Part shown: in pieces, positions 1 to 64,000 of the stretch
How positions within the stretch are numbered: the stretch's first letter is position 1
How the letters are laid out: the number at the start of each line of letters is the position of its first letter
Source of the DNA: Eledone cirrhosa
Lineage: Eukaryota
Direction of reading: 5' to 3'
DNA length: 64,000 nucleotides
Assembly: GCA_964016885.1 (NCBI GenBank)
Contig: OZ024742.1
Span: forward strand, 172,298,001-172,362,000
Translations under genes and position numbers: made by a program
The notes under the pieces: generated by a model
Databases searched by the model: none
Seen by the model: the letters and a program-made list of their open reading frames with translations, nothing else
What the model was told of the DNA's origin: nothing

Positions 1-420
1 GCGGGCGCGCTTAGAAGCAGTAATGGGTGGGTTTGGAAAGAAGCGAGAAGTGACGGGAGGATAAGTCGCCGGAGTTGTAGGCTGATGGGGTGATAGGTGA
101 GAGGGAATGGAATACGGGTGTTGGGAGGGCGAGGGTGAGGTGAGACGGCTGTGATGCGGTCTGTTTCACGGGCGCGGATGAGAGCAGCTAGGATCAATGT
201 GGGGCATTTCCACGCTGGATGAAGCAGGAAGACATGCGAAGGGAATGGGTTTCGAAATCGTCGTCCTGGCTACAGAGTCGACGAAGACGGAGGAATTGGG
301 AATACGGTATGGAATGTGTGGTGTGGGTTGGATGGGAGGAGGTGAAGTCTTGATAATATTGGGAGTCTGTTGGTTTAATGAAGACGGAAGTAGAGAGGGT
401 GTGGAGAGTGTGATTAATAG
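1..420 (-). pseudogene. Penelope-like element RT thumb/C-terminal fragment (Neptune/Poseidon-like), degraded and cut by the window edge
   Basis: Manual minus-strand translation gives LSTSVFIKPTDS..DFTSSHPTHTTHSIPYSQFLRLRRLCSQDDDFETHSLRMSSCFIQRG, matching the PLE thumb motif SIPYSQFLRLRRICS...F..RGY. Confidence 0.8.
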
Positions 421-497
421 ATAGAGAGAAATCTAGAAAAGCGACAGAAGAATCGGAGACGGAGGCGGTGGAATTGAGAGCAGGGGAAAAGTGTCAG

Positions 498-686
498 GAC
501 CCCGACGGCAGAGCTCAAGCCGTTTCGACGGCTATTTCTGGACATAAATAGTCCAGAAATAACCGTCGAAACGGCTTGAGCTCTGCCGTCAGGGTCATAC
601 TTTTTCCTATTTCCCACTCTACTGCCCTAAGTATTGAGTACTCTGGTGCGTTATGGTCCATCTGGTTCCTTACCACAATTCCTTTG

Positions 687-688
<2 letters not shown>
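498..688. mobile_element. PLE pseudo-LTR end (family A) as a foldback carrying the 3' half of a hammerhead
   Basis: Hairpin 498-596 (gaccccgacggcagagctcaagccgtttcgacggctatttctggac / reverse complement); homologous to 41793-41930, 47355-47400, 49025-49115, 13966-14240 and 63020-63145; ends at a (TA)n tract. Confidence 0.8.
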
Positions 689-769
<81 letters not shown>

Positions 770-1229
770 AACAGATGTTTAAGCGAATACACTATGCTTT
801 TACACTTACATGGATCTTTAGATACTGACAGAGGCCACTTAAAATTTGTAGACGCATATGTAACCATTTCAGAGTATTACGGACGCATTTTAATGTGAAT
901 ACCGTATTCAAATATTTCTGATTAATGTTTGTTTGCGCATGTATCTCTCACTCCCACGTCTCTATCTCCTTCCCTCGTATATTACCCTCGCTTTCAGTTT
1001 TTCTCTCTCTCCCTTACACCCTCTGTATCTTTCACTCTTTCTCTCTCTTCCTTTTACTCTTTCTCTCTACTATGCAAAGTAACATTACTATATTTAACAC
1101 ATCATATTAATAGAGTGCAATAACCTGCACACTACAGCAGTGATGCACTAAATGGAGTATAATAAACTGCATGTTACTGCAGTGATGTTCTAAAATATAG
1201 TTCTCAGTTGCATTTAGACATTGGTATAG

Positions 1230-2710
1230 CAATATCGATCACATAATTGGTTGCAGCTGCATTTGTGCAGATATCAGCAAAAATGACATCAACAATATTA
1301 ACATCAACACTAGCATCTCTAACAATAACCACAACAACAATACTAAGAGCGACACAAACAATAACAACAACATGAGCAACACTAACAGTAACTGCAACAA
1401 TATCAATACTGGCCTCTCTAACAATAAATACAACGGCAAACCCGGCGTCACTATCAATAACGACAACACCAACAACATCAATATGAATAACTACAACTAT
1501 AACAGCAAAAACTAAATGAACGCCCACACTATCAATAATTACAAAACAAACATTAATATCACACAAGCTTCATTAAGTATAACTACAATAACAACAGCAA
1601 TACCAACATTACTATAAATAAATAAATACAGCAGCAACAACATAAACAATATCAGCAACAGCCTCACCAACAATAACGACAGGAATTACGACAGTAACAA
1701 TAACAATTTTATCAACAACAACCTTTCTAATAATTACTACAACATAAACACCAGCCTCACTAACAATAACACCATCACTAACAATGATATTAAAGACAAC
1801 TACATCAACAATAGCAACACTAACAGATAACTGCAACAACTATGTGAGCATCAGCAACATTAATATTATTAACTGAAACTACTGCAACAACAATAACAAC
1901 TGCAGCTATATCGATAGCAACAACAAAAAAACATTAGCAACAACACCAAAATCATTGATAGTCGTAACAAAGACACAATAGAAGCAACGAATTTTTTTTT
2001 TGGTGCTGGGGCTGTCGATTAAATCGACCCCAGTACGTTACTGGTGTTTTACTTTATCGACCCCGTAACGATGAAGAGCAAAGTTAACTTCGGTGGGATT
2101 TGAACTCAGACCGTAAAGCGACGTAACCCTATACTGCAAAGCATGGCGTCCGACTCTTTACCTTTACTGCCAATCCACCTCCACAAGACACAATAAAAAT
2201 AATAGCAACAAAGTAAAGAAATAGGAGAGAAAATAATAACAACAACAACAACAACAGCACCAATTACAACAAGATGGCAATAGCAACAATGAGAGTAGCT
2301 ATCTCCACCATAAATACTCTAAGGATTGCAGCACCACCACCCAGGAGGACAGCACCCAACCACCATCTCTACCATTAATAGTATAATAATCACCAATAAC
2401 AATAATAACACCAATAACATCACCAACGGCAATAACAAAGATAATATCACCATTAACTATAACAGCAAAACAACTAAAATAACATAAATAATAACATCAA
2501 CAATAACATCAATACCACGATCACGACTAACAACAACAGTAACAGCCGTAACATTATCATTAAAAAAATATATATAACAATATCAAAGCCTGACAACGAC
2601 CACCACTTACAACAATAATATCACTAACAGCCAAAATAACATTTACAATCCCCACCAACTCAATAACTAACATCACAGGACAGCAACAAGTACAACGACA
2701 ACGATAAAAT
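1230..2710. repeat. Degenerate (ACA/ATA)n trinucleotide low-complexity tract
   Basis: Runs of acaacaataaca; source of the Val/Ile-rich spurious ORFs. Confidence 0.85.
2002..2183 (-). mobile_element. tRNA-derived SINE (abundant family with ctttcatc..ggggtcgataaa..gtaccag core)
   Basis: Minus strand has A box TGGCAGtaaaGG and B box GAGTTCAAATCC, followed by the conserved core; many copies in the window. Confidence 0.85.
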
Positions 2711-5278
2711 GCGCAATGATTACTACTATAATGCTATCTATTTAGTTTTTTCTTCTTCAATTTTACGTCTAGATATTATCAAGAGAGTCATTGCAGGTTG
2801 TCTTGCAATTTTTAGAAAGGTCGTTGACTTGGAAATAAAGATTGGAAGTGTCTTGTTTAGAAATGATTAGTTAACACAACTATTGTAAACATCTCTCTGT
2901 GAAATGGGCAATGATACACATTCTAGTATATTTCCGCGCGTGAGGTATTATCTCCAACGATTTGATGATACAAACCAAAACATTATAGCCATATACAGCG
3001 CTGAACTCTAAGAACCGTTAGAGTGTAAAGAACAACTTACAGCAGAATGGCCTCAGCCGTTGATTGTTCTTGATTAAGAATGGTGTGCCAGAGATTGAAT
3101 ATAATTGACTCAGCAGAGAGCTGCATATCTTAATAAGAGAACATAGTTACGCGAAGAATTAGTTTTACTAGTATCAGAATATAATTGGTTGAGGTGAAAT
3201 GTGGCTGTACTAGGTACCTAATGTCATTGGCTGAGGTGTGTCATGGTTGAAGAAATTGCAGAATAGGATTGACTAAACTGGGACCTTGTTATTTTAACGA
3301 CAGAATCTGACTAGACCATGTGAGACTTGGTGATACAATTCACTTTTAGCTTGGAAACATCAAATTTATCATTTATTTGATAGTCACAAATAGTTCTGCA
3401 CAGAACTGATAACAATAGAGTATACCAGCAAAAGCTAAACTAATCTAATCTCAGAATGGGAAGAAAAAACAATACTCAAACTTGCTCAACACTTGTACAC
3501 GTATGTATAGTATATTAAGGAAATATTAGGAAACACCCATTTCGTGGACGATTAACAAACACATTTTGAAAAGTTGTATTTGGGAAATCTGTTGCAATAC
3601 AAGCTAGAAACACAAGAGAGAAAACTTGTGCAGATTAAATCAAATAAGTAAAAAAATTAATTAACAATTAAAAAATATATTTCATGATATTTCAAGTTTA
3701 AGAATCTTCCTTAAAAACAGAAAGGACATTCAGGGGGATTTTGATAACAGCCCAACCAACACACACCTTTTCATTTGTTTTGAAAAAGAGGTCTTAAGCA
3801 CGTATGTATGTATGAATACATAAGTGCTGGTGAAATCATGTGGGGAGGGCTTAGTGGCAAAGAGAGCATTTTGTATATCTGACAGAGCCCAACTCCTCTC
3901 CAAGTGTGACTGCAGCCGATTTCTTCCAGAGAAAAAGAGAAAGTGATAGCGAGAAATGAGAAAGAGATTTCGAGGATAAAACGAACTCAATATTGGACTT
4001 GCATATTTTATCGACCGCGACAGAATGAAAGAAAAAATACCTCGACACGTTTTAAACTCAGAATACAGCGAGCCCAAACAAGCAAAAGAGCTCAACATCC
4101 ACAGTTGAAATATCTAAAGATGATGATGTTGATGATGAGGATGATGATGAATCCTAGCGCAGCAGATAACTGCGATGACTGCAAAAGTCGCAACATAACA
4201 AAATACATTACTTGAGATATACGAATGCATTAAGACGATGTACGAGACAAACGTACGGCCAATCCATTAAAAAAAACATTTAGTTTATCCGTTTCGTCAT
4301 TAAATACTTTGCTGCAATTATATTAATTACCCTGGAGCTTCTAAAGATGACATAATGCAAATCAGCAATAATAACGTTAAGAATATAAAATCTATTCTGC
4401 GTTTGATAGAGGTAAAGCAACAAACGTAAAGCTGCGAGAAACCAGAATTGAAAACAGTTGACTACTGAGTCAACGTCCATGACATATTTGTATCTATTGA
4501 CTGTTAATGTTGAAGGAACAACATTATGCCACACTAAATGATATTCTAAAGCATAATATTATCCAGCATGATATTTATTTAAAGAATGTGTTACAATAAT
4601 ACGTTGATCCAGTTTTGAAACCCATGTAAAGTGACACCTACAAGAAAATCATAATATTAGTAAGATCAATATATTATCAGTGTAAATTAGAAACAAGTAT
4701 TTCTCCTGCCAGTTGTGAGGTTAATTAGACTGAAGGTTTTCCTGCTTCATGAGACGGAAAACCCCATCCAAACCCCTAGATGTGTCTTTAGTGCATGGCA
4801 AATTTAACATCCATTTTCTGCTGGAGGTTGAATTTTGTTTTCTAGCTGACTGGACAGAAACTATGTGAATAGAAGTGCCGCGTTCAAAGATAAAATCAAC
4901 CATACTCTCAGGCAATCGAACACACTACTTAAACAAAATTGATAAGGTCACACTAGGCAGTTGAAAAACTTTCTATAAGCAGATTAGAATGTTATTCAAC
5001 ATTAAAGAACCGGTTGAAATGAAAGCAACAATGTTGTTTACATCACTCGTTTTCACATGAAAATCTGACTCAATAAATGCAAGAGTGGAACATTAGAACC
5101 AGATCACAGATTACGCTTGCAATCGTTTCTCGATTGACACAGATAACATGTTCCAGCATCATTAATATGAACAGGTATATATACATCGACAGAGACGTTT
5201 CTACTAAATCTGCACTCTTCGTAAAAGTATTGAGTGATCATTCAGCTGCTTTCTGTATAGTCCAATATTTCAACGCAT

Positions 5279-5352
<74 letters not shown>

Positions 5353-5456
5353 GAGGGTGTTAAAGTTTGCTTGAAGCATTTTCACTTTTCTCCTATTTCT
5401 CACTCACTTCCTACCTCGAGATTTCCCATCTGCATTGTTGTGGCTTTCTAAACTAC

Positions 5457-5486
<30 letters not shown>

Positions 5487-5487
<1 letters not shown>

Positions 5488-6290
5488 CTACATACGTTAA
5501 AACGATCAAATTTTAGTTTAGAACATTTATTTGCTGACAATTGTTTCTTCCAGAGGGAAGTCTAGAGTCATCGGAGCATATGGAATGTCGAAACATGTGA
5601 CTAAAATCCTAGTAATTTAGAACATTTAGGGTACACAATTGTTATTAGTGTCATAGGCATGATGTGGAGAGTCAGAAGTTAAAACAGATGTTCTGCTTGA
5701 GAGAACACAATTACAGGCAGCACTGGTTGAAAGTGTACGAGGTATAAACTAAAAGTACAAGCAAAAAAGTGCAGGCAAAAAAGCTATAAGCAAGGAAAAT
5801 TGGTGTACAATGCAGGAGTCAATACAGTCAATAAGGCATGTATGGGGAAAGAGTTATAATGCAGTTGAAATAAACATATTTTGTGTGGGGTGTTAAAGCA
5901 TGTTATAATTGTTATAAATGTTTAAGATAGTGTACAATTGTTAGAGAGGCATCTGGTGATAATGTAGGTATTTGTTATGTGAGGTGTGATGCAAAGCACT
6001 AGATAGAGTTGGGTATGTGATTCTCAAATTTTGTGTTGTAGTTCGGAAGTATGTGTTTATGTTGTTTGTGGGTTATAGCTATTAACCATGGGATTATTTT
6101 GAGTCGTTTATAGTCAGTAGGTGTTTGTTTTTTAAATGTAAATTCCACCGAATTACTGGCCATGTTGTTATTGTAGGTATATTATCTTATGCATTTTTTA
6201 TCTACAAACTATCTCTTCTAGGGTTTGCATTAACCGTTATTAAGCTGTTGGTAAACCGTTAGGTTGCTTAATTTTATGAGTTTACTATAT
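5487..6290 (-). mobile_element. Highly degraded PLE fragment between (TA)n tracts
   Basis: Terminal HHR; residual IPMVNSYNP-like linker motif on the minus strand near 6070-6095. Confidence 0.45.
5532..5578 (-). ncRNA. Minimal type I hammerhead ribozyme (U4C variant) at the 3' end of a degraded PLE
   Basis: Minus strand: tgct CCGATGA c tctaga cttccc tctgga a GAAAC aatt GTC agca; stems I and II pair and stem III is palindromic. Confidence 0.7.
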
Positions 6291-7609
6291 ATATTAATAT
6301 ATATATATATATATATATATGCGTGTGTGTGTGTGTATGTGTGTGTATGTTTATATATGTATACACATACACATACACACACATATATATATATATATAT
6401 AAGACTCAGGCAGACATCTATATATATGTGTGTGTGTGTATATGAAGTCAGCAATTCACACCACGAGATTACATGGATAACTACAACCCTAACACAGTAA
6501 TAGCTGCGACACAGTAACAGTTCATTATGGTCAGCTAAGGCTATATTATGATCAATTTTCTCAGTGGAGTTCATTAAGTTTCTCCCCTGCCCCTGGCCAA
6601 ACCTTTCCTTTCGTATTTAGAGTAATTGTAGCTGAACATTTCGACCAGGATCTTTCGGGTCTCCTGAAAGATAAGGATCGCCAGATAATTGGATAAGATA
6701 CTAGAGTGGACAGTATGATAACGCTGAAATAAAGACATAAATACCGAACTATCGATTTATCGAAACACTGCCAGCTATGCTGGATAGATGTAGAGTGCGC
6801 TGAATTATACCATAGCTGAATCACGATGTGTATTCACTACGTATATTATATAGTGAAATATTTACTGGATAGATGGACAATAGATCATTATAATACACCC
6901 CAAAGATAGTGTTCACCCTTATCATACTCATATCAACAAAGCCTTTAGTAAATTAATTATAAAGAAAATGATGTAATGATACAGAAGATCGAAAAATAAA
7001 ATAAAATAAATTGCCATTATACTCTGATTGAATTGTCTCTGAATAAGAAAGATCGTATCGTTCTTCGCAGCTATACAATTATATTGCAATTATATAGCAT
7101 GAGGCAGTTTTACTTTTGAAGGATGTTTAACACTATATAGAATAAATATTCCTTTGAGATGTTGAATTTATTTCTTATTGAAATTTAGCATTGATGCAAA
7201 TGACATTGGTATTTATTGTGAAGTGACCGATATCCTAGATATAGAAATACAATATAAAATCCTTTCTTTGATAAACTGTCCTAACATTGAAATAGAATAA
7301 ATCTCTTCTAAGAATTAGCTTATTACAGTTTATGGCCTTACTTCAGACCAGAGAGATTTATAACCTCTGGATAACCAAAGGACTAGTGAAATCTCAAACT
7401 AAATTTGTAAGCTCCTCCGTGAATTTCTTTACTGAGTCTCGTTAATATCGTTAAGAAGACTTAATCTAATATATATAAATTACAACTGTATTGAGAACTG
7501 AAGTGGATGTTTCTGTCGCAGTTGTTCTCTCCATAGATTATATGTTGCGTTTTATTTTTTAGGATGAATCTGTTCACTGCCATGTCACCGTGACACCATA
7601 TAATCATGA

Positions 7610-7850
7610 ACTAGATGACCATCTACTTCAGTAACTAGGGGCAGTTATGTCATATTGCATATGAGCCTTTTTTTGTAGAGCTATATTTAGATCAGTAACT
7701 AGAGACACTCATTTAAACTGCTATGTTAACATTTATTAGTGGAGTTTCTTCTAGAGCAGTAGCTAGAGACATTCATGTGATCTGGTATATAAGCACTTAT
7801 TGGTGGAGACTCATCTACTGTCGTAACTAGATATAGTCATGTGATCTGGC
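7610..7850. repeat. Degenerate 64-bp minisatellite (about 4 units)
   Basis: agta(a/g)ctag motif recurs at 7630, 7694, 7758 and 7822, an exact 64-bp spacing. Confidence 0.75.
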
Positions 7851-10249
7851 GTCTACTGCACTAACATTTGAAAATCATGTAATTTTGCATGATTAGAATG
7901 GGCTACACACACAGATAGAGTGACAGTAAATTGCAGGAAAGATCAGTGCAAACATTTAAGTACTTCGATCATACATGAAATAATTTGTTTCTGGAGTTTC
8001 AATAGACATCATAATATAGTGAGTGAATTGAACTATTTATGAGTGTGAGGGAATCAAACCACTAAGTACACTATCTCTCTCGGTAGTCTTACTTCCTGCA
8101 ACACTAATATTTTGCACAAAGGCAGCAATATCTTACATTTCTATATTAACAAAAACACAAAATACTAAAGATCAAAATACAATAGAAATCTAAATGTATG
8201 TAATAAGTGTGGTTTAAGGGATAACGTATTGAATTTACGATAGTAAGGTCGGAGTTCCGATTCCTTGCAGAGTGTTGTGTTTTTAAGGAAGGCAATTAAC
8301 TTCACGTTGCTGCAGTCAATAATTTGAAACAAAATTGCTGTGGCACCAATATTTGAAATTGTCTCCTTATATTGTTTCTCCTTGAAATTGTAGTAAAGGT
8401 GCACATGTTTAAATAATGTTCTGCGTATTTCACATTAATTTCATAAAACTTGCTGCTCAGTTGATCCAACAATTAGGAACACATCGTCGAAATCAACTGC
8501 GGTCCAAGACACACTGGCAGTATTGTTAGAGTGTCGGACTAAATGCCTTTGTGTTTGTGTCGTCTCTCCGCATAAATCCATTTGTTCAACAAATCCAGGG
8601 CAGGTCAATTGGGGGCATTGCTCAAAAGTAGGACAGGTTGTTTTATATAGCCATTACTGCACTCTACCTGCTGAGTTAAATTCCAGTTTCATTCTGCCAG
8701 GATTTGCAGATAATAGCATTAATTGGTTTGCAAGATAATAGCATTAATTGAAAAACATATTAATTTACTTGTTCCCATCAATGTCATGATCGGCACCTTT
8801 CCTCTTTTTATTTTTAGCAAAGAATTAAAAATTCTATGTTGTTTATATGCTATGATTAAAAAAAAAAATCTTTTGAAATATTACGAGGGAAAATTAACCT
8901 CTCAAAAAATTGCTTTCGTGATGATTGAAAAAAAAGTTTGAAAACAAAATAATATCCAAATGGAGGAAAATATTGTCTGCTCTAATATAAATTGCTGTGT
9001 CACATCAAAGTGTTCTGCCCTCAACAGACTTCAAAGTAAAACAAATAAATAAGCGGATTAAACATAACGTTTATGTTCGCAGCTATAGACGAGTTTCCCA
9101 TGCATTATAAACGTCAATATATTTCAAAATGAAAGTAGGTAGGGTATACATGTCACAGTAATATATCTCACAAAGTACCTTGCGGTATTTAGTCACGCTA
9201 TGATTTGAAATTCCGCTATTATAAACTTTTTTATTTCATCGATAAAACACGTATCAGTAGAATACTGTTTGATATAATAAATATTCAACAGACAGCTATA
9301 AATTGGCAGCTTTGAATCCAATGCAAGCACTCGATATATTTGGGCAAATCGGTGAATGCGCACATGAAGTCGATGCAGTATTGGTCATTAGAGACAAATA
9401 TCTGCCATTGATCCCCTGTTCCATGTATTGCATTTGTCCGTTTTCAAGATATTAATGAAATTGTCTATTTAGTAAGAGGACGTAGCATGACCGAATGGTT
9501 CAGAATTCGTTTAGCAGTCATTTAACCGTGGGTTCAATCTCACTGCGGAGCATCTCAGCAAAATATCCCTTATCAAGTGGATCCAAGCCTTATCAGAGAT
9601 CATGGATTGGCAGAAATTGTATGGAAAGTCATCAGATGTACTATGTCTATAATTCAATGAGCTAGCTTTGTAGCACTCTTTATCAGGGTGAATCTCCCTG
9701 AGAATTACATTAAGGGTCCACGCATTTCCTTACTAATTTCATTTTGATCGAACGAGTAGAAAACTTATCGTCACGACAGACGATACTCCATTCCATTCCT
9801 TCTACGATACAAATCGTGAGTGCATAATGAGTATAAATCCCTATTAGAATTAGTAGTACGAAATAAGTTTCTGTTTGGAGAGCATGCTGCGGAAGTTGGG
9901 CCTTCTTCGATTCTGAAGATGAATGTTTCATTTGCTTGATTAATGGAAGGTGTAAGTGGCTGGGAATTTCAGAAGTATATGCACTTTTAACGTAGTTTTC
10001 AGGAAGATACAACGTGACACAGTGTGCGCGACAAATCTGGCATTTTGAATTACAGGTACAGCCAATTCGTTTTTCAGCCGGAGCAGTCATCGTCGAAACC
10101 GAGGGAAATCCATCATACATGTCATTTTCAGGTGTATTCAAACTCGCATTACAAACATGATTCTCCCACGATGTAGCAGTTTTACATTTTTCACAAAGGG
10201 AAAAAATTATAAATTGTCATGGTCATTTCATATGAGTATGTTCATAAAT

Positions 10250-10420
10250 GTTATTGGTTGGCAGATGTTTTGCGGAATTTGGTCTAGCTCTTTACGTTCT
10301 GAGTTAATATCTCGCTGTGGTTAACTTTGCTTTTCATCGTCTAATACCAGTCATGTAGTGATGTCGATATAATAGAATTTTCCCTCCCATCAAGTTGCTA
10401 GCCTTGTGCATAAATAAGTA
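10250..10420 (+). mobile_element. tRNA-derived SINE, degraded
   Basis: tacgttctgagttaatatctcgctgtggttaactttgcttttcatc matches the 2002-2183 family. Confidence 0.7.
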
Positions 10421-10544
10421 CCTCATGTGACTATGATTAAAACATAACGTGCTTGTGTAGAGAATGTTTTCATTTTAATTTTTAAATCAATTTGTTCTGT
10501 CCTACGCCATCTTGGCGAACACAGGAGAGGTAAAAAACAAAGAA

Positions 10545-10815
10545 AAGAATCCCCAGTCACTGAAGAGGTCACAGCATGTGTGACGCAAGAAGTTTGACAA
10601 TATATGAACAACCGTCCGGTTATGGAACCAACCAACCAACCGGAAATTTATAAATTCTTAAATTTATAAATTTAATTTATTATAAATTGGAGTGAAAGCA
10701 GCTGGTGCGTGTGTTTCTTATTGGCAACATGACCATCCCAACGCATAACAATATCGGTTTCAACACACGTTTTCAGATAAAGAATCTTGCTAAACAAATT
10801 CAGAAACGAAATATA
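10545..10815. repeat. Unclassified dispersed repeat (second copy at about 38905-39110)
   Basis: Shared blocks ccagtcactga..tgtgtgac and tattggca.catgacc.tccca...cacacgttttcagat in both copies. Confidence 0.75.
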
Positions 10816-10854
10816 AATAAATATATTCACATTTAAAGTAAGACAATTTATATT

Positions 10855-11130
10855 TAATAATGGTTTCTAGTTTAGGCAGAATATCTTTCACGGTGAGGAT
10901 GGTAACTCGAGGAAATCGACTGGCCTAATTTATTTTATTGACCCTGAAAATATGAGGGTAACGTTGACTTTGGAGGGATTTGATCTCAGAACCTAAACAG
11001 CTGTAAGTAAATAATTGTTTCTACTTTTGGAACAGGACAGCAATTACCCCAGTTCATTACTGGTGCTTTATTTTATCGCCCCCGTAAGGATGAAAGGCAA
11101 AGTTAACCTCGGCGTAAAGGGCCATAACTC
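10855..11130 (-). mobile_element. Two tandem partial tRNA-SINE copies
   Basis: ttattttatcg.cccc.taaggatgaaaggcaaagttaacctcggc core present twice. Confidence 0.75.
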
Positions 11131-13136
11131 TATTTTACCTGATTTCACACTCATATGATATAGTATGCGTCTGGCAATGATCTAATCTACAACTTGGTGT
11201 AGCGGGAATTAAAATCAGTGAAGTAAATGTGTGGAAACCATGCTGCAAATATTTTCGTCTAAAATTCTACATTTTATGTAAATATGAAATGTAAAAGCAA
11301 ATATGGAGGTGGTGAAGATTTTTGCCCGCTATTCATCATCAGTGTATTTACATTTCGTTAGTAAAGTAAAATAAACAATGGTCAGCTGAAAGTATTCTGT
11401 AATAATTGTCGCTGGTGTGAAAATAAAGAAAATTTAGGGAATGTTTGAATGTGTTATTCCTGTATCAATAATATCCACACTACGTGAGAGTCAGGAGATG
11501 TGAAATGAAAAGTAAACATGTGCACAATTGATATTGCTTCTATTTCTGTTAGACCAAAGGAAAAATCAATTTTAACTTCGCCATGTTAATGGCGGCCATG
11601 TATTTTTTTATTCGTTCGACGAATGCCAAGATATCAACTGTGTATTTATAAATGAAATATTGGGACTGCTGTTTTTTTTTACCTGCTAGGTTCTGAAGGA
11701 AATTTAAACAAAGATGAACTTTTATAGAGGCAAAATATTTTTTACTAGTGAAAGAATTGTGCTAGTCAAAGAATTTTACAAAGAATATAGAAGTATTCGA
11801 TACATTCCGAAACATCGCTGAGAGTTTAAGAATATTTTGCCACTACTTGGTTTGAGTTCAATCGCTTTGCGTGGAACTATGGATAAATGATTTCTAATAT
11901 AATCTTTGTTAATCAAAAACATGCACGAAACATTTAATGAATGACAACTGTATGAAACACTGCACCAGAAACATTAATCAGTCACTAATTTTGTAAACAT
12001 TAACTGAGCAAGAACTAAAGATTATTTAATAACCCATAATCTATTGCTCAACTCAAGATATGCGCATTGCTCTACAGTGTCTTATTAAGTAACATCCAAT
12101 CTTGAAACATCTTTCGTATTAGTTTATATTGTTAAGGAATCAAGCATATATATGACCATTTTAGTTGAAATGATTGTTGAAGTGTCATATACAATTAGTA
12201 TTTTGAAATAATAGGTTACTGATGGCTTCTATTATACTTGAAATTACAATCATATATTATAAACTCTTTAAATATATCACGAACGCATATATAAACGAAC
12301 GCATATATACAGATATGTGTAATCTGAAATTTGTTAAATATAAAAATCGATCCATCCAGGCTGATTAACTGGACTTGGTATGTCCCTTCTCGAAGGTACT
12401 ATTTGCTGGGCCACAAAAAGAAAAGAAAAGAAAACAAAACGAATGTGAATAACCTGATCACATTATCATGTATATGTGCGTTTTCTTCTACAACCTCATC
12501 TGCAGGGTTCATAGAAACTGAAGTTGTACAGTAGCACTCTGAACCCCAGTTGTGATGAACTATATCGTCAGAAAGTTCTTGCCTCATATAATCTTGTAAG
12601 AAGACCTTTCCATACACCCTATATATCTCAATAAGAGATGCACAGAGTGGTCATAAGAGCCTTGATGAAGGGCCAGGTGGCTAAATCAAATCGAAAACCA
12701 GTTGACAAGAACAGTTAGCCTATGTCTCAAATTACCTGCAATCGCTGTAGACATCTTCATATTACTTAACTAGATCTTGAGGTTTGAATCGACTGCTGCC
12801 AGATCTTTGGAATCAGATCTCACAGGAATGATTTAATATTTACTAGTATTAAGATGTTGTTACTACAGGCATTGACCATCCACCGTTCCAGGAGTATATT
12901 TATCATTTTCATGCTGTTAAATTTATCATTTTCATGCTGTAAAATTTATCATTTTCATTGCTGTTAAATGTCGGTAATACACTACGTAAAATCCCATTTT
13001 GTTGCGATAAAAACGTATCCAGTGAAATGAACTCCGTCTGACATTTTTGTGCAAATCTCAATAACCTACGACGCCCAACTCTAATATCTTACATTTTGTA
13101 TCTACATATATAACGAGTACATGCCAATATATAAAT

Positions 13137-13300
13137 CGCGTGGCTGAGTGGTTAGATAATTGGATTCGCAATCGTAAGGTTGTGAGTTCGATGCCTTATG
13201 TCTTTGAGCAAGACATTTTATTTAGATAGTATTAGCAATTGGAAAGGCCAATGGAAACATTGTTTCCTCGGTCCGATTTAACGGAAGTTGATCGACTGTT
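13137..13300 (+). mobile_element. Second tRNA-derived SINE family (degraded copies also near 9480, 26190, 39440 and, on the minus strand, 54500)
   Basis: gcgtggctgagtggttag (A box) ... gagttcgatgcc (B box) ... tttgagcaagacatttta. Confidence 0.65.
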
Positions 13301-13839
13301 GCTATATAAATATGTGTGTGTGTTTACCTATTTATATCAATGCACACATAAAAGCATTTAATAATTTCTTCTTTTTATAATCAGTAATTAAAAGCGAAAT
13401 CAATATTTATTTGAAGTCAAAGTGCCGTGAGACGAGATAAACAATCTAATATGTATTGCATTAAAAGACAGACAGAATTTGTGATTGCTAAGCACACGTT
13501 CAGAAATATAGATAAGTCATTTTTTGAAAAACACAAAACAAAAATTTATATTTCAAATAATCAACTTTGCAGAGAATTCTGGAGAAAATGACACATTCTC
13601 CCTAGAGAAATACAAATAATGGAATTTATCAATTTGCTGTTAATTGTTTCAACGTAACAAATTACAGCCCCACTACGTTACATTCACAGAAAATTTACTC
13701 TCTAAAAATTTACGCACAGTCATATTCTATCCGCACCTTTTCTCTATAAATTTTTATATCTATGTATCGCACATTAAAAGTATATGCAGGTCACCAATTT
13801 TAAAATCTCTGACTCTCTCTATCTCTCTCAATTTCTATC

Positions 13840-14240
<401 letters not shown>

Positions 14241-14270
14241 TATATATACTTTCCTATATATATATATACA

Positions 14271-14353
<83 letters not shown>

Positions 14354-14546
14354 GGTTTGAGGTTCACCACTGGATAGAGCTGGTCAATTCCGTATGGTCA
14401 ATCTTAATGTAATAATATGGAGAGTACTCAACGTAAAGCAGTTCAACCGTCTTCGTTTTTGTAGTTGGTGGTACTAGTTAAATATTATAATAAAATGACA
14501 GGAGGCTGGACTTGTGTAAATCCTTGAAAGGTTTATTGTACTATGA

Positions 14547-14605
14547 TCATTTCAATGACCGGGTTTCGTATGAATCCGGTGATATCATCAGGTATTCGAA
14601 ATGAT
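14547..14605 (-). ncRNA. Type I hammerhead ribozyme
   Basis: Minus strand: atcatttcgaat ac CTGATGA tatcaccggattcatac GAAAC ccg GTC attgaaatgat; canonical core with an extended stem I. Confidence 0.65.
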
Positions 14606-15480
14606 ATTAAATGAATGTAATAGATAACGTATTCTACCTCTATAAATCCATGTATTTCTACTCCTCTTATTGGAACTTTTACTCACTTGTACCCATTAGC
14701 ACACGACACTAGAATGTCTCCCCCTGAGAACAAAAATAAATATTACCCGACTATATCCCTTACTCTACATCCCACTAGGATAACCTATAGAAGATCTATA
14801 TAATACAATTAAAGTTTCTTCATAAAAGACTCTCTCTTTAACTAAACCTCGCAACCCCAAACCTTTAAAAAAATTTAAACTGTTTAATTTTCAATTTTCT
14901 AATTGTTCAATTATCAATCTTCTTACTCATTAATTTTATAATGTTATTCTGAAATTTTTTCAACTTCATCCTATACATCTAAACACTAATTTAACGTCCC
15001 AATTTTCCGTCGGACTGCTGGGTTGGTTTTCCTGGCCCGCGGGACCGGCCTCCTGGCGCATAGGCCTACCTTGAGTGCTTGGAAAAGTAAATTTCCCCTT
15101 CTTTCGGTAAATGAAACTACTAAGAGCGGCCTTATTAGTCCCAGGGGCCCAGCGCGCAACCAGATTTTTGACCGCCATATAGTACCTTTAAATTACAGAT
15201 CTAATCATAACTATTAGATGTATCACGCCTCCTGGGTAAATTAATAGTACTGGTCTTGCACAAGGATGGCCTAACGATGAGGGCTCACTTCCCGCTGGCG
15301 CACCTGAAGCCTGTATTACATTCCTAGAGTGTTCGGAAAAATTGATTTCCATATCTTTCGCTAGGCGATCTCACTCGGAGTGGCTGACACGCGGTTAAGT
15401 TGGGCTGCGTAAGCCAAAAACGTAACACACCTGTACAGGCATCGCAGCCCACCAATAATTCCAAAGTTGCCCATGACAAG

Positions 15481-15918
15481 AATTGTAACTGCCACTTACC
15501 TGAAACATGTCCATTACATAATGAATGTATGCAGTCTAACCTGGTTTACCAATGCACAGTAGAATGAGACAACCAGAAATGGTATTACATCGGAGCGACT
15601 GGGAATACATTTAAAGCCCGTTGGTATACACACCGTTACGCAATGAAACATTCCCAACATCGTTATGTAACTACCCTTGCAAACAAGACCTGGCAACTGA
15701 GGGAAAGTAACCACTAATACACCCTGAAGTGGAAACAATTATCGAACGCACCCCCATATCGGAGTGGTATGAGAAGCTGTGGATTATGTGACCTTGAGCT
15801 GTTCCACATTTTGAGTTCGATTAATAAGTTACTCAACAATAAAATCGAAAGATCAATTTAGTGTAACCATAGACTCAAAGAAAGGTTTTCGCACTACAAG
15901 TGCAAATCGAACCATTAA
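15481..15918 (+). pseudogene. PLE (Naiad-like) Cys-rich linker plus GIY-YIG endonuclease, with stops
   Basis: Manual translation NCNCHLPETCPLHNECMQSNLVYQCTVE*DNQKWYYIGATGNTFKARWYTH...CGLCDLELFHIL...LLNNKIE...CNH; three in-frame stops. Confidence 0.85.
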
Positions 15919-16166
15919 CCTCTTACTACCACCTGACAAACTGCATATACTTAGACTTTCTATCCTCTTGTTGTATCTAACCCCTTTAATTACCCACAAA
16001 AACCAATACCTATATCCCTCCCTTCTCCTTCATTCAATTTCTATTTCTTTTCGTTTTCTTCCTTTTTTCTCTCCTCTTTTGGGCTTTCTTTTCTCTTCTT
16101 CCTCCTCCCCTTCTTCATTTTTATTTTTATTTTTTATATATATATTTATCTCCCTATATCTCCCGC

Positions 16167-16207
<41 letters not shown>

Positions 16208-16623
16208 TCTCTCTCTCCATCCCTCACACTATAAAGAATTTAATTCTCTTTAACTCACAACAATCTAAATCGACGACATGAAGTCTACTTATCAAAACTG
16301 ATCAAGGAATCCTTCCAACTCTATCCCTCTTTCCATCTCAGTTTGTCACTCTACTTCCTAACACTTCTGCCCCTTCCTCTCTCTCTATACTAGTAAATAC
16401 ATTTCCCCCCCCCCCAAAAAAAAAATACCAGAAAATGTTTTACTCTATATATTAAGAACTTTTTAAAGAGTAACCTACTCACTATTTTAAAAATTTGGAC
16501 GTGAACAACAATTATCATTGAGTGGCTGCTATTTGCAGTATACCAATATAAGGTTGCACTTACCAATGAAACGGTCGTAAATACCTGGATAAAATCCTTT
16601 TCATGATGCTTACCTGTGTTTTC

Positions 16624-16694
<71 letters not shown>

Positions 16695-16714
16695 TATATA
16701 TATATATATATATA

Positions 16715-16748
<34 letters not shown>

Positions 16749-16773
16749 GTATGTATGTATGTATGTATGTATG

Positions 16774-17385
16774 TCAGGTCACCAGTTGGTGCTACTGGTA
16801 ATATGTATTCCAGTACAACCTGTCCCATGGTCAGGTCGTTGGCGACTAAACTGGCAACCCACCAAGCTTTCTTGGTGAGGAGGGGGACTTTGGACATCCT
16901 GCAGGACTAAAAACAAAACCTGTGAAAGGGCAAAGGAGCTCTTAAGAGTCAATGGCCATCCAAAATCACCGGGAGAGATGACCCCTTAGCCTTTGTCATG
17001 GCAGAATTCTAGGAGAAGGAAAACTCTGATATAACACCTGCAACCCTGATGGTATCCAATGATGTTGAATTGTTCTTCTTTTTTGGTAAATATCATATTG
17101 GTTTAGAGAGTGGGACTGGCTTTGTGCAGTGCCTGCAGATATAAAGCAATGCACAGGCATTGCTTTATATCTGGAGATCTCTCTGCACTTGTCGTCACAT
17201 GGCACCATGGGCCCAGCACTATGTGTCAATAATTGTCACAAGTGTAGTGTTTGTACCAGAGTTTTCAAGTCGCTGGCTGGACTAAAAAGTCACACTCGTT
17301 CAGGCATCGGTAGTTCTCCTACATGGATATAAATTTGTGGCCGTACTCGAAAACGAGTTGGCAGCTACCATGTATGTATGTATGT
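16774..17385 (+). mobile_element. Internally deleted RTE derivative (5' UTR + C2H2 finger + RTE 3' end)
   Basis: ttctaggagaaggaaaactctga 5'UTR motif; CHKCSVCTRVFKSLAGLKSH; 3' end ggccgtactcgaaaacgag..gcagc followed by (ATGT)n; (ATGT)n also upstream. Confidence 0.75.
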
Positions 17386-17589
17386 GTGTGTGTGTGTGTG
17401 TGTTCTTGATAGGCAAAATAAGATTGTATGTTGTTGTTTTAGCTTTTGTTAGATTTCCGTCTGTATCGTGGGGATATTTTATAATTAATTCATTAAATGG
17501 AACAGCATTTTTTCCTGAAGGAACCAAATAAATATATATATTTAAAAAAAAATAAGACTCCAGGTGCATTTTCGATTTCATCTTATTTT

Positions 17590-17643
<54 letters not shown>

Positions 17644-18032
17644 AGATTTGAATGGATACAGTTTAGTTGAAAGGAATTTATTGACACGTGTTTCTATAAC
17701 AGTTACATAACCTAAAACAGCTATCTACAAACTTTTAGTTATGCAGACATTCAATATTTCAATGTTATTATTTACTGTCATTTCATCAGAATAATATTAC
17801 TGAGGACCTATTTAGTTTTTATAGAGAATATTAGGAGGGAGGGGTGAAGTTGTTAGAAGAATAGTTGAAGGAGTGGTTTTTCGATAGCAGTGAGAATTCT
17901 TGGTGGCAGTGAGTAATTAGATTCCCATCTGTTGTTTTGACATTTTTTATAGAATATATTATTCGGCTTGTAGTGGGAAAAAAGGGTTTTAGTTCTGTGA
18001 CGGCAGAATAATGTTCGTTCAATTCTGTTATT

Positions 18033-18352
18033 CAACGGCAACATCGTTTAAATCTCGATTGTATAGGCATTCTTACTCAATAAAACACCAGAGCCAAAGA
18101 AATGTAACAACTCTAGCAGAAAAAGCTTGGACGCTCAGGGATAGCGATCAAAAGTTTACCCTAAAATGGGAAAAATTAGCTAAAACCCAAAGCTTTTCCA
18201 GGAGCCAAAATTTCTGCAAATTGTGTAATCTTGAGATTTATTACATAATCACACACAAGAAGAAACTGCTGAATAACAGAATTGAACGAACATCATTCTG
18301 CCGTCACAGAACTAAAACCCTTTTTTCCCACTACAAGCCGAATATTACATAA
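18033..18352 (+). pseudogene. PLE GIY-YIG endonuclease C-terminal part (Naiad-like)
   Basis: FKSRLYRH...TTLAEKAW.L......LKW...CKLCNLEIYYI...LLNNRIE...CRH. Confidence 0.85.
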
Positions 18353-18464
18353 AAGAGGGACATCCCCCAACTATATAAACCTTAATCTAGTTAGAAAAAT
18401 ATAAAAACAATCTCTTCTCAACATATATTAATAACCTTAAATTACCATACTAATAATGAAAAGA

Positions 18465-18522
18465 TATGCTGATGAGAATAGGTACAAATATGCGATAATG
18501 AATGTGTCTAAAAACGTCCATA
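18465..18522 (+). ncRNA. Degenerate type I hammerhead (GAAA mutated to AAAA)
   Basis: tatg CTGATGA gaa taggtaca ... tgtgtcta AAAAC GTC cata; stems I and II pair. Confidence 0.5.
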
Positions 18523-18679
18523 AGTATGTATATATATGTGAAAATGTATATAAATAAGTAAATATATATATATGTTTGATGTGTATAGTTAGATGTAAGT
18601 GTATTCATGTATTAAAGTGCTTATATATATATATATATGTATATGTGTGTATATGTATGTTTGTGTATGTATGTATATG

Positions 18680-18724
<45 letters not shown>

Positions 18725-19309
18725 GTATATATGTATGTATATATGTGTATGTATATATGTGTATATGGATGTGTATGTATGTGTATGTGTGTACACATGG
18801 ACTAGAGTATGTATGTATATATGTGTGTGTCTATACGTGTGTATATAAAGATAAGTTGAGTATGAAAATGTATACACATGAGCGCGTATGTATGTACATG
18901 AATACATGTGTGTATATATATGTGTATGCATGTGTATATATATGTAAGTATGAATATGTGAATTGTGTGTATATGTATTTTGTAGAGGTGTGCAAATATA
19001 TTTGTGTGTGAATGCGTGGGTGAAAGGATACGTACACTTGAAAGAAAAATTTAAGTCTGAATGTTAATTAAGTGCAAACACAAAACCAACCACGCATATC
19101 TTCACTATCTCTAATCCTTCTATAGATTTAGAAAAATAACCAATAATATATTCTATAAAAAATGTCAAAACAACAGATGGGAATCTAATTACTCACTGCC
19201 ACAATAATTCTCACTGCTATCGAAAAACCACTCCTTCAACTATTCTTCTAACAACTTCACCCCTCCCTCCTAATATTCTCTATAAAAACTAAATAGGTCC
19301 TCAGTAATA

Positions 19310-19426
19310 TTATTCTGATGAAATGACAGTAAATAATAACATTGAAATATTGAATGTCTGCATAACTAAAAGTTTGTAGATAGCTGTTTTAGGTTATGTT
19401 ACTGTTATAGAAACACGTGTCAATAA
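19310..19426 (+). ncRNA. Type I hammerhead with a long stem II insertion (family B; inverted copy at about 17678-17794)
   Basis: ttatt CTGATGA a atgacagtaa ... ttactgttat a GAAAC acgt GTC aataa. Confidence 0.8.
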
Positions 19427-19602
19427 ATTCCTTTCAACTAAACTGTATCCATTCAAATCTTTCTATTTTTCTCCGGATTACTTTTGGAACTACAACTGGA
19501 ACCGTCGAGCAAACTCTACGTGAGCTGATAATCTACTGTGTGTAATATTTATATTACAACACAACGGAAAATACTGTATATATATATATATATGTATATA
19601 TA

Positions 19603-19880
19603 AAGAGAATAAGATGAAATCGAAAATGAACCTGGAGTCTTATGTTTTTTAAAATATATATATATTTATTTGGTTCCTTTACCGGTTTCGCAGTCTTCTG
19701 CTTTTCAAAAGTAGAGTTGAGATGGAGGGTCTGTGGTTTTTCTGAGAAACCACAGACCCTCCATCTCAAGTCTACTTTTGAAAAGCAGAAGACTGCGAAA
19801 CCGGTAAAGGAACCAAATAAATATATATATATTTAAAAAAATAAGACTCCAGTTGCATTATCGATTTCATCTTTCTTTTT
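19603..19880. mobile_element. Foldback (near-perfect hairpin) of a PLE-like pLTR end (family C)
   Basis: Arms of about 135 bp around 19742; contains GAAACcgGTA (HHR 3' half); related sequence at 17515-17595 and 20581-20830. Confidence 0.8.
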
Positions 19881-20580
19881 TTATATTTTCACTCGTGCAG
19901 GACAGCTCGGTTATTTTTCATTTTGTAAATAAACTTCACTTTCTAATATATATAGAATTTTATAATTGAATATAAAAAACAAACAAACACAGATATATAC
20001 ATATATATGTTCAAATCGCAAGGGACCAGATTCGCTAAGGTGAAAAGAATACTATCTATAGACAATAGGGTTTGCCTGACTCAATTTTAAGAATAAATCA
20101 AGAAAATAAATACAAACCGGAATTGTGGTAACTACCAATCACCCAGACAGCTTTTGATAATGCTGTTTCGCAATATTAATTGTGAATATAAATGCAAATT
20201 CATGCTCATCTGTGGGTGAAGAATTAGTATCCTAGACACGTCTAAGTATATTAAGAAACTGAATATTGTGCTTATATAAATAACGTACGTGGTATTCGAA
20301 CTTAGCATGTGTCACAAACTTACCCCACTAAAAGTAGAAGCCAGGTTTATTCTACATTTGAATTAGTTCAACAAATTAACGGAGGCGAATATATCAAAGG
20401 TATAGTTGAGTTAGAAACTCAAAATAGTCTAATAGCTCAAATAGCTCTAGGGAAGAGAATTTTTCCGAGCCGTATATTATATATACCTTTGATACATATA
20501 TATATATATGTGTGTAAGAAAATGTGGGTTTTTTTTTAATGAAAAGAAAAACACATGATGTCCTAGACCAGTGAAAGTAT

Positions 20581-20830
20581 AAGGAAAAAAGATGAAATCG
20601 AAAAGGCAACTGGAGTCTTTTTAAAAATATTTATTTGTGTCCTTTACCAGTTTCACAAAGTAGAATTGAAATGAAAGGTTTGTGGTTTTTCCTCGCATCT
20701 CAAAAAAACCACAAACCCTCCATCTCAATTCTTCTTTTGAAAAGCATAATAACTGTGAAACCGGTAAATGAAACAAATAAATATTCTTAAAAAGATACTA
20801 GTTGCATTTTCGATTTCATCTTTTTTCCTT
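20581..20830. mobile_element. Second family C foldback
   Basis: aaggaaaaaagatgaaatcgaaaa...ttttcgatttcatcttttttcctt inverted arms; gaaaccggta motif. Confidence 0.75.
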
Positions 20831-20897
20831 ATATATATATATATATATATAAGAAATAAGATTTCGCTTCAAGCATAGCTTTATACAGTATGTATAG

Positions 20898-21058
20898 AAA
20901 TTTCCTATTTCTAAAGAAATACTGTTTTAGGAAGCCGTAGCTATGCAAACACCGCGGCTAACGCCCTCTGTTGGTGTCCAGCAGAAGCAAGTGGCGTTAG
21001 ACCCGGCGTTTGCATAGCTACGGCTTCCTAAAACCGTATTTCTTTAGAAATACGAAAT
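20898..21058. repeat. Foldback/MITE-like hairpin
   Basis: tatttctaaagaaatac.gttttaggaagccgtagctatgcaaac and its reverse complement. Confidence 0.8.
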
Positions 21059-21149
21059 GTATATATATATATTACTCTGTGGTAATGGTTTCAACCAATG
21101 GATATTGATATTTTGGTGCACCATTTTCAAGATATTTTGTCCCTCGTAT

Positions 21150-21360
21150 TGATTCCAGTATTAAGTTTTCTAAAGTCTAGTATTTATTTTAACCAATTTA
21201 TTTTTGTAGTGCCATTTAATTCCGGGGCATAAGGTATCGCACAGGATGAAATGCAAAGTTAACCTAAGCAGGATTTGAACTCAGACAATAAAGGGCCGTA
21301 ACCCTATGCTGCCAAGCATGGCGTCTGATCCTCTGCCGATTCTGCTAATCCACCCCCCAT
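21150..21360 (-). mobile_element. tRNA-derived SINE
   Basis: caaagttaacc...ggatttgaactcag...aagcatggcgtctga...ctaatccaccc. Confidence 0.75.
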
Positions 21361-22156
21361 ATATACTAATATATTATCATACCAATATTACCAATATTAA
21401 ACTATCGAAAATCGCATTAAATTTACAATGAAAATTAATACCGCCCCCTATAGAGCCTCTATGACGGTGATATTTATCAGGGCGTTATCGCCGTGAATGT
21501 TTTTTGTCAAGTTGTGGTTACCAAATAGTAATCTAAGACGAACCACTGTAATCATTATACCATGCCTATACAAACAAAACAAAATAGATTATACACGATG
21601 GTAGTTTATAGTATTGACAGTATATATCTAATTTCACGATAAAATATTTCAAACTACTACCTAACTATTATCTAACAATTTGTAGTACGGTGAATAGGCT
21701 GTGTCGATAGAGCGTCGGACAACACATGTTACTTCTAATTCTTGGTCATGTGTCAAATGTAGAAACATTTATCTAACAATTTATATAACTGGCAATGTTA
21801 TCCCCTACTTATGCCGATATCTGGGTAAATGTATTTTTCTCTTTATGTGTTTGAATTTATCTCTGTCACACCCTCGTTTTCCGCATTCACCTCTTACTGA
21901 CCTGTTAATAATTATGTATTATAAATCCATGTCAGCAATGAAATATGTCGTATTATATTCAGTCGTCTGTGAATCAAGAGAAACTGAAAGGTTTGTAAGT
22001 ATCAAATTTCTTTGACAATATGTTGGACTGCAGATTGAACAATGTAGCGCTGGTAGTCTCTATGTATAATCTGTAGAATGGACTGGAAATAATATTAAAA
22101 TTACGCATGTCTTAACAGTAAGTATATTAAGAACACACTCCCAAGGAAATACTGGT

Positions 22157-22797
<641 letters not shown>

Positions 22798-23088
22798 AGA
22801 TATTAATAAATGGAAACTATATTTATAAAACCATATTTATTTCATTATACATATTTCAGGGATACCAAATTAAATTATGGTATGCCTTCATCAGACAAAA
22901 TACAATATATAACAGTTTTACAAATAAGCTTTGACGTACCCTATTAAAATGCACCCATTGTTTTTGGAAGCCATCCGGATAGTGATTTGTTTATATTACT
23001 TTAATAAGTCATAGTGTTAAGGACAATTAGAAAAAGACGGAGAGAAAAAAAATATATATATTTATATATATATATACATATATATATA

Positions 23089-23131
23089 TGTGTGTTCGAC
23101 TAGTGTTTTTCCTATTACATACATACACACA

Positions 23132-23189
<58 letters not shown>

Positions 23190-23231
23190 TGTGTGTATGT
23201 ATGTAATAGGAAAAACACTAGTCGAACACAC
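23089..23231. repeat. Inverted repeat centred on (TA)n
   Basis: tgtgtgttcgactagtgtttttcctattacatacatacacacaaaca and its exact reverse complement. Confidence 0.85.
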
Positions 23232-23308
23232 ACAGCAATAACAATAGTGGAACATATATAGCACAGTATTTATTAACGTTCACAGATACTGGCTGCAACA
23301 GACACACT

Positions 23309-23788
<480 letters not shown>

Positions 23789-24299
23789 TCTATAATAACA
23801 ATAGTGGAATTTAAAATGATATACATATCTACTTGTGCAAATACCAGCATTGCTATAAGAACAACTTTGAACTAACTTGAAATAAAATTTAATGCGATCA
23901 ACTGTCTCACCTTGAACTATGTACATCATAGTTCAAGGTGAGACAGTTGTTAACTGATAATTTGTTAACAATAAACATTATTTTTTGGTTTATATGGTTT
24001 TGTTGCAGCCCACTCCACATTGATTTCAAATCCTGCCGAGATCAAATTTGCTTTTCATCATTTCAGGGCCTTACATAACATGCCTGTCCAGTAATAGGGT
24101 TACTACGTTTCCGTGACTGCACCGTCTCTCTCATACACTCATTCCCTCTCTTACATTCACTGAAAGAAATCGGATGTGTTCCGTCTGGGAGAGAGATGGC
24201 TACAGTGCGGTGGCTACAAGGTTTAAAATGCACCGCAGTTTACACAACAGCGCCTCAACGACTTAATTCTGAGTTAGGAATTCCATATTTTCGAAGGCA

Positions 24300-25050
24300 C
24301 CGAATCTTCGTTTTGTAGTTAAAAGTTAACGTTGTTGATTCGCCCCAGTGAGTTTCAGTAAGTGTGCGGAATACGGATGTTAATAGTCATATATTTTGGC
24401 GGCAGTAGGATAGGGGAGAATTTAAATGGTCGCTCGTTCTTCATGCGCTCTAGATTAATTTTCCGAGCGAAAGAGGCCTGGGGTGGCGCAGAATTGCAGA
24501 AGAATCCTGCGGTACAATCAAGAGGTCAAATAGCCCATTCGAGCAAAGAAAGGGGCTTGCAAATACGTCCTCCTTCATGCACTTGCGGTACGAGCAGACA
24601 CGAAGAATCGCAGCAGAGACAGTAAAGGCTTCCAAAGTTAAGATTAGGGATGACTTTGGTGTTAAACTGGATTCCGTCACCAGATCAGCAGATAAAGAAT
24701 TCTGGAAGACCATCCGCCGACTTTGTAGTAAGGAGTCCTCCTCCACATCAGCTATCAGGAATGCCTCTGGGGTTCTCCACTCATCAGAGAGTTGGCGAGA
24801 ATAATTTGACGATCTTCTAAACATCTTCTTCACAACAGCATTTCCCGATATACACGATGTGTATCTGGGAGTGGTGACTAAACTCTCGGAGGCAGAGGCC
24901 ACAAGAGCATTTAAAGAGCTCAAAAATGGCAAGGTCACTGGGGAAGGTGGAATCCGGTCCGGGATGTGAAACGCTTTAAATTGAGAAGGTATTCTGCGGC
25001 TGTATGCCGTTTGGCCTGAATCTGTGGAAGAGCAGTTAAGCAATGACAAC
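24300..25050 (+). pseudogene. Degraded RTE-clade LINE fragment (EN-RT linker)
   Basis: FWKTIRRL...WRE*FDDLLN...EATRAFKELKNGKVTGEGGI. Confidence 0.75.
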
Positions 25051-26789
25051 CGGAAGTGTTAATTACTAGATGTTGTTTATTGCTGTCTGATATGCATAAG
25101 TGGAATTGCTTGGTGTATTGATTAAGATATTCATCTCATGATGTTAAGCCTGTAGGTTCTATTCTTGGCGGTCCGTTTGGCCCTTAATCAAAGAATGTTT
25201 TCATATTGTTACAGTTCACTTAACTGGTAATGCATAGCTATCATAAGTATGGCTAGTCATATCAAACATTCTATCATGCTTAATGTTCCGTAGAATGACG
25301 TTAAGGATACCTGTGTATGTGGCATATACGTTTAATTCCATAATCAATTGGAATACTCATCGTAGGTATAACACATATTAAAAAGTCAGCAAAACATCTT
25401 ATGAGTGTGGACTAAATCGAGATGGATTATAAGGGCTGAACTCTAACAATAACTACTTTACAAATTTAGTGAAATGTAATGAATAATGATGTAGTTGTTA
25501 ACTCCATGTGAAACCGAATTATAGATAATCAAGGCACAGAGCCACCGATTATGGGGAGAAAAGAAAGTCAACTAAATCGATGTTTTTTACCGACAACGGA
25601 AGGGTCAAAGAAAAGGTTGACCTCAGTGGGATTAAAACTCAGTGTTTAGGTAACCAGAACATTTTATTCGATGCTCTACCAATTACCTAAATGCACAACC
25701 TAAATTGGCGATTACATATGATATAATGACTTGTATCCAGGAACATACCGCATTAAAATTAGACCTTTTGTACATAATGTATCGAGGATTACGTTATATA
25801 TTCTCTTGTTTTTGGAAAGTCATTAGGATTTGATTTGTGGTAGATTACGTTGTTAGCCTCAGCAGATTGAATGGCTCGATAGAGGTCTCATGCTATCTCA
25901 TAAAAATAATGTGTTGTTTTTGTTGTTATTATTGCTGTTGTTTAGTTCCCGTTTATGCTCTGGGAAAACGAATATATCACCAGTTGTGTATCCACGAGTA
26001 TATTATCAAGAGTGTTCTTTATATAGGGTGTCAATTAAGGGTTTTCAGTGTTATGACAAGCATGGAACCATTAAAACACAGAACATATTCTTTGTATCAT
26101 AAAAGCAAAATGCAAAAGTGAAACAGCGTAATATCGTTAAAAGTTTATCCCTCGGTACAGTGTAGTAACATATTTAACATGCCGTGGATGCAGCATGGCC
26201 AAATAGCTAAACAATATTGGTTTTACACTCATTAAATCTCGGGTTCGATCTCACTTTTTTACATCTTGGGAAAGTACTGATTACCATAGACTCGACTCAA
26301 TCATTAGCAAGTAGATGAAATTGAATAGGCGGAAACTGTATGGAAGGTCGTACGAATGGTCTGTGCCTAAAATTTAAAGAGACAGTCAGCTGTGTGTTGT
26401 TGAATCCTATGCGAATTACGTTAAAGGTACACGTGTCTGTCAAATGCTCAGCCCCGTACTAGTTAATTTCATAAACAGGCTGTTCTGTTGACCGAACAAC
26501 TGGAAAACTTCAAATCATTATAGGTCAATTCCAATCCATTCCATTCCGTTTGGAATATTTCCATTATTTCTTTAAAATAGATGTTACATTCTTTGCTTTG
26601 GTTTTAGATTTACCATGAAGCCGTATAATTATTTCAATCGCATATTTCCTACAGAAACATATTTTGCTTCTCTCATGTAAAGCAGATATTCATAATGCAA
26701 AGAAATGAGATGAGAACGGTAATGGTGCTGATGAATTTTCTCGAAATAGCAGCACTGCTCCTAGAGGGTATGGTTACGTTAGTTATAAT

Positions 26790-27115
26790 AATTGTTTCTA
26801 CGTTTGGCACAAGGCCAGCAAATTACCCATTGCATTACTGTTACTTTATTTTATCTCCCCGTAAGGATGAAAGGCAAAGTTAACCTCGGCGAGATTTGAA
26901 CTCAGAATGGCAAGAGCCGTAACTCTATACGTCAAAGCATGCGTCCGACCCTTTACCGATACGGCCAATCCAACGCTTTACGTTAGTTATAATAATTGTT
27001 TCTACATTTGGCACAAAGCCAGCAATTAACCAGTACATTACTGGTACTTTATTTTATCGACCCCGTAAGGATGAAAGGCAAAGCATGACGTCCGACCCTC
27101 TACCGATACTGCCAA
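26790..27115 (-). mobile_element. Two tandem tRNA-SINE copies (another at 27225-27345)
   Basis: Core cccgtaaggatgaaaggcaaag twice; B box gatttgaactc. Confidence 0.8.
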
Positions 27116-27624
27116 TAATGACGGTAGGCTTGTTGGTCGGTGGTTATTAGACATGTAACCGCCAGGGTGCTATCGGTAGATTTTTTTTATGGTGGTGAAA
27201 ATGTCTACATACATACATACATATGTAGCTTACGCAAAAGACCGGCAAATTAGGGGAAGAAATAAGTCGGATAAATAGACACCAGCTTGTGACTGGTACT
27301 TTATTTTATCGACTCCGGAATGATGAAATTCAATGATTACCTGGACGTGATTACAACGCTGAAATAATTCCCTACAAGTGTGAATATTATAAAAACGATA
27401 ATGGTGATATCAGAGATTTGTTTTTCTCTATTGAAGTCCCAATCGTTCAGATTATTTTGCAAATAATCTTACACTCAGTCACACACGGGCACACACATAC
27501 ACATTCACTGGTATGTATGTATGTATGTATGTATGTATGTATTGGACTGTAGTACGATCGGCTATACAAACTCTTGAAAGTCAACAGTTGACATAATCTT
27601 GTAATCTTGTATCACTAATGACGG

Positions 27625-27751
<127 letters not shown>

Positions 27752-27875
27752 AGTGAGTAGAGTAGCGTGTGTGTGTTTGTTTGTATGTATGAGTGTTGCT
27801 GTGTGCGCGCATATGTATGCGCGTGTGTGTATGTCGTACGTATAAGTGTCAATAAGTGATTTTTTTTTTTTTTTG

Positions 27876-28178
27876 CGCGGGGAGATAGAAATAATCGGGC
27901 TGGATGCCCGATCGCGCAGTTAAACAACTGGGAGTGAAGAACCCCTAGCCCTTGTCAGGGTATTCTTCTAGGAGAAGGCATCTCAGGAAACTGGGTTAAC
28001 TCCGACATAAATCCTGCGGCTCAGTAGTTACCGATGATGTTGATCTTTTCTTCTTTTCGGGTTATAGCTACTGTCGCTCAGAGAGTGGGATTGGCTCAGT
28101 GCACAGTCTTTCCTCACCTTAAAAAAATTCGTCACGCACAGGCATTGCACGAGTGCATTAATAATTATTAATAGTGTA
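27876..28178 (+). mobile_element. RTE 5' UTR segment (probable 5' end of the RTE at 32.8-36.7 kb)
   Basis: ttctaggagaaggc motif; near-identical to the 5' part of the bipartite element at 49636-49990, whose 3' part matches 36646-36690. Confidence 0.7.
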
Positions 28179-28179
28179 C

Positions 28180-28213
<34 letters not shown>

Positions 28214-28225
28214 GTTATTGTTATT

Positions 28226-31200
28226 CCTTGAATCTCAGTCATTGATGTTGGTTAACTGGAAAGTCCGTTGGATTGAATATCAAGCCACTACCTGCAGCCT
28301 CAGATATTCAGGACCTATCGGAGGGTTCTTGCCGTTCCAAGCAAGCATGCCTTTTGAAGCGTTCCAAAAAGCGTGAAGGGGCCGATTTTCTTTAACCATC
28401 CCTGGAAACCTTTGGAGATAGTCCCCAGTGCGCCTATGACAATCGGGATCACTTTGACTTCATGGCAGTTCCAAATCCTTTTCACCTCCCACTTTAGGTC
28501 CTGGTATCGGTTAATTTTCTCCCTCTCCTTCTCTTGCACTCTCGTGTCGAACGGGCAGGCCACATCCACAATCAGGCACGATCTTTTTTCTTTGTCCACA
28601 ACCACCAGGTCAGGTCTATTGTGTTCCAGTTTTTTGTCCGTCTGTATCCTAAAATCCCACAGCACCTTCACCTGACTGTTCTCCATCACCGCCTCTGGCC
28701 TATGCTCATACCATTTCTCAGAATGTGGTAGATTGTTTACTTTGCACAGGTGCCAGTGGATCACCCTGCCCATCACATCGTGTCTCCAGCCCTTATAGTG
28801 GGTCTGGGCTAGGTGTTTACACTCGGACACAATGTGAGCCACAGTCTCCTCTCTCTCTCCACAGATCCTGCACAGTGGGCTAGCCTCCTCCTTGTAGATA
28901 TGGTGCTTCAACCACTTCGTTTTGAGGGCCTGCTCCTGCGCAGCCATTAGCATTCCTTCTGTAGCCTTTTTGAGGTCTCCTCTTCTCAACCAGTTCCATG
29001 TCTGTGGATCTCTAAATTCAGTTTTCTCAAAGAAGGTACTATGAAGGGGTTTTCCCTTAAGGCTGCTCTTCCTCCTTGATGTTATTTCCTCCTTGGGTAT
29101 CCCCTGGCCTACTCTCCCCTCCTTCAGTACAGCTCTGAGCATTGGCTCCTTACTATAGGTCACGTATTTGTATAGGTTGTTTTTCTCCATCTGAACACAG
29201 TCCTCTATGCTGATAAGACCTCTTCCACCCTCAGATCTCCTTAGGTAGAGTCTATCGACATCACTCCTCTTGTGGAACATGTTGTAGATAGTCAATAGCT
29301 TCCTAGTCTTCCTATCCATTTCTTTTTGTTCAGCAACATTCCATCTCAGAATTCCCGCACTGTACCTAATAATAGACACAGCTCGGGAATTTACTGCGCT
29401 TATGGCATTTCTGCTGTTCAGATGTGACTTCAATACGCTCCTTACTCTCCGAATGTATTCAGTTCTTAACAATTCCTTCATTTTTTTGTTCTTTATGCCA
29501 TCAGCCTCCAGAACGCCCAAATACTTGTATCCTTCCTCAGAGTCAATTTCCTTTATCATCTCACCTGTTGGTATCTGGATCCCGTTACTTCTGCTCAACC
29601 TACCCCTCCTCATCACAATGACTCCACATTTACCAATACCAAACTGCATACATATATCACTGCTGAAAATACGGACAGTGTCAACAAGCACATCCAACTC
29701 CTTCTCACTTTTCCCGAAGAGCTTAAGATCGTCCATGAAGAGGAGGTGATTGATGGTAAGCTCTCCCCTTCCCAACTTGTATCCTGCTCTCACTTTTCGC
29801 AGCATAATGGTCAAGGGCATCAGGGCAAGGACAAACAACAGAGGGGACAGGCTATCTCCCTGGAAGATACCTCTCTTGATCTTCACGCTTCCCAAGGATA
29901 CTCCAGTTGATGTCAACTCTGTCTCCCAGGACCCCATACTCCTGCCCAGCAACTCTCTGATGTTATCTGCCACCCTGAAGATCTCCAGGCTTTTGGTGAT
30001 CCAGGAATGAGGCACCATGTCAAATGCCTTTCTGTAGTCTATCCATCCCATGGCAAGATCAGTGTGTCTCCTCCTGCAATTCCCCATTACCATCTTATCA
30101 ATAAGCAACTGGTCCTTTGTACCACGTGACTTCTTTCGGCATCCTTTCTGTTCGTCCGGCAACAAGTTGTTTGTGTGGAGGTGATGGTAGATTTCCTCAG
30201 ACACAATGCTCGTCAACAGTTTCCACATTACGGGCAGACATGTGATAGGTCTATAGTTGGTAACATCATTACCCTTGATTCGGTCTTTCATTATCAGAAC
30301 TGTGGTACCTTTTGTCAACCACTCTGGCACCTCACCCGACACCAAGCAGTCATTGAACATGGCCGTCAGCTTCGGGTGGAGGGATGTTAAATGTTTAATC
30401 CAATACCCCTGCACACCATCTGGGCCTGGTGATTTCCAGTTGGTTAGTTTTTTGGCTTGCCCCTTAAGAGTTTCAACTGTGATACTCAAATCAGTCTGTT
30501 GCTGTGCCTGCTCACCGATCTCCCTCTGTACTGTCTCAATCCACCCTGCCTGGGCATTGTGTCTAACATCCTGCTCCCATATTCCTCTCCAGAATGTTTT
30601 AGCTTGTTCCGCCCCAGGGATCAAGTCGGTGCCTCTTTCTTTCCCCTCAAGCTGTCCAAACAGCATCTTCTGGTTGTTGTCGAACATGCGGTTCTGTTTA
30701 TACTGACTGACTCTGTTCTCGTATCGCCTGATTTTGGCACTCTTTGCTACAATGCGTTGCTTCAATTCCTCTATGATAATATTTAGCTTTTTACTCCTAG
30801 TTTTGTATTTTATTTCCAGTCTATTTTTAGTGCCTATGTTTTTTAGTGTCCCATTCAGTAGTGACTCAAGCTTTCCTATGTCATTTCTCATTTCCCCGAT
30901 TTGCCCACTCAGTCGCTTCTTCCACCACGGCTCTGCTCTTTCTTGTCTGTTGTTTCCTCTCGCTTTTATACCAAGTAGTTTCCTCACCGTATTTGCTGTT
31001 GCTTTGAGGATATTGTTGCACTGGTGAAGACTCCTCGCCTCAAGGTATGGGATGACTTTGTTTACCTTAGCTGTTGTTTCTTTTAACTTTTTCCTGTCTA
31101 CAAATCTTAGGTTCATAGGTCTCCCACTATCATTGTTCAACTCATCTACCACTAAATTTAGGATGTCAACCGAATCTTGTCCTAGCCCGTCAGCATTCAT

Positions 31201-32734
31201 CTCCTCAGTGGCCGTATCTCTGTTCCAGGTATTATTTATCTCAGTATTCAGATCATTGTCTGCTTCGGGTGGTTCCTCCGCTCTCAGGACCTCCTCACCT
31301 TCATTTCCCGCCGGCTCGCTTGTCTGGCATACTACACCCGCCATCTCCAAGCCATTCTCTCTGCTCAGTTCCTCCAGTTCCAGCTCGCTTATCCACCCAT
31401 TAGTTCTTATTACCCGAGCCTGCCCGGCCAATTTTTGTTCATCTAATTTAAATAAACCAATCTCGTTCCAGATGTTATGCATCCGTCTCCTGTAGCCCCT
31501 CTCCTTGGGGTTACTTTTCAGGTAGCATTGCATAACAGTTCTATTCAATTCTTTCGTCCAGTTGGTTCTGGCCCCTTTCCTTCTTCTTCTTCCTCCAACA
31601 TCAGCAGTATTTCGTTGACAGTCAGGTTCCTGCTGCTGAGCCAGGGGGCACCTGTTGGGTGAGAGTCTGTCACATGACGTTCTAGTCTCCATTTCACCGT
31701 TATTCGAACTGTTTATGTTCGATATTTAAACACTCTTATCGAGGATTGGCGAATGTATGTTTACATAGCCATCTGTGGATCCGCCATCCCACTTGGCCCT
31801 TGTGTGGCATTATCACCACGCTGTATACGGACACACATAAACAAACAAACACACGGGCAGAAAGGGCCCCAAAAATGAATAAGCATAAGTTTCATTGTAA
31901 TGTAGTATTCGAATGTCTGACTTAGTTTTTGTTTTTTAAGTTTTACTTTTTCCCCCCTCTTCTCTGTCCGTCCGCCTGCCTCTCTCTTCATTCTTATTTT
32001 CTTTACGTTTTGGGGGTTTCTTTTTTTGTTTTTGTTTTTCTCTGTTTTTCTCGTTTTTTACTGTTGTTGCTGTGCTGCTTTTGTTGTTTATTTTTTCTTT
32101 TTTCTTTTGAGTCTATCTATATATTTTGATGCCTTCCTCTTTTTTAGCAGTAGGGATTCTATAATGTGGTGGCAGCAGCCAGCTAAAAGAAGAAGTGGGA
32201 GACTGGCGGCGGTAGCGATACTGAGACAGTGGTGGTGGTGATGTCGATACCGAGACAGTGGTGGCGGTGATGTGACCGTATTACTGTAGCGATGGTGCTG
32301 TAGCGGTGGCAGCAGTGAAGGAGTGAAGGGGTGGTGGCGGCGGTGATGGGATAATGGTTGTAATGATGGCCGTAGTGATCGGTGGTGGTTTAGTGTACAC
32401 AGGTGATAGGGTGGGTGGTGTATCTAGTTTCTGGTGTTGGTGAGTTTGGCTGTTCTATATAGTGTATACAGAGGAGGAGGGGGGGGGGGGTTCTTCTTCC
32501 ATTTATAGCCATTTTCTTTTTTGGATATACAGTGTACAATACAAAGTTGAATATTTGAATATTTGAGCCTTATAACAATATATTTTGGGTCCGAATTTTT
32601 TGGGGCTCAAGCCGGGTGCTTTACGTAGCATTTGTACTAAGAGTTGTTATTTCACAAATGGTTTAAATATGTTAAAAATTCAAAACTTACGGGAGCGATT
32701 TCATGACCTCCGTCACCTCGTGCGTCTTCTTCCC
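28226..32734 (-). mobile_element. Apparently full-length Dong/R4-clade non-LTR retrotransposon inserted in (TAA)n
   Basis: (TAA)n tracts at both ends (28176-28225 and 32735-32782); single long ORF; about 1 kb of 5' UTR. Confidence 0.85.
28315..31692 (-). CDS. R4/Dong-type ORF: reverse transcriptase + CCHC finger + restriction-like endonuclease
   Basis: 1125 aa; NYRPITCL, WIDYRKAFD, GIFQGDSLSPLLF, HLLFMDDLKL, YKYLG; CRIC..ETVAHIVSEC, RHD, RPDLVV..D..P..EKINRY. Confidence 0.95.
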   Translation of the reverse strand: METRTSCDRLSPNRCPLAQQQEPDCQRNTADVGGRRRRKGARTNWTKELNRTVMQCYLKSNPKERGYRRRMHNIWNEIGLFKLDEQKLAGQARVIRTNGWISELELEELSRENGLEMAGVVCQTSEPAGNEGEEVLRAEEPPEADNDLNTEINNTWNRDTATEEMNADGLGQDSVDILNLVVDELNNDSGRPMNLRFVDRKKLKETTAKVNKVIPYLEARSLHQCNNILKATANTVRKLLGIKARGNNRQERAEPWWKKRLSGQIGEMRNDIGKLESLLNGTLKNIGTKNRLEIKYKTRSKKLNIIIEELKQRIVAKSAKIRRYENRVSQYKQNRMFDNNQKMLFGQLEGKERGTDLIPGAEQAKTFWRGIWEQDVRHNAQAGWIETVQREIGEQAQQQTDLSITVETLKGQAKKLTNWKSPGPDGVQGYWIKHLTSLHPKLTAMFNDCLVSGEVPEWLTKGTTVLIMKDRIKGNDVTNYRPITCLPVMWKLLTSIVSEEIYHHLHTNNLLPDEQKGCRKKSRGTKDQLLIDKMVMGNCRRRHTDLAMGWIDYRKAFDMVPHSWITKSLEIFRVADNIRELLGRSMGSWETELTSTGVSLGSVKIKRGIFQGDSLSPLLFVLALMPLTIMLRKVRAGYKLGRGELTINHLLFMDDLKLFGKSEKELDVLVDTVRIFSSDICMQFGIGKCGVIVMRRGRLSRSNGIQIPTGEMIKEIDSEEGYKYLGVLEADGIKNKKMKELLRTEYIRRVRSVLKSHLNSRNAISAVNSRAVSIIRYSAGILRWNVAEQKEMDRKTRKLLTIYNMFHKRSDVDRLYLRRSEGGRGLISIEDCVQMEKNNLYKYVTYSKEPMLRAVLKEGRVGQGIPKEEITSRRKSSLKGKPLHSTFFEKTEFRDPQTWNWLRRGDLKKATEGMLMAAQEQALKTKWLKHHIYKEEASPLCRICGEREETVAHIVSECKHLAQTHYKGWRHDVMGRVIHWHLCKVNNLPHSEKWYEHRPEAVMENSQVKVLWDFRIQTDKKLEHNRPDLVVVDKEKRSCLIVDVACPFDTRVQEKEREKINRYQDLKWEVKRIWNCHEVKVIPIVIGALGTISKGFQGWLKKIGPFTLFGTLQKACLLGTARTLR

Positions 32735-32771
<37 letters not shown>

Positions 32772-32889
32772 TATTATTACTATTTTTTTTTTATTTTTTT
32801 TTTTTATTCCAATTCAATGATGTTCCAGAACAATATAAAAGAGATAATTGGCAATTTAGGTTCTGGAACGAAAAAGATCATTGGCAATA

Positions 32890-35800
32890 AGGGCAGGGGC
32901 CCCAGGTTATCACAGCCTGTGCCCGCTCGTCATCGTGCCATTGTAATAGAGCCAAACAAGGCATTTAGTCTTGGCTGCTGGAACGTATGGACGCTGCTTG
33001 ACAGGGATTCTTTGAGGCGTCCTGAACGAAGGACCGCTCTTGTTGCAAAGGAGCTTCGACGTTACGATCTTGACATCGTGGCTTTATCTGAGACGAGGCC
33101 AGCTGGAGATGGTCATCTTACGGAATTTTGTGGAGAATATACATTCTTCTGGAAAGGAAGAGATGAGGGAACCAGAAGAGAGGTTGGGGTAGGATTTGCT
33201 GTTAAGACTGTGCTTGTGAACAAATTAGAAGGATTCCGAGTAGGGATTAGTGACCGTCTTATGTCCATGAGAGTTCTGCTGGACAAGGGAAGATATGCTA
33301 CCCTGGTGAGTGTGTATGCTCCAACTATGAGTTGTGTCGATGAGGAAAAGGTGTCCTTTTAACATGCCTTGAAAGGTGTTTTAAGAAATATCCCTCAGGC
33401 AGACAAAGTCATCGTGCTTGGTGACTTTAATGCTAGAGTGGGTAGGGATTTTAACACATGGAATGTAATCGGAAGGCATGGGGTGGGAAAGTGTAACAGC
33501 AATGGTATGTTCCTGCTGCAGATATGTGAGGACCTGGATCTGTGTGTTACCAACACCATGTTCCAACAAAAGAACAAATTCAAAACCACATGGATGCATC
33601 CTGCATCTAAGGAATGGCATCTTTTGGACTACGTCCTAGTCAGGATGCGTGACAGACAGGATGTGCAGTGTGTTCGTGTTCTTCGTGGAGCTGATGAGTG
33701 CTGGACGGACCACCGCCTGGTACGCGCAAAAGTGAAACTAATCACTAAACGTAAAATCCGGGCTCCTGGTGTTGCCCTGCCCAAAAGATTGAATGCTGCT
33801 CATCTTGAGGATAAAAATGTGAAGAGGACATTGGAAGAAGAGATGCAGGCTGCATATCTTGGTGAGGACTGGCCGACCCTTAAAACGTCTGTTTATGATG
33901 TAGGCAGGCGTGTTCTGGGATTGGCGCAGAGGAAACATCAGGACTGGTTTGATGAGAATGATGTACATATAGAAGACTTGTTGGCTAATAAGAGGCGTGA
34001 TCTGTCAGGCTACTTGACGGCAAAACCACAGGAGAGGAATACGTTGCATGAGGAACTCAGGGATGTAAAATCACCTGTTAGGCGGAGTCTTTCTCAAATG
34101 AAGGATCAGTGGTGGAGTGAGAAGGCTGGTGAGATACAAACTGCGTCTGATTCCAATAACACAAAGCTGTTGTACAGTCTCTTGCGTGAGGTTTATGGAC
34201 CGTCTTCTTCTCTGGTGACACCGCTTCGGAACATGGATGGCAAAGAACTTCTTCGTGACTCACAAGGAATTCTACGAAGGTGGCGAGAGCACTTTGATGA
34301 TCTTTTGAATCAGCCGTCTGTCGTCAGTGAAGATTTCCTCAATCTCATTCCAGAAAGTCCTGTGAAATAGCTCTCGCAGAACCTCCGACGCTTGTAGAGG
34401 TTGCAGTGGCTATTTCGAAGCTGAACAGTGGAAGATCTCCAGGTATGGATGGCATACATGCTGAGCTCCTACAATATGGTGGTGAGAGACTCCTGCAACA
34501 TCTTCACTCTTTGTTTGGCAGGATATGGGCTAATGAATCCGTACCTGAGGACTGGAGAGATGCAGTAATGGTGGTCTTGTACAAGGGAAAGGGTAACATG
34601 AACGATTGTGGGAACTACAGAGGTATATCATTGCTTTCTGTCGTAGGGAAAGTTTTATGTAGGGTGCTTCTGGACCGTCTGCTGACACACATTGCAGATT
34701 GTGTTCTTCCTGAAAGTCAATCTGGTTTTCGTGCTGGACGCGGCACTACTGATATGATCTGCTCAGCTAGACAGCTCCAGGAGAAGTGCATGGAACAAGG
34801 CTTGGATCTGTATCAGGTTTTTATCGATCTGACAAAAGCTTTCGATACTGTTAACAGAGATGCATTATGGCAGGTTCTCCAGAAACTGGGTTGCCCTGAT
34901 AAGTTCCTTGCTCTAGTTACGTCTTTCCATGACGATATGAAGGCTTGGGTTAATGTCGGGGGTAACATGTCGGAGCCTTTCTCAATAAAAAATGGAGTGA
35001 AACAGGGGGATATTCCAGCACCGACCCTGTTTGCCAAATACTTTGCAATGGTTTTCTGTATTGCATTCAGGAATTGCGAGCATGGTGTTTACATCCGATA
35101 TCGAAACTCAGGCAGCATATTTAACATCAGGCGCTTTGCTACGCAGACAAAAGTATTTACATCAATCATAAGAGAGCTCTTGTATGCAGATGATTGCGAT
35201 CTTGTAGCGCACACAGAGAGTGATATGCAGCACATTTTGAATGCATATCTGACGCTTGCACTGCCCTAGGTCTGACTGTCAGTCTCAAGAATACCGTCGT
35301 CATGTACCAACCTGCCCCTAGTAAGCAGTACACTGAACCAAACATCTATGTGTATGGCAAACGACTTGGAGTGGTTGATCAGTTTGTCTACCTGGGAAGC
35401 ACTGTCAATCGATACAGCAACCTTGACAGTGAAATCTCACTTAGGATTAGGAAAGCAAGTGATGCTTTCGGAAAGCTAGAAAGGCGACTCTGGGGTCGGG
35501 GAGACATATGCAGGAGGACAAAGGTAAAGGTGTACAGAGTATGTGTGCTCTCTTGTCTTCTTTATGCCTGCGAGACCAGAGTCACATATCGACACCACCT
35601 TAAGCAATTGGAGCGTTTCCATCAGATGTGTCTCAGACGGATCCATGGCATTCACTGGAGGGACCACATCAGTGATGTCGAGATTTTGGAAAGCTCTATG
35701 TGTGACAGTATAGAAGCTCTTGTGCTTAAACAACGACTCCGTTGGAGTGGTCACCTTGACAGGATGAAGGATTCTAGAATACCAAAACAACTCTTTTATG

Positions 35801-36365
35801 GAGTGTTGGTTAAAGGAAAACGACCGCCACATAAACCAAAAAAAAAAGGTATACGGATTCCTTGAAAGCCTCTCTGAAAGACGCTAGCATCTCTGCTGAT
35901 ACGTGGGAGAATATTGCTGCTGATCGTAATAAATGGAGAAAGACTGTATATGAGGGAAAAGTTGCCTTTGAGGCATCTCGAATTGCATACGAGAAAGTAA
36001 AGCGGGATGTGAGGGAGGGCATTGCTGTTGCACTTCCAGACGGCGAGGGTCGTCCTATGGTGGTGACATGCAGCGAATGTGTGAGACTCTGCCTAAGCAA
36101 AGCTGGACTCGAAAGTCATCTTCGCAGTCATAAAGTAAGACCAGTGGTTGACTACCAGGCTGCTGTTGGAGATGCTACTCATCATGCTTGCCAAACATGT
36201 GGTAGGGAATGTAAATCAGCAGGAGGGCTCAAGCGACATGCAAAAGTACACGAACTCCAACCACAGCCGACTATTCCCAGTGAATGTTTTGGTTGCCGAC
36301 TCTGTGCAAGACATTTTAGATCATTGGCTGAGCTAAAAAGCCACATTCGATCGCAGCTCTGTTAG
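32890..36365 (+). pseudogene. RTE-clade LINE ORF (APE endonuclease + RT + three C2H2 fingers), disrupted
   Basis: CWNV..L, ALSETR, GDFNARVG, LDYVLV, TDHRLV; NYRGISLL, FIDLTKAFDTV, GVKQG, LLYADD; stops at 33360 and 34368; frameshifts near 35250 and 35850. Confidence 0.93.
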
Positions 36366-36645
36366 TTGATATCGTGTGTGTGTGTAGATATGCTTATGTG
36401 TGTGCGTGTGTGTGTATATATATATGTATATGTATATTATTATTGTTGTTGTCGTTATTATTATTGTTGTTATTATCATTATTATTATTATTGTTATTAA
36501 TGTATGTGTGTGTGTATATGTGTGTGTGAGTGTGTGTGTGTGCGTATATGTGTATGTATATGTATATATATATATATATTTCTTCTTTTTTTTCTTTTTT
36601 TTCTTTTTATTTATTTATTATTATTATTTTTTTCTTTCTTTCTCC

Positions 36646-36752
36646 TCGTGCAATGGCCATACTCGATAACGAGGGGGCAGCCATCATGCATGTATGTATG
36701 TATGTATGTATGTATGTATGTATGTATGTATGTATGCATGTATGTATGTATG
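36646..36752 (+). mobile_element. RTE 3' end with (ATGT)n tail
   Basis: tcgtgcaatggccatactcgataacgagggggcagccatc(atgt)n; same motif at 17338 and on the minus strand at 49636. Confidence 0.8.
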
Positions 36753-36984
36753 TGTGGTTTTGTAATTTCACAAATTTTTGCCAATAGAGAGAGAGTCGGT
36801 TTCTACCATGGTTACAAGACTCTCTCATTAGAATTTACACAACATCAACCAGGTAGATATGTATGCATGTCTGCATACATGCATGTGTAGGTATGGATGT
36901 TATTGTATGTGTGGATATGTATGTTTTGAGTTGTATGTGTGCATGTGTGTATGCTTTGCATTTGTACATGTGTATATGCAGTTA

Positions 36985-38715
36985 TTAGATGCAGCATTTT
37001 TGGATTGTTTTACATATTTTTACTGTTCCATTAATAGATTGTACTTGTAATTTCCTAACTAGTTGTGTTCTTTCCGTTCCTGTGAAGCCCAGCTTCTCAA
37101 AATTTGTATTGAGGCAGTTTCTAACATATACCAGTGCCCCAATAATCACATGCATACATCTGAAGGTATAATCAGAGTGGAGTGTATGCAGATTTCTCAT
37201 CAGTTCAGCATAAATTTTCTTCTTTTCGCTAATCTTTGATATTATATTGGCATCTGCTGGGCAGTTAACTTCCACTACTGTGCATGCCTTCTTTTTCATG
37301 TCCCATATCATAACATCTGGTCTGTTATGCCTGCATTTTATTGAGGTTTTTACTGGAACATTCCACCAGTACTCTTTCATATTATGTATATATGTATGTC
37401 TTCCACATTGCTGTAGCTTTTAATGTGTTTATAATCGGGGCTATCTTTTCTACGGATTGCATAGTTCAGAGTGTTTGCCACTACATCATGCCTCATATGT
37501 AGATAGTACCGCGATGATATCTTCGGACAGCTGCTGATGACATGGGTGACATCTTCGATGTTAATTGTGCAGAGTCTGCACTTGTTACCACATCTAGGTG
37601 TTTGGCTGCATCACTATCTCTTTTGTTAATCAGGTATTTCGTGTTGATTTCCTATTCTTGGATTGCAAAAGCGTATCCTTCAAAGTGGGAGTCAATATAG
37701 CGGTTGTTGGTCCAAGATAGACTACTTTCATTATCTATATTACCCTCCTGGCAACATATCCATGCACGATCTTTTGCTGATAAGCATGCAGTTTTTCATC
37801 CATGGATTCACTGCGATACTTCTGAACGACATCCCTGGGTGTGAGTTTTTGATTATCTCTCAATGGGTTCCTTCCAAACTCTCATGATCTTATCTGTTTC
37901 ATGCAGATAGACTTGCTCGAGAGACGGGCTCCTACGCTTCGAGGTTCGTAGATGCTGTTGGAGAGATATGATGCGACATTCAAATGCTGCCTGGACTGAT
38001 GTTAGGCCTCTGCCTCCCTGATTACGTTTCTAGTAAAGGCGGTCTATGTCACTGTTGATGTGGAAGTTTTAAGTGTTGTTTAGTACTTTTCGAGTTCTAA
38101 CTTCAACTGCTCTGATTTCGTCTATCGTCCAGTTGAGTATTCCAAACGTTGGTGTTAGGACAGGCACAGCAAACAAATTGTGAGCCACTGTCTTGTTTTG
38201 CGCAGAGATCCGATGACCATATCTTTGTTAATCCGGTGTAGTATTCCCTGGTTATGAGTTCCTTATTACAGATACCATTTAGTATATGTGCTTATCTATC
38301 CCCAGGTATCTGTAGCAGTCCTCATCAGATATCGGTGAAACAGTTAGGCCATTGATGACAATGTTGCTAGATTTGATTTTTGTTTTTCCCCGCTTTACAG
38401 TCATATATTACCATTTATCTTGGCCAAACTCCATTCCTATATCCTCTGAGAATGTTGTAACCAGTTCAAGATTTTTCTTCTCCCCCATATTGGCATAGAG
38501 TTTCAGATCATTCACAAATAAATTATGGGTTAGATTCGTATTTCTGTCCTGTGAGCCAATGATGTATCCTTCACAGAAAGGACAAGGGGTTTAACGACAG
38601 GATAAAAAATATCACAGAGAGACTGTCTCCCTGAAATAGACACCTGCGATATTTTATTTTATCAGTGAAAATAGGGTCCTCCTTTTCTGTCTTTAACTTT
38701 AGGATAGTAGCCCAA
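36985..38715 (-). pseudogene. Degraded, 5'-truncated R4-like (RLE) LINE
   Basis: HNYFVNDLKLY, YRYLG, DIDRLY..GGRGL, CRLC..EDVTHVISSC..RHD, WWN..HNRPDVMIWD..VEV.CP..IIGALV. Confidence 0.85.
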
Positions 38716-39115
38716 TGTATGTATGTGTGTATGTATACTAGGGAGAGGATCAGGGGTGTATATGTGTGTATGTATGTAGAAAAGTAAACATTTTAATCGA
38801 TATATAACATTGAACTCACTGTACGATAATAGTAGGAGTTGTGAGTTGTGTCACAACTCTCAAAACATGATGGTGTAGGACATAAGAAAGGAGAGATCGA
38901 AAATAATATCCAGTCACTGAGAAGGACACAGATTGTGTGACAAAAGAGCTTCCGACAGGAAATTCACAATAAATTGAAGTGAATACTAACAGGCGCGTGT
39001 GTTTATAGTGTTTATATTGGCAGCATGACCCTCCCAAAGTATAACAATATATGTTTCACCACACGTTTTCAGATTAGAAATATTGCAAAATAAATTCAAA
39101 AACGATATATATATA

Positions 39116-39162
<47 letters not shown>

Positions 39163-41299
39163 ACAGAATCTGTGTATATATGTACAAAACGGAGTTTACA
39201 CATATGTATACGATATTCACGTATGTACATAGACATAGAATTGTAGTGGCGTAGCTCTAGATGTAACCCAGATGGATAACACCATATCAAATAAATGACT
39301 TCTAAAACAATTCCCATCCAACACAAAGATATTGTGAGGAAAATCTTGTAAAGAGAATTTGCGTGGAATGTTGTTGAACGAATCACATATGTTCCTGTAA
39401 AATAAACTTAATTCGTTAATTTATGACTTAGTGGATTATATATTTGACTTGAATTCATAATTTCGTGGTTTAGATTCCTTAATTTTGCGGCATGTTGTGT
39501 TCATGCTCCAAAACACTTTATTTCCAGTTGTTCCAGGCAACTGAGCTGAAATTGAATACCAGCAGGCGATTTTCTCTATAATCGATTAGTGTCCTATTCG
39601 CGAGAGAGCACTCTAGTCTCCTCATCTTAAAACCACTAAAACTGAGATAACCACCGTTGTAATGACGTTCCAGGTATTCGATATATTTTACCTAAATTTA
39701 CTTCACTACCTTAACCTTGTAAGCAATCTAAGTCTTTGATTTCGAAACAATCACCGGCCACCACTTTAGTAATTTCTGAAGCGTCGTCTTTATCATCCTT
39801 TAACCCATCAGATACACTGGCCTTGGTAATTCATAATCGCAACATTTCTTTTGTGTTTGCCACAACATATGGCTATGTTTGTAACAAACCAATGAAGGAA
39901 ACTCTACTTGGTCACATATCCTGGAGGAAATAACAGCCAGATCACCTTATAATCACACACTACATTAATAAAAATAAATAGTACTTTGTATATGAATGTC
40001 AGAAGCACAAAATGAGAGAAATAGATTTAGGAATAATTACAGCTGAAGAAGCCTTGATTCCACACCATCTGCTCGATGGACGGGTGGCATCAATAACAAC
40101 ACAATGACCGACACTATACCCGCATAAATCAACAGAGTTCTCACAACTATTAATGAAAACACACACGTGTCATCAAGGGGGAACGATACGAGAAAATTAT
40201 AGTTACTTAACAAAAAGCAACCATATATTATTCAAATCAAAACTAACTACGTTTTCTTTTAATGAAAAAAATCACATATTGTAGTCCCAGAATCAAAATG
40301 TTGTCCAGCTTGCAGATAAGTTCCGTTTTGCCAGACACCAATCTTGGAGGCATCAAAAAGGGACAATGACACTTCATTATTAAAGCAGTAAGAATAAATG
40401 GCTTAAAGAATTTAGGTTGGAAAGAAGGCTTAGTCTATCTTATAAAGCGAAAAAAGTTTTTAAAAAAATAGCGAAAACAGTATGTATTGAATTTAAATAC
40501 TAAAGCAAACACTCCAATTGTTTATTCTGATTTGTTCGTGAAATATTGATTGCTTAAGAACAGGAAACTGGCGGAGAACTCTGAGATTTTACAGCAAACA
40601 TAATACGATGAGAAAAACAGTTGTAATAACTATTTAAAATATAGATGAGCTTTACAATCTTAATCAATGAACTTAGTGAAACATGTCCAGACATTCTTAC
40701 TTGTTTGCAAACATCTCTACGTATATATCTTTCCTTCATTTCCTATTATTTTTTTCTTCATTTCGGCCATAGTACTTATTTTTTACGTTTGTTATTGCTT
40801 ATTATTTTTTCCAACTGAATTTTTTTCTTCCGGATTCTCTGTTACAGAAAAAGTAGTCTCATGTATAGTTCGATTTTTTTAACAATGATGTGATTTATAT
40901 ATGTTTCTTATTAGTTTCAGTTGCTTGCTTGCTTTTTTTTCCATTACATTTACTAGATCTTTGGTAGTTAGCAAGTTATAAGTTTAAAATAATTTAACAT
41001 TATACATAAATTCTGTAAAATCTTGTAGACATAAAAAAACAAAAAGCAAAAAAAACAAAAAAAAACAGGGGACAACAAAAGCATGAAAGTTATTAGGAAG
41101 AGCTCGCTGAAATGTCAAAGAAACCGTTATTTATTCTTCCGAGAATGAATTATATTTTGCCTCAATTTGCTGGAGGTGATGCCAACATGCTTAGATATAT
41201 CAGCTTGTCTTGAGGCATACATAATATCATTACAAATTTGGTCTTCTAGTGCAATACAGGAATAAGACGTCTATAAATTAGATCAACACACACATGCAA

Positions 41300-41416
<117 letters not shown>

Positions 41417-41707
41417 TATTTATATATATATATATATATATTAGAATATGACGGGAATTCCTTGGTTCAGTAAGTTAAATTTGAAAAAGGGCAAGATTGA
41501 TTTCATTTGAGGTTGATGTTCTTTAATAATTCAAATGTTTAGAGTAAGTGGTTATTAATATTAATTGTAGCATGTCCTTGGTACCTTCTTTGCAAAACTG
41601 TCACGCATTTGTTGCGATTTACAAACTAGACTGTCGTGCTATGTTGAAGATGTATACATACATATACATACATGCATACATACATACATATATGGATATA
41701 TATATAT

Positions 41708-41792
<85 letters not shown>

Positions 41793-41793
<1 letters not shown>

Positions 41794-43982
41794 CAAAGGA
41801 ATTGTGGTAAGGAACCAGATAGACCATAATGCACCAGAGTACTCAATACGTAGGGTAGTAGAGGGGGAATAGGAAAAAGTATGACCCCAGCGGCAGAGCT
41901 CAAGCCGTTTCGACGGCTATTTCTGGACTAAATTAGAATTTTTAACCTGGTGAATAAATAGCCAAACTTGTCAAAGGGGTACTTCCTTATATGGGAAGAT
42001 TGTAGTTGTCAAGAGGATTGGTTAAAATTTGTTGTAAACACAAATATGTCTATCATGGCATTTGGTGGGAGGTAGGGATGGCGGAACTTGCCTGTAGAAC
42101 AATAGAGGAGTGAGTGGAGCGGCAAGCGTTGAGAGTGATATGTATACAACAGAATATAAGGATAGTGTATGAAAGGTAGGTGGGAGGTTATAGAATAGGT
42201 AAATAGAATGAGAGTAGGAGACATCAAAAGATAATAGAAATAAAAAAAAATATATGAAATTAGATAGTGAGAAATGAATAAAAAAAATCACAATTCTATC
42301 TTACAATTACAGGTTAATAAAACTGATACAAGATTAAAGGGGTTTAACACGTCTGCTATAAGTAGTTAGTAAAACGTTTTCGGCCAATTTTATCTTAAAA
42401 TTACAGGGGTGGGCGAACTGAGGCTACAGAGGCCTGATGGGCTACATCGGGGTAGGCGAAAGGGGAAAAGCAGACGAGGAAGAAAATAGGGATTGGAAGG
42501 AAGTGATAGGATGATGTAGGGGGAAGAAGAAGACAAAGAGGAAAAGAAAAAGAAAGATATACATATAACTATGTAAGCTGACGTTCCCCTAACTTATTAG
42601 GCAAGTGTGTGTGTGGGGGAGGAGGGGGTATCAGCCCTTGTCTACCCACCTGGGTCGTTATGGGGTTTGAAGGCGAGGTAAGTCCTACCCAATCTGTGTT
42701 TGCATGCGGTTAACAGTTCGTCTTTCTTGTTTAGGAGTTGGTCCTTCGAAAACAGCAATTGTAATGTTTCCTCCGACTATAAGTTACACGGACGGCGTCC
42801 TCCCGTGTAAGAGTTAGCCCTGGACAGTAAGCTCCAAGTGATATTGTAGGTTATATTATTATCTTGGAGGTCCCAGATGTGGCCCGAAAGTGTAGTGGCA
42901 TGTCGCCGGACCGGATTTCGGAAACTATTTCGGTGTTGGTAGAGCGGTGTGTTGAAGTCACACCGGTTAATCCTATATAAGCTTTGTTGGAGGTGTCCGT
43001 CCTCACGTTGCACTAGTAGATCACGTTACGTTTTCGGCATTTGTTGTTGAGGGGGCACGTAGATCTATCAGGGCAGTTACACCTCCTGGTCGGCTCTACA
43101 ATGATGTCTAGGTAATTTCTTCCATAGCGATTGAGTTTTTTGTTGTTTGAGGAAACGATGTTTTGTGCGAAATTAGGTGTGGTACTGTAGGAGAGTTTGA
43201 TGGTGTTTTTGTTAATTATGTTGTGGTAGCGATGTTGTAGTGGGAAGTGTTTTTCGAGGAGTCTAAAGAATATTTCTCCGATAGGTGTTTCAACCTCGGC
43301 ATTATGGGGAGGATTGAACCACGTTACGTTGCGTAAGCGGCGGTGTCGCCTGCTGGTCCCGCTAATGGAAGCTGGATAAAAGGATATTTCCACCCGGAAG
43401 CCACTCCGCTTGAGAGCCTGGTTGTAATGAGGTGCGTGTTCGTCGAATATCTGCTCATTAGCGGACAAACGAGATATGCGGAGGGAGATGTTTTTAACCA
43501 GGTTATTGGTGATGCTTCTAGCATGGTTAGAGCGGCGGTGGAAGTAGTGCAGGTTGCCATTTGGTTTCCTGTATGGGTAGTAAAGATCATTTTCGAGGTT
43601 AAGAGTAACGTCCAGGAAATTGACTCGGGTTAGGGACGTTTGTAGGGTGATTTTAAATCCCCAGTCCCGGAAGAAGTTGATTAGTTATTTACGGACACGC
43701 TCTTTACTAGTGAAGTTGTACCCTTTGAGGGTGAGGAACCCATCATCCCGGTACAATCCACCTGCGAATGCAGGAAACATTTCGGTGAGTTTAAATAGTA
43801 GGAATAATCCTATAAGATCTGTGACCTCGGCTGAATCCGTGGCGCCCATACTGACGTCGAATGGGAAGTCGGGAGCTCTCTTTATCCACTTGGAGTTGTC
43901 GAAAAGTAAGACTGTCTTCCTGGCGTGGAGAATGATATTTCTTTCCTGGTCAGTGATGGGTGTGACTGTTTCGGCAAAGTCA
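41793..43982 (-). mobile_element. 5'-truncated Naiad-like PLE (family A) with RT, GIY-YIG and pLTR
   Basis: FDVSMGATDSAEVTDLIGLFLL, GLYRDDG, TWFNPP, KLSYS, CNC..CPL..C, TTLSGHIW, LLNKKDE..CKH; frameshifted; 3' end at (TA)n. Confidence 0.9.
41884..41980 (-). ncRNA. Hammerhead variant (U3:A8 core, long stem II) with a mutated cleavage triplet
   Basis: acccct TTGACAA gtttggctattt...aaatagccgtc GAAAC ggc ttgagctct gcc GCT ggggt. Confidence 0.6.
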
Positions 43983-44351
43983 GACACACACACAAACAAA
44001 CGCACACACACACATAAATACATATACAAATACATTTATCATTAACTTTCTTCTAGTTTTGTATCCACCACGATATGCATTAACCAACTTCCCCATGTGC
44101 CGTAATGTTATTATGAGATGGAAGTTTGATGTTTATTGTGGCCGGATGGCACGGGTACAAGCTTAGGTGTATTTTGAACATGATTCCAACATAATGTGGG
44201 CAATGCTGATGAAATATTTTCCTCATCATTCATATATCGTAGTGCCTCGACCGGTGTTTGAGAGAGTATAGCTTGAGTTTTTCTAATCGATTTCAATTAT
44301 GAAGGTCAGTCATGCCGTCTATTGGCTTTTGTGATTGACCGCTCTCTCTCT

Positions 44352-44447
<96 letters not shown>

Positions 44448-44460
44448 CAATGAAAAACAA

Positions 44461-44529
44461 GGAGTATAAACCGTTAAAACATGTTTATATATCATTGTTA
44501 TATAAACATGTTTTAACGGTTTATACTCC
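44461..44529. repeat. Perfect hairpin next to (TA)n
   Basis: ggagtataaaccgttaaaacatgtttatata and its reverse complement. Confidence 0.85.
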
Positions 44530-47098
44530 GTGTATGCATTTCCTTCATAATCGCTCTTCTAATTTTTTCTCGCCCAGTAAATATTGACGCTTTTAATATT
44601 TAACCCTGTAGGCACAAGTATTGACCACATTTACACAAACCATTGGCAACTAAATATATGTATCGCCTATATTTCCTTTATTTCTCTCTCTCGGTATTTA
44701 AGCTTTCTATATATATATTAATAATATGCGATTCGTTTGGAATTATGCAAACAGCCTCTTAAGCCATGTCAGTTTAATGACCTAGTTATTCTTGCTCTTG
44801 TGCTGACATGTAAACAGAACTGCAGACACTGATGTTTCTGGGTGATTACCCTTCATCAGTACACTAAACTGTTTACCTGCCAACTGCCACAGCTCGTGAA
44901 ACTATACATTTTGTAAAATATATAGTGACTGCTCGGCCTGATTTGCGTATTATCAGACTGGCTGATCATTCAGATCTGCATATTAACAGATCGACTGATC
45001 AACCAGATTTGCATATCAGCAGATAGGACATTCAGTTTCATGCATACGAGCGATTAATGGCCGGCTTTGTCATATTCAAATAAGTAACAAATAGTTTATC
45101 GCTCTACATGGTTGAATACAATGAATGTTATCTGAGATTTTCGAATATTAAAATAATATTCTATTCCTTTGCAATTATGCAAACAGCCTCTTTAATATCT
45201 AGGTGAAAACTGCAGAGGCCGGACATTTTGTGCCTCATTGTTTAAGTGTGAGCCTTTGTTTATGTCACTTAACCACGTGTTTCGATATAAGATAGATGGA
45301 TAAATTTAGTACCAAACTTGACAAATAAGGTTAGAATTGATAGATTAAATCAAGCTGGTGCCACAACATTGCCACAGTTTAATGACAAAACTATCAATTG
45401 AGAAAAAAACTAACTAATGCTTATATGCCGATTTAAGCTATCATGAAGAATTTATATTTTTTTCAATGAAAGGTTTCTTGAACTTTATCATGTAGTAATA
45501 AAAATGTTGAAGTCCTGGAATGAAGAAGGGATTCAACAGTCTCGTTCGATTTTATAGAGATACGAACCAAATGTACGGCAAATCACATCCAAACGTGTCA
45601 CATATTAATAGTAATTTTAAATTTGATACGAAGCAAGCAGTTTCGATGCCATTAGTTGACTGGCACTTCATATGAATGACCTTGAAAGGAAGAAAAGGCC
45701 AAGTTAACCTGGGTTTGAAACCTGAACGTAAATAATGAGAAGTAAGACAGTTAATCTTTTGTGCGACACGCTCCCGAATCCGCCTATACATCACCAACAA
45801 TAATAATGACAACAACTACAATAACATTAGATATGGCATATATTGTAGAATACAGTTCTACTTATATATGAAGACAATATCCACGTTTAGAAAGTTTTAG
45901 TGAAGATAGTTTTGAATCAGGACTGATTTAGTGCAAAATAGGAACAATATAAACAGCAAGATCACAGCATCAATAACACGACAACGAATACATTATATAG
46001 ATTGATATTTCGGCTCCATTTTCAATAACTCTTTAGAATGCATCTCATTAACTCTTCTATGTGTTTTATTGGTTTCCGTCATTAGAATGGGATTATACAT
46101 AAGCACCACATTGAACTGATTTAACTAATTATATTGACAACAATACTTATTTTCTACCACACCTGGTACGTATTTTATCGATCTTTATTATCAAACTGTC
46201 ACGTTACGGGACAGTAAACGTAACCGGCAAACAGTAAACGTAAACATACACACAATGACATCATACAAACATACATACAAATGTGTGTTCTTTTCCAAGG
46301 AATTTTACTGACAACTGACGTTTAAGGTAGAAGACATTGGCCCAAGTTACCACACAGTGCAACTAAATTCTACACCTGGTTGTTGCGAACCATATTCGAT
46401 AATCATACCACCACATTTGTACGTTATACGACATGAACATTATACTTAAATACAAACAGAGAAAACACACACAGACACACATACACATACACACTCACAC
46501 ACACACAAACCATAGGAGCCCACGGTCGAGTATTGTAGTTGACCCGCTAACTGACCTTCTCACACCACTACCACTACCCACTACAGTAAAGTAGGTCAAC
46601 CATACCAGAACATACATGCAGTTAAAAGCAATTCTAACAGGCTGACCTCTTTCTAGGAGAACTGACTGAAGAATTTCAATAGACTTTCGGCTGGGAGGCG
46701 GTATGATATCTGACCAATGAGGTGAGGGCATATCCTTTGGACGCTGAAATTCGTTCAGTCTAAACCATATGCTTTCAGTTCCTTAGAGGACTGACAACAC
46801 ACTCTGGATCTGAGAATATCGATGAGTTAACAAGGTAAAATCCATTACAACATTATGTTTTCCTGTTTTTTTCTGTTCAAGGAGTTACTGTCTCATGAGG
46901 TCATAGCTATTGAATAAAGGGTATCACTGAAATATATATAGCAGCGAATATGAAAGAACGAAGGTAATTTTACCCTGTGGACTTACACTTCTTGTTTCTA
47001 TGTCACTCTGTATTAAACAGACCAACATGCGCACTTCGTTGAGTGATCCAGCCTGCATACTGAAATGTCGGCAAACAACCAATGCATACTCAAAATTA

Positions 47099-47134
<36 letters not shown>

Positions 47135-47135
<1 letters not shown>

Positions 47136-47318
47136 GGAGGTAGGCTAAAATGTTCAAAGGTTCACTATGATGGAGTGATGCTAGGGCTGTGAAACATTGC
47201 ATGCATTTACTTAATAACTGCAATGTTTTTTTCCGGGGACTATTGCAAAAATAAGCCTCATTTCGCCTCTTTCCATGAGAGTATCTTGGTCGGCCTATGA
47301 ACCTCTCATCCTACCTCG
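47135..47318. mobile_element. Mariner/Tc1-type MITE
   Basis: Imperfect TIRs cggaggtaggctaaaatgttca / tgaacctctcatcctacctcg, flanked by TA. Confidence 0.65.
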
Positions 47319-47339
47319 TATTTATATATATATATATAA

Positions 47340-49115
47340 ATAGGAACAAATATAACCCCGACGGCAGAGCTCACGCCGTTTCGACGGCTATTTCTGGACC
47401 AAATAAGAATTTTTAGCCTGGTAAATAAATAGCTGAACTTCTCAAGGGGTGTTACCTTATATGGGAAGATAGTAATTGTCAAGAGGGTTATTCAAAAATT
47501 TGTTGTAAAGACAGATCATGGCATTTGGTGGGAGGTAGGCGGGGCAGAACTTTCCAGTAGAACAAAGAGGGAGTGGGGGAAACCCAGTGAAGAGTTGAAA
47601 TTGAAATCTATACAGCAGATTCTAAGGATAGTGTGAAATGGTCGAAAAAAGTGTACTGGAGAAAAGTAGGGGGGAGAGGCTTGAAAGAAAGGTAAATCGA
47701 AAGGGAGTAAAACAAACAAAAAAAAAACATTATAAAAATAATGAAGTAAATATAAAAAAAAAATGTCTGGTTGCTACTTCACTTCTACAATCACCAAATT
47801 TCTCACTGGTATTGCTAAGTTATAGAAAAGTTTAATAGGTGGAGAATGGGGAAAATACTAAATACGAGATTGTAGTGAAATAATTTCATAAAGCCGGCTT
47901 TACAGGGGGTCTAACAACGCTGCTATAGATATTTAGTAATTAGCCAATGCTATCTTACAATGACAGGTTAATAAGTTGAGAACAAAATACTATAAAATAC
48001 TACTACAAAAATATTAATACTAATACAGAAATACTAATACAAAAATAGTAATACAAAAATACAACTAAGAAATATAGAAACCATAGAAATGGAGCAGCAA
48101 CCAAAAAGAAAAAAATATTTTACTGGGGTCTAACACATCTGCTATAAAAAGCATAATCGGCCAATTCTATCGTAATATTGGGGGGGGGGTACTGAGGCTA
48201 CACAGGACCGATGGGCTGCATCGAAGTAGGCGAAAGGTGAAAATAAGAGACGAGGAAGGAGATCTGGGGTGGAAGGACTAGGAAGAGATGGGGGGGGGGG
48301 GGAAATTAGAGGAAAAGATAAAAGTTACGTCTACCTTTGTAAGCAGAGTTTACCCTTTACAAGATCGGCAAGTGGGATATCAGCCCTTACCTAAACGGGT
48401 CATTATCGGGTTTGAGGGCTAGGTAACTCCTACGCAATCTGTGTTTGCATGCGGTTACCAGTTCGTCTTTCTTGTTTAGGAGTTGGTCCTTCGAAAACAG
48501 AATTATTAATATTTCCTCCGAGCATAAGTTACACAGACAGCGTCCTCCCGCTTAAGAGTTAGCTCTGGACAGTAAGCTCCAAGTGAGACGTATGTTATAT
48601 TATTATCTTTGAGGTCCCAGATGTGGCCCGAAAGTGTAGTGGCATGTCGCCGGACCGGGTTTTGGAAAGTATGTCGGTGTTTGTAGAGCCGGGTATTGAA
48701 GTCATAAGCGGTTAATCCTATATAAGCTTTGTTGGAGATGTCCGTCCTCACGTTGCACTGGTAGATCCCATTACGATATCGGCATCTGTTGTTGAGGGGG
48801 CACATGGATCTATCATGACAGATACACCTCCTAGTCGGCTTGCCACTGGTGTCAAGGTTATTTCTTCCATAGGGGTTGAGTGTTTTGTTGTTAGAGGAGA
48901 CTCATGATCTCTCTTTACAACAAATTTTTGACCAGCCCTCTTGACAATTACTATCTTACCATATAAGGTAATACCCACTGAGAAGTTCGGCTACTTATTT
49001 ACCGGGCAAAAAAATTATTATTTATTCCAGAAATAGCCGTCGAAACGTGTTGAGCTCTGCTGTCGGGGTCATACTTGTTCCTATTACCCACTCTACTACC
49101 CTAAGTATTGAGTAC
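47340..49115 (-). mobile_element. Second family A PLE copy: GIY-YIG fragment, pLTR and inverted pLTR
   Basis: CPLNNRC..IYQC...AYIGLT..FNTRLYKH at 48400-48830; 48905-49115 is an inverted pLTR copy. Confidence 0.88.
47355..47450 (-). ncRNA. Type I hammerhead with compensatory U3:A8 core
   Basis: acccc TTGAGAA gttcagctattt...aaatagccgtc GAAAC ggc gtgagctct gcc GTC ggggt. Confidence 0.7.
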
Positions 49116-49251
49116 TTTATATATATATGCATATGTTTGTCTGTGTTTGTGAGTGTGTGTCTGTGTTTTCTTAGTTAATAAATGAATCAAAACAAAACAG
49201 AGGAGGCGAAGTCACGCTGTTATTTATATTATGTTCACGGTTGTATGTATG

Positions 49252-49604
<353 letters not shown>

Positions 49605-49635
49605 TACATGTATATGTATATATACATATATATAT

Positions 49636-49990
49636 GGGATGGCTGCCACCTCGTTATCGAGCATGGTCATTGCACGATATACCATTATTAATAATTATTA
49701 ATTAATTCTATCGAGCAGTGCCTGTGCGTGAAGATATTTTTTAAAGTGAGGAAAGTCTGTGCACTGAGCCAATCCCACTCTCTGAGCCACATTAGCTATA
49801 ACCCGAAAAAAAGAAAAGATCAACATCATCGGTAACTACTGAGGCTCAGGTTTTATATCGGAGTTATCCCAGTTTCCTGAGTTGCCTTGATCTAGAAGAA
49901 TGCCTTGACAAAGGCTAGGGTTCCTTCACTCCGAGTGGTTTAACCGCGTGATCGGATGTCCAGCTCGACTATTTCTATGTCCCCGCGCAT
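49636..49990 (-). mobile_element. Bipartite RTE-derived non-autonomous element
   Basis: 5' part matches 27876-28170 and 3' part matches 36646-36690. Confidence 0.8.
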
Positions 49991-50096
49991 ATACATACAC
50001 ATGCACCCATGTATATATACATATACATACATATGTACATGTGTATATACATATTTATACACTTTGGGATGACCGTTGACTCTTATGAGTTCTTCC

Positions 50097-50198
<102 letters not shown>

Positions 50199-50811
50199 GT
50201 ACACACACACACGCACACATATATATGAAAAATGTGGGTGAGAAGAATACTGCTGGTTGCACATGGATAACATGTTATAAAATGAGTCCCTCATCAGTGA
50301 TTTACCAAACGATCATGGGTATTTGATCGCATTAAAGATCATATACCTCACGTTGGAGCGATAATAGCTAAAATAAGTTATTAGGACAATAGAAACGCGT
50401 AAAGCGAGTGAGACAAGTAAACAACACAGGTGGAAGCTAACCGAAGATGGAAATAAACACAAGCAACATAGTTATTCTTTCAGCATAAGCTGTGTGAAAA
50501 TATGCGTGATCAGAAAACAGACCTTTCGCTAGTGAATTCGGTCTTAGAAAGAAGGAGAACCGTTTTCACAGCGAACGGGAGGAAGTAAGAAGGGGAGAAA
50601 CAGGGACTGAGTGAGTGGGAGTGCGAGGAAGTGGTCAGTAGAGAGAAAGTGTTAACTGAGATGGCAGAGGGGACGAAAGAAAGTAAGAGAAACAGAGAGA
50701 ACGAGGGAGCAGTAAGAGAGAAAGAGAGAAACACAGAATTGCAGTTTGGGTAAATATATGAAAAATATGGGTGAGAAGAATACTGCTATGTATATACATA
50801 TATATACGTAT

Positions 50812-50889
<78 letters not shown>

Positions 50890-50892
<3 letters not shown>

Positions 50893-51971
50893 AATGAAAC
50901 GCGTAGGTTACTTCCCTTGCTTTTATCGAGAATCTCAAATTGTAATACGTGACGTATTCTATTCTATAGCGATTAGGTCTTCAAAATGTTTATTATAAAC
51001 ATACAGAATATTTTCGAATATTCTATGTTTGTCTTCACATATATATCGCTATTTCAGAGCATTAAATCCAAATTCTAATTTCTGCCGGACCGGCAACCGC
51101 TCTTTCAAACCAGTTCCTGTACACAGCTAAGTATTCTATAAGTCTCTAGCTGTGTCATTCTCGATAAAAGCATTGGATATGTAATCCTGATGATTTCAAA
51201 TAAGAATGAAACGCGTAGGTTACTTCCCTTGCTTTTATCGAGAATCTCAAATTGTAATACGTGACGTATTCTATTCTATAGCGATTAGGTCTTCAAAATG
51301 TTTATTATAAACATACAGAATATTTTCGAATATTCTATGTTTGTCTTCACATATATATCGCTATTTCAGAGCATTAAATCCAAATTCTAATTTCTGCCGG
51401 ACCGGCAACCGCTCTTTCAAACCAGTTCCTGTACACAGCTAAGTATTCTATAAGTCTCTAGCTGTGTCATTCTCGATAAAAGCATTGGATATGTAATCCT
51501 GATGATTTCAAATAAGAATGAAACGCGTAGGTTACTTCCCTTGCTTTTATCGAGAATCTCAAATTGTAATACGTGACGTATTCTATTCTATAGCGATTAG
51601 GTCTTCAAAATGTTTATTATAAACATACAGAATATTTTCGAATATTCTATGTTTGTCTTCACATATATATCGCTATTTCAGAGCATTAAATCCAAATTCT
51701 AATTTCTGCCGGACCGGCAACCGCTCTTTCAAACCAGTTCCTGTACTCAGCTAAGTATTCTATAAGTCTCTAGCTGTGTCATTCTCGATAAAAGCATTGG
51801 ATATGTAATCCTGATGATTTCAAATAAGAATGAAACGCGTAGGTTAATTCCCTTGCTTTTATCGAGAATCTCAAATTGTAATACGTGACGTATTCTATTC
51901 TATAGCGATTAGGTCTTCAAAATGTTTATTATAAACATACAGAATATTTTCGAATATTCTATGTTTGTCTT

Positions 51972-51974
<3 letters not shown>
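50890..51974 (+). repeat. 312-bp tandem array (about 3.5 units), retrozyme-like
   Basis: agaatgaaacgcgtagg at 50891, 51203, 51515 and 51827; units nearly identical; flanked by (TA)n. Confidence 0.95.
51181..51223 (+). ncRNA. Minimal type I hammerhead ribozyme (copies at 51493-51535 and 51805-51847)
   Basis: gtaatc CTGATGA t ttc aaataa gaa t GAAAC gc GTA ggttac; palindromic stem III ACGCGT; stem I extended by a 16-bp helix. Confidence 0.9.
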
Positions 51975-52046
<72 letters not shown>

Positions 52047-52341
52047 GTATATACATATATATATATATATACACATGTGTGTGTGTGTGGGTGTGTGTGT
52101 GTGTACGTATATATACATATATATAGAATATGAAAATGGCTTCTGCAGGACTAGGACAGTTTCAATCAAATGTAATCGTTAGGAAATGAAGCAGTTGTAG
52201 TCCAGTAGAAGCCATATATATATAACTTGATGTTTACACTCTACTAATGTATTGCGTGGTTTACTTACAACGGTTACATTCATTTGAACGCGACACATAC
52301 ATACACCTTTATATATATATGTATATATATATGTATATATA

Positions 52342-52469
<128 letters not shown>

Positions 52470-52536
52470 ATGGAAACATTTGAACAGGAACAAAACAGAG
52501 AGGCAGTACAACAAATGTTTATTAACTTCACGCTCT

Positions 52537-52590
<54 letters not shown>

Positions 52591-52596
<6 letters not shown>

Positions 52597-52987
52597 GGAT
52601 TTAAATGGATACACTTTAGATAAAAGTAATTTATTGACACGTGTTTCTATAACAGTTACATAACCTGAAAACAGCTGCTATCTACAAAGTATTAGTTATG
52701 CAGACATTCAATATTTCAATTCTGATGAAATGACAGTTGATAATAACATTGAAATATTGAATGTCTGCATAACTAATACTTTGTAGATAGCAGCTGTTTT
52801 CAGGTTATGTAACTATTATAGAAACACGTGTCAATAAATTCCTTTTAACTAAAGTGTATCCATTTAAATCCTTCTATTTTTCTCCGGATTACATTTGGAA
52901 CTACAACTGGAACCGTCGAGCAAACTCTACGTGAGCTGTCCATCTACTGTGTGTTATATTTATATTACAACACTACGGAAAATACTG
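52591..52987 (+). mobile_element. Family B pLTR foldback with a hammerhead at 52718-52836
   Basis: att CTGATGA aatgacagtt...aactattata GAAAC acgt GTC aat; 52591-52720 is the inverse of 52748-52877; homologous to 19310-19577. Confidence 0.8.
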
Positions 52988-52999
52988 TATATATATATG

Positions 53000-53069
<70 letters not shown>

Positions 53070-53123
53070 TAAAAAAATAATGAATAAAACAATGAAACAG
53101 TTCCTTATATTAAACAAAAAAAG

Positions 53124-53276
53124 TTCATTATTTAACGATCGTTTCTAGGACATATATGTGTTAGAATTGGTATGCATACTCAACAGATCTATGTACAAAA
53201 TTATACAAAATTATACAAATTATCAAATATAATATACATACCAACACATAAATATGCCGTCTTCAGAAATAATGAA
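53124..53276 (-). ncRNA. Type I hammerhead with a 10-bp stem I and a stem II domain of about 115 nt
   Basis: ttcattattt CTGAAGA cggcatatttatgtgttgg ... ctaacacatatatgtccta GAAAC gatc GTT aaataatgaa. Confidence 0.8.
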
Positions 53277-53646
53277 TTATATTTATTGATAATAACAACA
53301 ATTCAAAATTACACGTCTGTTTGGGAACAAAGTTCAAATTGACCAATGAAATAAACAAAAAAAATTAAATCAAGAAAATACAGTTAGGTGTGTGTATATA
53401 TGCAAGTAACTTCGTTCATAGATATGCATAAAGATATATGTTCACATGCATACGCATGTCGAAAAAATGTATGTAAATACAAAAATTCAGGGCTAATGTC
53501 TCTGTATGTTTATAATCTACAGATAAAATACACATACGCATATAAACATATATAGATTCATATATACACACATATATATACATTCACACACACACGCGCA
53601 TATACACATAAATATACACATACCCACGAACATACACACACACACT

Positions 53647-53685
<39 letters not shown>

Positions 53686-54123
53686 TATTATTATAACTAT
53701 ATCGATATTTAGGCGCACATATAAACACTGCTACATATATTTTTATATCCAAATGCAGAAGTGGGTAAGGGGGTCAGTAATCAGTAAGGGTGTCAAGAGA
53801 AACTGCCTATTTATAAATGTATCTATAAATTTAGAAATAAAAAGAAATATATTAAGAAAATATATAAACAAGTAAAATATATAATCATACATAAAATATA
53901 CATACGTATATATATATATATACACACACACATACACATATACACACACACATATATATATATATATACACACATACATACACATACACATATACACACA
54001 TATATACACACATACATACATAGAGTCACATACATATACATATATAAATACATAGACACACATACAAACACACATATATATATACACACATATATTCACA
54101 ACACACATACATATATACATATA

Positions 54124-54223
<100 letters not shown>

Positions 54224-54322
54224 TATATAATATATATAAAAGTGTATGCGTGTGTCGCGTTCAAATAAATGTAATCATTGTAAGTAAACCACGCAATACA
54301 TTAGTAGAGTGTAAACATCAAG

Positions 54323-54354
<32 letters not shown>

Positions 54355-54998
54355 CTTCTACTGGACTACAACTGCTTCATTTCCTAACGATTACATTTGA
54401 TTGAAACTGTCCTAGTCCTGCAGAAGCCATTTTCATATTCTATATATTTACATATGAAACATATATGAGTTTCTCTCTACCAAATATATTCATTAGGCAT
54501 TGGTCAATTCGAGAGGATAACATGGACGGAAACTGAACTCGAAATCACACGGTTGCAAAGCTGACGTCTTCACTACAATCTGGCGCCGTTAAATACTAAT
54601 CAAGTGAAATTACATCGCCATTTTTCTTCTCTCAATTACTTTGTGCACTCTAAAACGTTGGGCGTGAATGAAAAATGCTAATGATTCCGCTCTTTGTTTC
54701 TTTATATTAATTACGAAAAAAATCTATTTTCAAAGAAACCCCAATTATTTAACATGTTTCAAGAAACATATCAAACAGAATTAAGAAATTATTTCGTATT
54801 ACGAAACACACTGGTGCTCCTCACTCGTCTATCTTTCTATTTTTTTCATCCTTTTCCTTTCTACTTTATTTTCATACTTACTCACCGCCTCCGTAATGAA
54901 TGAATGAGATGAACATTCGCAGATATTTCACGTCTATTTGATCACAGGAATTATAAATAAATAAATATATATGTGTGTGTGTGAGTGTATGCATGCGT

Positions 54999-55037
<39 letters not shown>

Positions 55038-55884
55038 TGTGTGTGTGTGTGTGTATGTTCATATATACATATAATTTCTCATACATATATAATTGGATAT
55101 GTTTTATATATATATATATATATATACACGTGTGTTCCTATATATAAATATATATGAATATATATATATGTGTGTGTGTGTGTGTGGGGGGGAGTGTGTA
55201 TGTGTCTGTGTGAGAGTGTGTGTGTACGGACCAATACGTTGGAATGTAATCTATTTGTTAAAACACCACAAAAACAGCAGATAATTACGTTTTCACACGG
55301 AGTGCTTTTAAATATGAGTTCTATTTTGAGTTGTTTATGCTCTTGTAGTAGTTCTTGTTATTATCATTTTTTATTGCCGGTGTGTGTGTTGGTTTGTCTG
55401 TCATTGTTTAGATGTATGTGTATGTGTTTGTAAGTGTCTGTGTTTGTCTGGGGATAAAGGAATTGTAAACCTACACTGACGATTCAATACAACCAGCAAA
55501 AACGTCCATCATTAATGGAAACACGTATAGTAATACAATTACTTTTCGTGTAAAGTCTATGAGGACAGACGAAGTTTTAAATTGAGTGAAAAGTTTACCC
55601 ATTTCTATAATTCCTACTGGAGAATCATTTAACAGTTATGTATTTCAGTTACAGAGGTAAGAAAATACACGTTCGAAATAAAGAATTAATGTTATAAAAA
55701 GTCAAAGTATCATAGGAGATAACATCATATCTGCGTGCGCAAAATATTTATTATTTTGTGTTAAGAAAGTTGATGACAAATATATTCAACTTAATGTAAC
55801 TATATTTTATATTTTTGCACCATAATATTTCGATGATTTGTGTTGGTGTTTTGGTGGTTGTTCCTCTCATATGCATCATGTCAT

Positions 55885-56000
55885 TTACTGTCTGAGTTCA
55901 AATCCTGGTTAACTTTTCCTTTCATCCTTACGGGGTCGATAAACTAAAGTACCAGTAATGTACTGGGTATTTGCTGGCCTGGCGCCAAAAGTAGAAATAA
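55885..56000 (+). mobile_element. tRNA-SINE fragment (others at 58175-58230 and 59025-59200)
   Basis: gagttcaaatcc...tttcatccttacggggtcgataaa..gtaccag. Confidence 0.8.
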
Positions 56001-57779
56001 TGATTAATAAATTAATATTCCTATACTTAACCCCACAGGGAAACACTAGACATAATTAATTATGCTAGGGCAAAAGAATTGCGGCAAATATAACAAGAAT
56101 ACACACCTACAAACACAAACAATTTAATGTGTACAAATGTGTGAAAAGCGAAAATATTTCAATGATGCGATCTAGTTCCGACATATTTCACCAGGCTGTT
56201 TATTTAATTCAATATATCGGTGTTTATACTCTACAAATAATGACCCCAACTTAAGTAAAGATGCGATACAAACCAGTAATGAAACAAATTAGTTGTACCT
56301 CTAATTAAAAGTGTTAGTCTTATGACTTACAATTAAGGGTGTGGCAGTCTACCCGCAAACGACGTTTATATTAAATTTTTCACTTTTTCATTGTGATAGA
56401 TGTAGCTGTATTTTGTTTGCATGTGAGCAATATTGCTACATTATGGACATACTTCCGTAGATATTTCTTACAAATTTCGAGGTCTATGACGGCGCTGCTT
56501 CTGGTTCCTTAACCTTCATCAGAGAGGCTAACTCCTTCTTGGATGCTAAGATCATAATAAGCTAGTCACCTATCATTTCCTCTAATATTTCTTCTCACAT
56601 TTCCTTTCATCACTTCCTCTCATATGTATAAATATAATTGCTGTGTTTTAGCTCGATGATATGAACAGGTATATTGAGTACAAATCCTTACTTTTATTTA
56701 CCATTCATACATCTAATGTTAAACCATAGCTAATTTTTAATGACCACATTGCCCGTCATATAACGAGTGAAGCATTAGAAATATTACACAACTCTAAATT
56801 TAAGAAGCGGAGAATTGATAACGTCATTACAACGTAAGATAAAATAATTCGCGGTAATTGTTCCAGATCTCTGCATTTGGCGTTCAAATACCGCCAATGT
56901 TCTATTATCCGTTCGACGTCAGTAAATAAAGGAACGCTCCAGCAATATGGTCGATTATTTCGCTATGTTTCTCAGTCACCACTCTTCTTTCTCACTCTCT
57001 AACACCAAAATAAATTGGGTGGTTTTAGATCTGGAAATAATTGGACTCCGCCATGATTAAAAACATCATCTGAGATTATATCTGTCATTACGATGTCCCT
57101 ACCATTGCATCAGGTGTTATGGGCCCATGACATGAAATAAGCGTTTTACTATGAACAAAAGAATGGGAAAAAGTTTAAATCGAAAATATCTGTTAGAACA
57201 CGAAAAGTGTGAAACACAGAATGTTCACTTTTCGTGTTCTAACATATATGCCTAGCTTCTTTAAAAATTTTTCGGGGATAGCCGTGGTGGTGATCGTATG
57301 TCATTGGCTAATTTTCAACCAATCAGAGTACCTCTCTCTATATCTCTTCCACTGTTACTTACGCCTGTTTCTCTCTATCTGTTCCGTCTCTATTTATATC
57401 TCTTACTCTTTCGCTTTGCACTCCTCCCCTTCAATACCATCTCTCCCCCTCTCTATATATTTGTTACTCTATCGCTGCACGCTCCTCTCCTTCAATATAT
57501 CAATTACACACGCTTTACACTCCTTTATCCCCAGCGCCCCTATATATACACCCCCCTCTCCCGCATCTATATTTTAATGTACCGTTGCACCGTGAATATA
57601 TGTGTCTATATATATATACATATATATTGTATATACACATTCATGTATGTGTATACACATTCATGTATGTATATACACTGGTTTTATGTGTGTATTGTAA
57701 ATTTGTACTGTTAAAACACGAAACTAACATTCGATTGACACTTTGATTACCTGTACAGGCAATAGTTATTAGAATGCTG

Positions 57780-57814
57780 TTGAAGTGTGTATATATTTTT
57801 GGGGGACATCCTGT
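57780..57814 (-). mobile_element. Tc1/mariner terminal repeat remnant
   Basis: Minus strand tacaggatgtcccccaaaaatatatacacacttc resembles Tc1/mariner ends. Confidence 0.5.
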
Positions 57815-58585
57815 ATATACACACATTATATATAATACAATAAACAGATAAATACACACATATATATATGAGCTTATTTAATTATAAATATTGTGAATTT
57901 TTAACTCAGTTCAATTATATATATAAATGGCTTCTACAGGACTAGAACTGTTTCATTCGAAAGAAATCATCATAATATTGAGAGGGGGGGACTAGATAAA
58001 ATATTTCAAATCAAATGTGTATAAGTTATAAGTTAAAATGTATAAATAGAGACGATAGTGGAGGTATATCTGTTTAGTGGAACAGTAGACGATAGAATTA
58101 AATACAGACGAGAATCTCCCTTTAATGAAACAGCAGACGATAGAATTAAGGCAATTTAAATTTTAAGCATTTGCATTTTTGCCTTTCATCGTTACGGGGT
58201 CGATAAAATAAAGTACCAGTAATACACTGTCACTAGACGACTTTCAAATTGAATTGTTGGTTCCATTTCTTTAGTATTTTCAATTGTAGTTATCTACTTA
58301 AAAAGCGTTACACGGTTAGAGACATAATTCGTAAGTTATATCTTCCCTATTAAACCATTGCATTATTTCGCCTACAATAGAACAAAAATGAAATGTTCTT
58401 TAAAGAAACAGGAATATAACTTTATAAAAAAAAAAGTTGCATCCGCTTCTTTTATCATTGATAATTTTTTCGTTTTAATATTAATTGTTTTTTGTAGTTG
58501 TTTATATTAAAAATCTTACTGTAATATTTACTTAAACGAAGGCAAACATCTAAACTTATAGATTAATCTTGAGCGAAGGACTAGA

Positions 58586-58637
<52 letters not shown>

Positions 58638-59752
58638 AACGAAGAATGATAAAATTTCAAGCAAAGAGTTTAATTAGGTATATTTTGTAATATTATTAAC
58701 TAATTATTATAATTAACGCGCATATTTTGCTATCCCCAAACACGTTTACACATGGCATGAAATATAACTAATCCGAGATGGCTAGGTTTCATCTTCTAAC
58801 TGGATAAACGAAATCCATTATGTCTTGACAACAACATGAGGTAACATTATGTTATTCACAGACACACTTTGTACACTGTTCCATATCAGAATGTATTTCC
58901 TTCGTCACATTCACAAACAGTATTGAAAATATGTTCTTCGGCAAATAAAAATGTTTTGTTCATAATATTTCAACTAGCGATTGCTCTACTCCACGCACGA
59001 CCACCATAAATTAATGACCAGCTCAACACAAGTATTGGTAGAGCGTCAGACACCATGCTTTGCAGTATTGTTATGGTCCTTTGCATTCTAAGTTCAAATC
59101 CTGCCGAGGTTAACTTCGACTTTCATACTTACTAATTCGATAAAATAAAGTACCAGTAATGGACTGCCGTAATGGATTTGTGCCGAAAAATAGAAACACT
59201 ATTAATGTGCAATAAGAGCAAAATATAACGACATTGCTCAATTATTTTATCTAATGTTGTAATAACACAAGGAAATGTTGTTTGTGTATTTTTTTTTATA
59301 TTTGCTCATAGGCTTTTACAATTTCGCTCAGCCAACAACTATTAAAAAGTGAGTTGCTTAAGATAACAATTTAATCACAAATTGTTGCTATCTTTTAATA
59401 CACTCCAACAAGTCATCAAATTATGTACAATAAAAACAAATCTTATTAATTTGCTCAGGGAATATAAAGAAAATGTATATACACTGATAATTGCAAATGT
59501 ATGTAAATATTTTGTTTTTGTATTGTATATTTTGTTTTCTATTATGTATAATATATTGATTTAATATTGATTGTTTTTTGTAGTTGTTTATATTAAAAGT
59601 CTGAAAATATTTTTATACATCTTACACTAATATTTATAAGATAATTTATAATAACAATTACATAATCTAATTACATTACAACGATAATTTATTATTAATA
59701 TATATCCTGTTTAACTAGAGTTATTACAAGCGTTGCCTTAAAAAAATATTAA

Positions 59753-60709
59753 ACTAGACATGAAAAATGCGCAAGCTCAAAAGTGCCACAGAATGTTATA
59801 ATAAACCTTCAAAAGTGTGGGACTAGAGTTGTTGCTAAAAAATATTGTAATCATTATATATCGTACATTCTGTGGCATCCTTTATAAAAATAGCTTAAAC
59901 CAACGAAGCCTTTATTTTTACGCTATTTCACTTAGTTAATTCTTAGAGTGTAACATATAAAAATAAATACATCTATGTTTAATGTAATAACAGCTATAAA
60001 TAATTACGTAATATTATTATCATATACTCATAGTAACAAAATAATTGTGTTGAAACTTAATATGATGCTTATATGAACGATCAAATCTATAATGATAATT
60101 TCTTAAATATACTAATAGTAAAATAATTTAGTTATCTATTGTTACATTTTCATAGAACTATAATATTAACAATCGTATTGCATTATCAAATTTTTATCAC
60201 TACAAACTTTCATATTGGAATTACCTTAAGCCACTTATTATTACTTCGCTTTCGTACTTTTACAGCTGTAGATATTGCGCTGTATCTTATATCTAATATC
60301 AATATCTCGTGGTAATTTGCATGAAGTGTAAAATAGGTTTATTAATAACTTTAATATGAAATGTATTATACAGGGCTGCGGAGTCGGTCAAAAATTGACT
60401 GGCTCCAACTCAGGATCCGATACTCCATTATTTCCTAAATTTCAGCTCCGCAGCTCTGTTATTATATTAATTAATTTATTTTATAGTTGTAAATCATATT
60501 TTTATATGTTACACTCTAAGAATTAACTAAGTGAAATAGCGTAAAAATAAAGGCTTCGTTGGTTTAAGCTATTTTTATAAAGGATGCCACAGAATGTACG
60601 ATATATAATGATTACAATATTTTTTAGCAACAACTCTAGTCCCACACTTTTGAAGGTTTATTATAACATTCTGTGGCACTTTTGAGCTTGCGCATTTTTC
60701 ATGTCTAGT
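59753..60709. mobile_element. Non-autonomous element with near-perfect TIRs of about 210 bp and ACTAG...CTAGT termini
   Basis: 59753-59965 is the reverse complement of 60497-60709. Confidence 0.85.
60371..60458. mobile_element. hAT-like MITE nested in the TIR element
   Basis: TIRs cagggctgcggag / ctccgcagctctg; 8-bp TSD gtattata / ttattata. Confidence 0.75.
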
Positions 60710-60794
60710 ATAAATATGTATGCATTCTTGTTTAAATAACTGTTAGTAATTAAAATATTTAAAGTGCTAAACTTCTTGAGGAACGGGTGGGGAA

Positions 60795-60877
<83 letters not shown>

Positions 60878-60891
60878 TAGATATATATACT

Positions 60892-60927
<36 letters not shown>

Positions 60928-61008
60928 AGTATGTATACATATATATATATATGTATAAATATATATATTTTTGTATATATATATGTGTATACATATATAT
61001 ATATATGT

Positions 61009-61044
<36 letters not shown>

Positions 61045-61098
61045 ACATATATACATATATATATATACACTTATATGTATGTACATATACATATATAT

Positions 61099-61153
<55 letters not shown>

Positions 61154-61155
61154 CA

Positions 61156-61244
<89 letters not shown>

Positions 61245-61917
61245 TACAAATGTACGAGTGCTAATGAATTCCTTTCAGTATTTAATTAAATATTTCCGAT
61301 ATATGAATGCGTGTATATAGGTGAGTGTGACAGAAAGAGTGAAGGTGTATGTGAACATGTATGTATATTTGGTTTTCCTCATATCTATATATATGTGTGC
61401 GTTTCAAGAAGAGTGAGATAGTATGTGTACACGAATTTATGTTTGTTTGTCACCATAATGTTATGGAAAACAGTCATATTAAGCAAACATTTAATAATTG
61501 TTTTTACACACACTTAAACACTAACAAGCACATCGACATATTAAGAGACACACAAGCTCAGACACATCACCACAAACAAACACATGCCCCACATGCAAAT
61601 ACACCGGCAAACTCGCACACACAATCAAAAGCACACAAATATTTACAGAGAATATACAATTCAGTAAAGAAAGACATTAATTTATTTAAATTTTAATTTA
61701 AAATTTAATGTAGAATTTTCAAATACATTTTCATTTCATATGTATATACAGTAATAAGTTTTATGCATATGAATATAAATTGATTTTTGTAAAAATTACA
61801 TTTACATGAACACAAAAATACATATAATATTGAAGGAAGATTCCCTAACCCCCTTACCAATTTCTCAATCACATAATGGCTCTTCCTTCTCCCCGATCAC
61901 TCCATCGGTTTCTGTGC

Positions 61918-61962
<45 letters not shown>

Positions 61963-62048
61963 GGTCCGGATCAGACAGACCCACACAATGATCGCGTCTC
62001 GAGCTGTCCTTCGGGGAGACAATGCATCACTGATTTTTCGTTTTCTAT

Positions 62049-62968
<920 letters not shown>

Positions 62969-63019
62969 TATATATATATATATATATATATATAGATGGA
63001 TTTTTTAAATATATCAGAT

Positions 63020-63145
63020 AAGGTGTGGTAAAATATCAGGTGGACCATAACCCACCGGTGTGCTCGATACTTGCAGTAGAAGAGTGGGTAGTATGAAAAG
63101 ATTCAGGACACCCGACGGCTGAGCACTGGCCGTCTCGACGGCTAG
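63020..63145 (-). mobile_element. Diverged family A pLTR end
   Basis: ggaccataac.cacc...cccgacggctgagcactggccgtctcgacggcta. Confidence 0.7.
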
Positions 63146-63149
63146 ATCC

Positions 63150-63242
<93 letters not shown>

Positions 63243-63351
63243 ATGTGTGTATGTGTGTGTATGTATGTATGTATGTATATATAAATGTGCATGTGTCTGT
63301 GTGTCTGTGTGTCTGTGAATGTATCCCGGGTTTAATCGTGGTAATCACAGT

Positions 63352-63435
<84 letters not shown>

Positions 63436-64000
63436 TGTGTGTGTGTATATATGAAATTTAGTTCCCCCAATGTGTTGAACATAATAATAATCGATCTCTA
63501 TATTAAGTAGTTGAGAGAATCGAGCTGGTGATCAATTGAAATTATGTTCATGTATGTTGAGACACCTACATTTCAAATTTCCCAACGCTTCTTAATTCAT
63601 GTGGATGGCCACACTTGTAGCTACAGGGCTAACATGTTGTAAAACACTGCAAACGTGGCCAGTCTGTCTTTTGCGTAGTGGATTACTAATTTGTCCGTCA
63701 TGTTGCAGGATTCCATTTTTCGTGGATGACTCCTCTTCAGTATGCTTCACCCGATTTTCCCAACTATTATTTATTCTGATTGACTATTATTATATTCATT
63801 TGTGTTGGGACGACTACTGTTCAGATTCCAAAATGTACCCAATGATCCTTATATCAACCGGTCGTTTATTCGTATTTGTATTTTATATACACGTGTATAT
63901 ATACATATAAAAAAAATATACATACACATGCAGCCATACATATTGATATACATGCATGTCTCAATAACCTCACAGCTCTCAAATAACGTAATCTTAGACA

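Follow-up and report, generated by a model that had tools for sequence, protein, structure and literature searches.

A hammerhead motif with a U3:A8 family core, and subfamilies with matched, mismatched and restored cores, in a Penelope-like element of Eledone cirrhosa

The window, the whole 64,000-nt stretch of DNA that was analysed, carries at 47355-47450 on its minus strand a type I hammerhead motif with a U3:A8 core, which is the norm of its family. In our estimate the chances are slightly better than even that self-cutting by this motif is slow and optional, and not something that transposition requires. Subfamily counts and trees showed an order of core states within the lineage, from U3:A8 to C3·A8 and back to U3:A8. 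Self-cutting is likely to be weak or dispensable for jumping, since more than 1,500 mismatched copies have spread and the pair was later restored. Judged by the motifs of its ORF, the host of the motif is a Hydra-clade Penelope-like element (PLE), 5'-truncated and with the hammerhead in its 3' pLTR. The focal copy consists of the following parts.

47355..47450, minus strand: type I hammerhead motif in the 3' pLTR, a copy of subfamily A3 (sequence, scan, subfamily assignment)
47450-47446 (5' strand), pairing with 47359-47355, minus strand: stem I, 5 bp (sequence)
47439..47445, minus strand: core U3 U4 G5 A6 G7 A8 A9, UUGAGAA (sequence)
47383..47438, minus strand: stem II, opening with G10.1-C11.1 followed by a small internal loop (sequence, folding)
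47435-47427 with 47393-47385, minus strand: main helix of stem II, 9 bp around the 33-nt loop II (sequence, folding)
47397..47403, minus strand: TYAGTY, a conserved word of loop II and the end point of most short insertions (end mapping, alignment)
47382-47379, minus strand: GAAA (sequence)
47361..47382, minus strand: GAAA and stem III, 5 bp, ACGGC/GCCGU (sequence)
47372-47367, minus strand: self-complementary GAGCUC in the loop of stem III (sequence)
47359..47360, minus strand: predicted cleavage site, 3' of C17 in GUC, C17 being 47360 (hammerhead consensus)

Three stems surround the core of the focal copy and both ends lie in stem I, as in a type I hammerhead. The copy carries U4 G5 A6, A9, G10.1-C11.1, G12 A13 A14, A15.1-U16.1 and H17, and one of its stem II pairs is broken. 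Under the type I model, 85.9% of cells were paired, compared with 28-50% in slid controls; the cells of stem I, which is 5 bp long and reaches 10 bp in some predicted folds, were 90% paired across subfamilies. Cleavage after C17 is presumed from the established hammerhead consensus. The half made of stem III and stem I had 52,647 exact matches genome-wide and its reversed control had 0, hence the motif is beyond chance. The architecture described in the earlier note (stem I, a long stem II, GAAA, ACGGC/GCCGU and GUC) was seen on the minus strand, and the cores UUGAGAA here and UUGACAA at 41884-41980 both read as given there. The full architecture with GUC had also been ascribed to the 41884-41980 copy, which instead has GCCGCU and a broken A15.1-U16.1. 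Standard searches do miss the motif, as had been anticipated: Rfam gave no hammerhead family match at E<=10 for 47250-47560. A loose hammerhead scan of both strands of the window returned the focal copy as the sole match.

The remainder of the element and its relatives in the window are placed as follows.

47342..47354, minus strand: short 3' end of the element, stopping 17 nt past the predicted cut and joining the (TA)n target (sequence)
47451..48505, minus strand: 3' UTR (position between ORF piece and pLTR)
48506..48901, minus strand: broken C-terminal GIY-YIG endonuclease fragment carrying the Hydra-clade CxCX5C linker (motif comparison with PMC8557442)
48903..49116, plus strand: inverted arm of the same insertion, with a C3·A8 hammerhead at 48973-49069 and part of the long tail (sequence, scan)
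41793..43985, minus strand: second 5'-truncated element, subfamily A2, with RT/endonuclease pieces and the long (+97) end (sequence, ORF pieces)
41884-41980, minus strand: U3:A8 hammerhead of the second element, UUGACAA, lacking U16.1 (GCCGCU for GCCGUC) (sequence)
484..690, strand not assigned: two short pLTR stubs in inverted orientation, each ending in loop II and without the 5' core (scan, subfamily assignment)
14144..14289, strand not assigned: two short pLTR stubs in inverted orientation, without the 5' core (subfamily assignment)
63024..63144, minus strand: stub of sister lineage B with the 3' strand of stem II, stem III and the tail (subfamily assignment)

An intact 717-aa ORF was found in genomic copy L261 and contains RWR, DKT, CxCX5C, PCNLC and ACKH. 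The features of Hydra-clade ORFs, as taken from the motif list in the compared part of PMC8557442, are all present: a single ORF, RT followed by a C-terminal GIY-YIG, an RWK-like motif, DKT, CxCX5C, and CxxC and CxH near the end. The insertions likewise display Hydra-clade traits, namely a (TA)n target, pLTR tandems, an inverted 5'-truncated arm and a tail. The ORF had 247 relatives of about 700 aa, all at least 598 aa long (best identity 35-47%), and no match in a Pfam search. Its ATG lies 190 nt past the cut site. In the youngest subfamily (L261:3579-3780) about 70 codons before the ATG are open as well, and the frame thereby reaches back across the tail and into stem III; in older subfamilies a stop codon interrupts this stretch. 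The 3' UTR (47451-48505 in the window, and relatives) turns over fast between subfamilies, growing from about 0.7 kb in A1-A2 to 1.0 kb in A3 and 1.2 kb in A4-A9. Within these fast-changing surroundings a GC-rich block at 48185-48245 was kept from A1 to A8 with 77-90% identity (135 local matches). A second, antisense hammerhead in this block was considered and rejected, as folding predicted none and gave no clear fold. Elsewhere in the window there are endonuclease pieces of more distant Penelope-like families (15457-15888 and 18035-18340, 31-40% identity), an open 1,136-aa frame with RT of non-LTR retrotransposon type (28315-31725, minus strand) and a broken non-LTR retrotransposon whose pieces were labelled by inspection as endonuclease-like, RT and zinc-finger-like (32676-36365, plus strand). 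A near-perfect 312-bp tandem repeat occupies 50888-52123, and two long inverted-repeat elements with arms 99-100% complementary lie at 17638-19466 and 59749-60713.

The core states were counted with a pattern that left positions 3, 7 and 8 free and had 2,014 exact matches genome-wide. C3·A8 accounted for 378 of them, and 31 were without A8, including 11 with G8. Only 3 of these lineage A matches had the C3-G8 of canonical CUGANGA, a Hydra-clade trait; lineage A counts as Hydra clade despite its core, because the clade is defined by the ORF and not by the ribozyme core. With a wider pattern the 3:8 Watson-Crick pair, present as U-A in the focal copy, was found in this form in 5,245 matches genome-wide and was absent in 1,566 C3·A8 matches, whereas CUGANGA had 32; reversed controls gave 0. 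The family core is therefore UUGANAA rather than CUGANGA, as had been proposed, and the few CUGANGA matches, mostly chance ones upstream of stubs or single decayed copies, do not make a consensus. What did not hold was the covariation claimed for the two U3 copies in the window, since both carry A8, likewise 1,983 of the 2,014 matches. C3·A8 as the family mode, a candidate that came from the 30 closest look-alikes, was overturned by the unbiased pattern counts. All four letters occur at N7. In DNA reads of three other samples position 3 was C in 39/331, 27/286 and 19/228 (8-12%), with no listed change at positions 4, 6 and 8 at the 1% level; this census is pattern-free, but biased by the placing of reduced-representation reads on a young copy.

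Subfamilies were defined by loop II letters, by which 225 of 255 copies were assigned and 30 left unassigned. A hand count over a shared 67-Mb interval took in 99 U3:A8 and 27 C3·A8 family matches and gave 29 U3 and 1 C3 in A1-A2, 2 U3 and 24 C3 in A3-A5, and 68 U3 and 2 C3 in A6-A9 (Fisher tests, p = 2e-12 and 4e-18). Divergence of the 3' UTR, which lies outside all patterns, was 0.08-0.09 in A1, 0.03-0.06 in A2-A5 and 0.013 in A8; the values for A6, A7 and A9, based on 3-6 copies apiece, overlap that of A5. Trees of the endonuclease region, which is independent of the ribozyme, formed a ladder of A1, A2, A3, A4, A5 and then A7-A9, in which the young U3 subfamilies were nested within the C3 grade (UFBoot 99-100; one of the trees covers 58 of 69 rows). 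On the evidence of counts, divergences and trees, C3·A8 is the inherited master state of A3-A5 and not decay. The return to U3 is a single event and could be neutral. The trees also placed G7 before C3, and a small basal group of A3 has inherited U3 with G7 (this tree kept 196 of 255 rows, without A7-A9).

The focal copy belongs to A3, from whose column majority it differs at 8 of 113 positions (11 for the next-best subfamily). Its U3 is probably secondary, because the subfamily state is C3 and the sister arm of the same insertion has C3; a change after insertion is most likely. The same discordance was observed in two other A3 insertions. The sister arm itself, at 48973-49069, reads CUGAGAA, and its C3/A8 had been taken for decay. 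This part of the claim fell, given the 1,566 inherited matches in A3-A5, and the other part stood: the copy is otherwise decayed, with damaged stems and 11 differences.

In sister lineage B loop II differs from that of lineage A and stem II has three pairs altered on both sides, which represents one A/B split and not three independent events. The first 100 of its 294 matches comprised, by hand count, about 84 U3-A8, 9 U3·G8 and 3 C3-G8. A pattern for the G8 group had 60 matches (hand count: 16 U3·G8, about 30 U3-A8 and 9 C3-G8), and the canonical core is confined to this part of lineage B (9/60). The endonuclease of the G8 group is equidistant from every A subfamily, at 0.31-0.32; divergences within lineage B, 0.11 and 0.10, are too alike to order C3-G8, U3·G8 and U3-A8 there. 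As far as the subfamily states tell, all four pyrimidine-purine combinations at 3:8 are present as inherited states. The main lineage B pLTR (B-main) lies behind a distant Hydra-type ORF with 30-37% amino acid identity, and the G8-group pLTR behind an ORF that shares about 72% DNA identity with that of lineage A. A swap of the pLTR/ribozyme module between families is possible (copies L236, L253 and L411).

The motif is unevenly constrained. Measured on 11 subfamily yardsticks, variable columns amounted to 0/12 in the other core positions, 1/10 in stem I, 1/8 in stem III, 8/21 in stem II, 21/33 in loop II and 13/17 in the flanks (p = 3e-6), in a test that is partly circular, as the search patterns fixed some core letters. 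The constancy was echoed by the DNA reads and by 8 whole copies chosen by their tail only, which are free of that circularity. Just upstream of the motif the 3' UTRs of A and B are unalignable. These data bear on whether the motif is a catalytically dead relic, retained as a promoter and as a structure that RT binds and initiates beside. Such a relic would tolerate the mismatch phase; the motif contains or adjoins the probable RNA start and the two RT start points, an excess of insertion ends at the cut site was not replicated, and Naiad PLEs are described in the pages of PMC8557442 drawn on here as proliferating without canonical hammerheads. However, the positions with catalytic roles (U4, G5, A6, A9, G12, A13, A14 and C17) have been constant over an ORF divergence of about 0.3 substitutions/site, the master states at 3 and 8 are always a pyrimidine and a purine, and N7 is free to vary, like in active hammerheads. 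We regard a dead relic as fairly unlikely. The core constancy could also reflect overlapping promoter or protein-binding needs.

The hammerhead fold lay 0-1.5 kcal/mol from the predicted minimum in 8 of 13 representative copies. It was above the minimum in A4 (+2.4), A5 (+3.6) and A1b (+3.0 kcal/mol), and in A4 and A5 the rival hairpin GCCGU-CGAA-ACGGC prevails in prediction; the energies for B-G8 and A7 come from damaged copies and are unreliable. Shuffle folding z-scores of single copies, from -1.85 to 0.35, were unremarkable. GCCGUC is present twice within 47361-47388 of the window, which gives the 5' strand of stem III an alternative partner upstream; the resulting hairpin is predicted to be dominant in A3-A6 and in the 5' half-ribozyme.

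A rival reading, which extends the functional variant proposed in the earlier note, is that U3:A8 forms a fully active compensatory core and that the enlarged stems give the element an efficient monomeric ribozyme, which it requires. U3:A8 is indeed the commonest and the youngest state, the hammerhead fold is at the minimum or within 0.8 kcal/mol of it in copies of A1a, A2, A3, A8, A9 and B-main, the youngest subfamily has gained an A10.2-U11.2 pair, and 6 of 6 multi-unit arrays examined belong to subfamily A8. Natural U3-A8 cores, arisen by C3-G8 to U3-A8 covariation, are cited as active in the consulted section of Perreault et al. 2011 (PMC3088659), and in the text of PMC4209133 fungal PLE hammerheads with a long helix III cleave as monomers. 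Against full activity, three successive subfamilies with at least 1,566 copies carry the C3·A8 mismatch and 52,647 arms span the cut site. In one pairwise deep scan (PMC9901934, main points) U3:A8 was no rescuing pair, the sole rescuing 3:8 swap being G3:C8. PLE hammerheads are of low activity according to PMC4209133, which also reports about 1,300 U3-A8 matches in PLE pLTRs of Schistosoma. Read side by side, these portions of PMC3088659 and PMC9901934 indicate that the activity of U3:A8 hammerheads depends on context. Full activity of the family core is, in our judgment, unlikely.

Alternatively, the C3·A8 subfamilies might be active by other means: a protonated C·A wobble, A-to-I editing of A8, or a shifted register in which C3 pairs with the G at position 7, leaving no N7 and an extra A before G10.1. 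G7 was present in about 92 of the first 100 C3·A8 matches listed and is older than C3, although this G7-C3 link amounts to one evolutionary event. U3·G8, which is isosteric with C·A+, is inherited in sister lineage B, and the inverted arms would yield the double-stranded RNA for editing. As to the shifted register, PLE hammerheads usually have an extra base between 9 and 10.1, as stated in the relevant passage of PMC4209133. The folds speak against such activity, as A4 and A5 fold worst into the hammerhead, and so do the single mutants at 3 or 8, of low activity in the data used from PMC9901934. We consider this explanation highly unlikely.

Insertion ends offered a view of the RNA that is copied. 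Most copies are stubs, as is evident from 52,647 stem III halves against about 6,800 with the core upstream. Among 93 copies chosen by the tail word alone, 51 ended 47-35 nt upstream of the cut, 8 spanned the motif and 4 ended at the cut. When both arms were counted, 95 of 127 ended at -45..-35 from the cut, with a sharp rise at the A at -41, which falls in the TYAGTY word conserved in A and B; at least 13 arms extend 1-6 nt past this A. In the focal copy the corresponding A, at 47400, is replaced by G. The word resembles the arthropod-type initiator, and the RNA is likely to start there, in loop II, at this candidate start. Alternatively, ends may accumulate in loop II because RT halts at the small hairpin inside the loop. 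Among ORF-linked copies the majority extend across the entire upstream hammerhead, and of the 29 that are truncated 7 stop at -45..-35, an outcome that is neutral as to the candidate start. Of 121 arms, 50 had a 3' junction at which the TA run began at +17, and 35 had one at +97. The insertions carry both sides of the cut, hence the copied RNA would have been uncleaved or re-joined. Halves split at the loop II end are predicted to pair by 9-13 kcal/mol, with a hammerhead fold in A8 and A2 and not in A5.

This pattern of ends agrees with two known elements, as far as the sections used describe them. Penelope of D. virilis has an internal promoter with an initiator in its pLTR (PMC2377424). In the anole PLE, mutants with a dead hammerhead still insert in vitro, the template is uncleaved RNA, RT has two internal start sites and the ribozyme requires protein (PMC11167929).

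Genomic traces of cutting were also sought. Ends at the cut site were found in 6 of 29 truncated ORF-linked copies, in 0 of 11 in a replicate and in 4 of 85 in a third sample; insertion ends were rejected as fossil evidence of cleavage, as the excess failed to replicate and pausing of RT at stem III would leave the same trace. The youngest subfamily also forms head-to-tail arrays, which contain 2-5 pLTRs and units of 3.53-3.55 kb, several with intact 717-aa ORFs (copies L445-L453 and L516-L520). In the six arrays examined, units differed by 0-8 substitutions within and by 6-58 between arrays, and units of an array shared private stops. Rolling-circle copying of the arrays is possible. In arrays a1 and a2 two unit types alternate, which fits dimer duplication or an assembly effect as well as rolling circle, and arrays were rejected as proof of a circular template; the alternation equally weakens their weight for a fully active core.

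On the preferred reading, a slow and optional self-cutter, transcription would begin inside loop II, leaving just the 3' half of the ribozyme at the 5' end of the RNA, and the downstream pLTR would hold a whole ribozyme. With uncleaved or re-joined RNA as template, reverse transcription would start 17 or about 97 nt beyond the cut, and RT would usually run off at the RNA 5' end, producing many stubs. Occasional cleavage would trim tandem transcripts to unit length, possibly aided by the element's protein or by two copies pairing via the long stem II or the GAGCUC loop; for the GAGCUC-loop region a self-duplex of -27 to -31 kcal/mol is predicted, compared with -5 to -7 for the hairpin. Weak selection on cutting would let position 3 drift among pyrimidine-purine states, the remaining core being kept. 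A bolder scheme, which we hold to be quite unlikely, combines the inherited 3:8 states (C-G, U·G, U-A, C·A and U-A again) with an RNA start that splits the ribozyme in loop II: the 5' end and the 3' pLTR would clasp through the long stem II, closing an RNA of unit length that could then be cut, joined and copied by rolling circle, at a rate adjusted by the 3:8 pair.

Why PLEs keep hammerheads is treated as an open question in the parts of PMC8557442 and PMC11167929 consulted. The family provides a dated natural series of matched, mismatched and restored pairs, with thousands of copies each, in one lineage with intact young elements. With it, cleavage rate can be set against copy output, and the need for cleavage is testable in an intact element. 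The series further indicates that a compensatory change in a catalytic core can go via a mismatch, and loop II may double as a promoter start site. The U3:A8 variant alone adds little. Przybilski and Hammann 2007 and Lunse et al. 2017 may already cover C3·A8 or U3·G8. A literature search that covered few subscription papers, and not the supplements of PMC4209133, returned no amplified C3·A8 core, no such subfamily series and no RNA start in loop II. The U3:A8 variant itself is already known from the published text of PMC3088659 and PMC4209133; what is new is its host in the Hydra clade, a history in which the pair was matched, mismatched and restored, and the accumulation of insertion ends within loop II.

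The comparisons that follow rest on the portions of each source that bear on the motif. With Hydra-clade PLEs (Craig et al. 2021, PMC8557442) the family shares RWR, DKT, CxCX5C, the C-terminal GIY-YIG, the (TA)n target, an ORF of about 717 aa and a type I hammerhead near the 3' end. The Hydra-clade rows of File S2 in that paper all have CUGANGA, a stem II of 3-7 bp, a loop of 3-10 nt and a short stem III, whereas the Eledone cirrhosa family has U3:A8 or C3·A8, a stem II of 9+1 bp, a loop of 31-36 nt and a stem III of 5-6 bp. The Cercyon PLE min-hammerheads of Schistosoma mansoni (Cervera and De la Pena 2014, PMC4209133) have in common with it the U3-A8 swap in the pLTR, high copy number, a long helix II and a palindrome in helix III. 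Unlike the Eledone family, they lack a real helix III and need dimers; here stem III has 5-6 bp and is not missing or 1-2 bp as in an obligate dimer, although the loop palindrome still permits one. The Cercyon text considered does not describe a mismatch phase or an order of subfamilies. The U3-A8 hammerheads of Perreault et al. 2011 (PMC3088659) share the U3-A8 covariation and a stem II able to open with a single pair; they have no tie to a retroelement lineage, and C3·A8 and U3·G8 are unmentioned in the relevant section. PAc Poseidon of the green anole (Frangieh et al. 2024, PMC11167929) shares two internal RT starts that define a 'tail', an AT-rich target and an uncleaved template; its canonical C3-G8 min-hammerhead overlaps the ORF start, whereas in the Eledone family the ATG lies well past the cut and the two ends are 80 nt apart. 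Finally, the fungal and protist PLE hammerheads with a large helix III (PMC4209133) have, as in the Eledone family, a helix III long enough for a monomer fold; they belong to endonuclease-less elements of other kingdoms, and the tested example cleaves at 0.16-1.97 per minute.
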